Below are positions 1-64,000 of a DNA stretch of 64,000 nucleotides, one piece after another. Each line of letters opens with the position of its first letter. Position 1 is the first letter of the stretch. This DNA comes from Euprymna scolopes (Eukaryota), in NCBI GenBank assembly GCA_053919585.1, contig CM132792.1; one strand, 5' to 3'. The notes beneath the pieces were generated by a model. The model had not been told where the DNA came from and searched no databases. It was given only the letters and a program-made list of their open reading frames with translations. The position numbers and the translations under genes were made by a program.

Positions 1-2153
1 ACTTGTTTACATTAGGCTTGAAGACAACCATATTGTAGTCAGCCGGAAAGCAGGAAAACGGAAGACAATTCCACAGGTGTGCAGTTCTAAGAAAGAAGCT
101 TTGTTCATGGAATCTAGGTTTAGGCACAGATAAAGAGTGGGGGGAATTATTGATAGTGTTTTCAGCTAGACGAGTGTTTCTTGTGAAAGTTTGGCAAGGG
201 GGGACCATAGACTAAAGCTCAGTCGAACACTTTCCATGAAAATAACGATACATCAGAGACAAACTCGGAACATCTCTTCTGTGAGATAGAGGTTGCAGGG
301 AAGAGAAAAGGACATCTCCTACGAGGCTACGAAGTCTATTTTGAACTCTATCAAGGCAGAAGTCCTTTCTAGCAGTTCCTGCCCAGATGTGGCAACAGTA
401 TTGCATCCTTGGACATACCTGGCTCTTATATAGATAGAGAATTGCATCAGCAGTGAGATATCTACTGGATCGATAGAAAGATCCCACCATTTTTTCCAGC
501 GGCCTTGGCAACAGATTTGATGCACCTGTTCCATTTAAGATCAGGAGTAACGGTCCAGCCCAGAAGCTTGTCAAAACTTGAGGCCTCCTGAAGATGCGAG
601 CCATTCATTTCAATTGATGCCAGATGGGGTTCAGAATGTTGATGATGTAAAGAGAGAAGCTTGGTTTTAGATGCATTAAAAGTAACCAGCCACTCCTTTC
701 CCCATTGTACAACGTGCTCAAGATCAGAGAAGAGAGAATCAGAGAGAACTTGGTCGTTTACTGTCTTAGATGTGCTACCATAAATGGTAATGTCATCAGC
801 ATAAATGTCTACAAATGATGTAAGGATGTGATTTGGAAGATCATTAATGTAGATCAGGAAAAGAGTTGGGCCCAGGATGGACCCCTGAGGGACTCCAGCA
901 TTAATACTGTGAGCTTCTGATTTTTTCCCCTCAACTACTACTCTTATGAATCTATCAGAAAGAAATGATTTAATAATTGAGAAGACATATATCATAGCTA
1001 GAGATCTTGTGAAGTAAACCTTTATGCCATACCCTATCAAAGGCCTTAGATATGTCAAGAGAAATTGCCCTAGAAATGTTGCCTCCATCGAGACATTTGC
1101 TAATCCTATGAGATATAACTGTAAGCACATCTGCTGTAGATCTAGCAGAACGGAAACCATATTGAGTGTCACTAAGAAGGTTATTTTTGTTGAGATGGTT
1201 GATTACTTCTATATTTAACACAGATTCCAGCAACTTACTCATGACGCACAGAGGAGACTTATTGGCATATACTGAGACAGGGCATACTGATGAGATTTTC
1301 CAGGGTGATGGAAACTATTTTCCTTAAGACAATGTTTAAACAGTTTTGTAAGTATGGGCGCTAGTTCAGGTTGAAGTTTTTTGAGTACTATAATTGGAAT
1401 ACCGCCAGGACCAGTTGCTTTACCGGAATCAAGGTTTTTGATTAGCTTGGCAACATCACGTACAGATATATGTATATCACATAGCGTGTTTTCTGATACA
1501 GGAGGAAATATTGGGGGTTGGCGGCCTTGGTCGCAAAGGGTAGAATTAGCTGCAAAGTTCTTGGCAAAGAGTTTGGCTTTGTCTGATGCTGATGAGATTA
1601 CCTCAGGGCCATCGATGATAGTTGGGATAGAGCACACGCTTCTGTTCAGGATTCTGTTTGTTATTTGCCAAAACATGGTGGGAACCAAGCCGCTGCTCAG
1701 CTACTTTGGACTTGACGGACTGAGCATACAACTCTCTTGCATTCTTTATTATTTTCTTACAATGGTTGCTGGCAGTCCTGAAAGCGGCTTTAGTTTCCAT
1801 ACATCTATTACGTTGGAAGCAGTGGAAAAAGTGATTTCTGTGCGCAATAACAGCAGCACATTCTGGAGAGAACCATGGCTGGCTGTTAGGTTTTTGCTGG
1901 AACTTTTTTGAGGGTATGAAATGGTCTATACCTACAATTAACCATTCCGTCAGGTTTGATACTATAGAGGATACATCCTTTTTAAATATGGAACGCAGAG
2001 GTAGATCCGATATAAATGTACGGAAGCTATCCCAATCAGCCTTAGTGTATCGATATACTGTACGATGGAGAGGTACGTCTGGGGACTTATTACATTTCAT
2101 TTTTATCTTAATTGATACAACAGAGTGGTCGGAAGATCCAAGAGGAGAATTTT
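1..2153 (-). mobile_element. CR1-group LINE, 5'-truncated, frameshifted ORF2 (end of APE endonuclease + RT + C-terminus); runs off window start
   Basis: Minus-strand ORF pieces with [51 protein letters not shown] and [12 protein letters not shown], split by frameshifts. Confidence 0.92.
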
Positions 2154-2323
2154 AAATTCTCTTAATGAAATACACTAGTTTTCAATTGATATATTTTAAT
2201 ACTTCTTTATCGACTGAATTTTTTTTTTTTAAATATCTAAAAAAAGAAATCATTGAATGAAATAGAAAAAATTGCCGTCAGCGTCCGGTATTTACTTGAC
2301 GATATAAGCATAACATGAGCTTT

Positions 2324-2356
<33 letters not shown>

Positions 2357-3344
2357 AACGTGGTTTAAAAAAAAAAGGTTTTACACTTTGGACTTTACAG
2401 GTAAATTAAAAAAAAAAACAATTCTTTTTTTTTGTTTTAAATTAGAATATTTTCTTTATTTGATCTTTTGTCTTCAATTTGTGATATATAAAACTTTGGT
2501 ACATAAATTAATTATTAAAATTTTAATAGACATTTCAAAATGGGGGTAGGTGAATAAAAAAAACAACCTTTGTCTAAAATATTATATTTAGTTTATTGGA
2601 AAGAGCATAAAATTTCATATTGACCCTGAAAATATCGTAAAAATTGAACCAATAGAAAAATTTTGATAGATTTTTAAGGTTTAAAAAGTGAAAAATATTT
2701 AACTCGTAAAATTCAATTCATTTCATTACGTAAAAAAAAAAAAAAAATGGCTGCATGACGGCGCGCCGGCATTTTGTAAAAACTGTTTTTTTTTAAATAA
2801 AAAAATAATATTTCTATTATTTTTTAAACAACTTTAATAGTTTATTTTGGAAGTATATTCCATACATAAAATAAACAACCCATTTTAAAAAGAGAAATTA
2901 CGAGTTCTTCTTATATTTTATTCGCACTTTTCTGTTAGGGGTGTCAAAAATTCCTCCAAATTTTTTATACACGACGCGCCGGCCAGTCGGCCACCTTGCT
3001 TATTTCGCGAACGAGGAGGTAATGCCTTTAAACGAAAAAGCGGTTAACAAAGGACAAAATGAAAAAGGGATTGAAGAAGAGCTTAGAACTTCTGTAAAAT
3101 AAGTGGGGGGGGGGGGGGAGGGGAAGAAAATTATCTACGTATTTTTTCTACCCAGGTTTCAAAATAATCTCGTCAAATTTTAACAAACTTTAAGCTATGA
3201 TGGAGTTATCTCCCATGGCGTCCTCCGCCTCATTCACGAAATAAACAAGATTGCCGCGACACGATCGATCTCATTGAACTTCGAATTTTCTCTATGAAAG
3301 AAACAAACTACTTGATTAAATTAAGTGAGTTTTTCTATGAAAAC

Positions 3345-3744
3345 TTTGGGTATTTTTTAGATTAGGTCCACCTCCACAATTTTCTTTTAAATGACAACTT
3401 TTACAGGTTTCGACTATGCTGAATACGAAAATTGAATTGAAATTTGGCAGAAATAATTAGTTACCGAGATATAAAAAGTTGTATTATGCATTGTATTTTT
3501 TGGCGGCCATCTTTTTTTACGCGCGTGCAGTGTCAGTCATAGATGAGTAGATTTGTTTATGGCGCGCGCACGTAAAAATGGCTGACAAAGAATGCAATGC
3601 ATAATACAACTTTTTATATCTCGATAACTACTTATTTCTGCAAAATTTCAATGCTATTTACATATTCAGCATAGTCGAAAACCTTTAAAAGTAGTCATTT
3701 AAAAGAAAATTGTTGAGGTGGACCTAATCTGAAAATTTACCAAA
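3345..3744. mobile_element. Fold-back MITE (about 400 bp), arms related to the TIRs of 61418-63453
   Basis: Left arm (AGATTAGGTCCACCTC...TTCGACTATGCTGAATA) is the reverse complement of the right arm (TATTCAGCATAGTCGAA...GAGGTGGACCTAATCT). Confidence 0.85.
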
Positions 3745-4013
3745 CTTTGTTCCATATACGTACAAACAATATAACTTTTTTCAATATTTTCATTTTTTAA
3801 TGTCTTGATTAAACTGTACAAGTACCGAAATGGATCCCTCCTCACCACGTTTAAAAAATCGACCTAATGTCTAACTCTGCTCCTGATAAGTAAATAGACA
3901 TTCTAAATAATTTACGTGACTGAAATAGGAAATAACAAAAATCATCCCGCTTTCAAATTTTTATTTAATAATAAAAAATGAAATAGAAATATTAAAAACA
4001 ACATCTACATATT

Positions 4014-4051
4014 GGCCTTTTGGTCAAGATGAAAGTGTAGTATCTGTTCTT
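4014..4051 (+). pseudogene. U2 snRNA 5' fragment (truncated pseudogene)
   Basis: GGCCTTTTGGTCAAGATGAAAGTGTAGTATCTGTTCTT matches the U2 5' region including the branch-point pairing motif GTAGTA; no Sm site or 3' stems follow. Confidence 0.75.
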
Positions 4052-5149
4052 CATTGCTGCGGCGCTGCGCTGCTTGCACTTCCATTTCTTGTTCTCTTTC
4101 GGCGGAGGAGAAATCCTTCACGACTGAGACAATTTTTATTTTTGTACCTTTTCTCCACGTTAAAAAAACGACCCTGGTGTCTAACTCTGTCTAGTGGGGA
4201 GGCATAGTAAATAGGTACATATCAAGAAATCGAAATGTTCTAAGTTAATAAAAGAGAGGTGGGAGGGGGTATTCCAGAAAGATGGATAAGTAATTTCTAT
4301 AAATAGTAGGGTGACGCCCGGACGCCGTCCCATGAGGATGATGACTAACTTATTTCCTGTATCACACCCCCCGGTCCTCCTCGGCTAATAACCTCTTCCT
4401 TACTAATAATTTTTCATTTGTTATGTCCGCACGCATTTTAACGATTTCGATGGAAAGTAATTATAAAAAGTTTTTAAAAATTATCCGTTAAAAAATAATT
4501 TCAAGTGTTCTTTTAAAATTAATCAATAATCGGGATTTATATTTTAATAAATTAATTGATGACTTAGTTTTCATAAAACTACTGAAGCCGTTTAACTAAA
4601 TGTCATTCATTCTTACTAATTTGAACCGAAATGTTTTTTTTTTTTTTTTTTTTAAAATTTTATAACGCTAACCTAAGTTTAGTTCGGCAAGAGTCGGTTT
4701 AAAATTACTCCAATTAAAAATGGCATAAAATCCAAATTTTAAGTGAAACTTTGAAACCAATGTATCTAAATTTGATTAATTTTTGGATAAAAAACAAAAA
4801 CAAATTTGTAAGTTAACAGCCGCCAGTGTTTTTTTTTTTTTTTTGTACAGCGAGAAGAAGAAAAACTGCAATAGTGAATGAATGAAAAATTTAATTTATA
4901 CATGATACTTTGCAGATTAAGAACAAAACAAAACAAACATTTTTACTTTGCTGTATGAGAGGTATCAACTACTGCAAATGTTGTTTACAGTTACATTTTA
5001 AGTTTTTACTGGCAAACTAAGTTTACAAACAATATTTAGTTAAGAAAAATTTAACTCCTAAATTATTTTATCTATAAGTTGTTAAAATATGTTGTAAATC
5101 TATTAATAGAAAATATGAAAAGTCTTTAAAATTAAACACATTTTTTAAT

Positions 5150-5545
5150 ACCACGTGGTAGGAATTCAATCCGAAAAAGAATTTTAGTTTGAATCATCGT
5201 GTTGTTTGTGATTAGTCAAAAATAGTCACGTGATTTTAACGGCCCGCCAAAACACAAGTTTTGCACTGCAAGCCACTGATGTTTTCATAGTGACGTTTCG
5301 TTTTCTTTTATTTGAAATTTTAATATCACCGATTATTTTACGATTTTTTATTAGTATACGTGCGTTTATTATACTTGCATGACGCAAGAGAAGTGGAATC
5401 GGTTTTAAGAACGCCTACAAAAACGACAAAAAAAAAACAAAACAAAAAAAAAAACTAAACATTTCTTACATCTCAGTGGAATGGAAGCGGAGATCCACGT
5501 GTTTTCCTCCTCGGATTAACGAATGACTAACGTGTGACGTATCTT
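5150..5545 (+). promoter_or_regulatory. Putative wee1 proximal promoter: 3 E-boxes, E2F-like site, CRE half-sites
   Basis: CACGTG at 5152, 5227 and 5496; CCCGCCAAAA (rc TTTTGGCGGG) at 5243-5252; TGACG at 5291, 5380 and 5536; 250-650 bp upstream of the ATG. Confidence 0.55.
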
Positions 5546-5795
5546 TCTCGGCAAGTACCAAATCTCAATTTAATAAACGTAAAAAAAAAAAAAAAAAGTT
5601 TAGTTTGTCAAAATTTACTAATGCAACATATCAGTTACAAATCGATACACTTGTCTTTTTCGCACGAATTTCGTTGACATTCTAAAGGTTTGATCTCTTT
5701 TTAAAAAATAAATTTAAAAAAAACACATTTGTCACCGTAAACAAGTATATTTTTCTCAACATTTTTGTTTTTGTTGTTAATCTTATTTGTTCAAA

Positions 5796-6760
5796 ATGCC
5801 ACAAACTAGGAAAACTGTTAACCATTCCTCGCCTTCCCGGCGCTGGTCCAAACTCTCTGGACGATGCCTTCGCACAACACTGGATTTTAACAGTAGCGGA
5901 AGCGCCGAAGAAGTGATGGATGACGATTACTACGAGGAAACCGGTGATAATTCCAGTATTATTATGATGCTGGATGAAGGAGCAAATCCTCCAAAACCAA
6001 TGGTTAACGCCTCCCCTAACAATAACACACATACTAATTCATGTTCGTTCATTCGGAGGGTGTCTTTAGATGTGTGTAACGATTCCGCTATCGTAGCGGA
6101 TTTTCACGACGATGATGAAGATCTCAACGATATTATTGCACGAGAATTCTGTACCCCTAGATCGCCCAAACCGGGCAATATTTATCCCCCAAGTCATAGC
6201 CCATGTCGTTGGAAGCGTAGAGTAAACACAACCGGAGGCCGACTAGGTAAGACAATGACTGCAACATTCGGTAGTCCAATACCTTTTCACCCTGATATTG
6301 AATTAGCAGCCGTGGTCGATTTCGACAACTCAACCAATCGGGTTAATACTAAAAAAACTCAAAAGATCAAGTCAATCATTAAAAGACAGAATTCGACCCG
6401 GCACCAGACAAACTTAAACGATTCTACCGGCAACGACGATGAGATGGCCGAAGATTGTTCACCCCGTAGCCACAAGAAACTCCCGGGACGTTTCCTGGAT
6501 AAGTTATCCTGTCCTTCTCCACCCCATCGAAGACTTCATGCCCTACGGCTCTTTGATACACCCCACACGCCACAAACGTTGTTGCTCAATGTCGGCAACA
6601 ATAATAATGACCCTCATTCCCCTTCGAATAGAGAAACGAGAAGATACACAACCGGATTAAAACGAACCAAAAAGGCAGAACCACGTTTGGAAGCCAACGT
6701 AAATCCATTTGCTACAGCCGGTATATCTGGCGAAAAAAGACCCCGAACCCAAAGTCAGAG
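5796..6760 (+). CDS. wee1: wee1 exon 1, N-terminal regulatory domain
   Basis: ATG at 5796; SP/TP-rich; [22 protein letters not shown] (Wee-box/RxL region) and NVNPF; donor AG|GTAATA, phase 2. Confidence 0.92.
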
Positions 6761-7878
6761 GTAATATAACTTTTTTTCTCGATAAAATTAATTTTTCATT
6801 CAATTTTAGTGAAGGGTTGTATTACTGTACACATAGATTCGAAAAAGTTGTCAAAAAACAAATATATAACAAATATGTTATCAAAAGCAAGATAAGTTAC
6901 TTTTCTACCAAACTGGATATATTTTTTTGTGTTTTTATTCGATGTAACATGTTTATTCAGCTCGAAAAACACAGTGTTTACCGATGTATTGGAAAATTCA
7001 AAATGGCACCTGACTCTCTCTTTAACATTGTAAGTTTCGGAAAAGGTGTTATAATAAACTAGACAAAATACTATTTAAAAACCACCGAATATATGTCAAG
7101 TTATGTCACAGTAACAATTGAGCGAATTTCTAACAGTATTTTGTCTAGTTTATTATTTATAACACCTTTTCTCGAACTTACCTTGTTAAAGAGAGAGTCG
7201 GGCACCATTTTGAATTTTCCAATACATCGGTTAACATTGTATGCTTTTCGAGCTGAATAAACATGTTACATTGAATAAAATCACGAAAATTATATCCAGT
7301 TTGGTAGAAAAGTAACATCTTGCCTTTGATAACATCTATTTGTTATATATTTGTTTGACAACTTTTTCGAATCTGTTTACAGTAATACAAACCCGGGATT
7401 ATTATTGTTATTTTAATATTAAAGTTTGTCACTTTGAATAATTTATATTTCTGTCACGGGGTTTTTGGCATAGTTTTGACATTACTTCCAAAACAAATCA
7501 CGTTTGGAATTATTATAGAATCACTCCCATCTTCAATTTAGTGGTTTTGGGGTTTATCGAATGCTCCGAGAACGCTTTTGGAATTAACTCTAACCCAAGT
7601 TGGAGACTGGTGATTCTTTAAAAAAAAAAAAAAAAAAAAAATCAGGCATATTTTATTTATTTATTTTACTATAAGCAAAACGAAAATGTGGTTAAAAGCA
7701 AGGGTAAATTTTTACTTGGCTTCCACCTTAGCATTTCAAACTTTCCTTTTCAGATTTTTTTTTTTTCGGTTTTCATGTTTCGTTTGTACTACTGATCTCG
7801 AGATGTATTTCGGTGTTTATCGCCGCAGGTGCTTGCACCAATTTTGGGTTTGTATTACTATACACTGATTCGAAAAAG

Positions 7879-7915
<37 letters not shown>

Positions 7916-10900
7916 ATCAAAGGCAAGATAAGTTACTTTTCTACATAACTGCATATGTGTTTAGTGTTTTTTTATTTAATGTAACATGTTTATTCAGCTC
8001 GAAAAACATAGTGTTTACCGATGTATTGGAAAATTTAAAATGGCGCCGGCCCGCCGGCGCCGGACTCTGCTGAACACTGGAATTTTGGGAAAATGAGTTA
8101 AAAATATACAAAATACGGTTAAAAACTCGCTCAATATGTTACTATGACAGTTTGATATTGTAGAGGTTTAACAGTATTTTGTATAGTTTTTTATTTTTAA
8201 CTAATTTTCCCAAGTGTTCAACAGCCCGGCGCCGGCGCCATTTTAAATTTAAACACTGTTTTTCGAGCTAAATAAACATGTTACATTAAATAAACATTCC
8301 AAAAAATTATCCAGTTAGATAGAAAAGTAACTGACAACTTTTTCGAATCTGTGTATAATAACACAAACTCTAACTATAATCTCCAGTCCAAAAAAAAAAA
8401 AAAAATATCGGTACTCATGCAGAGTAATCCGTGCTGAAATAATAACGCTATTTAAAAAGCCATTCTTAACATGGGGAGAGGAGGGTGTTTTGTATTTATT
8501 CTGTACAATTGAATAAAAACATACAAAACTTTAATTAAACGTGGAAATACGATTTAAAAAAAAAAATAGCGCGGATCACTCTCTGCATTCGCACCAAAAT
8601 ATCCAGCCCCCCCCATAAAATAAATTAATAATAAATATATAATAATAAATATATAAATTAATAAATATTTCATCTAATAGTTTCCAAAAATGTCAACTCC
8701 GTTTTTTGTTTTTCAATATTTCTGAATTCATCAAATCGAGTAATAAAATATTCAGTACTCCTACAGAATTTGAACCGAACCCAACTTTTGCCAAACTGAA
8801 TTTAAAAACTTTAGAATTAAAAAAAAAAAAAAAAAAAAAAGTTCTGTTTAAATTCTAAGCACTGGATTCTACTTGATCTAACAATTCGAACAAAATATTA
8901 CTCAAGTATTAACAAAATCTATTATTTTTTAAATCTACATTGACAATTTCTGGATCGAGGTAAAATATTAAATGTCTAAACATTTTGGAAGTTTCAGTTA
9001 AAATTGCCTCTTATCCATCTTTTTTTTCTCTATTAATTTTTATTGCTTTTTCTAAATTACTTTCAAATGTCGAAGTCTAACTTGAGTCGGACGTTTAAAA
9101 AAAAAAAAAAAATCAGGTCACTAACCTGGAAACATTCAAAATATTTTTGATAGACTTTATACGCTGCTTATGCAGAGAAGTTATCGTGCTATTTTTCTTT
9201 AATTGTATTTTCAAGTTAAATCATATCATTTTAGGGCAGGTGTGTGTGCGTGTAAAATATTAAACAGTTCTTCTGCTCGGTTAATGTCGGCGCGTTACTT
9301 ACGTTAAAACAGTTAAAGTGCAAAGGACCTGTTAAAAAAACTGGTACTAGTGCAGAGTCAGAGAGTGATCCGTGCTGAAATAATGACGTTATGATTTAAA
9401 AATCCATTCTTAACATGAGGAGGGGAGGGTGTTTTGTACCTATTCTATACTTCAAACTTACAATTGAATAAAAAAAAAACTTTAAACTTGAAAATACGAT
9501 TTAAAAAAATAGCGCGGATCACTCTCTGCACTAGCACCAAAAAACTATACAAGTTGTATAATTGAATATACCCCTCCAAAAAAAAAAAAAAAAGAACGAA
9601 AAACAAACCTGCAGCCCCCCCCCAAAAAAAAGGTGACCATAAAGTGAGTGCATTTCTTCATATCTTGGAAACTTGTTTCCTGGAATTTTAAACGTTAGTG
9701 GTAGTTTTAAAGGATTTTCCGAGGGTGAAAAGAAATACCGAAAAAATCGTGGCCACAAAGTGGGTGCTCATTTTACCTTAAATTATTATAGAAAAGTGAT
9801 CCCCCACTTCTTAAAACTAACATTTCATATCTTGGAAACTACTCATTTGCCGTAACTTTAAACGTTATTTTCGTTTTCAGTTACCCCGAAAACCGAAGTG
9901 GTAATTTTAAAGGAATTTTCGAGGGTTGAGTAATTCATTTTTTCTTTTTTTTTTTTTAAGGTAAAACTAGATATTGAATATTTAAATCGCATTCTTAAAG
10001 TTAACGGTTTTGAATTTAAGGAATTAGAATATCACTTCGCCAGGCACGGTACTGACTGCGCTCTGCGGATCGTTTTAGTTTAATTTCAAAAACGAACTCC
10101 TTGACTTTTTTTTTTTTTTTTTGGTAATGTCGCTAAATAGGGGTTGCGGGTTATATGAAAAAAAAAAAAAAAAATAAGACATGAAAAATGTTTCTTAGAT
10201 TATATCCTAAAGATGGGGTCCATAAATCCAGAAAGGTGGGTCTGTAACCGGTGTCTAGGGAAAACCTAACCCCTTAGAATAAAGTGCCGAACAACAGAAA
10301 AACGGCAAGATAAGTTAAAACAAAAAGTAATTCAAGAATTAAAGAAACAGCATAAGAATTTTCGAGTATTTATTACTATAGACAACAGATTAAAAAAAAA
10401 ATTAAACAGTTCAAAGAATTAAAAATATTTTTCTTGTGCTTATGCATTTTTGTTACCGCGTTATTTTATTTTTTAATTTTTTTTTTAATATAATTTTCAA
10501 GTTAAAATTCGACTTAAACAGCCCAAAGAATTAGAATTAAAAAAAAAAAAAAAAAAAAAAAATTAAACAGTTCAAGGAATTAGAATTTTTAAATTCAACA
10601 TTCAAACTATTATAATTTTAAAAAATGTAATTCTCCCTTAAGAACGTTTTCGCTTCGTTATAGCTACTCTAAAATTTGCTCGTACTGTTTATATTCATGT
10701 TGAAAATGTTGCTGGGTTTATTCTAAGGGGGTTAGGGTTTCTCACAACACCGGTTACAGATCCACCTTTCCTCGAACCCAGAACGTGGCTGGATTTACGG
10801 ACCCCGTTTTTGGGATATAATCTGCAATTTAATCTGCAAAAAAAAAAAAAAAACCCAGAAAACAGATACAGTGCATTAATTTGCCTTTCATAGCTTTGCA

Positions 10901-13900
10901 AATTAGACAAAACTAGTTTAACATTTTACGGCTATTTTGAGAGCCAACCCATTGAAGGCTTCATTGAAGGCTTCAATGTAACTAGTAAAACAAGTTTCCA
11001 TCTAAATGAATGAATGCAAAAGTTTTTGTTGTCCCCCCCCCCATCTGATTTGAGGTACTAGTGCAGTGATTCAACATAAAATTTTGAGGTACTAGTGCAG
11101 TGCCACGGATCAATAAGTGCACCACTGCACCACTGGTGCACTTATTGATCTGTGCTGAAATAATGTTATTTAAAAAGCCATTCTTAACACGGGGAGGGTG
11201 TTTTGTAACTATTCTATAATTTAACCTTACAATTGAATAAAAAGACATAAAACTTTAATTAAACTTGGAAATACGATTTAAAAAATAGCGCGGATCAGTA
11301 AGTGCACTAACACCAATTTGGAAATAGCGTCCCTTATGATATATCTGCAAACGGAAACGGCCATGAACAGCTTTAATTATTTCTAATTTGCATTTTTATT
11401 TTGAAAACCGTTCCTAATCTCGTTTTTATCAACATTTATATAGGGGAAAGTGGTCATAACGGAATTGCCCAGGATCATGGTGTTTTAGTAGGCGTTGCCC
11501 GGTAGCAATAAATCATTCATTATAAATGTAAGATTTCATGGCAGAATACGGATCGTGCTGAAATAACCGTTTTTTAAAAAGTCATTCTTAACATGAGGCT
11601 AGGATGTTTACTGTTTTATAACTAACAATTTAATAAGATGTCGTAAAAATTGAATTTAACTTGAAAATCTAAAAAAAAAAAAATTAAAAAAGGAAAAAAA
11701 GCACGGTCCGTATTCTCCAAAAGTACCCATATTAATATATTTGAAATTAAAATCTTCAGTAAATTTTCAAGTTTTTGAAGACAATTAGCGAAAATTGAGT
11801 TTATAGTTATCTCCCCTAGATAAAACCCGTCATTCAAACTAACGTCTTTTTTTTTTTGGGGGGGGGGGGTCTCTACTTTGATTCTCATATCATTCTCTCG
11901 TTCTATCCAGGTATTTAACTACTCCATTTTGTTATGAGTGGAAATATTTTCCGTTTTATTATCCTCTCGGTTATTACCTCTTTTTTTGGTTAGTGTTTCC
12001 TGTTTCGTTCATCCGTGCTGAAATAACGTTATTAACGTGGAGAGGGTGTTGAAAAAAATATATATCGGAAAAATTAAATTTAAATACATAACCATCTTAT
12101 TTTATTTGTTTTGAGAGAATGGAGATTGGAGATACTGTTGAAAAAGAAGAAAAAAAAAGGTGGCCTCTACTTCGGATTGTCGTTCAAATCATAGGTACAT
12201 TAAAAAAATTATTCACGCCGATATTTGTTACAAAAAGATTGTTATAAAATGCCTTCAAGGTGATTGTTGAAAGTGTCACGTCTGTCCACGTTCCAACAGT
12301 TCGTCAAGTTAAGTGACATTTGTTTTGAAAACAAAACTTTTCTTACTTTACAAGATAGCACTTATGAATTGACACGCGTTTCGTACTGACCTTTTTATTA
12401 TCTTCAGTTTTCACTTTGTACAAACTAACAATTGGACTTGCCTATAATCAAACTTTTTCTGATTTTTTAAATTTCTGAGGGAGGCTGCTGACAACAATTT
12501 ATATATATTAATAGGATAGTGTGTCTGTGTTATTTATTTTGTGTGTCACGCTTACATCTGAGTGACTGTCGTTTGTTATGGACTTCCATTTCTTATAATA
12601 AATAATTTTACCAAGAAGTCGTACCAAATCTTAGTTTCGGTTTCGATTATGACTGATGGCACTCTAGTAATTTTTTTTTTTTTTTGTACTTAGTGCACTT
12701 ATTGATCCGTGCTTAAATAATGTCATTATTTAAAAAGCCATTCTTAATAACATGGGGAGGGTGTTCTATACTTTAACCTTACAATTGAATAATAAAAAAA
12801 AATAAACTTTAATTAAACTTGGAAATACGATTTAAAAAATAGCGCGGATCAGTAAGTGCACTAGCACCCCCCTTTTTTTTCTTTTAATAAATAATTTTAT
12901 AAAGAATTCTTCAAAAGTTTTAATTCCGATCCAAGCTGATTTTTTTTATTACATTTTCACCCCAAACAAGGCAAATTGCCACTTTGGTGTAGGGGGCTAC
13001 TATCAGGGGCAACAACTACTGGGGTACTATGTAGGGATTTGGGCAGCAAGATGTCGGTTCACGTTACACTTGAACTTCTGCACGTCAGTACTGTTGGGGA
13101 AGCAGGGACCTGGAATGGAATTCCAGAGTCTAGCGGTTCTGGGGAAGAAACTATTGGAGTAAAAAGATCTTTTACATCTAGGGATCTCTACAGTGTGGGG
13201 GTGGGATTTAGCAGCCTGTCGGGTTTGTCAAGAGTGCTCACGTCGTGCGGGCACAAGTGATTGCAGTTCGTCAGAGCATTCACCACTAAAATACTTGTAG
13301 AAAAGGCAGAGGGATGCAACATTTCGTCGATGGGACAGAGGCTGAAGCTTAGATGCCAGTTCAGGGCCTATCAGGTTTGCGACTCTCTTTTGAACCTTGT
13401 CAAGCAGCGAGAGACTAGTAGCCGATGCACCAGCCCAGATGTGGCAGCAATACGCCATACATGGGCGAATGGTGGCCTTATAGAGGTACATGATACTTTC
13501 GGGTGTTAGTAGTTATCTAGCACGATAGAGAGAGCCCACCTTTCTTGCAGTGGCATTGGCAATGCCTTCAATGTAATTGTTCCAACTCATGTTTCCTGTG
13601 AACGTTAGGCCAAAGAGTTTGAAAGATTTTCCGATTTTTTTTAAATCGCAACTTTATAATATACTAGCGGGGGTACACGGCGTTGCCCGGGTGTTTGGAG
13701 GTGTGTATGTAGGAGAGTGTGACCCTGTTTTAATTTTAAAAGTTTTAATATAAAAAAAAAACACTGTTAAAAAAAAAATTTGGAAAAAAGAAAAAAAAAA
13801 AAGGTGTAAAAGAGGAAAAAAAGTTTAGGTGAGAAGACGGCTTAAACCCGAAGCATCGAGGCTAAGGCGAAAAAAAGCCTGACACGTTACCCCTACGCCA

Positions 13901-16900
13901 AAAAGACATGCAATTGAGAACGGATAAAATTAAACCTTTAAAAACACTTGCAGGTGGTTTAAACTAGGTCAAACATGACGTCATTGTCGTAGTAGCAGGA
14001 GGAGAGAAAATGAAGGAACGATTTTTTTTGGCACCCCTCCTCGTAGAAAAGGGTCCAGTTTAGGGTGAAGGAATTAATGTTTTTGGCCAATTTTTCGATA
14101 TTTGTCGTCCAAGATGTCGGGCTTAAATGATACCAATCTCGTGAAAATCTGTCGCCTCTATCGAAAGTTTTTGCGAGACATGCAAACACGCATACATACA
14201 TACATGCACACATTTTCGCTTATATATATACTAGCGGGGGGTACCCGGCATTGCCCGGATGTTTGGAGGTGTGTGGTTTTGGGTAAATCAAAACTCGGGG
14301 GGGGGGGGGGGTAAAATTTTAAAAGTTTTGGTAGAAGTATGAGGATCGAACCCGAACCCTTGAGGCAAAGTTGGAAATTAAAGTGTGAAAAAAAAAAAGT
14401 GTGACGTTAACCATTGGGCCCCCGTGAAATACTAACGGAAACACGTTTGAATTTATTTAACTGTTTAGAATTGGCAGGTGCATGTTTTAATGACTTAATG
14501 AGGTCTACTTTGACTGCGGGGTAGTATTTCATTTACTGCGGGAACGCTTTTTTTAATTTTTATTTTCCCAAGATGTTGGGGGGGGGCAGCTCCCCATAAA
14601 AAAGGGATTGTCCAAATTGAATAGCAATATAAGGAAAATATTTCCACATTGATCAAATCTGATTGCTTTCAAACATTTCCGGCGATCGCAACCAGAAAAA
14701 AATACCACCAGAATTAGTGTCGCTTTTATTATACAAAAAAGCCTAATCCACATGCGGCGAGCGAAAATGTTGAATATTTATCTTTTCGAAGTCGAGCAAA
14801 TTAAATAGACAGGCGACCTCCATTGTTAACTCATAGATATTATAATTTATATGTGATATAAAAAGTTTTAAGAAGTTGTGAGCCTACTGACCGCTTCTCA
14901 GAAAAAAAGCCTTTCTTGGACATGCACAAAAAGCGAACATACATACACACATTTTCGCTTTTATATATATAGACTAGCGGGGGGGGGGTAGCCGGCGTTG
15001 CCCGGGTGTTTGGAGGTGTGTTTGTGTGGTCACCCGGGTGTTTGTGTCGGGGGGGGGGGGGTGTTAAAATAAAAAAGTTTTGGTAGATAAGTATGAAGGA
15101 TCAAACTCGAATCCTTGAGGCAAAGTTGGAAATTAAAGTGTGAAAAACGTGCAACGTTAACCATTGGGCCACCACAAAGTACTAACAGAAACACGTTTGA
15201 ATTTAAGTACTAGTGGGGGGTATCCGGCGTGGCTCGGGTGTTTGTAGGTGTGTGTGTGTGTTGGGGGGGGTGATCAAAACAACCCTGTTTTTAAAATAAA
15301 AACGTTGGCCGAGTGTTTGTAGGTGTAAAAGAAAAAAGTTTTAGTAGGAAAGTGGGCTTGAACCCCAAACCTTTGACGTGGAGGTGAAAACGAAATGGAA
15401 AAAAAACCCTGGGACCTAACCATCTCAGCCATGAGAGAAGAGGAATGAAAAGCATCTTAATTTAGCGTTTATAAAATGAAATTAACAGGTGCGATAAACT
15501 TAAGATGACGCGACTGCAAGCCAGTTTTTGCTTGCTTTATACTGAAAAGCGAAAGAAACATGTGATCGAAGTATCTGGAAAAAATAGCGCGTGAAAGTCG
15601 GACAAATTAAATACACACGCAATCCTCGTTCTTAAGTCATTTAGACGTGATATAAAAAGTGTTAAGAAGCGAGCCGAGTAAGAAGGCCGACAAAAAAAAG
15701 CCTTTTGCAGACATACACAAAAAGCGAACATACATACATACACACATTTTCGCTTTTATATCTATATATATATATATATATATAGATTTAGAATTGGGAG
15801 GTCCCCCGTTTTAATGACTTAATGAGGTCAACTTTGACTGCGAGGTAGCATTTTATTTACTGCGGGAACGCTTTTTTTATTTTTATCCCCCCCCCCCCCC
15901 CCAAAGATGTTTGGGGGGAAAACCAGTTCCCCATAACAAGGGTATTGTCCAAATTGAATAGCAATTGTCTGATATAAGGAGAAACTCCACATTGATCAAA
16001 GCTGATTGCTTTTGGACGTTCACGGTGATCGCACCGGGAACGATGTCTTAAGCTCCGTTTCGCTTTTATTATTATACGAAAAAGCTTAATACACATGCGG
16101 CGAACGAAAATTGTTGAATATTTATCTTTTCAAAGTCAGGCAAATTAAATAGACAGGCGACCCTGGTTGTTAGCTCGTAGATATTGTCATTTAGGCGCGA
16201 TATAAAAAACTTTAAGAAGTTGTGAGACGACCGATCGGTTCTCAGAAAGGAGCCTTCCTTGGACATACATGAAAACGCACACACACACATTTTCGCTTTT
16301 ATATTTATAGATAGAAGATAAAAATCGATAGAACATTAACTATAATAATATATACAAAATCTGCTAGAATTAAAATTAAAATATATTTAAGCTTACTTTA
16401 CGACCATGCTGCTTTGGGTGTTCGTGCTAGCTTAGATAAATACTTTTGCAGTTTTAACAAAAGAGCTACAATAATATCAGAGCGTCTCCATTTACGCTGA
16501 GCATTTACAGAATGCCAACATTAATATATTACACGAGTCCTCTGTGGGATTTCCACAGATCCCGCTAGTTTTTATTAAGAACAGACTCTAAATTTATTTG
16601 TAGCTATTAGGAAATAACGTAGGGTTTGTATTACTCGAAAAAGTTGTCAAAAAACAAATATATAACAAATGTTATCAAAGGCAAGATAAATTACTTTTCT
16701 ACCTAACTGGATGTTTTTTGTATTGAATGTATTCAGCTCGAAAAAGTGTTTACTGATGTATTGGAAAATTTAAAATGGCGCTCGACTTTCTCTTTGACAC
16801 GGTAAGTTTGGGAAAAGGAGTTTAAAAGAACCCCAAAAAAACTAGACAGAATACTGTTAAAAAACCCACCGAATATATGTTAGCCCATGTCACAGTAACA

Positions 16901-19900
16901 TATATTGAGCGAGTTTTTAACAGTATTTTGTATATTTTTTTATTTTTAACTCCTTTTCCCAAACTTACTGTGTCAGAGAGAGTCGGGCGCCATTTTTAAC
17001 TTTCCAATACATCAGTAAACACTGTATGTTTTTCAAGCTGAATAAACATGTTACATTAAATAACAACACTAAACACATATCCAGTTAGGTAGAAAAGTAA
17101 CGTATCTTGCCTTTGATAACATTTGCTATATATTTGTTTTTGGACAATTTTTTTCGAATCTGTACAGTAATACAAACCCAATAACGTATAGTCCATATGG
17201 CAAAACGCAGCAAAAACGCTTGTATTGTCCTAAATGCTTCTTATTTGTCCCTATCCGTAGAATTTGGTTTCAAGACACATTTGTGCCATTTTCGAAATGT
17301 TATAACTATCTGTGAATATCTAGCAATTACTTGTCCGACAGGTTTTGACTAGGCTTTGCAAGACAATTTTTCCCCCGCATGGAATATGGGTTCCTAGTGT
17401 TCGCTGGAATTGGCACAATCTTCTTAGACTCTCAGGTGTCTACGATGTTGTGCCACTATACTACATGTTCCCAGATGCAACCCTGTTCCCTTTGGAGTAT
17501 ATGATCTGCTTGGATTAAATCTGCTGTCTACCCATCAGAATGTAACAGTTGCTTCTGTTGCCTACAGATTATTTCATGGTTCTTGCCCCACTGCAATGCT
17601 TAAATATCATCCTGTGCTGTGACTGAACAGACCAAACCTACAATATACATTCACATTAGACCCACTGCATAATCACACTGGTATTTGCTAAGAGATTTAC
17701 CGGCAATCTCCTTTCGCATTGTGTTCAGCAGTCCTGAACCTGCTGCCTCAGGATTGTGTGAATGAATATGCATCATTGTCACATTTTCAGAGTTCTGTAT
17801 TGTCTAACTATCGTGATGTTAAGTTTTATGCATTCCCTAATTAGCTTAGTAGCCTTTATCTATTGCTAACAGTTTTTTATGACCATGGCTTAATAAAAAG
17901 AAAAAAAACATTACTTGCCTCACCACAAAAGTAGTTAGGCAGAAGGTCGGTTTTTGATCCTTAACCAAATTAGTTATGGTGGTACTTATGCAGCAGCTTT
18001 AGTTCTCTGGAACATCTTGCGCACAGACAGCATGTCAACAAAGCTCGTCAATCTTCTGAAAGCATGCTACGACTCCACCTGCGCCAAAGTACACTGTTAT
18101 GGTTCATTCGACATGCTCTTTGGAGTTAAACAAGCTTGTGTTCTCTCGCCTATCTTGCTTAATTATGCCATGGACTGGATCATTGACCATGCATCCGCAA
18201 ATTTCCTGCTTGTCGAAGTTGGCTGAAATTTCTCTCTTACCTTCCTGGTCTTTGCTGATCACATTGCCATATTGGGGGAGAGCTTCGAAGACCTACACGT
18301 AGCAGTTGACGGCATGCATGCTTATGCCTCCCAAGTGGGCATGAAGATAAACGCGTCAAAGACGAAGATACTTTTCGCTGACTTCGTTCCATCCCCCCCC
18401 CAAAATGCCAATTTCCCTAAACAGTATTATCATTGAAGAAGTCTAACGCAACACTTCAAGTATCTGAGATCGATATTCTTTGCCACTGGTGGAGGGTCAT
18501 TGTTTGCATCAAATTTACTTTGGTAGCACAATTAGTTACCAAATTATGACCATTTAAAGTTTGTTGGAAATTAGAAAATTTGTTGTTTTGTTTACTTTTG
18601 GTGCAAAAGTCAATTTTTACAATGTATAACTAAAAATGTTTAGAATTAGTGTAAAAATGTTATGTCATCTTGTAGTAAATGACAATTGATCATAATGGAA
18701 GCAAATTAAATCCAAGCTAGCCTAAAATCCCGCCTCTTAAAAAAAAAATATCTATATATATATATATATCTCGTATAATTAATGCAGAAGCATAAATCTG
18801 AATATTTATATAAAACTAATGGGACCTGTGGAAATTCCACAGCGGCATCTTTAATATGTAATATATTGCTGCTGGGCATACTGTGGATGTTCAGCTTGAA
18901 TGGAGACCCTTTCGTTAAAACTGTAAAGGTATTTATCTTAGTAATCTGGTTAATGTAGTGTCAGAATATATTTGTTTATTACGATTTATCTTCAGTATCC
19001 TTATAGAGGTTTGTGACATTTCCATTGTATAGACGCCCGACATGAATGGAAACTCAGCAAAATCAATATCATCTATAGACAAGATGCTACCCTTGTCTTC
19101 TATCAAGAAGACATATTTTAGTTTTATGTGTGGCCCAAAAACTGTATCTTTTAAAAAAATTTTTTATTTTACATTGCGTCTTTGGTGATCGAGAGATCCT
19201 ATTTATTAGAAAGGAGGATACGAACATCAAATTAGTGTCTCGGTATACTAATTGAATATTCGTAATGTGATCACCTATCCTCCTTTTTAATAAATAGTAT
19301 CTCCCGATCGAATAAGTTATAATCTGGAAACTGACACGCGTGCATACGTTAATGGTACTATGGTATTATATATATTCATTTCAACAGTTAACACCTGGAA
19401 TCTCTAATTATTCATAGCACAATAGAAATCAAAATAGATTTTTCTTTTAAATTATAAATCAGTCCAAACCAGAAAGGTTGGTTTATGTAAAAAATTAAAA
19501 AATCTGATTTGCTAAGATTTTTTGTCAAAAGCTAGCCAAAACCAAATATAAATAAAGCAGCATCAACAAATAGGATAAATACATTTTAAACAAACTTTTG
19601 TAATGCACATTTAATATAATTGAGTTATTAATTTATATCTATACAAGCAATAATGTTTTGATAATAAAGACTAATTCCAGAGCGAATTAAAAATTGTCTT
19701 TTTTTTTTTTTAATCCGTATCTGTGCTTACATAGTTCTGGTTTAATTTAGGAAATTTGGATAGTTTTGTGTTTTCTTGGTTTTCGTAACAATTAAACCTT
19801 GCACCAACCTGACCTCTACAACAATTCTTCTACTAGTGAGGATTTTATTCTTGATAAGATTAGAATTGTTTTTAAGGTAAAATCTTTGATAATAATTTCT

Positions 19901-22900
19901 AATGTACATGAAATGCTTCAAGTGAACATTTTTTTTTTTTTTTTTTTCTTGCTACAACTTGTTTCTGTTTCATGTGATATTTATCCAACCCCTCACAACT
20001 TTGACCTTGTTTTTACCTTAACCCGTGAGAAAGAGGATGAGCTTGTAGGGATTTAGATAAGAAGGAAATACTTGTGTTTATAATTTACTTTGATTTGCCG
20101 TCGGCAAATTTTTTTTAGGTTTTAAGCTTTACTATTTTAGGAGAAAGAAATCTGAGTCATTTTTGCATGACAATTTAAAATGTCTAAATTTTAATTTGAG
20201 TGCGTACTTAAAACTATGATGTCACTAGTTGGATAAAATTACTTCCGCTCTGAGGGGAAGAACATAATTGAACTAAAATCTGGGAGAGTTCAAATCCTCA
20301 AACCTATCCTAGTGTTGGTTTGTGTTTACAATTCCTCCCACCTATAGGTAAAAAAAAAAAAAAAAAATCATAACCCCCCCCCCAGTATTGCACGGAAATA
20401 AGGACTATCCTTAAAACTATTTTTATGAATTGAAAAAATATATTTTCTTTTAATCCAACACACTTAGATTATTGATGACCCCACCCCATGATTGAATATT
20501 TCAGTATTTTTTTTTTTTTTACACATGTAGTCATACTAAATCATAATTTGTAAATGTGTCTTTGTTAGTGGCTGAGTTTTAGACAGGAGAGACAACTTTT
20601 CACCTAGAGTGAATGCAATTTGTTCATTGCCAACCCCTTGCAAATGTGAATTGATAATTCTGAAAGTTGTGTTATTTTAATTTTTATATATTTAGTTCTA
20701 ACTGGGGATGGTGCATCTTACCGGATATGAGACAGTCACCTGCTTCCTTAGGGATTCCAACAGATCTTATGTATATCTAAATAGTTTCATGCGTGGAAGT
20801 CTGACATTAAATAACTAAAGTTTCAGTAAATGGATAGAACCATCTATATTTTGAATTCTTTTAATTTTCAAAAACTAATTATGCTTTTTATATTTTTACG
20901 TGTGTGTGTGTGCGCGCAATCATCTCTCGAAAGAGACTCTTTATTGATTCAGCTTAAGTTGGAAATATTTTTATTGTTGATCACATCTTAAGAATTCTTT
21001 TGTTATATAATAATTTGTACTTTTTTTTTTTTTACTTAAGCATGGTGCAATTAATACTTCTGACACCTCAGCAAAATTGCGGTTTCTTTCTATCTAATCC
21101 ATAATCTCTGCGTATAGTATGTCTATGGATAAGCATATGTGCATTCGATGGCATAAAAAATTACAGTAAGCATACACCTAAAACAAAAGCTGCTTCCAAA
21201 TTTTCCTGCAAGATTTATAATTAGTCTCTATTTACTTTCCCACTGAGACTCAAGGTTTTTAGTGTGTGAAAAGTTCAGTGGACAAAACAAAAAAAAATGA
21301 AAAGAAAGCACTTTGTATTGGAATAAAAATTAAAAGTGCATCATTTTAGAAGGATATCTCTTTCACTAACAGAAGAGAGAAAAGACTTTGCTCCTATCCT
21401 AAATAGGAAAGTCACTTAAAAATTGTCACCGTCTCTCCAAAAAAAAAAAAAATACTAATACTTCAGTTAACTGATGCTGATGTTTACTTGAGTAAATATT
21501 GAATTGCTTCTGAAATTTTGATTTAGTGGATGAAAATTGACTTTCAAAAAAAAAAAAAAAAGTAAAGTGATTTTATGCTGAAAAACATGTCAACCATTTT
21601 TAATAGGAAACATGTTTATGACATAACTGTAATATCAACTAAAGTTTTTCTCATTTTTTAACCATTTATTCAGTACTTTTTATCAATTAAAGTAGGTATT
21701 GTTTTATTGTTTCCTCCAGGGTGGAGGTTGTTTTATTGAAGGTTGTTAAGTGTTAAGACATAATTGATGGAACTTAGCGTTACACATTTAAATTTGACAG
21801 CCTAATTATAATTCTCTTATCTTTATAATACTATTATAAATACAAGTTTCCTCCTTGTCTGGGAACTCGTTTGCCTGTAGCACTAAGAATGGAATTTCTA
21901 TGTATATATTCAAGCAAACATTAGCTCCAATCAATTGCAACTGACTGAAGTATTAGTATTGTCTTTTTCCAAGTGACTCAAATTATGAAAAGTGGGCTTG
22001 GATTTTTCATAACTTGGTCACACTGTATGTTGCATGCTACTATTTGGATTTAATCACAAATCAATGTGATGGGTTAATTTATGATTGTAAAGTTTTAAAG
22101 TCTTGGCATATGACTCTCATGCCTTCCACGTGTGTTGCAGTGCACAAATACTGATAACGTTAAAGTATTTTACTCTCAAATAGAAAACAAAAGAAAGAAA
22201 ATCCAAATGACTGAATTTCAGTGGTTTTGAACCAACTACCAGAAAGAATGGCAATAATTTTCTATATGGTTAGATTTGCTTGAGCCCCTTCCTTTTTTTT
22301 TTTTTTTTTTTAAATAGGTGGTTAACTAGTCTACTCATAAATTACAGTGACAAGGATGGTCATAGATTCTTCTCACGAGCATTTGGCCTAATTTAATTAT
22401 AACTTTTGTATAATTTTCATAATTTTTTCAAAATATATTTTGTTGGAGGGGAAATTCTTGACTATAAGAATTTAAATTTTTGTTCCATCCAAAGTGTCCC
22501 TTTATGGCGTGCTAGATAATCTCCACAAAAAAATCTTGTGTTTAACTTTGCCCTCATGAAGAAACAAATGATACTTTGGTTAAAAAGATGTTAAGACGCA
22601 CTTTAACTCTTTTCTCTTGTACATGTTGCGAGCTTGCCATGCTAGTATAACTGAAGTATCCATGATGGATAATACTATTATTGTTATTGTAATTGTTTCA
22701 TACAAAAAGTCTGAAAAAATGTAACGTTAAATATTCAAAGCAACTTTAGCTTGTTTTGGAAGATTCTGTGCATGTGAAAATGGCAGTATGTATGTTTTCT
22801 ATATCTATGAGGATATCACCCCCCCCTTAGCTATATTTGGTAATACAACTGGCATAGAAAAACTAAAAAAAACAAACAAACAAGAATGCTGAAATAACAT

Positions 22901-23854
22901 CCATCTTTCTCTGCCAATCTTGCATTGCTTTTCTAGTTGGCACTGGATTTAAGGAATGTGATGTTACAAGTTTCAAAGGATGCCAATTGTTTTGCGAAAC
23001 AAGGAGATCAATAAAAAAAAAATTTGGTAACATGCAAATGACTTCATCTATTGGGGAAGGGTTATCCAGCTAACACAACAGGCGAGAAAAAAAAAGTGAT
23101 TACTTAAAAGTAATCACTTTAAAAGTTAAATAGAACGTTTTGCATTTTATGTATTGCACACTTGAATGAGTCAACATTCAAGTAAAATAGAGCGATTCAA
23201 ATGCAGTTATTAATTGCTTATTACTAGCTCGAGTAATTGCTTTGTCTGCCAACGTTAACTCAATATTTCTTAGGAAATGGGTGTTTTTTTTTATCTGTTT
23301 TTTCCTTTTTTTTTTTTTTTCAAAAAAAAGCATCCTGCAGATTGCAGTATTCAATAAAATGAAAGTAAAAATGACAAAAATTCTTTATTTTCACTAATAC
23401 AAATCTGTTAAAAATACATTTACTTAGATTTTTTTATTTCCAAAAAAATGAATGAATTACAATTATCAATTATAAATAATAATAAAATATGCTTAAATAT
23501 ATTTTGATTAATGCAGATTTCATATTCATTATTATATTTGACCCAATATATAGTAATGATTAAAAAAAAAAATGACTTGTGTGTCACCACTGAGAACCGA
23601 AAGCTTTAGCTTACAATTTACTTTTCCTTTGACGTTAATGCCTGACTTATGAAGACATTTTTGCTGCAAGGCTAAAAATTAAAACATGAACCAATATCTA
23701 TTACGTTATGCATGCATATTCGTAATGCCGCCGTTCAAATGTCACGGGTCAAATTTCACTTTTTCTTTTCTTTTTTAATTTAATTTTCACACTTTTGCAC
23801 CGGTTTTTCCCAGTTAAAACCCAGATATAAAGTTTCATATATATATGATATATA

Positions 23855-23885
<31 letters not shown>

Positions 23886-26800
23886 GGATTCGAATACTCT
23901 ATACATGAAGTTTCATGTCTGTAAACCAAAAACTGACCGGAGTTTGGTAGGCAACATTTTTTAAACAAACTTATATATGCATGTATGTATGTGTAAATAT
24001 ATATAAAGTTTTGTTTACTATAACCTTACGCAAATATTACGCAAGTATAAATCATGTAGAATATCTGCATGAATATAATTACACGTAATATTTAACTAAA
24101 AATGATCATCCCATAAGAAAATGGAAAAAACTAATAGGGAATTTATAAAAATGAAGGTTTAAAAGAATATGCAAATTAGATCTTTTGCAAATGAATGAAA
24201 TTCCACGACCCATATATAACAAAGTTGTATTTTCTTTTTAAATAGAAAGAAAGGTTTTTAATATGAATATCAATACACACAAAACAAATTTGAGTATAGA
24301 TTTTCAAATGTAGTTAATTTTGTAAAATGTCAAATTTTGTCTTCTGATTAAACGATTACTTCAATTCTTTTAATGAATTATTCTAAACAAATTAACTCTT
24401 TCTACAATATCTAAAATATTTCTAATTTGTAAGGAATTTAGTGACGGTCCTGTTCTTTGTATATTTATGCAAAGAAGTCCCTTCTGATTACCATGTGGCA
24501 CTTTTATTGGTATAAAACTAATTACTGGATATTACCAACAAGTTCATTAAGAATCTTTTTAGTAATTTAAATATTTTAATGTTTCAAGATGCTTGACCAT
24601 AGTCGTACATCCCAGCTGCATGTCTTCTAGGCACATTATCATTATCGCCTTGATTTATTTACAATAAAGTATTTTTTTTATCTAAATTTTACTAGGATTC
24701 GTTCAATCCCTGCAAACCATCAATCCAATCCCACTTATGCTCTGTCTGTACTCACTCTCCTCTTTTAAATCAATGAGAATTGTGAGTGTTACACAAAAAA
24801 TATGAATATATACCAGTTATGCCAATATCTATTACGTTATGCATGCATGTTTGTAATATCACCGGTCAAATTTCACTTTTTAAAAAAAATTTTTTTTTTT
24901 TAAATGACTATGTACGTTTTCTATATCTGTGAGGATAGATATATAGGGCTATATATATATATATATATAACACAACTTCGTTTTTTTTTTTTTTTTAAAT
25001 TTTTTTTGATCCCCTGACAAAGGAGGGATTGGACCTGGTAAATCACTCCCATTCGTGTTTTTTTCCCCCACTTTTCTCTATAACCACGCCTTGAATTTTA
25101 TTTTACTTAGTATTTTTTTATTTTGCACAAACACTAGTCATGGTGAAAGTAAATTCTTCACTGGTGGCAGGGGACTCCACATGCTCGGTTTGTTTCCACT
25201 AAAATAATGTGAAACTACTTGAACTTGCATGTCATTTGCAAGTGTAAGTGTTGTATTTTCATGAAGACCTGCTCTGGTAACCCACACTTGATATAAATTA
25301 TATTTGTATTATAATTTCATTGCAATATTTTTTACATAGTTTAATTTTTTTAGTATCATTAACTTTTAGGACCAGATGTGTATGTGCGTGCATGTGCACA
25401 ATTTACTTTGTAGCAGAAATAACTGCACTTGAAACTATTTGAATATGTGCATATGCAAATATTTTATCATTACATTTATTTATTTATTTATTTTTCCTCT
25501 TGATTTCAGGAGTAAAATATTCAACATCAGAAAATTTTGTCTTTTTTATTCAAAATTTCAAATTAAAGTTGTTTCTAAGAGATTAGTTTGATCTTCTCTG
25601 GAGACATTTGGGGGACATTTTATAATTTCAATGCAATATTTTTACATAGTTTAATTTTTTTAGTATCATTAACTTTTAGGACCAGATGTGTGCGTGTGTG
25701 TGTGTGCACAATTTACTTTGTAGCAGAAATAACTGGAGTGTTCCATTACTTGTATATGTATTTTTCTATTTTAGTGGACACTTTCATTTTGAATGAACAG
25801 ACAAAAATGCACTTGAAACTATTTGAATATGTGCATATGCAAATATTTTATCATTACATTTATTTATTTATTTATTTATTTTTCCTCTTGATTTCAGGAG
25901 TAAAATATCCAACATCAGAAAATTTTGTCTGTTTTATTCAAAATTTCAAATTAAAGTTGTTTCTAAGAGATTAGTTTGATCTCTGGTTTCAAAATCCTGC
26001 AAACTGCCTGCAAGACTAAAGATACCGAATATAACTAATTCTTCAATAGATGGTTGCAACATTGACTGAAAAATCGGTTTCATCAACTGAAGAATTGAAA
26101 GATAAGATAGATATGCTAAGATGTTCACAATTAATTAAAAGCGTCTGCAGTATGTTTGATGGCCATTTGTGAAGTGCATGGCAAATGTCGGAACATATCT
26201 GAGTGATGATTTGCATGCAAAGACAAACACCTGCTTAAAACATATGAAATGTTGATAAAAATAAAGATGGAATTTAAAGCAAAAAGACATTTGGGGGACA
26301 TTTTTATAAAAAAGAAGATTGCTTTAGTTTTCTAGATAAGTGCTCTTGCGAATGTACTTCCGTCGTCCTTAAAATAAACATAATTGCTATAATCTCGCTT
26401 ACTGTCGGTGTGTAGTTGTTTTCTATTGCTAATCACAGTTGCAAGTCCTTCGTTGATAAGGTTCCAAATTTCCAAATCTAGCCATACTGAAGAACCATGA
26501 TATTGCGAAACCTGCCTGTAGATAACATCTTATATATTATATATATATATATATATGTATTAAAGTTGATTTTTTTCCCCCCCCTCTCCATCTACAGTTC
26601 CAATAGGAAAAATAAATGAACACTTCTCAAACAGAATTTCCTAAACCGTGTTTCACAAAACTGGCACTACACTTCATTCTTTTACAAAATATTACATTCA
26701 TTCTAGCAGTCTCTCACGAAAAGACATATTCTCACAAAAGCAGTAACAAACACTTTAACTCTATTCTTCTGTCGCATTCTCAGCAGTGATTTCTTGAGAG

Positions 26801-29800
26801 CTACCATTATTTCGATAGCACCACTTCTTGGATAGTATCAATTTGTATTGTATGTATTTCAACATATTACAAATGATATTCATTTTTAGTTTGTTATATA
26901 CGTACTGATTTGAGGAAAATATATATATAGCTTTGTTACTTAATAATTGGTATTTCCAAATTGAAATTTATATAAAATTTGAAGCTCAGATCACCCACAC
27001 TTTTTTTTTTTTTTTTTTTGTTGGTTCCCAACAGGAGGGTGGACCTGTAAATTCACTCTCGTCTGTTTGTCTGTACGCACTTTTCTCAATAACTACACCA
27101 TGGAATTTTTGAAATTTTGCACAGACATTAAACATGATATGATAAAAATAACAAAACAGATTTTTCGGGTTGCTTTCGGGTTAAGATGGCTGAATTTGAC
27201 ACTTTTGTGTTTATTTTAAAAAAAATGACTTGGATTTTTATAAAACTTTCTGAAAAGTTGTAACTAATTTCTATATAATTTTGTTTGTCTATACTTCGCG
27301 ATAACATTTGGGTGCGCCCCAAGGGCTCTTTTAGGGCTAATAAAAACACTCCATTTTTGGGACTATTTTACCATAGTTGTCCAAAATTATTTTTGTATGT
27401 CTATTTAGCAGTTTTGCAAGGTGCTGAACTCAAATTTAAATATGTTAAGGCCTTGGGGACTTTTGGGGATAAATGGGGAGGTGGTGCAAATGATGGACTT
27501 GGTCATTCTTTTTTCTTTTATATGCCTCGTTTACTGTGCACTCACGTTATGTCAAATTTTATTTTTGAATGCCCTGAGTAATAAGCATGTGAATATCAGT
27601 ACAAAATATTTTATTGGTTTTCAAAAATTGTCACATTTAACGTAAGAAAAAAAAAAAAAATTTAAGTTAAAATAATTTTTTTATAAATTATTTAAAATTC
27701 ACAATTTCCTAACAAGTTTTAAAATTGGCAGAAATTTTGGAGACGCATGTGCGCACACGTGCAATGGAAAACTACAGTTTACTGTTGCACGTGCATGTAC
27801 ATATGTTTCCTAAAGTCTGGTTGATTTTTAATGTTAAAAACAAAACTCTAATTATGCAAATGTAAACTTAAATACATTTTATTATAATAAATTATATTTA
27901 TTAATTTTTATTATAATAAATTATGTCAAGTTTTCTACATTATTTAAAATTTTTAAGCCTCAGAAAAACTGCTAGCCATATGTGTGGGTGTGTTTACCTT
28001 TCAACCGTCAAATCTAGAGAAGAAATTTCAGCTGTGTTGGAAAATAAATACAATGCCCAGTCAAGATGTGTATAAGTAGGTTATGGGAGGAGTATAATAT
28101 ATTGCGTAACTTTTATTTATATATCCTTTTGCTAGTTGGCATTTAAAAGTGGATCTGGTAGAGTACATGTTGTTTTTTGCTTTCTTAAACGAAAACTATT
28201 GGCTTATTCATATTTCTTCTGTGTTTTTAGTTTCAGATTCCTATGAATTATTTAATATTCATTTGAGATTTTTTTTCTCCTTGTCAGGTCTTTTTTATTG
28301 ATGAAAAAGTACTTTGATATGAATTTGAAATTTATTTTTTGTTGTTTAGGTATTTAAAAAAAAAAAAAAAAAAGAAAAAGGTACTCTGTCTACATTTTTC
28401 AAAATTTGATTAAATAAAATCTAATTCCTGAAAAAATTTCTAACTGATTTTTTTTTTTTTTTATGAAAAGTACTTTGATATGAATGTGAAATTCATGTAT
28501 AAAAAAAGAAAATATAAATTTTTCAAAATTTGATTAAATAAAATCTAATTCTTGCAAAAATTTCTAACTCTGACTTAGCCATTGTTTTCAATATTTTGTG
28601 TAAATGCAGCTTTCCTATTTAAATTGAGGTTGAGTGTCATCTCAATTAGACTGATTTTTGATGAGTAAAGTCTATTAAGCCTTTATATACGCCACAATCA
28701 TGTTGGCACAATCATGTTGGCACACCGGTTCTCACCAGATCACCGAAGTTAAGCAACGTTCAGCTTGGCCAGTACCAGATGAGTGAACATTTGGGAAGGC
28801 GAGGCGTTGTATGTACCACAAGGTAAAACATCAGGTTGAGAAACTGGCACGGTCTATCTTTCTCTTGAGGATAGATGGGGCTCTCTTAAACGGTGGTAGG
28901 CACCCCATCTAGTGATGGCGTCATGATAAAAAAATACCCTTGATAGCCCTGGCAAAGCATCATGTATTCAGCTACCAACAAGAGTTGAATTACACTACAA
29001 ACTCGTTTAGTGAGTTCAATCTCGGCTGGATGGATGGAAAGTCTTTTTCTTTGACAATTTAATTTTTGTTTTTCTTAATATATTAACTTCAGGTTAGTTG
29101 TACAAAGATCAGTTTAATTTCTTTTTTATAATAGACAGCTCCATATTTAAAGAAAATATTTCTTTTTAACATGCTTGCATGTTTCTCTAGAAGCCTATTT
29201 CAGTTTGTCAATTACATTTGGATTGCTAAACAAGCAGATTGAATGAACATTCTCCACTCAATAATAAAGACCACTGTGTACTTCTATCTCTTCATGTAAA
29301 ACATGTGCCCGTTCCTGGATGAAACCATTTCAAGTGGTGAAAGGAAGTGTGACAGCAAGTCAATCACCTCAGATTTATATGCCTATAAGATTAATTTGGA
29401 AAAAAAATCCTTCATTATAATAAAAGCCAATGTTTTCTTTTTTATATTAAAAATAATTTTTTGAAATCAGAAATTATAATTTATATATGAAAAATTAAAT
29501 TACTGACAAGTCTATGATTTTTAAGCGAATATTTTAGTAATACATATTTAGATGAACAGCATGTGAGAACACTGGCAAAGCATATTTTTGGTTGTAGTAT
29601 GTTAAGAATGTCCATGTTTATAAATAACTAATTTGTATATTACTATTTCTATAACTATCCCCATTTCCTTGTAAACTGATGCCTCCTTCAATTATTCATT
29701 AAAGTTTGAACTGGGCCTTGCACGTATCAATGAATTATGCTTAAAAGTATTATGCATACCTTTCTCGTGATCTTCAAATGGATATTTGTGTGAATGCAAT

Positions 29801-32800
29801 ACCTTAAAAGGATAATTTTCCATAGATACAGTTTTTATCAGAACTCTTGAATCACTAAGTCAAAATTCTCAACTCTTGGCATTTCAACAGAACAGATGCT
29901 GACCAAAAAAAAAAAGTGTCTTTCACTAGTTGTTTAATTAAATTGGTCACACTTTCAAAGTAAATTTCTAAATAGCAACATATCTGACAAATGCCACCAT
30001 CTGTTCGCGTTGCTAGATACCATCCCTCAAACAAACCCTTCTTTCGAAATGTCTTCGATGGTTTGGTTACTCTTCACCGGCAACCAGATGACCTCATCCA
30101 TGCCACCATCAACTCAGCCCCATTGCAGAAACGATGTAGTGGTCAGTTGAAAATCTGGCTTGGCACGGTAAAGCAAGATGCCGATCTGATTCTGTGTTCT
30201 CGCCTCTATGGAGTGTGCTGCTGAAACCGCGAATGGCTGGACCTGATATCAACTACAGCTTCAAACTGAAATGCCTAAGTGGAGTCTATACGAAACGCAG
30301 GAAATTCAGTTGGAGAAGCCTGCTCAACCGACCCATGGTGACCGCTTACACAACAAAAACAATATCTGACAAACTTGGCATCTGACAACAAACAATGTCT
30401 GATAATCTTAATAAGCTTATGACAACAGCATATTCTTTTCATTGTTTTGACTCTAGTATATATCCGATACAGGTAGACACAATCAACCAAGAACCACATC
30501 ACTCTATATATAAAAACATAAGATATCAATGGATATATACCTGAGAAAACAAGGAAAAGAATATGCTCTTGCCCTAATGACCTAAAAATCTGCTTCATAT
30601 TTTTTTTTATTTATTTAAAAAAAGATTTTTTTTAAAACGAACATCGTCAAGATTTCATTGAACTTTGACCAATTTAAAAAATAAAAACATCAGGAGATAC
30701 ACGAAAATCAACTCCTTTTATTACTCAGAGATGCGACTAAAAGAGGTTGAAATTGAGCTGAACTTTCCAGTGAGGGAAGAGCGCAGCCCCTTGTGTGTGT
30801 GTGGAGAAAACTTCAAAATTCATCAGAGAAAACAAATTTGTTGTTTACTACCCATATATTTATATAAGCTATTTCTTTCTTAATTCAGAAATAAAATAAA
30901 AAGCTATCTTATCCAATTTCAAGATAGCAAAAGTTGAAATTTTGCTGAATCAGCATTTTCTATGATCAGCCATTAGTATTTTCAAACGATCTAAGTCATT
31001 AGTGTCCTAGGTTTTCAAAGAACACTTAAGGTGTAGCTATTCATTTGTGTACCAGTGTAAAGAGAGAATACTCACAAAAATTCATGAAAATTTTAAGGTT
31101 CCTAGTGTTTTCAATTCTGAAATCATCGAAATACGGTAAAATAATTTGGATCTTATTAGAATGCGTGGAGTAAAAGTGGATCATGCAACTTATTATAGCT
31201 CGTACTAAAATTGATTGCGTTAAATACTAGTTCTGTTCTAGGTGATTGAATAGCGATTCCCCTCTTCTTTATCTTAAGCTGCCCCCCTTTGTATCATGTG
31301 AAATCCTGTGTGTAAATTTACATGCAGCTCAGTAAGTTACAGTCAAAAGCAGGGAGAGATCCGTAGCAGTAGGTCTGTGCCAGTGCTCAACATCGTGATT
31401 CAGTTTTATTCACTGTCACCGTCACTTTTCTTTTACGTTCTTGCCTTTTTATAAATTTATATTTTTGTTATCGGTTCCTCTGAAAATGATTTAAAAACAT
31501 ATTGAAAGCGTTAGGGAGCTTCAAATTTTCATTAGATTTACGTTGGTATTTTTTTTTATGTTTCGATAACATCTAATTCTTGGGCAATGAAAAGTTACAC
31601 TAAAGACCAGGACGCTAATGACAGGTCACTTTTTCAAACATTGATCACTTACAAACCTTATGGCTTTGTACACTGCGCAAAAATGGATGAAATTTGTCAC
31701 CATTATACATCTTTAGTCAATGAATTCAAACCCCTAACAAGGTATATTGTCATTTGGACATAAGGCACTACTACTTGAGATCATGTTTACAGGGAACTAT
31801 TAATATGTAAGTAGTTGAGCGAAATGACTGTTCACATAGCGTTTAAATTTTTGCATATTACTGCAGTTTGGGAAACGGGGAATTTTGGAGGAAATTCCTA
31901 AGTCTAGAAGTCTGAGGAAAAAAATATTAACAGTAGAGAGCTTTCTGGCATCTGAGGACCTCTACAATGAAGGGGTGTGATTTTTCTGTTTGATTAGTGT
32001 TGAGATCAAACAAAAATATAATGCAAAGGGGAGTAACTCTATACTTTGGGCAAAGTCACCTCCCTTTGTCCATAGTCCTAAACTTGAATTTCTCGCGAGA
32101 TGAATGACCGGAAGTGGGCAGTGTAGGGAAACCAGAGTGGATTTGAAAATGGCGAGATGGACATCATTGCCGTTCATCCATTTATCATATTTGGACTTCT
32201 AACTTTCGTCTATTATGTTTGGATTGTAGTTATGTGTCTGTGTGTGTGTGTATGTCTCTTAATAAAACGTATATTGTTATGTAACACTGAAAGGTTTCCT
32301 TATTTGTTCGTGTTGCGTCTCTTTCCTTATAAGCTGTTACATACCCAACGTGAAGGCTGGACTCCCTGTGGTAAGATATTTTATGCTATATTGATCTAAC
32401 GCATCCCACGATATAACAATTAGTTTGGGAGTATGTACGTCTAAAGGGCACAAGTGTTCTGAGTTCATCAGAGCACATTTCATTAAAGTACTTGTAAAAC
32501 AACTACAGGGATCCAACGTTGTAACGATGGGATGGATTGAAACTTAGTTGATAGCGTGTGACCTATTATATTGCAGACTTTTTACTTTGTCTAAGAGAGA
32601 GAAACTAATGTTAGATACTCCATGCATGGGCGAATGGTGGCTATGTAGAGATACAAGATACTCTCTGGTATTGGTAATCTCTTAGCATTGTAGAGGATGC
32701 TCACCTTCTTTGCAGCAGCTTTGGCAATGTCCTCAATGTATTTGTTCTAATTAATGTTAGCTGTAAATGTTAAGCTGAGAAATTTAAATGAACTCTCAGA

Positions 32801-35800
32801 TAGGATGTGAATAGTCATGACAATCCATGCTTGAGAAGGATTCTTATAATTATTAAAAGAAAGAAGCTTAATCTTAGTAGCATTAAATGTTATCATGCAT
32901 TTACGCCCCATTCGACTACATCAGCAAATATACCCGTTTCTAACACAATTTCATTCAGGAGGTCATTTATGGATATTCGGAATAAAGATTGATCTCTGAA
33001 GCACTCCTGAATTAATATAATATTTGGATTACGTTCATTAAAACAACCTGGGTGTTTTCTTGTCTCAGAAGCATCTGATCATATTTAGCATTCGTCCAGT
33101 AATATTGTATTAAAATTACAGAAAGATATCCTCAAAAATGAATCTATTTAAGTTCAAAATCCTTCAGTGACCTTTTGGACACCCTGTATACATAATGTTG
33201 GCTTGAATGAGTAAGGCTTTGATTTATTAAAAAATCCAAAACCGCTAACTTAATACGTAAAACTAAAAACTAGTGATACCATATGTCTTCAAATGTCTAA
33301 TGGGAAAATATATTACGGGTCACTTGTCCTCCTCCTCCTCACAGCTCGATTTACAACATCTAATAGCACATGGCATCCTCAAAAAATGATTTTAGCAATA
33401 AATTGATAAAAATACACTACCATCCTTGCTGTCTCAAATTGCAATCTGCACCCTCGTCCCCCCATTGTCAAAACTTTACTCATATTAGCAAACAATTTTA
33501 CCCTCAACCAAGTTTGATAAAAGGAAAGTGTATACTAAAATGATTTTGAAAGCATTTTAATTGATTTTTTTTTTTTTTTTTTTTAAATTCCCAGCCAATA
33601 ATAATGCAATTGTTACTAATTGCAATTTTTTTTTTTAATGACTTAAAGTTTTGGAAGTGCATTTAAATGACATTAGTTTCATCTATAATAGAAATCTCAC
33701 CTGTCTGTTTAAATGTGTGTTTGTATGTTTGCCTAAAACTTTCAACATAAGCGATGGATTTTCACGATCAGTATCATTTTGAAGCTCAACCCTTCGTACG
33801 ACAAATATCAAAAAATTGGCCAAAAAACATTAATTCCTTCACCCCTGAACTGGGCACTTTCCTACAGGGAGCGGGTAACAAAAATTTATTCATTTATTGA
33901 TTGTTCCTTTGAAAATTTAGCCAAACACGCTTGTGGCAAAAGATTTTTCTTGAATTAGTTTAAATATAAAAAAAAAAAAACGACTTAACTTTCCTCATGC
34001 GATCATAGACCAGTTGTTATAGTGGCAGCGTTATCTTAAGATTGCATGTTCGAACCAAGATATCAGATAAATTTTTGTTTTCAATTTTTAAAGTTTTAAT
34101 ATTGAAACGGGGTTATGCCATTTTTTTTTCGTTCATTTTTTTCCAGTTTTTCCATCACGTTTGCTGCTTTTCTTTTTGTTCCGATTTTTCTTTCTTTCTT
34201 TTTTTTTTTTTAAAAGAAGTTTTAACATTTAAACAGTTATTTATGCCATTTCTTTTTTTGTTCACTTATTTATTTTGCATCACATTTGCTATTTTTTTTT
34301 TTTTTCTGATTAAAAACAAAAAAGTTATATTTAACCAGGGATTATGTCCACTTATTCTTTGTTTTCCATTTTGTTTTGATTTACCCCCCCCCCCCCACCT
34401 CACCACACTCGGGCAATGCCGGGTATCCCCACTAGTTTTAACCATAAACAAATAGAGGCATATTTAACTATAAACAAATAATAGAGGCATATTTCACTGT
34501 TAATAAATATTATGCACTAAAGGTTATATATACAAAGTATTCAATCAATAAATGGATAACTAAAACAAATTTTTTTAAAGGATTTTTGAGATGAGGATTT
34601 TGATTACTTGGCCTACTGTTCTTGTCTTTAAGGTTATTCTCAACATTTTGTCCGCTGTAACATCACTTTTCAAACGTGTCTTGAACTGAGGAGTCCGTAA
34701 TGACCCGTGGTGCAACAGATATAAATGCTAATAATCAATTTTAAGTAACCTGGTGGTCGGATGTTCAGTTCTCGTAATTACGAATTGACTTCTGCATGAT
34801 GGAACGAGAACAAGCTAGTCCGTGGATTAAAGGATTTGGTTTAAAGTCCTAAAAGATGCCCAAGTGCAACAAGATGTACCTGAAGAAGGTCAGAGGTTAC
34901 ATCAACTGAAACGTTGTGAATAACGATGGAAGATAAGAACAGTAGTCCGAATAATTCAAATAATAATTTTAACTTTGATTCCCCCCCCCTCCCCCAAAGC
35001 AGCTTACTTAAAAAAAAACAAAAAAACTTTTTAGTGTGTATTTAAATTAAATCCACTAGAATGTATTCCTGTTTGTGGTAGAATGTTTCAAAAAGATTTG
35101 CTTTAAAATAAAAGGCAACAAATGTGAGGGTGGGGATGTCTAAAAAGCCAGTTTTAACAATAATTTATGATAGTATTTCTTATTTTGGTTTATTTCAATA
35201 CATATGTACAATGACCTTTTTAACTAAAGCCAAATCATTTTAAATGCACTCAAAACTTATTTTTCTCCAAGGGTGCTTATATTTTCTATGCAAGGATTTT
35301 CGTTTTAAAATTGCTGCTTTGAAGAGGGGGGGGGAATTATCAACTCGCTTTGTTATTAGAATATCAAATTTACATTCTTCATTAATTTGTATAGGTAGAA
35401 AGCATTTTATGTGCATGCTAAATTTAGCAGGTGAATCTTTAGATTTAAAAATGTTTTTTAAATTAGTGACATTTGTTTCAAGAAAAGCAAGTAAAATAGT
35501 TTTATTTAATAGTTTTTGCAAGTAAAATGTTACTGTATTTCTGAATTTTTATTTTCGTGTCTTAAAACTCCGAATAATTTTGATTGATCTGATAAAAAAA
35601 AAAATCACTCTTTATTTTTACTGGAGCTAAAAGTGTTTTCAAATTTATATCAAAGTATATGGCGGCTAAACATGCACTCATTAATTAAAAATTATGCAAA
35701 ATGCAACAGCAAAAATGACTTTCAAAATCTTTTTATTCTAAAAAATATTAAGAACTTTCAAGTTGTAAGTCAGTCATTTAAGCTGGCATGAGCTGATCAT

Positions 35801-38529
35801 GTTATCATTTTTCTCTCTCTTTTTTTTCCTCTCAATAACTTAACCTACTCGAACCAAACTTCAGTTGTGGCTATTGTCACAATTGACTGGCCAATTTTAG
35901 TAAGACAACTGTATATTTTTTTTTCTTTTTTTTTTTTTTTTCAAAATGTTGTGACATTGTGGTTGATTGCCTCAACTGCCTACCCCCTTCCCATCTTACA
36001 AATGATATTTGAGACGTTGAAAGATTATGTAATGCATCTATTTACAGCTAGAAAATGATATCAACATTTTTACACCCCCCCCCCTCGCACAGAGTAAAAT
36101 AAAATGTTCTGATCCTATTTTTTTTAATTTCTTTTCAGCAGTGATTTATTGAATTTGCTTGAAGAAATTGATTGTCCTCAGCCAAAAGTAAGTTTCTCTT
36201 TTAAATCATGTTAAACCATTTTGATTAAACAATTCAATAGATGCACTATAGAACTCTGAATTTGGCTGTAAAAATTGTTCTGTAATCAACCATTAGAATA
36301 CATGCATTCTTTCTGCTAATGCATATGTGGTTCTCACCAGCGACTATTTAATTGGTGCAGGTCACAAGGAATGCCCTAGGACATATTGTTATTAGGGCTA
36401 TGATAGAGAATATTCTTTTCGTTATTTTGACTCTCGAGTATATATCAGTTAGTCTATGTTTTTAGATAGTGATGTGGTTCTTGATTGATTAAATGTGTCT
36501 AATTGTGTCGGATATATACTCGAGTGTCAAAAAATAATATTCTCTTGTCATAGCCCTAGTTGTTATCCTACAAAGTCACTGACTGAAGACTGAAAACAAA
36601 GTGCAGTAACCAGAACAGACCCTACATCTTGCTCTTAGCTGCAAAGTTGCTCCTGATATTACATTCTGGATTACCTCCCCTATCGTTAAAAATGAGATTT
36701 ATGGTCACTTGATGTAAAGTAGCAACAATCTAGTTTTCCTGAATATCCTTTAAACAGTTGATAAAACGTTTTACTATGTTTTCAATACTGGCTTGTCTTG
36801 AAAAATGTAATGTTTCTCTATATTTTTCATACAACAGGTACACCAATAATATAAGTATATATCTATATATTAATATAACGTGTTATTTTGTATGACACGC
36901 TTACATCTTTTTTCTTCTGAGTGACTGTCGTCTAATTGTTATGACCTTCCATTTCTTGTAATAAATAATTTTACCAAGAAGCGTATTTTATGACTGGCCT
37001 ACGCCGTGTGTCTCTGCTAGCTTAGATAAATGTTTTGGCAACTTTAACAAAAGAGATACAATAATATTAAGGCATTGCTGAATATTCACAGAATGCCAAC
37101 ATCAATAATTCACATATGAAGGAGTCCGCTGTGGAATTTCCACAGGTCCCACTAGTTATTATAATATTAATTTTTACATGTTTGCTTTACTCTGTTAAAT
37201 CAAGGTGTTTTATCACATTTGGTTCAAAATCTGTTTTCCATGTTGGCATGCAACCATTCAACTGTATCATTTGATTAATATAACATGACATTCAATATGA
37301 AGGCTGGAGCCGTGAAAATTTCTTACCTGTTCTAAATTCTAAACGATTTTTTTTTTAATTAAAAATTTTTTTTTTTATATAAACCATTTTATATTAAATG
37401 GTGTAAATTTTCCAAGTAATTTTAAATGATGGCTTGATTTTATACCTGTTAATATGCAAGGACAATTTCTAAAAGGTGAGGTCGCCAATGATGCAATAAA
37501 AAACGTAATTTTTACAAATTTCATCTGATGTCGCTGTTGTTAAATATGAAACTCACTAAAATGGTTTTGCATGGCCTTTATGCTATGATCAAAGATCTCC
37601 ATGGAAATGCAAATATGTAAAACACCTGCGTTGTTTTATTTATATTTGAGTATCTGCATGCAAAATATGGTCATAGAAAATTCTGTGGATAGAAATTGTC
37701 TTTCTAAAAAAAAAAACAAAACAATATTTCAAATTTTTATTACGAATCAAATTTAGAGATTTTAATTGTCTATATTGTCAAAATACCGCAAAAAAAAAAA
37801 ATTAGGCTCATAAATTAAAAGCATCTGAAATTTATATTTACGGCAAAGGAAATCTGATTTTATTAACTCTGAAACTATGTTTTTTTTTTTAATATTTATT
37901 ATTTTATTTCAGAAATTGGCACTTCGAGAAATTAGTACGTCTCGATATACAGAAGAATTTTATGAAGTTTCTAAACTTGGCGATGGGGAGTTTGGAAGTG
38001 CTTACAAATGTGTGAACAGATTGGATGGCTGTGTTTATGCAATAAAGAAGTCTAAAATGCCAATTGCTGGTAGTCAATATGAGTAAGTTTTTTAATAATC
38101 TGCTGCCAAGGGAGGTAATTAAACTCTGCATTCTTGCTTCCAACCATAATTTTTATTTTATTTTTTTGTTTTATCAATTTTAGAAAAAAACTCTTTCCTG
38201 TTATGGATATTTGACACAAAATCAGAACACTGATATTGTTTAAAAAAAACAAAACTGCAGCCCCTCCTTCCTGAAATTGTAAACTGATTGTAAAAATTTA
38301 CAAAATTAATGGTATTGTTGAATTTCTAGGTGTATATCAATAAAATATAGTTCAATGTTATAAGTTACATTGATGCTAGAAATATCACGCATATTAGAAA
38401 ATAGTTTGGTGCAAGTCTATAAATGGTCCACAAGTAATCTTTTTTACTATAAAAATCTGAAAAAAATCTTTAATGTATGTACTTGTCACTGCATAAGGTC
38501 ATATTCCAAAAATCACAAATCGATCAAGT

Positions 38530-38568
<39 letters not shown>

Positions 38569-41500
38569 AAATCAAATATGAGACATTTTATCAAAGAAAA
38601 ACTTCCCACCATCTTGTTTTTGAATGATACACTGCTAGCGACACCTATTGTTTATTAAGAAATGTTAGTTTAAAGAAAGTGGGGTATCACTTTTCTATAA
38701 TTTAACGTATAATAATCAGACTTTATGACCACCGCTAGTGTAAAACTTGAATTTACGCCGCTGAAATACATATTTGCCGAATTTTTGTTGGAGGAGCGTC
38801 AATGTGTGGGTGCTCAATTTACGTAAAATTCTTCATATATTGGAAACTACTCATTTGCTGGAATTTTAAACGTTATTTTTGTTTTCAACATCCTCAAAAA
38901 CTTATAAATGTCTTAATTTTCCAAGTTTTTTTTCTATAGTGTGGAAAGTCAATTGTCTGCCCCTTTCTGGTTTTATATTCCCAACATTGCCATTCGCTAG
39001 CAGTGTATCATTCAAAACCAAGATTGTGAGAAGTTTTTCTTCGATAAAATGTCTCATAATATTTGATTTTCTTAAATAAAAATAAAAAAAAAAACTACTT
39101 GATCGATTTACGTGATTTTTGGAATAGGACTTTTTATGCAGTGACAAGTACGTACATTATAAAGATAACATTTAACAAAGGGACACAACTCTTTGTTGGC
39201 AATAAAAGTTATACAAACCATTCTATGTATAGTTTAGGATAAATATATCATTTACATACTCTAGCATTTTGTACCATTTTATTTTACAAACATTGTATCC
39301 TAGATTATACCAAACACAGATACAACAGTCTCTGTTAATACTATTTTTTTTTTTTTTTGTCTGTTGCTATCATTAATTCTAATTTATATTTAAAGCTGTT
39401 TAAACATGAAATAATTCAGAATAATAAAAAATAAAGTAATAAAAAAAAAAAAAATATTAAAATCTGGCTTACATCACGAATGCTTTGATAGAATTATTGA
39501 AATTTTTGTTAAAACTTATTGATATTATTTTATTTTTTTTTTATTTAACTATTTGGACTATTATCCTCATCTTCTAGTCGTTTTCACGACGTTTTGGCCA
39601 ATTTCCTCTGGCCTTTGCTTCGTCAGATTAACCGCGATGGGATAGGAATGTTGAATCCTCAAACTACATCCACAGCAATTGCTGCCTTCAATAGCTGTTA
39701 TCTCACCACGGTTTGGTCAACTAATCCTCCGACCAGCTTTGGGTGGGATCAAAATTGCACCTCTAGGCAATGCTCACCTGGAAGCTTAAGCAACGTTGAG
39801 CCTGGTCAACACCAGATGGATGACCATTTTGGAAGGTTAGGTGCTGTATGTACCGCGCTGAGTTGTAGAAATTTCCAGGTTGGTATTTAGGGGCACATTA
39901 ATTCATCGGGAGAGCCCCCCCCCCCCCCCTCAGTCTGTGTTAAAACTTGCATCTAGGAGAAGGTAACTCTGATGTAAAAATCTGCTGTTTACTGTATACT
40001 CTGTCTTGTGGCAGTCATCTGCACCGACGAATGTTAGCAGTAATATCAAAAAGTGTGGTTGGCGCTACACAAAGCCTTCACCACTATAAACAAATCATCT
40101 GTGTGGATTTCCGAGCAACTTAGTTTTTGTGGCGGAACCACATGTCAAAATTGACGGAGAGTCCATTAATTTTTTTTTTTTTTTTAATATATGATTCAAC
40201 AATTAAACAAGATCACAGACCTATGAAAGCTACAGACTGGAAACCCTAGATTAAGTTTGCACCTTTTAAACGCATCACATAATCTGAACTAGGGATTCTA
40301 AACCAGTTTTGGATTTCTGGTTTGTAGTTAATTAAAATATTAGCAAACAAATATAGCAATAATGTTTTGTTTTACACTAATTTAATATGCAAATGAATTT
40401 TAAAATTAAAATTTTTTTTCATTTTAAATTATATACTTCTGAGGATGTACTATTTGCCACAAGTGATTTTTATTTTTTTTTACCAAATTTTTGTTTGGTA
40501 AAATATTTTATTTTTTTAAAACATTTTAAAATTGTTCATTTACTCTTAGTATAAGATTGATAGGCACAGTACAAACTCCATTTTCTAATTGACATGTTTA
40601 AATATGGAGTTATCTTTTAAACCTCAATCGAATTTTGTTGTAAATTCAGTTGGGGGATAGGTTTTTTTTTTTCCTTAAACCTACCAGACCTGAGCTACTG
40701 AACCTAATTTGCTGCTGTGCCTTGCCTCCTGGCAAAATTGGGAAATAAACTTAAATGCGTTCGTAATTTTTTTGGCTTTTATCTACCGCCAGTATTCAGC
40801 CTTCATGTGCCAAGCCCCCCCACCCCCCTCCAACAGTTGGTGCCCTTGGTGCCCAGGTACTTTCTGCAGTGGGTGCACCAGAACCTTGTCTTCACTTTCT
40901 TTTGGGAGTTCTTTTTATAAGATACTCCAGAATGTTGTCTGTGGTATCTCGGGTGTTTCTCCATACAAACAGCACAGATGTGGTCAGATGAGGTGCCGCG
41001 ATTGGGTAGCTATTTTTAGCTCTCTGGCAACAGAGAGCTAAAAATAGCTACCCAATTGAAAGGATCAAACACTAGTGTCTATAAGTATTAAAAAAAAATA
41101 TATATATATATAACGACCTTTTTACTTTGTATGTATTGAATTTTTATCTTTTTTAGGCGTACTGCTTTAAACGAAGTTTATGCTCATGCTGTTCTTGGTC
41201 AGCATTGCCACGTTGTTCGTTATTACTCTGCATGGGCAGAAGATGACCATATGTACATACAGAATGAATTTTGCAATGGTTTGTAATATTGTTCAATATC
41301 GCCATTTTTAACTTTTCTATTTGAAAATATTAAGTTTTATAGAATATATTTTAATATAAATTTTTAAATATTTCCAATCAATTCAGGTTTGAAGTAGGAT
41401 AATTTACAAAAAACAAATTTTTTTTTTTGTAATGCCATTTTTGAGGTGAGAATATTTTTACATATGATATGTAGTATATGTAATATTTGTACATAATTTT

Positions 41501-41618
41501 TGTGTCTATATATTTATCAGTTTAGTATAGATTAATTAAAGCTATCATGAAACAATTTTATTTCAGGAAGAAAAGATATTAACTGCATTGATTGGTTTTT
41601 CCTAGCTATTTCTGTTAT

Positions 41619-41651
<33 letters not shown>

Positions 41652-41658
41652 AAGACTT

Positions 41659-41689
<31 letters not shown>

Positions 41690-43805
41690 TTTGTTTATTA
41701 CTTGAACTATTGGTCTCACTTTAGGTGTTTATTCTCACGACATTTCAGTTCATTTATCTGGAGATACGTCTGTTCAAATTTCTAAATTCAATGGATTCCA
41801 GAGTTCAAGAAGTTTGGCAATTACGTCGGCTGAAACATTGAGAACAGTAGTTTGAATAATGCAGAAATTAATTTTTTCGTGTTCATTTTTTTTACTTAGA
41901 ACATTTTCATGAAACAACTTTTTGTTTTATAATTGTTCAAACAATTATAACCTTCCCCTTTTTTACCTTTTTTTTTTTTTTTTTTAGGTGGTAGTTTATC
42001 TGAAGCCATGAAAATTCCAGTCTCTGAACATTGTCTAAAACAAATAATTCTTCAGATTGCTAACGGTTTGAAATATATACATTCCAAAGGATTGGTTCAT
42101 CTTGATATAAAACCAGGTAGGTTTTATTTTCTATTTAACTTGAATCGTTTCCGTATCTTTCTCTCCTCATTCTCATTCAATCATAATTTAATGCAGTTGA
42201 CATTTGTTTGAATTATTTTTGTTCTTAAGCCTTTTTATTGCATAGAACTACCAAAATACTCCATGACATTCTAGAAGTAAATTCATCAAATAAAACGGTT
42301 TCACACCATTTTTTAATTTCAAAGATTTATAATGCTACTAAATCTTGTCTAGAATAATCTAATTTTGATCAAAATTGATTAAATTATTTTATTTTTAGAA
42401 AAATGCCTAAATTTTAATGCTTAACGTTTGAGAAAAAATTGAAATACAAGAATTATGATTAATTGAAATTTTTTTTTTTTTTTTTTTTTAGACTAATCAA
42501 AAATACTTGAATTTTAAAGGAGCTTTCAACCAACAAATACTTTAAAAACTAATTGCCTAGCAGCTAAGTTGTAAATTTCATAGAGGTTAATGTATTAGTT
42601 TCAAAGCCCATACACACACACACGGGCGCACACATTTCACAACTGATATAGTTGGGCTCCTTTCGTATATTGTGAATTTTCTGGTAGTAACAGTTAAGTA
42701 AACAATATGCAGATTTAGTTCTAAATTTTAGAATTTTATACTTTTTAGAGGTCATATATTAATATTTGAGCTAGTATCACTGTCATTAGGGATATGTGTG
42801 AGGAAATGCTTATGTATTGTTAGCAGTGGGTCATTTGTTATGGATGACCCTTTTCTTTTTTTTTTTTTTTTTTTAGTTTGCATTGTATATTGTTGGCTGC
42901 AATTATTGGGCATTATAAACGCTTGGGAGGAAGCCAGCTCAAGCAATAGTCCCCTAAATAAAATCCAGATAATTTGGGATAAGATCTCTTGCTAAACATC
43001 TCTCATGAGTGATCCAACTACATCAAATTTTAAAAGCAAACTACATTGCTCACCTAAAAGTCAAATTAAAATGTTTAATTTTATTTGAAATTAATTTCGG
43101 ACTTGTTTGAATATAAATTTGATTCAAACTAAAGCTAATTATCCTTATCTATATGAAATGAAGATTCTCGTTTATTATCTTAATCCCCCCCCCCTCCCGC
43201 AGACAAAAAAGGAATTGGTCCTAGTAATTTACTTTTTTTTGAAATTTTGCACAAACCTTGTCATGGTGAAAGTAAATTTTTCACTCGTGGAGAAGGACCC
43301 GCATGCTTGGCTTGTTTTAAAGAAAAATTATTCTGATTCTTAATGTCGTATAATAATACTAAGAATAAAATTATGAAAAAATAAAAATTTTCTTTTTAAG
43401 GAAATATATTCGTCCATAGAGAAGACTCCTCATCAGCAGAAAGTGGCACAGAATCTTGTGGAGATGACGAGTCTGATGTGATAACTTTAGTTAAATATAA
43501 AATAGGTAAGTACACAAAGTGAGAATATTTTTTTTTTTACTTTAAAAACAAATTACGTACCTATTTAAATTGACATTTTTTTTCTAAATGAAATGAGAGG
43601 ATTGTCTTTTGATGGCAAAAGATAATGTTAGCAGAATCTGAATTCATCACATTACCTGAATTATAATCTATTTTTGTAAAAGCTGATTCATGACCCATCA
43701 GTTCAATGTACATTTGTGTATACATGTGCTTTTAATCGGTCGTGAAATTAAATTGTATTTATTGGTAACTTATGAATATGCATTGTTGAAGAAATTGCAT
43801 GATTC

Positions 43806-43837
<32 letters not shown>

Positions 43838-46800
43838 CCCCATTAACATAAAATATAACATTTTGTATTTTTTGTTCTCCATGACAAAATACGAATATTT
43901 ATTTTGGTTCTTTGTTAGTATGGTATTAAAAATTAGTAACAGAATACAGTACAGTATATAATAAACATGTATATAATCAAATAACATAAATAACACCGTA
44001 AAGTGGGGCAAATACTGTAACCAGGGGCTGGAAAAAAATTGTCTTCCATATCGTAACCGGAAAAAAATCGTATCCTAGGGCTCTATTGTACTTCAGTCAA
44101 TTTTAACTGAAAGCAATATCTATGTCGCAATTAGTTAAATATGACTGAAATATTACAAAGAACGAGTATTTCCATAATTTAATGAAAAAACGATTTTATG
44201 CTGGTAACGTGTGATGTAAGCAAAAGGGAAATAACTTATTTCTCCCGAATTAACCAAAGTTTTTGAAAGTTTTTACAAATTACCTCCCTTGTTCGTATGC
44301 GCGCTATTCAGTTTATTATGTGAGCAAAACTTGCAACTTTCTTCAAGAACTATTTTTTTTAATAATTAATTTTCTACCTTATTGTTTTTCGTAATTTTTG
44401 GATGGATTCATTGCTGCAACATGACAAATAGCTACCATTGGTTTTATTTGAAATTCAATATTTCTATTTTCAAATTTTGCTATTTTCATGAAAAATCTTA
44501 ATCACAAAATTTGCATAATATCAAGGCTAGTTTAATCACTGTTCAAATATTTAATTTTCATTTTAGCTTTAGATGTTTGAAGCTAAAATAAAAATTAAAT
44601 GCTTGTATATTGATTAAACTCATAGCTTTCATGTGTGAATTTTGTGATTAATATACACCCCCTCCTCTCACTACTTCTCATTTAACCCCTTTCTTCCATT
44701 TAAAACACTCAATGTGCATACAATGAAAAACAAAATTATCAGTTATATTAGTTTTTCTATGATTCAATGAAACATGTGCAAGACCCAATAAAATATGAAA
44801 AAAAAAAGTATATATTTGGCTTTGGAATGGTCATTGGCAATAATAGTATGTACGTTTTCATTGAGAATGGTGCCAATTGGAAACCTTTAAAATTTTTAAT
44901 CAAACATTTGTGTGTATGTGTGTATATATATATATATATATAGTAAAACCTTGAAGAAATTGCTCAATACTATTGCAGAGCAAATGTTTTATTTTTTTTT
45001 TTTTGTTACTGTTTTATCTGCTTAGTTACACGTTTCAGTTACCGGATCGCATTATTATTAATACGATTCGGTAATTGAAACAGATAAAACGGTAATAAAA
45101 AAAATAAAACATGTTCACTGCATCTTCACAGATAATTGTCATCTTTTTTTTTTTTTCTACCAAATCTGTCTTGTAGCCAATTATCTGCACACTTCTTCAT
45201 TCGGTATAGGTCTTTTAGTATTATGCTTTGTATATTAATGTTTTTTTATGCCAGCGTGTTATGTTACCAGATATGTAAACACATTAAGAGCAGCAGGGTA
45301 TTCTTCCATTCAACTCTTGGAAGTCAAAATATTTATTTAGCCTTTCATAGAACAAATTTACTATATTAATGCGCTAATGTATACTTTTTGTTGCATCTTT
45401 TTATGCTTTTAAAATCTAAACAACTAAATAACAGTATTTAAAAAAAATTAATCTTTTCCAATTAAAATTATGGGTCCTGCAGAAACCTGTTTGGAATTTA
45501 AATTTTTTTCCATTTCTAAAAGTTAAAATTGAGACAAATTCCATAGTGTACATTTTGTGTGTTTTTTGTAAATATATATGTAAAAAAGTGATAGACAAAA
45601 TATCTATTTCTATATGACTAGCCTGCTGCTCAGTCATAAAATACATTAAGATATACTTCAATTTATGGAGATTTCATGTTTATTATTATAGAGACAATAC
45701 TCTATTGAGAATTATATTTTACCCGATATATAGTAGTGGTTTTAAAAGTTTAACAAAAATGACGTGGGTACTTTTAGCTAGAATTTAAACCAAAATATAG
45801 TGCTCTAGCCATATTCGTTACTGTCTAAGCTAATGACAGGTAGATACCCAAACTTTAAAAAATTAATCAACTTTAACATATAAATGTATATTTGCGCAGG
45901 AGCACTTTAAGTTAACTTTCAGTTTTGATCCCTTAGCTCATATACGGACAGTCGTTTATTCACACACAACTACAGATTATTCATTTTAACTATATCGGAT
46001 TGGAATATTACCAAACTTCATTGGGAATGATTAAAATTCTGAGTATATAAGAATTTTCTTTGTTTCTTGATCTTACCTAAAGACTACATTTCACTCTTGA
46101 ATTACCAATTTCGGTTTGATTTTCATTTTTATAAACATTTTTATAAACATTTTTCATTTTTTTTATTTTTATGCCCACCATCATATAATGCTGTTTCGTA
46201 CAATGCTAAAACCAGCAAATTTTTAGCGTTATATGTATATATTTACTAACATTTCTTTCTGCTGAAAATAAGAATTTGGCATTCTTTGAAACTCCGCGGA
46301 ATAAGGATTAAATATCTTTGCTTGAGATAGTCTGTTGAAAAATAAATCTTGCATGTAAATTTTAATTTATGGCTTTAATTTATGCTTCTTGTATACGTAT
46401 GGGTCTAATATTATATCTCTACATGAGACAATCTCATAAGCAGGGATCAGCCTTTCTCTTAGCAATAATTTATATTCTTTTAAAATTTCAGGTGATCTAG
46501 GTCACGTAACAAAAGTTGTTAGTCCGAAAGTTGAAGAAGGAGATTGTCGTTATCTTCCAAATGAAATTCTTATTGAAGACTTCAGTAATCTTTACAAAGC
46601 TGATATTTTTTCGTTAGGCCTCACAGCCTATGAAATGGTGAGTTTCTTTTCTTTCTGAAATTATATTTCATTTCTTTCTAACATCATTATAATTTATTTT
46701 GTCTTAATGTGGACTGATCACGGTAATCACAAGTAAATGCTTTTTTTTTTCCTATAATTTCCATAACTGTTTTTCTGTGACTATTCTGATGTGCAGAAGG

Positions 46801-49800
46801 ACTTGCATCTGTTGTCATTCTGGATATTTATCACTTGTGCTAATATCCTTGCGAAAGATATAAATCTAGACAATGCCTACAACAGGTCGCTAGGATCTTC
46901 AATGCATGAATATTGTACAACTATTATTAAATAACAATTACCAGAAACATTTGTAACGTGTTAGTAATATCCAGGAATTACTCGACTTGTATCTGTATTA
47001 TTTGGAAGTACACTTAAAATTACTTGTTTTTATGCAAGTCTATAAAGACAAGTAATCTCAATTATAATAAAGTAACCATTATATTTCATTAATGATGAGG
47101 CAAATCAGTTGTAATTAAATTTAAAAAAAAACAAACTTGTTTTAATTAAACAAATTAAGAAAAAAAAAACTTCATAGACTTATGAAACAACAAAATACTT
47201 GCTATCCTCCTGACCTGGTTGAGTTGGCTTTCTTCTGAAAAAGTACAGTTTGTAGACTGCTTTTGCCAGTCTTGAGCCAAATCAAACAATATTGTTATCC
47301 AATTTCATTGTCTTCAAATCTAATTTGTTCCATAAAGTCCACTTTCATTTAGGATGGTGACAATCTTCACATAGCCCCTCATGTAAGTACCCAATGTCTT
47401 TCTAGAAAGAATTCTGATTAGAAAAATATTGTGGAAACCAATGGCAACAAAAAAATCTTTGAATTTCTATGATATGATGATGTTTGTCCAAGATCAATTA
47501 CTTGTGAGCCTCATGGTGCTGTAAGGTCACCTTGGATTCTCAAAGTGAGTTAGTAGCTCTATCGAGCACACAAGTAGTTGATATTCAGCAATGGGATTGA
47601 CAAAGTTTCAAAATATAACCAAAGAAAAAATAGTTGTGGATATACAGAAGCGACATTCACCCGAGGCGAGGTGAATTGGCTTCCTCCAAAGGAAGAAGTT
47701 TTTAGTAAATATCAAATTCACAAGCCATCCTCGGTCGCTTGTATATCCTCGTCAGGGGAGATGACTACATTGTTTTTTGCAACTCTTGCTGGGAGGTGTT
47801 GATGTTGTCCTGTTCTACATACAGTATGTATTCCCAAATGGTCACCTATCTGATACTGACCAGGATCAACATTGCTTAACTTTGGTTATATGATGAGAAT
47901 CAGTTTGTCAATGTGATTGCCATATATAATAGGTATAGTGTCCAGATTACTGGTAATTAGCAATTTTTATGTTTTTATTTTTTTGGGGTGGGGGTGGGGC
48001 TAAAAATCCCAGTATGTGTCCACTCTAGGTCATGGACCTAACTTGCATGGCTGCCAGGTCTCTAAGTATAACTTTAATATGAAACTAGAGAAAACATAAC
48101 CCTTTTCAGAAAGAAGACTCAGAAATAACACAACTTGTTTAATATGAGTTTATCAATTTTACTTTCTTAAGAATCTGCTGCTATAAATAACCCTTTCTGT
48201 TTACAGGTTTTTTTGTTTTTTTTACTCTATTGTAATTATCTAAAAATGCAAATTAAGATTTTCATTATGTCGTATAAACATTTTGTGAAATAACATATTT
48301 GTGCATTGACTGCACAGACTGTGATCAACCACTTGTTGTGCTCGTCAAAATTTGGTGTTCAATTTTGACTCCAATCACAATTTCAATCGTGTGTTTTCAG
48401 TGTTTCAACAAAATGATTCTCTCCAAACAAAACCACAATTCCAGTTGAAAACAAGTTTTATTTCAAAGAATGTTGCAACGATACTATTTATATATTTTTT
48501 TTATACTGAACAGGCCTGTATATTAATTTTATTTTTATTTCTGACTATTATTCTCATCTTTATTAGTTGTTGTTTTTCACGACGTTTCGGACAACTATTC
48601 CTCTGGCCTTCGTCAGGTGGTAACCGTGATGGATAGGAACTTCGAATCTCCTAATTGCATTCTCAGCAATCACTGCCATCCGTAGTTGTTGTCGTCTCAC
48701 CACATTTTGGGCAAGTAAACCTCTCGCACGCTTTGGGTAGGATTGAAACCGCTATCTTCAGACAATATCCATCTGGAGCCGTAAAGATTCAACGTCTTTA
48801 TAAACTGCGCCAGGGGCCCCGAAGGGCAATCGAGGTTGGATTCTTTGATTATATAAATCCACATTTATTTATTATCTGATCTTCCATAGTCGGGTCTGTA
48901 CCGATTGGTATATATATTATTCCTTAATTGGAATTCATTTTTGAGATGAGCATTATATATATTAATTTATTTTTATTTCGGACTGTTATTCTCATCTTTA
49001 TTAGTAATTTTCATCTTTATTGGTTGTTGTTTTTCACGACGTGCCGGCCAACTATTCCTCTGGCCTTCGTCAGGTGGTAACCGCGACAGATAGGAACTTC
49101 GAATCTCCTAACTGCATTCTCAGCAATCACTGCCGTCCGTAAATGTGAAGATAGTGGTTTCAATCCTACCCAAAGTGTGCCAGAGGTTTACTTGGCCAAA
49201 ACGTGGTGAGACGACAACTATGGATGAAACATGTTTATTTTATTACATTTTCATCCCAAACAAGGCACATTGCCACTTTGATGTAGGGGGCTACTATCAG
49301 GGACATAATCTACAGGGGTACTATGTGGGGAGTTGGGCAGCAAGATGTCGGTTCACGTTACACTTGAACTTCTGCATGCCAGTACAGTTGGGGAAGCAGG
49401 AACCCAGAAGGGAATTCCAAAGTCTAGTGGTTCTGGGGAAGAAACTACTGGAATAGAAGGCTCTCTTACATCTAGGGATCTCAACTGTGAAGGGGTGGGA
49501 TTTTGCTGCTTGTCGGGGGGGTTTATGTCGAGGGCGGGGGTACAGGTGCTTGCAGTTCGTCAGAGCATTCATCATTAAAGTACTTGTAGAACAGGCAGAG
49601 GGATGCAACATTTCGTCGATGGGACAGAGGCTGAAGCTTAGATGACAGGTCAGGACTTATCAGGTTGGCGATTCTCTTTTGAACCTTATCTAGGAGTGAG
49701 AGACTAGTAGCAGATGCACCAGCCCTAATATTACAATACTCCATACATGGGCGAATGGTGGCCTTATTGAGGTACAGGATACTTTCGGGTGTTAGTAGCT

Positions 49801-52800
49801 TTCTAGCACGGTAGGGAGAACTTAACTTTTCCGCAGCGGTCTTGGCAATACTCTCAATGTAATTTTTCCAACTCATGTTTCCTGTGAATGTTAGGCTGAG
49901 GAGTTTAAAAGATGTACTTTCAGATAAAGAGTCTTTGGCCATTGCTATTGGTTGTAGAGAAGGTTTCTTGTAATTATTGAAGGAAACAAGTTTAGTCTTG
50001 GCAGCATTGAATATAACCATCCATTTTTGTTCCCATTCCACTACAGATTGGAGGTCATCCTCTAGTGTTTCTGCCATTTCTTTAGATATGTGTTCATTTG
50101 TTTTCCTGTCATGTCTGTTATAGAGCGTGGTGTCGTCTGCATATATACCCATCTCACAGACAATTTTATCAGGGAGGTCATTTATGAATATTAGGAATAA
50201 TAGAGGTCCAAGAATAGACCCCTGAGGCACTCCCGCATTTATATCATATCATTTAAATGTATGATCGAGGACAACCTGAATTTTTCTCTTATCTAAGAAG
50301 GATTTAATTATGTTAAGTATTCTTCCAGTGATACTGTATGATCTGATCTTCTTGAGAAGACCTTCATGCCATACCCTGTCAAAAGCCTTAGATATATCTA
50401 GAGCTATCGCTCTGCCCTCCCCTTCTTTGTCAAGTGAATGGTATATATGTTCAGAGATTACAGTTAGGATGTTTGCCGTAGAACGGGCTTGCCTGAATCC
50501 GTTGTTGGTCGGTCAGAAGTTTAGCATCTGTAAGATGATGGACTAGAGCTTGGTTAATTATGGATTCAAATATTTTGGCGAAAAGTGGGAGGAGACTAAT
50601 GGGTCGGTAATTTACTGGGCCACTTCTTTCGCCAGAATTCTTGAAAACTGGTACCACAGAAGCAGTTTTCCAGCAGGCAGGAAAGCAAGATTAAGGAATT
50701 TGTTGTAAAGTTTGGAGAGAACCGGAGCTACTTCGGCGGAACACCTTTTTAATAGCACAGCCAGGGTGAGATCAGGTCTACATACTTTTGAAGTGCCAAG
50801 ATTTTTTATGATAGCATGCACCTGAGACGGGGTAATTTTCAGATCGTCTAGTGTGGCGCCTGCCCGCAAAGGAAAATCAGGGAGGAGGTGGTTAGCGGGT
50901 CCAGTGTGGAGTTGGAAGCAAACCGACTGGCAAGCATGTTAGCCTTCTCGGTTGCTGAGCAAACAACCTTATGATTGTTGGATAGTGGGGGAATTGTTGA
51001 TTGCCCATTATTTACTACACTGTTGTAGATTTTCCAGAAGTCACGCGTTCCTGATTTCTGTGCTTCGATGCGTTTTTTAGTGGTTTCAGTAAATTCTCTT
51101 AGCTGTCGCTATTTCTTTCTTACAGTAATTTCTGGCTTCAATATACTTCTGTCTGTTTGAACTAGACTTATGTCAGTTAAACCTACGGTACGCATGCTAC
51201 CTTTGCGCGATGGCAGCTGCACAAGTAGAAGTGAGGCTTGCTATAAAATTTCCGCGTGGGAACATGTGCTTCAATTGCTGTTTTTTGCGCAATGTTCAGC
51301 AGGAAGTGAAAAGATATTTCTCCATGGGACATCTCTGAGATCCCTGATGGTTTCCCAGTCAGCCTTTTTATAATATCTCGTTTTGAGCAATGGCTCTTCC
51401 GTTTTGGCTCTAGAGTTTAAGGCAATTTCAACTATTATCACTACATGGTCAACATTCCCAACTCGTAACACAATCTTTGGAAACTGTGGTCAGAAACAGA
51501 TCTAAAAGTGATGCGTGTTGTTCTTGCTGGTCAGGGAAACTGGTGAGAAACGTAACCATCTGTGATAGGGAACGAGATATAGAGAAGCTATGTGTTGTGC
51601 TACCAGCTGCGTCTATGTAAGTAGAAAATCCAAGCCAGTTGTTGTGGTGGACATTGAAGTCATGTATTTAACGCAAAGTTAAATGGAAGATAGATCTTCA
51701 TATCATTCCCAAGAAAAGAATATTAACGAAAATGATGTAATAATCCAGATCAAATGTACCACACTTGATTCTCAATCTGAAAGACATTTTGTATCGTAAA
51801 AGTTAAATGTATTTTTGAAAACAAAGATTTTTTTTTTTTTTTTTCCAAGTAAAGTATTTTTTATTTTTATTTGTTTTAGGGTGGAGGTGGTCCACTGCCT
51901 AAAAATGGTGATCTTTGGCACAGTATCAGAGAAGGAAACTTGGCATTTTTGCCACAATATTCCATTGAACTTAACCAACTTTTAAAGGTGTGAACACTAT
52001 TTTAAGATCATTTTTAAACTGGCTAAATACTTGTGTTTATGAATAGTTTAAAGTTATTAGTTAAAAAATAAAAATGGAATTAAATATTTAAATGTATGAA
52101 TTTACCAGATTATTCTTAATTTTAAATTTAGTAATGTTTAATGGTTCAATTGAATTAAACCCTTTTTTTTTTCTTTTAAATAGTTTAAAATTTTAATATG
52201 TAAATATTAAGATTTGAAATTATTTAAAGTAAAAAAAAAAAAAAAAATGAAAATTGAATTGATTGAATTAAAAGTAAATTTAACCCTGGTTTTAATAGTT
52301 TTTAATCTTTAAAAATGCAAAAATGTCAAAATTTAGACAAATTTCTATCTTTTATAAGACCTACAAATATTTTGATAAACATTTAAACCTATAATTTCAG
52401 TTATTTTCATTTATTAAAAGTTGAATTATTCTTGAATTGTTATTCAAGTTAGTATATAAATAAATTCTCTTCAATTTTGGGCCCTTACCAACTTAAAACG
52501 AATATACTTCTGCATTCATATGCAATCTTCAAAATAAATTTCAAGTGAAATATTAATATATGAAACCAAATTATTTTCATAATGAGCATCAAAAATAATA
52601 AAGTATTAAAAAATAAATTGAAAATAAAACATGTTCTCCAAAAAGGTTGCTCAGGAGCGTATTAATACTGTATCTTTCCTTTTCGATGATCAAACTTTTT
52701 ACCAGAAATGGAAACCATCATTTGACTTTTGGCCAAACTTCCAAGAGTAATGTGCGTTAAATTGGAACAAGAACAGATGCATTTTTAGAAATGCATCCAT

Positions 52801-55800
52801 TATAACTGCATTTACCAAGAAAAATGTTATTTGAAATGTAAAAATATAAATGTAACAGATCTATGAAAATTCTATTTCAAACATAAGCATGACATAGTGA
52901 CCAAAGACTCGTCTATTATAGTTTAATTATATCTATTTGTCAAGGGTGTGAGTTCATATAGAAATGTTTTAATTTGAATAAAATAAAATACGCATCAAGT
53001 GCGCTTGAAAGCCAAATCACAACGTATTATTAGGAAAATAAAAAGATATTTTACTTGTTTGAAATTTATAACAAATATATTTCAGAGGTAGACTCCATCT
53101 TTAGTGTGTTTTGTTTCTTTTTTCCTTTTCTTCTTCTTTGCCATATTGTAAATTTGGAGAAAGAACAGTGTAAAGAGCTGCACGGCAAAGAGAAGAAAAA
53201 AACCCAAAAAACCCTGAATATGGAGTATATCTCTGAAATATATTTGTTTAAAATTTCAAACAAGTAAAATATTTATTTTCCTACTTTTCTGTTGTGATTT
53301 GGCTTTCAAGCGCACTTGATGCGTATTTTCTTATATCTTGTGTATTTTTTTTTTATATATAATCTTAACATTTAATTAAATAAAAATATATCCCCTCTTC
53401 TCTTTAAAATAAAAATTTAAAAAAAAAAAAAATTGATATGGATTCTGTCATTTATTAAATATTGTATTTAAATTAATTCATTTGAGTTGTCTGCACTTGA
53501 AGTTAATGATTTTCTTCTCTTTTTCAGAGAATGGTACATGCTGACCCTGAATGCCGTCCAAGTGCCTTTGCTTTGACCAAAAGTCAGGTCCTTTGTCCAC
53601 AAGCTACAAAATCCAAAACCCAGTTATGCCGAGAACTGAATGAAGAAAAGCTTCGGAACAGATTACTTGCAAAGTAAGTTTCTTAACTTTTTGCCTTTTC
53701 GTCACGGAATGTTGGTTATAGTCAGCTAACATACTTCCTAACTTCTGGCATAGCGCTACCGGAAGCAGTGACGAGGCAAATTAGTTCCTTCACTTTTTTT
53801 TCTCTCCTACCTATATCTCCTCTGTGCATGTTTTTCGGATTGTTCTTTTCTTTATTTAATAATCATTGAAAAGCTTTTTCAGTTTTATGTTAGGAATCTT
53901 TTATTTTTTTTTTTTTCATTTTTTATTTTAAAACTATTTTGGAAATTTTATGTATTGGATACATTTTTTTAATGATGTTTGAAATTTTATTTTGATTTCA
54001 ATTTCATTTTTATACTTTCATAAACATTTTTTTTTATACAAGTTCAAATACAATACTTTTATTTTTAAAATTAAAAAAAAAAAAACTTTATAATTTACTA
54101 AAATAAAAAAAATAAAATTTCAAATAAAATAAAAACTTATTTTTTTTTCTTGTATTATTAAAAGTGCAAATAAAGACTAATTGTATTATTTTTATCTATA
54201 TAATTTTAATGTTTATTGTATACTTTTCAATAATGTCCTTTGCTTATATTTTATTTCAATAACTCGCTTCGCAATAGAAATATTGAAGAACAATAAAAAA
54301 AAAAGTGAAGGAACTGATTTGATTTGTCTTCGCTTTTGGTAACGCTACATCGGAACTTAGGAAGTACGCTAGCTGACTATAACCGGAATGTTAGCTCAAA
54401 AAATTTAACAATTAAATCCATTCTATTTTTTCACATTATTTGCCATGAAAATTAGATGTAAAATCTAAGACTAAAAATTGAAATCAAAGAATATTTTAAA
54501 AATGTTTTGAAAGTTTTCTAACCAACTTTTTAATGCAGCACTTCAATAATATATAAATAGGTAAAACTTTGAATGAATCACACTTAGAAATCGGGTAGAA
54601 CGTGAAGATTGAAATTGCACTCTCCTTGTTGTTCTCAAAGAGTTACTTGCCCTTGAACTTTTAAAATATTTATTGGTACTTGGGCATTATAATCATATAT
54701 CTAATAAAAACATTTTCAGTGGAAATACTTACGTAATTATGTGTCGTGTTGAAATTTGTAAAATTTCCAAAAATGGGGGAAAATGATAAAGTAGAAAAAT
54801 AATTACAAGAAAATAAAATGCATTGAATAATGCAATTTTAACAATTTGGTTTATTGCAGTCAATTCCATATGACAAACTAAGTTATCTCCTTGGTTTTCA
54901 ATTTTTCTAATTTCAAATTAGAAAATGGTGCAGTATCAATCTTTTTTTTTTTTTTTTTTTGTAAAACAAATAATTCTTGCAGATCATCTAGATCATTGTT
55001 CATAATTTCTTAGAAAACCTTTGAAAATGCAGACTCGTGTAATGTATTTGATTTTAGCTAGCCTTATAAACTTTTTTAAATGATTTATAAAAAAAAAATA
55101 ATAAAGATGAATGATAACAGTATATCAGATATGCTCTGAATATTTTACACTTTAAGATATTTCAAGAAAATTATGTTTAAGATACGTTTGTTTAACTAAA
55201 ATCTTATTTTTATTAAATTATTTTAGTAAAGATTTAATTAAAAAATTACTTTGAAGTTGTATTAATGCCAGATCATGTGTGTTTGTATTTCTTGTAATTT
55301 TGATAAATGTACGTGTTGCAATATTTTTGCCTTATGATATATGATCCCGTACGGTCGGGAGATTCTATTTATAAACGATGCTGCTAGGAACTGACGAATC
55401 AAATTAATTCACGTTCTGCTACCAGCCAATCACAAACCAGAATTACTCCATAAATATTAAACCTTTTTCTATAGCAACCTTGCATGTGTTTTCTTCATGT
55501 CAACATGGGAAGAATCTTTTGTTCTATCTACTGAGAACTGCTCACCTCCTGGACTTGTGTAACCTAACGATCAGAAACTGTGCTGAAACTAAACATGGCT
55601 TACAATTCTAGAGTATGTTTTAATAATTTCGAAATTAAAAGAAGGAAAATTTTTAATAAATCTCTAAAGATCCTGTTTTAAAAAAAATTGTAAATACGAC
55701 GATATTTTGTAATCTTCAGTTGTAAAATAACTTTAAAAGTTTTTAAATGAACCTTTTTTTTTCCCCCACCCCAAGTCATCTAATGTTGACATTTTTCCTG

Positions 55801-55931
55801 ATTACAGACAACTGGAATCGAAGAAATGTTGCTGTAAAAAACCGACGGACAACTGCAAAAGAAACCTTTGCAAGGCTTCACGTTTGATTGGACATGGTAT
55901 CAAACGATCTTTTAGTTTGTCTGATATTTAA
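5796..55931 (+). CDS. wee1: Wee1-like protein kinase (CDK1 Tyr15 kinase), full span of 10 coding exons, 687 aa
   Basis: Exons 5796-6760, 36139-36187, 37913-38082, 41157-41278, 41988-42116, 43401-43505, 46492-46637, 51880-51987, 53528-53673 and 55808-55931 join in one frame (2064 nt) with Wee1 hallmarks: Wee-box, [33 protein letters not shown]-terminal RLIG..RSFS. Confidence 0.95.
6814..7394. mobile_element. Mutator-like fold-back MITE, family copy 1
   Basis: GGGTTGTATTAC...GTAATACAAACCC, near-palindromic over about 580 bp. Confidence 0.85.
7846..8370. mobile_element. Mutator-like fold-back MITE, family copy 2
   Basis: Same termini and internal sequence as 6814-7394, diverged. Confidence 0.85.
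8410..8595. mobile_element. Merlin-like MITE (about 190 bp), 8-bp TSD AAAATATC
   Basis: TIR GGTACT..GCAGAG..ATCCGTGCT / AGCGCGGATCACTCTCTGCATTCGCACC; TSD on both sides. Confidence 0.8.
9343..9538. mobile_element. Merlin-like MITE, 8-bp TSD AAAAAACT
   Basis: GGTACTAGTGCAGAG...CTCTGCACTAGCACC with perfect 8-bp TSD. Confidence 0.85.
10195..10830. mobile_element. TIR element with about 100-bp inverted ends and internal degenerate tandem repeats
   Basis: 10195-10283 is the reverse complement of about 10717-10826; interior repeats AAACAG..CAAAGAATTA. Confidence 0.7.
11088..11314. mobile_element. Merlin-like MITE with rearranged left end
   Basis: Same core sequence; TSD AATTTTGA / AATTTGGA (7 of 8). 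Confidence 0.8.
12686..12868. mobile_element. Merlin-like MITE (degenerate copies also at about 11548-11720 and 12010-12050)
   Basis: GTACTTAGTGCACTTATTGATCCGTGCT...AGCGCGGATCAGTAAGTGCACTAGCACC. Confidence 0.8.
12945..13625 (-). mobile_element. CR1-group LINE 3' fragment (same family as 49235-51660)
   Basis: [22 protein letters not shown]...[14 protein letters not shown] plus a 3' UTR and A-rich tail shared with the 49 kb copy. Confidence 0.9.
13664..16311 (-). mobile_element. Array of four non-autonomous Helitrons (13664-14230, 14231-14973, 14974-16311, with 15210-15786 nested in the third)
   Basis: On the minus strand units start TCTAT (unit 1 start degenerate), carry a (TG/TATG)n tract and end with a CCGGGCAACGCCGGG-type hairpin plus CTAG; A|T insertion sites, no TSD. 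Confidence 0.85.
16390..16568 (+). mobile_element. Helitron 3' fragment (family of 36862-37155; other pieces at about 12500-12667 + and 18816-18945 -)
   Basis: Hairpin CTGTGGGATTTCCACAG followed by CTAG|T. Confidence 0.75.
16622..17179. mobile_element. Mutator-like fold-back MITE, family copy 3, 9-bp TSD
   Basis: GGGTTTGTATTAC termini flanked by perfect AATAACGTA (16613-16621 and 17180-17188); long TIR plus 9-bp TSD is typical of MULEs. Confidence 0.9.
17340..17910 (+). mobile_element. Degraded CR1/L2-group LINE 3' end
   Basis: Frame reading [13 protein letters not shown], then decayed C-terminus and an A-rich tail at about 17895-17908. Confidence 0.5.
17990..18490 (+). mobile_element. Degraded RTE-clade LINE RT fragment
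   Basis: LVNLLKACY...[20 protein letters not shown], then LVFADH and [12 protein letters not shown] after a frameshift. Confidence 0.8.
19187..19310. repeat. Small inverted repeat / MITE relic
   Basis: GATCGAGAGATCCTATTTATTAGAAAGGAGGATA ... TATCCTCCTTTTTAATAAATAGTATCTCCCGATC. Confidence 0.7.
25309..25981 (+). repeat. Local tandem duplication (25309-25593 / 25620-25981)
   Basis: Near-identical copies; the first lacks a block of about 75 bp present in the second. Confidence 0.9.
27022..27575 (+). mobile_element. DINE-1/HINE-like interspersed repeat (related pieces at about 25010-25200 and 43200-43320)
   Basis: GGACCTGTAAATTCACT-(GTCT)n-CACTTTTCTC...AAATTTTGCACA motifs shared among three loci; right boundary approximate. 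Confidence 0.5.
28300..28568 (+). repeat. Degenerate tandem duplication
   Basis: ATGAAAAGTACTTTGATATGAA and TTTTTCAAAATTTGATTAAATAAAATCTAATTC each occur twice. Confidence 0.75.
28687..29000 (+). mobile_element. 5S rRNA-derived SINE (SINE3-like) or 5S pseudogene with body
   Basis: 28687-28812 aligns to 5S (CACCGGTTCTC..GATCACCGAAGTTAAGCAACG..AGTAC..GATG..TGGGAA..GTTGTA); internal 14-bp duplication; no Pol III terminator right after the head. Confidence 0.8.
29992..30361 (+). mobile_element. 5'-truncated RTE-clade LINE 3' end with 12-bp TSD
   Basis: RWFG and [13 protein letters not shown] remnants, CAA-rich tail, TSD ATATCTGACAAA at 29980-29991 and 30362-30373. Confidence 0.8.
30413..30577. 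mobile_element. Degenerate hAT-like MITE (family of 36393 and 63494)
   Basis: TATGACAA..ATATTCTTTTC..TTTTGACTCT.GTATATATC ... AAGAATATGCTCTTGCCCTA. Confidence 0.6.
31998..32418 (+). mobile_element. Solo LTR (421 bp)
   Basis: TGTTG...TAACA termini, perfect 5-bp TSD ATTAG (31993-31997 and 32419-32423), internal AATAAA at 32261. Confidence 0.8.
32615..33020 (-). mobile_element. Old CR1-group RT fragment
   Basis: Similar to 49735-50240 (rc of ATIRPCMEY and INDL regions), heavily decayed. Confidence 0.75.
33682..34435 (+). mobile_element. Non-autonomous Helitron related to 13664-14230
   Basis: A|TCTAT start, CTCGGGCAATGCCGGG hairpin plus CTAG|T end; 33720-33870 is similar to the reverse complement of 14040-14200. 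Confidence 0.85.
34602..34958 (+). mobile_element. Penelope-type (pLTR-like) non-autonomous repeat with inverted ends and a hammerhead-like motif
   Basis: CTACTGTTCTT..TTATTCTCAAC and GTTGTGAATAA..AAGAACAGTAG inverted ends; CTGAAGA...GAAACGTT at 34880-34915. Confidence 0.6.
36139..36187 (+). CDS. wee1: wee1 exon 2 (49 nt)
   Basis: Polypyrimidine+CAG acceptor, AAA|GTAAGT donor; converts phase 2 to phase 0 as needed; encodes [17 protein letters not shown]. Confidence 0.8.
36393..36558. mobile_element. hAT-like MITE, 8-bp TSD
   Basis: TAGGGCTATGA...TCATAGCCCTA; TSD ATTGTTAT / GTTGTTAT. Confidence 0.85.
36862..37155 (+). mobile_element. Complete short non-autonomous Helitron
   Basis: A|TC start; hairpin CTGTGGAATTTCCACAG (37129-37145); CTAG|T end; no TSD. 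Confidence 0.85.
37913..38082 (+). CDS. wee1: wee1 exon 3, kinase subdomains I-II
   Basis: [56 protein letters not shown]; TTTCAG acceptor, GA|GTAAGT donor. Confidence 0.96.
38467..39165. mobile_element. Fold-back TIR element (about 170-bp TIRs); interior related to 9640-9930 and 59510-59580
   Basis: GTACTTGTCACTGCATA...GATACACTGCTAGCGA and TCGCTAGCAGTGTATC...TATGCAGTGACAAGTAC. Confidence 0.85.
39550..39870. mobile_element. Penelope-type hammerhead repeat (-) joined to a 5S-derived segment (+)
   Basis: 39550-39775 is homologous to 48540-48780; 39775-39850 matches the 3' two-thirds of 5S. Confidence 0.65.
41001..41056. repeat. Perfect 26-bp hairpin with GCAA loop
   Basis: ATTGGGTAGCTATTTTTAGCTCTCTG-GCAA-CAGAGAGCTAAAAATAGCTACCCAAT. 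Confidence 0.95.
41157..41278 (+). CDS. wee1: wee1 exon 4
   Basis: [40 protein letters not shown]; canonical splice sites. Confidence 0.96.
41988..42116 (+). CDS. wee1: wee1 exon 5 (catalytic loop)
   Basis: GGSLSEAMK...[17 protein letters not shown]; poly-T AG acceptor, G|GTAGGT donor. Confidence 0.96.
43401..43505 (+). CDS. wee1: wee1 exon 6 (acidic kinase insert)
   Basis: [35 protein letters not shown]; G|GTAAGT donor. Confidence 0.95.
44499..44650. repeat. Imperfect palindrome / MITE relic
   Basis: TAATCACAAAATT...TTTTAGCTT and AAGCTAAAA...AATTTTGTGATTA. Confidence 0.65.
44975..45122. repeat. Imperfect palindrome / MITE relic
   Basis: TGCAG..ATGTTTTATTTT..TTACTGTTTTATCTG..TTTCAGTTACC mirrored on the right. 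Confidence 0.7.
46492..46637 (+). CDS. wee1: wee1 exon 7 (DLG, activation segment)
   Basis: [49 protein letters not shown]; GTGAGT donor. Confidence 0.96.
47630..47765. repeat. Short inverted-repeat element
   Basis: GGATATACAGAAGCGAC ... GTCGCTTGTATATCC, with an internal GTGAATT/AATTCAC pair. Confidence 0.55.
47770..47925 (-). mobile_element. 5S-derived SINE, degenerate and internally deleted
   Basis: rc reads AAGTTAAGCAATGTTGATCCTGGTCAGTATCAGATAGGTGACCATTTGGGAATAC..TGTATGTA; shares CCA.CAAGAGTTG with the 28.9 kb copy. Confidence 0.7.
48530..49226 (-). mobile_element. Two tandem Penelope-type pLTR-like repeats with minimal hammerhead motifs; second copy partly inverted
   Basis: 48540-48683 is similar to 48980-49141; 49145-49226 is the rc of 48677-48760; minus strand reads CAC-CTGACGA-AGGCCA..GTCC-GAAAC-GTC-GTG. 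Confidence 0.7.
49235..51661 (-). mobile_element. CR1-group LINE, 5'-truncated within the APE domain, frameshifted ORF2
   Basis: DFNVHH (APE), [50 protein letters not shown], 3' UTR and A-rich tail. Confidence 0.93.
51880..51987 (+). CDS. wee1: wee1 exon 8
   Basis: [36 protein letters not shown]; phase 0-0. Confidence 0.95.
52986..53329. mobile_element. Fold-back MITE
   Basis: AAAATACGCATCAAGTGCGCTTGAAAGCCAAATCACAAC ... GTTGTGATTTGGCTTTCAAGCGCACTTGATGCGTATTTT. Confidence 0.88.
53528..53673 (+). CDS. wee1: wee1 exon 9 (subdomain XI + coiled coil)
   Basis: [18 protein letters not shown]...[17 protein letters not shown]; AA|GTAAGT donor. Confidence 0.95.
53714..54384. mobile_element. TIR element with perfect 8-bp TSD GGAATGTT, 40 bp after the exon 9 donor
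   Basis: GGTTATAGTCAGCTA..TACTTCCTAA / TTAGGAAGTA..TAGCTGACTATAACC; TSD at 53706-53713 and 54385-54392. Confidence 0.88.
55808..55931 (+). CDS. wee1: wee1 exon 10 (last coding exon, 14-3-3-type RSxS site)
   Basis: [40 protein letters not shown]; resembles the Wee1 C-terminal SRLIG..RSxSL; TAA at 55929-55931. Confidence 0.92.
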
Positions 55932-56422
55932 TGAAGAGGTTCTTAAAAAGGAAAAAAAAAAAAAAATTAAAGCAAGATTTATCCGTGGACTGGTGTTAAT
56001 AAATAGCATTGCACAATCATTGCCTTTCTCATTCAAGGGAAACTTTTTTTTTTTTCTTTTTTATCTTAACTATGTTGTAATCTGTGAATATTTAATAGAA
56101 TTTTTAATATGTAAATTAAATTTAGTGTTTTAACATTTTTTACTCTTAGCTAATTTTAATTTATTCTCTAAAATTTAAATTGTGTAGAGTACAGTGAAAC
56201 TTTTTTCTCTATTCTATGAAAACAATTTTTTTAAATTTAAATTATAAAATTCATATTTTTAATCAATTTATTTTCTATTTCAACCAGTCATTAAAAAGTA
56301 AATTAAAATTTCCATTTACCAGATTGTTTCTTTTCTAGATAATTGAAAAGAACAAAATAAAACACTTTTTTTTTTTAAGTTGATATTTCATTAAATAGGT
56401 TCTTAAACTCAAGTGGAAAACA

Positions 56423-56953
56423 CAGGATGTCCCAAAATGATCTGACATTTGTTGGTCAAAAAAAAATTAAATTACAATTAAATAAAATATTTTTCTTTTA
56501 AATGTACGTAGAATTCATTGTATTTCAGTCTGAAATGTTAAATCGGCCAAATGTTTCCCATCATTGCTATCACACAATTTTAGACATACACGGAAGTTTT
56601 CAATAACTCGATGCATCATTTTGGGTGGAGTAACAGCAATTTCAGAATAAATATCTCATTTTAATTTTTCAAGAGATCGAGGCTGTTAGCTGAATACTTT
56701 GATTTCAAATATCCCCACAAGGAAAAATCGCAGGAGTTTAGATCAAACGATCTTGTAGGCCAACTAATATCATCACGCAAAGAAATCAACATTTCTTTAA
56801 AAAAAAATGCATGAATATAAATGAATTTTGACTGAATTAAAATAAAATGGCATTCTACATATATTTAAAAAAAAAAAAAAAAAAGTATAAATACTATTTT
56901 ATTAAATTTTTCTTTTTATCTACAAATGTGTCGGATCATTTTGGGGTTCCCTA
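56423..56953 (-). mobile_element. Tc1/mariner deletion derivative
   Basis: TIRs CAGGATGTCCCAAAATGATCTGACA / TGTCGGATCATTTTGGGGTTCCCTA; minus-strand WPTRSFDLNSCDFSLWGYLKSK resembles the WPxxSPDLNPxD motif. Confidence 0.82.
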
Positions 56954-57171
56954 TATTAAGATGTAGTCCTTAGGTTTTTATCATTTAATTAAAAAGGTGA
57001 TTTTTTTAAAATCAAAATTTTAATTTGGCCTAAGTCTTAGTTTTTAGCTTTTAAACGATGAGATTGGTATTTTTATTTTGGATTTAAAAATGAAATATTA
57101 AACATTTCTATTTAAAAAAAAAAAAAAAGAAAAAAAAAAAAAGGCGGGGGCTTTCAATCTTTCTTGCAAGT

Positions 57172-57500
57172 CCCCCTCTCTACGTACGTGTTTGTGTATC
57201 TCCCCCCCCCTCTCTACGTACGTGTTTGTGTATCTCTCCCCCCTCTCTACGTATGTGTTTGTGTATCTCTCCCCCCTCTCTACGTACGTGTTTGTGTATC
57301 TCTCCCCCCTCTCTACGTACGTGTTTGTGTATCTCTCCCCCCTCTCTACGTACGTGTTTGTATCTCTCCCCCCTCTCTACGTACGTGTTTGTGTATCTCT
57401 CCCCCCTCTCTACGTACGTGTTTGTGTATCTCTCCCCCCTCTCTACGTACGTGTTTGTGTATCTCTCCCCCTCTCTACGGACTTCTTTGTGTATGTCTCT
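57172..57500 (+). repeat. 33-bp minisatellite, about 9-10 copies
   Basis: Unit approximately CTCTCTACGTACGTGTTTGTGTATCTCTCCCCC; explains the repetitive ORFs at 57164-57594. Confidence 0.95.
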
Positions 57501-57791
57501 TCCCTTTTCTATGTACCTAATAAAATTACCTTTCAATTTAAAAAGAAACTTACAAACGTACTCCCTTAATTTTCCTCTCTTTGCTTATTTATAGTCCCTG
57601 CTTTCTTAGTTTGATCTTTGCAATTTGTATTCCAATTTAAGGCCTCTCTCTAAATGCTTCATTTAATAGTTTTAAATATATAGTGAAATATTTGTAGATT
57701 ATTTTCTGATAAAAAGCTGTCCTTTTTATACATACTTGAGACCAAATCTCCCTATGTACAGAAATCCATTTTTTTCTTCAATCCAGAAGAC

Positions 57792-57811
57792 TGTATATAT
57801 TGTACAATAAA
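57792..57811 (+). terminator. Candidate wee1 polyadenylation signal with upstream UGUA/Pumilio-type element
   Basis: TGTATATA-T-TGTACAATAAA; AATAAA at 57806-57811 with T-rich sequence downstream; earlier AATAAA hexamers also exist. Confidence 0.4.
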
Positions 57812-58675
57812 TCTGTCATTAAAATAATCTGCTTTTGTCAAAAAGAACAAAAATTAGTCTGAATCAAAATTGCTGAACATTTTTCAAACTGTAAATAATC
57901 TTTTTGTTACGGAAGCTGATGTTGTTAACCATTTTCTTTTTTTTTTTTTTTTTTTCAATTTTCATGACTGATTAAAAATGAAATCTGAAAACTTTTTGTG
58001 TTTGTTTTTTCTTTTACAAATTTATTTTTAATACACACATTTGTATTTTTAATTTTTTTTCTATTATTAAAACTTGCCTCAAAGTCATTTTAATAGACAA
58101 TGAACTATTTTCATTACTCAAATATTTAATTAAAAAAATAAAACAATTTAAGAATTAAAAGAAATTTCTTTTAGTTCTTCATTATTTTATTTTTAATTTC
58201 GATAAATATTTGGTTTAGTTTTAATATACAACCATATTAACAAACTCTCAATTTCTTTATTTCTATATCTGGTTTCTTTTAAATATTTTACCAATGATAG
58301 TTTTTTTATTTTTATTTTTTTTTTAAAAATCTGTAATTTCACACGATTTCCGAAATTATTTCTTATTTTTTTAAATCAAGGTTTGTGAAAAAATAACTGT
58401 GGAAGATTCTCTTAAAACTTATGAATAAACAGGCAATTAATAATTTAAATGTTTTATTTTTTTTTTTTTTTAAATCGAAAAACCAAGTACCCCGACTAAA
58501 TTAGTGCTATTTTTAAATCTCTGTCCGGTTGAAAAATACAGGTCTCTGTCTTTTGAGAACTAACTTCGGAAAACTATTTGAAAAACTTTGACCCCGTTAA
58601 AAAATCCTGCATCCAGAAAATAATTTGTTTTGCCTAAATCTAGAAAACCCCCAACTTAGCTAACTATATATTGAA

Positions 58676-61118
58676 CTAGCAGAGAGACCCGATGTTGCCC
58701 GGGATTGAATGATGATCAACAAATATTTCACATTCCTATATATTTATTATCATCAAAATCTGTGAAATCGCCCGGGAGGAAGCGGCACATGCCTTCATGC
58801 AGTAAAATATGTTATGCTACATTGCACTCTAAAGAACCTACTGTTTCTTTTATAACATTACTAGCATGGGTACCCAGCATTGCCTGGGTTGACATGAAGT
58901 TCCGTTTGAAATAGACCTGTATACTTATCATTTTCATCATGGGTAATGTGGATACCCCCACAACAAAACTAAAAGAACGGATCAAAATATGTAAATGTAA
59001 TCGCCCCCAAAAAGAAGTGTGATACCCTCTCCACCAGATATTTCGGCAGAAGGGCTACAAAGAGAAGAAACTATTCTCCGGATATTGAGCACTGGGAAGA
59101 CCCCCCCCCCCCAAGTAATTAAAAATAAATCATTGCAACTTTTATTTCAATAAAAATAGCAGCGAATGCCCGTGTGATTGCAAAAAATAACGAACAAAAA
59201 AAAAAAAAAATATTCCAAAAACAATTAAATGAAATTTTTCGTCATTTTATATTTCTAATGTAATCCCACCCCTCCCAATTGTATTTGTCATATTTTGGGG
59301 TTCGTTCAGTTTTATAAAATTGTTAGGTGAAAGTACAGAATGTTCTTATATAAAATAATAAAATTTATCGTTATTTTATGTTTTAAATGTAATTCCCACT
59401 CCTCCCCACCAAAAAACCCCCCCGAAATTGTATGTCATATTTTGCCCCCCCCCCCTCTCGCCAAACTTGGAAAATGCTAGAGATGACATGTCTCGTTGAA
59501 CGCTTTGTGGCCCAAAAGTGGGTGCTCATTTTGCATTAAATTTATATAGAAAAGTGATTCCCCACGCTAAAATGTTAATTTTTTTTTTTTTTTTTTTTTT
59601 TCCAAATTTTTTCTTTCATATTATTTATAAAGACTGTTTAAACGTATTAGGTCCCCCCAAAATAGGTCTTAATTTTTTTTTATAGGGGTTAAACGACGTT
59701 GGGTTGCGTCGTAAAAATTAACCATTTTTAATTTAAGATATTAAATAAATTATAAAGAAAATCTGTTTTGCAGGCAATTAAACACACTTGCTATGGTATA
59801 ATTATTATAATAAAATCCTGAGCAACACCGATTACATTTTATAAACAAACAAAGGAGCAGATAATGTATGGGATGATGGATTTTGCTCGCATGGAAAATT
59901 GGCCCTGTGGTTTGACTAACTCTGCCCTCGTGGGGATGCAAGTAAATGAGCACATTAGTTTTAATTATTTTTCTTGAACAAATAAAAAGGTTACTTAAAA
60001 ATTAAGAATAAGCAAAAAAAAAAAAAAAAAAATTCCTCCGAATTAAAAATAAAAATAATGATTCAGCTTAGAAGAATATTTCGAAATGAAAACAAATCTA
60101 TTACAGAAAATATTTAATAACGTGCTCCGTTTAAAACAATTTTTCAATTAAATTATCACAGTTATCTCTCCTTTGGTTTTCTGGTTTGAAAATTAAATGG
60201 TTTCAGATTTCAGATAAAATAAGTTAAATCAAATATAAATTGAAATTTAAATGAACTAAATAATTAAGGTTTTTTTAATTAGTACAGTTGAAACGAAGCT
60301 ATTATGTCGAATAAGTAATAGCATCGAGCTAATTATTTAAATAGGTTTAATTTAATGTAATATGCTAATGACCCTAACTCAATGCATGTAGATGTGGTTT
60401 GAAGAATGATATATATAGAAATTACGTATAAAATATAATGTCTCCTTTGACAAAAGTATCTTATCATGGGCATTAATATTTCTTGACCAGGAGAGTTGTA
60501 CACACATATGGCCTTTATATTTCTTTGATCATTGGGAGTTGTACACAGACAAGCACACACACACGAACGCTAGTACTTTATATATATATATAGATTTTAT
60601 ATAAACTTTCCAGTTAACAAGAAAAAAAAAAATTCAGAAATTTACGTGCCGGGTTTGAACCTTCAGACCACGTCACGCAAAAAAAAAAAAAAAAAAAAAA
60701 AAACGTAAATTTTGAAGTCTTATAAAATTCTTTGCAGTTAATGAAAAAAGATTAAGAAATTTACGTGCAGAATTTGAACATACAGACCACGTCATGCAGA
60801 ACCCTAACCTCTCAAATCACAAAAAACAAACGAACAGAAAAACACGCTATCAACTTACCAACAGAAGAATTTTCACGGCCCGTTGTTCTATCATTGTTGC
60901 TAAGCGACAGCATGGAAAAAATGGCTTTACTGATGATAAATTAAAATAATGGTTTCGATTATCGGGGGTATTCTGAGACACAACTTAACTAAGATCACTT
61001 CCAGATTTATACATCTGTAAATTTTAAAGAAAATCTGTTCAGCCGTTTCGGAGTTTATAGAGAACAAACACACACACACACACACAAAGTTTCATTTATA
61101 TAATTGTAAAGATAGAGA
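58676..61118 (-). mobile_element. Non-autonomous Helitron with a second Helitron (58861-60594) nested inside
   Basis: CTAG plus hairpin ends at 58676 and 58861; (CA)n tracts with AT-rich ..AGA ends at 60594 and about 61118; inner element sits at A|T. Confidence 0.7.
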
Positions 61119-61417
61119 TTATTTTATGCAAATAATTTTTTAAAGAAAATGATCTCTGATGGTTCGTTAATTAATAATTGCCTTTTGATTTGGAAATGAC
61201 TCAGTTGTTTCCAAACCTGTCATGATACCCAACACTCAGGCTCCAGGTGGGAGAAGCAGCATATCAATTAACATCGAAGCATATACAAAGGAAAAATTCA
61301 ACAACAACGCCTGACATCAAACGGCTAGCTGAGGGAATCGTCTGGTAGGGCCACAGACCAGCTAGCGTCTTAAAAGGGTTGACACATGAGTTGTTGTGTG
61401 TTTTGTGTACTCATGGC

Positions 61418-63453
61418 ATTGGAGTAAATTTTTACCTGGTTTCCACCTTAAAATTTTCATTTAAAATGACGACTTTTAGTGGTTGTCAAGTATGCTGAAA
61501 ACGAATATTGCATTTAAATTTTCCACAAATAAGCAGTTTTCCGGATATTAAGCTATATCATCTCCATATATAATATTTTAATTGCAGAAATTCCCCTTTG
61601 GACCAAAATATTGTAGGTTTGCAACAACAGATGCCACATACAAAATTTATTATGACTAGACTGTTATCTTATGTAACTTTTGAACACTATTTTAGACACA
61701 TTTAGTCGTTATAATAAAATCCTACATTTCATCCTAGGAGCAACATCATCACAATCCAAACCATCTTTAGAGGAAGTAGTTCCTATTTTTCCCTCTAAAT
61801 ATTAAGTCATCCTACTGCCCCCAGTCACCACCCGGAGGAATTCTGCACTTTCGACAGATATGGGGTTTTACCCTTCGTAACTGGATTATAAACTCATAGG
61901 CATAGCATAATCTTTCCCTTTTCCCATTCAAAAATAATAAAATTTCCTCAGACTAATTCCACTCAATCTGATTGGTTGAGCTCTTACCATTCCTATATTT
62001 TGGATTAACGGTATTCGCATGCTAAATGGATGCTAATGTACCATTCAAATATGGCGTCGCAATGATACCTACTTTTGCCCTCTGAATAAATTGCTACACC
62101 CATTTTCTTACATTTTACGGCATAAATTCACATTCATCTCCTCTCTTTCTCCCTCCCTATCCCTCTCTGTATATATTCTTCCCAAATCTTTCTCTCTCTC
62201 TCTCTTTCTCTTTAACTCTCTCTCTCTAGCTTGCTTTTTACATTTCTTTTTATGCTGAAAAGAAAAAAAAATTCACAGCAATGCTGAAGAAAAAAACAAT
62301 AAACATTTATTTTCTCTCTCTTTTGCTTGCTCGCTTTGTACATCTGTTCCAGTAATTAATTATGTTTTTTACAACCATAGTTACGTTTCTTTTTATAAAT
62401 GTACTTTATTTAAACATACCTTATTTAAACCTGCTCAATCTATTATGATCGTCGCGGGTGGGTATGCTGCCAACAATTAACACGGTTAAATTTAGGGGAA
62501 TTATCCCCCCCTAAAAAAGAGGGGGATATCTATTCCTAAAGCTGTTCTTTACATGGGGATGTATATTCCGATCGCCGTTCTTAAGATGAGGAGGTCAGTG
62601 GTGTCTATTCTGAAAGCCGTTTTTAACATGGGGAGTTTGGGATGTCTATTCCCAACGCCGTTCTTAACATAACAAAACTAAAAAAAATGAAGTGAAAAAG
62701 CAATTATTTTGTTTTGCACATAAAAGACGACATAAAACTGGAATTTACTTTAATACTATTGGTTGAAGAGTTGAAAAGAGGAAGACTTGAAAAAAAAAAA
62801 CGGAAACAGCTACAACTGCTAACACTGATTTCGATCAGTCTAAACAGTTCTTATACAGTGAGAATCCCTAACCCCTAAAACTTCTGTTTTTACTTTTCAT
62901 TATTATTCCAATAGACCATTTTTCATAATTTTATTAATTCATACTGATTTACGATTTCCCTTAATTGTTTTTTCTTTTAAATTTAAGCAGTACCTGCATG
63001 CTATATCCCAAAGCAGTGCTAATCGCTAGTAAAAGCCAGATTTTTTCATTTCGGTCACGGCCGCCAGTGTCCACAATTGTTCAAGGACGGCAGTGGGCAC
63101 CAAAAAACAACCGTAGTTTACTTTTTTGCAAAGGTAGGGGCAGGCTTTACCTGGGCAACGCCGGTTAACAGGTCCTGCTAGTTTCTTACATTAGTGCTGG
63201 TGGCCATCTTGGTATATGCAAGCGAGCGCTCTTGCGTATGAACGCAACCCCGAGAAACTATGCGCGTGTTTGTGTGTACCGATATGGTCACTAACACTAA
63301 TATAAAAAATGACATTGCTTAATATCCGGAAAACTACTTATTTGCGGAACATTTAAATGCGATATTCGTTTTCAGCATACCCGAAAACCAACTAAAGTCA
63401 TCTTTTTAAAAGAAAATGTAAAAGTGGAAACTAGGTAAAAATTTACCCAAATG
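61418..63453. mobile_element. About 2-kb non-autonomous DNA transposon with about 135-bp TIRs
   Basis: 61418-61552 is the reverse complement of 63317-63453. Confidence 0.8.
62439..63181 (+). mobile_element. Helitron nested in the 2-kb TIR element
   Basis: A|TCTATT start; CCTGGGCAACGCCGG hairpin plus CTAG|T at 63178-63182. Confidence 0.6.
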
Positions 63454-63493
63454 AATACACATTGATCTGTATTATAGAGTGGAGGATTATTAC

Positions 63494-63673
63494 TAGGGCT
63501 ATGACAAGATAATATTCTTTTTATGGTTTTGACTCTCGAGTATATATCCAACACAGACACATTTAATCCATTGAGCACCCTATCACCCTATATAATAACA
63601 TATAATATATTACCTGATATATACTCGAGAGTCAAAATAATGAAAAGAATATTCTTCTCTTGTCATAGCCCTG
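63494..63673. mobile_element. hAT-like MITE, 8-bp TSD
   Basis: TAGGGCTATGACAAGA...TCTTGTCATAGCCCTG; TSD ATTATTAC / ATGATTAC. Confidence 0.85.
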
Positions 63674-64000
63674 ATGATTACCAGCACAGCAAATTATACC
63701 TTTTTTTTAACCGAATTGATTAGGGGAAACCGTAGTAAGAAAAACAAACTAATCAATTAATAAAAATAAAAATAATAAAAAAACAATAATGTTATAAATT
63801 AATACGTTTATTTCTCTGTCCCCAAACACTGTTCAAGTTAATCTCCTACGAGTCTCAAACGACAACAAAAGAACCAATCGGAATGGCTACAACAGCAGAC
63901 GACAACGAAGACGGTGTCATAAAAAGTCGTTTATTTCTCACACCTTCTCGTCATTTTGTAGGGTAATAACTGTCAACGCCAGGAAACACAAAACGAACAG

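What the first reader, a model, noticed from the sequence alone, without database searches (positions are those of the whole stretch)
13815..15495. Divergent Helitrons each carry a co-oriented tRNA-gene-like Pol III cassette
Seen, on the minus (Helitron-sense) strand: all four units have an A-box-like motif (TGGCGTAGGGG from 13900; GGGCCCAATGG from 14421; TGGCCCAATGG from 15171; TGGCTGAGATGG from 15431) and a B-box-like motif (GGTTTAAGCC 13848-13839; GGTTCGATCC 14352-14343; AGTTTGATCC 15107-15098; GGTTCAAGCC 15364-15355). An AAACTTTT terminator-like run follows roughly 15-20 nt later. Units 1, 2 and 4 also have an AT-rich/TATA-like block about 30-45 nt and CACCTG about 51-55 nt upstream of the A box. 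Apart from the near-identical units 2 and 3, the sequence between motifs is hard to align, so the architecture is better conserved than the sequence. Each also has a T-run in the anticodon-equivalent position. Known: type-2 Pol III promoters use A/B boxes and T-runs, and Helitrons capture host and SINE DNA. Inference: this may be a Helitron lineage that maintains a Pol III/TFIIIC module, either for a short (about 35-40 nt, tRNA-half-like) RNA or as a chromatin-opening/insulator element, rather than passive cargo.
Basis: partly seen in the sequence, partly recalled or inferred. Interest (0 to 1): 0.72.

Follow-up and report, generated by a model that had tools for sequence, protein, structure and literature searches.

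The report
Helitron family with inherited tRNA-derived module
Four rolling-circle transposons (Helitrons) in a large mollusc genome each carry the same decayed tRNA-derived segment with RNA polymerase III promoter-like signals. The segment is inherited by descent across a very abundant Helitron lineage, and nothing yet shows that it is bound or transcribed.

Summary
All motifs are at the stated coordinates. They belong to one homologous ~100-nt module, not to four look-alikes.

- **Locus:** four non-autonomous Helitrons of three families.
- **Abundance:** each family gave about 3,000 candidate copies, a lower bound. The module lies upstream of 53 of 74 untargeted Helitron 3' ends. All 61 hits are in Helitron sense.
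- **Not a tRNA gene:** ARAGORN and Rfam find none. The T stem is not kept, and a T8-11 run replaces the anticodon loop.
- **Conservation:** across 14 divergent modules the best conserved windows are the B box and the following terminator. The A box is below average. Within families the boxes decay like everything else.
- **Lineage specificity:** Helitrons with the same 3' hairpin in other organisms' contigs lack the module.
- **Expression:** the only RNA data are polyA-selected and cannot address Pol III.

Best reading: one ancient capture, kept at lineage level, perhaps as a TFIIIC site. That function is inferred, not shown. The scan noted the same feature on many other windows of this genome, and one follow-up reached a similar verdict.

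The parts
13664..14230 (-). Helitron D, non-autonomous, family U1 (567 bp). Its 5' end lacks the first few bases of the family consensus because Helitron C inserted into its (TA)n leader.
   Evidence: 87% identity to the U1 consensus over its full length. 3' hairpin plus CTAG at 13664-13667. The family gave 3,024 first-look candidates.
13816..13900 (-). tRNA-derived module of D: A-box-like 13890-13900, T7 13870-13876, B-box-like 13839-13848 (this copy is mutated to GGTTTAAGCC; the family consensus is GGTTCGAGCC), terminator T7 13816-13822.
   Evidence: (nhmmer E 3.8e-11)
14231..14973 (-). Helitron C, non-autonomous, family U2 (743 bp), complete from TC to CTAG.
   Evidence: 93% identity to the U2 consensus positions 1-758. 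The family gave 2,906 first-look candidates.
14321..14425 (-). Module of C: A-box-like 14411-14421, T11 14388-14398, B-box-like GGTTCGATCC 14343-14352, terminator decayed to T4 at 14321-14324.
   Evidence: (E 2.9e-21)
14974..15209 (-). 3' part of Helitron A, an older copy of family U2.
   Evidence: U2 consensus positions 527-752 at 82% identity
15071..15175 (-). Module of A: A-box-like 15161-15171, T5 15143-15147, B-box-like 15098-15107 (mutated to AGTTTGATCC), terminator T6 15071-15076.
   Evidence: (E 1.1e-20)
15210..15786 (-). Helitron B, non-autonomous, family U4 (577 bp). It is nested in Helitron A, inserted between an A and a T with no target-site duplication.
   Evidence: 87% identity to the U4 consensus positions 3-601. 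Junctions were read directly. The family gave 3,368 first-look candidates.
15332..15433 (-). Module of B: A-box-like 15420-15431, T8 15399-15406, B-box-like GGTTCAAGCC 15355-15364, terminator T6 15332-15337. It is followed at about 15303-15326 by a partial internal copy of the 3' terminus.
   Evidence: D6; E 7.5e-20
15787..16311 (-). 5' part of Helitron A (family U2). It starts with TC after a host A.
   Evidence: U2 consensus positions 1-519 at 82% identity
13951..13956 (-). CACCTG motif 56-60 nt upstream of the A box. Further copies lie at 14475-14480 and 15486-15491. It is preceded in D by a TGACGTCA palindrome at 13976-13983 and followed by an AT-rich TTAAWTWAA-type block.
   Evidence: (11 of 35 elements carry it at -48 to -55; shuffling predicts 0.75)
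13664..13710 (-). Helitron 3' terminus: CACACCTCCAAACA, a GC hairpin, then CTAG. The same terminus occurs at 14231-14278, 14974-15025 and 15210-15257.
   Evidence: (D4)
34004..34060 (+). Decayed tRNA-like piece of a second type, about 375-430 nt upstream of another Helitron 3' end at 34435 (+) and co-oriented with it.
   Evidence: It resembles the L071/L073/L035 type. The module profile did not detect it.

Best explanation
SHOWN
- The region holds four non-autonomous Helitrons of three related families. Each carries one homologous ~100-nt module that descends from a single ancient capture of a tRNA, probably a class II, long-variable-arm type, or of a tRNA-derived SINE head.
- The module sits 75-190 nt before the 3' terminal hairpin, always in Helitron sense. 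It has been passed on by descent as the lineage split into many families with different bodies.
- It is no longer a tRNA gene. There is no cloverleaf, and a T8-11 run stands where the anticodon loop was.
- Individual copies decay neutrally.

INFERRED (about 40-45% likely)
- Master copies of the lineage keep a near-canonical B box and the T-run after it because TFIIIC binds there.
- The module would then act as an extra-TFIIIC-type or tDNA-like site that keeps source copies in open, unsilenced chromatin.
- At most it would produce an abortive transcript of about 30-40 nt that stops at the first T-run.
- The useful product would be the protein-DNA complex, not an RNA.
For: Helitron identity:
- 5' TC, 3' CTAG, a GC hairpin about 11 nt before the end, and insertion between A and T without a target-site duplication, seen in about 75 aligned copies and in the nested insertion.

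Homology and inheritance:
- The module is part of all three family consensus sequences.
- A module profile hits 53 of 74 untargeted Helitron 3' ends, with 61 of 61 hits in sense.
- There are 185 hits in 349.5 kb. Nearly all are followed by a Helitron terminus.

Lineage-level constraint:
- Fourteen non-redundant modules share 67% mean pairwise identity. Among them the most conserved 10-nt window is GGTTCGAGCC (0.879) and the next is AAAACTTTTT (0.857), against a mean of 0.703.
- Consensus-level B boxes differ only at the degenerate positions R57 and N59.
- The module is shared with 16-23 of 51 other-family elements. The adjacent spacer is shared with 3-11 and the upstream 100 nt with 4-6.

Fit to how TFIIIC works:
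- High-affinity B-box binding anchors TFIIIC while A boxes are low affinity (PMC11811891). That matches a conserved B box and a loose A box.

The module is not needed for transposition through this terminus:
- 99 Helitron ends with the same hairpin in other organisms' contigs lack it. The profile gave 0 hits in 480 kb, and B-box plus T-run occurred once in 99.
Against: - There are no binding or transcription data. PolyA RNA-seq shows no read starts or ends and no peak over the modules, and most reads are antisense to the Helitron.
- Within families the boxes are no better kept than the rest: 0.96-0.97 against 0.95-0.96 at non-CpG columns.
- The B box matches 10 of 11 consensus positions. The mismatch is at C62, a base that human TFIIIC contacts (PMC11811891).
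- Conservation could reflect hitch-hiking with the nearby required terminus. It could also reflect better alignability of a GC-rich island within T-rich low-complexity sequence.
Confidence: 0.5

Rival explanations
1. Passive cargo. The tRNA-derived piece was captured once and has no function. It persists only because it lies close to the 3' terminus that every daughter family must keep, and because the families are fairly young.
For: - Copies decay neutrally within families.
- No tRNA structure is kept.
- The A box is below the module's average conservation.
- A strong internal T-run would abort Pol III.
- The B box matches 10 of 11 positions.
- Module-less Helitrons with a similar hairpin also exist in this window, at 58676, 58861 and 63181.
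Against: - The B box and the terminator are the two top-ranked windows of 95.
- The spacer between the module and the terminus lies closer to the required end, yet it is shared by fewer families than the module.
- Consensus-level B-box changes fall only at degenerate positions.
Confidence: 0.4
2. Active Pol III mini-gene. TFIIIC and TFIIIB start transcription about 10-15 nt before the A box, and Pol III stops at the first T-run. This would give an RNA of about 30-40 nt, like a tRNA 5' half, with a function of its own. The B box lies downstream of the terminator, as in the yeast U6 gene SNR6 (that arrangement is from my own knowledge).
For: - An AT-rich TATA-like block lies 28-43 nt before the A box in all family groups.
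- A/B spacing is 55-69 nt.
- A T-run is conserved after the A box in every family.
Against: - The segment that would be transcribed, the A-box region, is the least conserved part of the module at 0.62.
- No sense-strand read pile or read ends were seen, although polyA libraries would miss such an RNA.
Confidence: 0.1
3. A cis-acting part of the Helitron itself, such as an extended termination or recognition signal for the Rep/helicase, or a DNA hairpin on the single-stranded intermediate.
For: It lies near the 3' hairpin, and a possible AGGCT...AGCCT stem encloses the B box.
Against: - Its distance to the end varies from 75 to about 400 nt.
- The stem is paired in 75% of cells, close to shifted controls (up to 63%), with no clean covariation.
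- Helitrons with the same hairpin in other organisms lack the module.
- In Helraiser the 3' hairpin alone acts as the terminator (PMC4778049).
Confidence: 0.05
4. Independent SINE or tRNA insertions into each Helitron, or a chance resemblance to A and B boxes.
For: None beyond the motif resemblance.
Against: - The module is present at the same position in every family consensus and in about 25 aligned copies per family.
- 61 of 61 hits are in sense.
- Shuffling predicts 0.9 occurrences against 46 observed.
- The modules of different families are homologous to each other.
Confidence: 0.01

Closest known systems
Helitron capture of host sequence (maize and bat Helitrons; Helraiser model, PMC4778049)
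   Same: A non-autonomous rolling-circle element carries a piece of host origin between its termini. A 3' hairpin acts as the terminator. A partial internal copy of the terminus beside the module in family U4 looks like a relic of end bypass.
   Different: The cargo is a tRNA-derived Pol III-type promoter module. It has been kept across a whole radiation of families while the bodies were exchanged, rather than being a family-specific gene fragment. I found no paper describing this.
tRNA-derived SINE heads (type 2 Pol III promoters)
   Same: A decayed tRNA with an A box, a B box and T-runs, in which only the promoter-like primary sequence is kept and not the cloverleaf.
   Different: - There is no LINE-derived tail, no A tail and no target-site duplications of its own.
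- It moves as DNA inside a Helitron.
- A T8-11 run between the boxes would stop Pol III after about 30 nt.
Extra-TFIIIC (ETC) sites, tDNA insulators and TFIIIC-bound Alu elements (PMC7014570, PMC12409998)
   Same: A B-box-centred site where binding rather than the transcript is what matters. Repeats spread such sites through a genome.
   Different: Binding is untested here. The carrier is a DNA transposon in a mollusc. The B box matches 10 of 11 positions.
Yeast U6 gene SNR6 (my own knowledge, not checked here)
   Same: The order is TATA-like block, A box, terminator, then a B box downstream of the terminator.
   Different: There is no evidence of any RNA product, and no homology.

Membership tests
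Helitron (canonical, non-autonomous) | 5' TC and 3' CTRR termini | tested here: met
   About 75 aligned copies begin with TCTATATATATAAAAGCG and end with CTAG.
Helitron (canonical, non-autonomous) | GC-rich palindrome or hairpin about 10-12 nt before the 3' end | tested here: met
   CCCGGGCAACGCCGGG followed by TACCCCCCG and CTAG.
Helitron (canonical, non-autonomous) | Insertion between host A and T without a target-site duplication | tested here: met
   The flanks of aligned copies. The nested insertion of B into A was compared with the U2 consensus as the empty site.
Helitron (canonical, non-autonomous) | A Rep/helicase-encoding autonomous partner with the same termini | tested here: inconclusive
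   PF05970 gives 11,406 candidates, many with 1,579-aa open frames. Their DNA could not be fetched, so the termini were not compared.
tRNA gene | Cloverleaf recognised by tRNA finders | tested here: not met
   ARAGORN finds 0 in the window and 0 in 349.5 kb. There is no RF00005 hit at E<=10 in the region or in 20 loci. The T stem is paired in 43% of cells.
tRNA gene | Anticodon stem-loop | tested here: not met
   It is replaced by a T5-T11 run in every family.
Type 2 Pol III transcription unit | A box, B box 30-90 nt apart, T>=4 terminator downstream | tested here: met
   Start-to-start spacing is 55, 69 and 66 nt. The B box matches 10 of 11 positions. A T-run follows 15-20 nt after it. This is sequence evidence only.
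Type 2 Pol III transcription unit | TFIIIC or Pol III occupancy and a discrete transcript | not testable with these tools
   Only polyA or oligo-dT RNA runs were offered. No read starts or ends were seen.
SINE | Own target-site duplications, a LINE-derived or A-rich tail, free-standing copies | tested here: not met
   Modules lie inside Helitron consensus sequences. Nearly all of the 185 hits are followed by a Helitron terminus. There is one possible free copy, at L073:452-540.

The most novel reading that the evidence does not exclude
A Helitron radiation has kept a tRNA-derived TFIIIC/Pol III module as part of its own equipment and has used it to scatter on the order of 10^5 B-box sites through a 5.9-Gb mollusc genome. 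These sites would be bound by TFIIIC. They would keep source Helitrons accessible and, as a by-product, would act as architectural or insulator sites for the host, the DNA-transposon counterpart of TFIIIC-bound SINEs.
Probability: 0.2. Interest if true: 0.8.

Novelty: new variant of a known kind. Interest (0 to 1): 0.5.

Why it matters
Helitrons are known to pick up host DNA. A Pol III-type promoter module that is retained while a lineage diversifies into many families is not described in the papers I could search.

If TFIIIC binds these sites, a DNA transposon would be spreading tDNA-like chromatin elements on a very large scale in a genome noted for its size and rearrangement. That gives a concrete, testable link between transposon success, Pol III factors and genome architecture.

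If the module is inert, the finding is simply a well-characterised marker of one Helitron lineage. It would still be useful for annotation and for separating these elements from SINEs and tRNA pseudogenes.

Tried and rejected
- **tRNA finders:** ARAGORN and Rfam at a permissive threshold, on the region and on 20 loci, found no tRNA. The only Rfam hits were chance miRNA-like matches to the (TG/TA)n Helitron leader.
- **RNA evidence:** only polyA or oligo-dT libraries were offered. Reads laid at >=86% identity gave no discrete starts or ends. The strand bias towards Helitron-antisense RNA is best explained by encoded A-runs in antisense transcripts. The 10x loose ends run straight into A-runs.
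- **Other collections:** a 27-nt terminus pattern found nothing in metagenome or viral contigs. A shorter hairpin pattern then served as an outgroup control.
- **B-box strand count:** counting the B box on both strands with one mismatch was misleading because the motif is nearly palindromic. I replaced it with strand-specific 7-mers and the B-box plus T-run pattern.
- **Alternative hairpin:** a possible stem around the B box was not supported by covariation.
- **Parent tRNA:** the D-arm-like GTGGCCGAG.GGTTA and the 55-nt A/B spacing in family U1 suggest a class II tRNA (Ser or Leu). This rests on memory and was not tested against this genome's tRNAs.
- **Literature:** four searches found no description of a Helitron-borne tRNA-derived module.
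Full report
**1. Observation**

- A-box-like motifs start at 13900, 14421, 15171 and 15431.
- B-box-like motifs lie at 13848-13839, 14352-14343, 15107-15098 and 15364-15355.
- A T-run (T7, T11, T5, T8) lies between the boxes.
- AAAC plus a T-run follows 15-20 nt after each B box. Unit 2's copy has decayed to T4.
- CACCTG lies 56-60 nt before the A box in units 1, 2 and 4.

**2. Anatomy of the locus**

The region is a cluster of four non-autonomous Helitrons, all in minus-strand sense.

| Helitron | Family | Window coordinates | Note |
|---|---|---|---|
| D | U1 | 13664-14230 | 5' end trimmed by the insertion of C |
| C | U2 | 14231-14973 | complete |
| A | U2 | 14974-15209 and 15787-16311 | older copy, split in two |
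| B | U4 | 15210-15786 | nested in A |

Helitron A matches U2 consensus positions 527-752 and 1-519 at 82% identity. The U2 consensus serves as the empty site for the nested insertion. B went in between an A and a T with no target-site duplication.

Alignments of about 25 full-length copies per family give sharp ends:
- 5' TCTATATATATAAAAGCG.
- 3' a GC hairpin, then CTAG followed by a host T.

Many copies directly abut other Helitron ends or (TA)n tracts. The TA-rich 5' leader of one Helitron is therefore a preferred target for the next, which explains the head-to-tail arrangement.

**3. Abundance**

Each of the three families gave 2,906-3,368 first-look candidates in the 5.9-Gb assembly. These are lower bounds. 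The best 40 matches per family were 81-92% identical and mostly full length.

**4. One homologous module, inherited by descent**

The module is part of all three family consensus sequences. When the consensus sequences are aligned, four parts align:
- the 5' leader;
- a short stretch around CACCTG;
- the module;
- the 3' terminus.

The bodies do not align.

I located 165 Helitron 3' ends in the window and 87 fetched loci (349.5 kb). Of these, 74 were not the targets of my searches and had 450 nt of upstream sequence.
- A profile built from the three consensus modules hit 53 of the 74. All 61 hits were in Helitron sense.
- B-box plus T-run occurs in sense in 46 and in antisense in 1. Shuffling predicts 0.9.
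- The 349.5 kb holds 185 module hits. The 'orphans' I inspected are nearly all followed by a variant Helitron terminus within 50-200 nt. One possible free-standing copy lies at L073:452-540.
- At least one further, more distant tRNA-like type exists. It lies about 300-400 nt before the end in other families, and a decayed example is at 34004-34060 (+) in this window.

Independent SINE insertion and chance are excluded.

**5. Not a tRNA gene**

- ARAGORN finds nothing in the window or in 349.5 kb.
- Rfam at E<=10 gives no tRNA hit in the region or in 20 loci chosen for the best-looking modules.
- The canonical T stem is paired in only 43% of cells. An alternative hairpin around the B box is not supported by covariation.
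- The anticodon loop is replaced by a T-run in every family.

What survives is primary sequence:
- a D-arm-like TGGC..A..GGT;
- a B box matching 10 of 11 consensus positions, with the last C replaced by T;
- an acceptor-like CCTACYAAAAC followed by a T-run.

Start-to-start A/B spacing is 55-69 nt.

**6. Conservation**

Within families the non-CpG columns of the boxes are 0.96-0.97 identical to the consensus. The rest of the element is 0.95-0.96, and CpG columns are 0.83. Individual copies therefore decay neutrally, with CpG hypermutability.

Between families I compared 14 non-redundant modules with a mean pairwise identity of 0.67.
- The single most conserved 10-nt window of 95 is GGTTCGAGCC, at 0.879.
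- The next independent peak is AAAACTTTTT, at 0.857.
- The module mean is 0.703.
- The A-box window is 0.62, below the mean.

Family-level B boxes are GGTTCGAGCC (twice), GGTTCGATCC and GGTTCAAGCC. They differ only at the two degenerate positions of the B-box consensus.

Each family's module matches 16-23 of 51 other-family elements. Its neighbours match fewer: the spacer towards the terminus 3-11 and the upstream 100 nt 4-6. The terminus itself matches 31-40.

The pattern of a strong B box and a loose A box is what the TFIIIC mechanism predicts. High-affinity B-box binding anchors the factor, which then scans for low-affinity A boxes (PMC11811891).

Caveats:
- The GC-rich B box is easier to align than the T-rich surroundings.
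- The mismatch at C62 affects a base that human TFIIIC contacts.

**7. Outgroup control**

The same hairpin plus CTAGT occurs in more than 120 metagenome contigs from other organisms. Those Helitron-type ends have different upstream sequence.
- The module profile gives 0 hits in 480 kb.
- B-box plus T-run is found in 1 of 99.

Three further Helitron ends in this window, at 58676, 58861 and 63181, also lack the module. The module is therefore an acquisition of one lineage in this genome, not a requirement of the terminus. This argues against a role as a transposition signal. It agrees with the Helraiser result that the 3' hairpin itself is the terminator (PMC4778049).

**8. RNA**

Only polyA or oligo-dT libraries were available. 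I laid reads at >=86% identity to pool family members.
- They show Helitron sequence on both strands, 3-5 times more (up to 44 times over B's module) in the orientation I infer to be Helitron-antisense RNA.
- No places were found where molecules begin or end.
- There is no peak over the modules.
- Loose ends of the oligo-dT single-cell run go straight into A-runs. The bias is therefore explained by genomically encoded A-runs in antisense read-through transcripts.

These data cannot detect a short non-adenylated Pol III product. They say nothing for or against it.

**9. Interpretation**

Origin and inheritance are well supported: one ancient capture of a tRNA or tRNA-derived SINE head, kept by descent in a very successful Helitron lineage. 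The spacing in family U1 and the D-arm motif suggest a class II tRNA, but that rests on memory.

Function is open. I lean slightly (about 40-45%) to lineage-level maintenance of a TFIIIC-binding site that keeps master copies accessible. The reason is that the B box and its terminator, not the would-be transcript, carry the conservation.

Pure hitch-hiking cargo is almost as likely (about 40%). An active 30-40-nt mini-gene is less likely (about 10%), because its sequence is the least conserved part.

**10. Novelty and context**

Helitron capture of host DNA is well known. SINE-borne and tDNA-like TFIIIC sites are known (PMC7014570, PMC12409998). I found no report of a Helitron lineage that retains a tRNA-derived Pol III-type module.

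The scan's first readers flagged the same feature on at least eight other pieces of this genome. One follow-up (s1-279924) reached a similar verdict.

- inheritance by descent, with its statistics;
- the conservation contrast between the B box and the A box;
- the neutral decay within families;
- the outgroup control;
- the nested structure of the locus.

**11. Limits**

'Large mollusc, probably a decapodiform cephalopod' is an inference from the 5.9-Gb size, the numbering of the large contigs up to at least 46, and the run labels.
- Consensus sequences were built only for short non-coding, non-autonomous transposons and are not reproduced here.

Noticed in passing
window 16622-17179: A ~560-bp nested near-perfect inverted repeat (arms up to 82 nt, about 90% complementary) lies immediately upstream of Helitron A. 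It looks like a foldback or MITE-like element.
   Followed up: no
L023 (Helitron 3' end at about 2844, + strand): A tandem array of at least six ~68-nt units. Each unit joins a partial Helitron terminus (AAACAACCAGGCAAC) to the B-box half of the module and a T-run. It is a satellite-like amplification inside a Helitron.
   Followed up: partly
window 15303-15326 and the U4 family consensus: A partial internal copy of the 3' terminus (ACACCTNCAAACAC.CGGCCAACG plus a T-run) sits right after the module's terminator. It is probably a relic of end bypass or terminus replacement.
   Followed up: partly
metagenome loci L091-L170 (mostly contigs named Ga0268261_...): The same Helitron hairpin plus CTAGT occurs in over 120 contigs of other, unidentified organisms, with quite different upstream sequence. 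The terminus is widely shared, either by old ancestry or by horizontal transfer.
   Followed up: partly
G000 genome-wide: There are 11,406 PIF1-helicase candidates. Dozens have identical scores and 1,579-aa open frames. This suggests many recent, possibly active autonomous Helitrons.
   Followed up: no
window 13500-13640 (-): The end of a reverse-transcriptase-like reading frame (non-LTR retrotransposon fragment) abuts the 3' side of Helitron D.
   Followed up: no
window 58676, 58861 (-) and 63181 (+): Three further Helitron-type 3' ends with a related hairpin (CCCAGGCAATGCTGGGTACCCATGCTAGT and variants) but no module. They belong to module-less Helitron lineages that coexist in this genome.
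   Followed up: partly
family alignments U1, U2, U4: CpG columns are 0.83 identical to the consensus against 0.95 for other columns. This strong CpG decay suggests these elements are, or were, methylated.
   Followed up: no
L073:452-540 (-): A module-like sequence with a better anticodon-stem-like hairpin and no Helitron terminus downstream. It may be a free-standing relative, a SINE or a tRNA pseudogene, of the captured module.
   Followed up: no
window 13976-13983 and the upstream regions of many families: A TGACGTCA or TGACCTCATTAA motif precedes CACCTG by about 20-40 nt in several families. It is a second conserved upstream block of unknown meaning.
   Followed up: no
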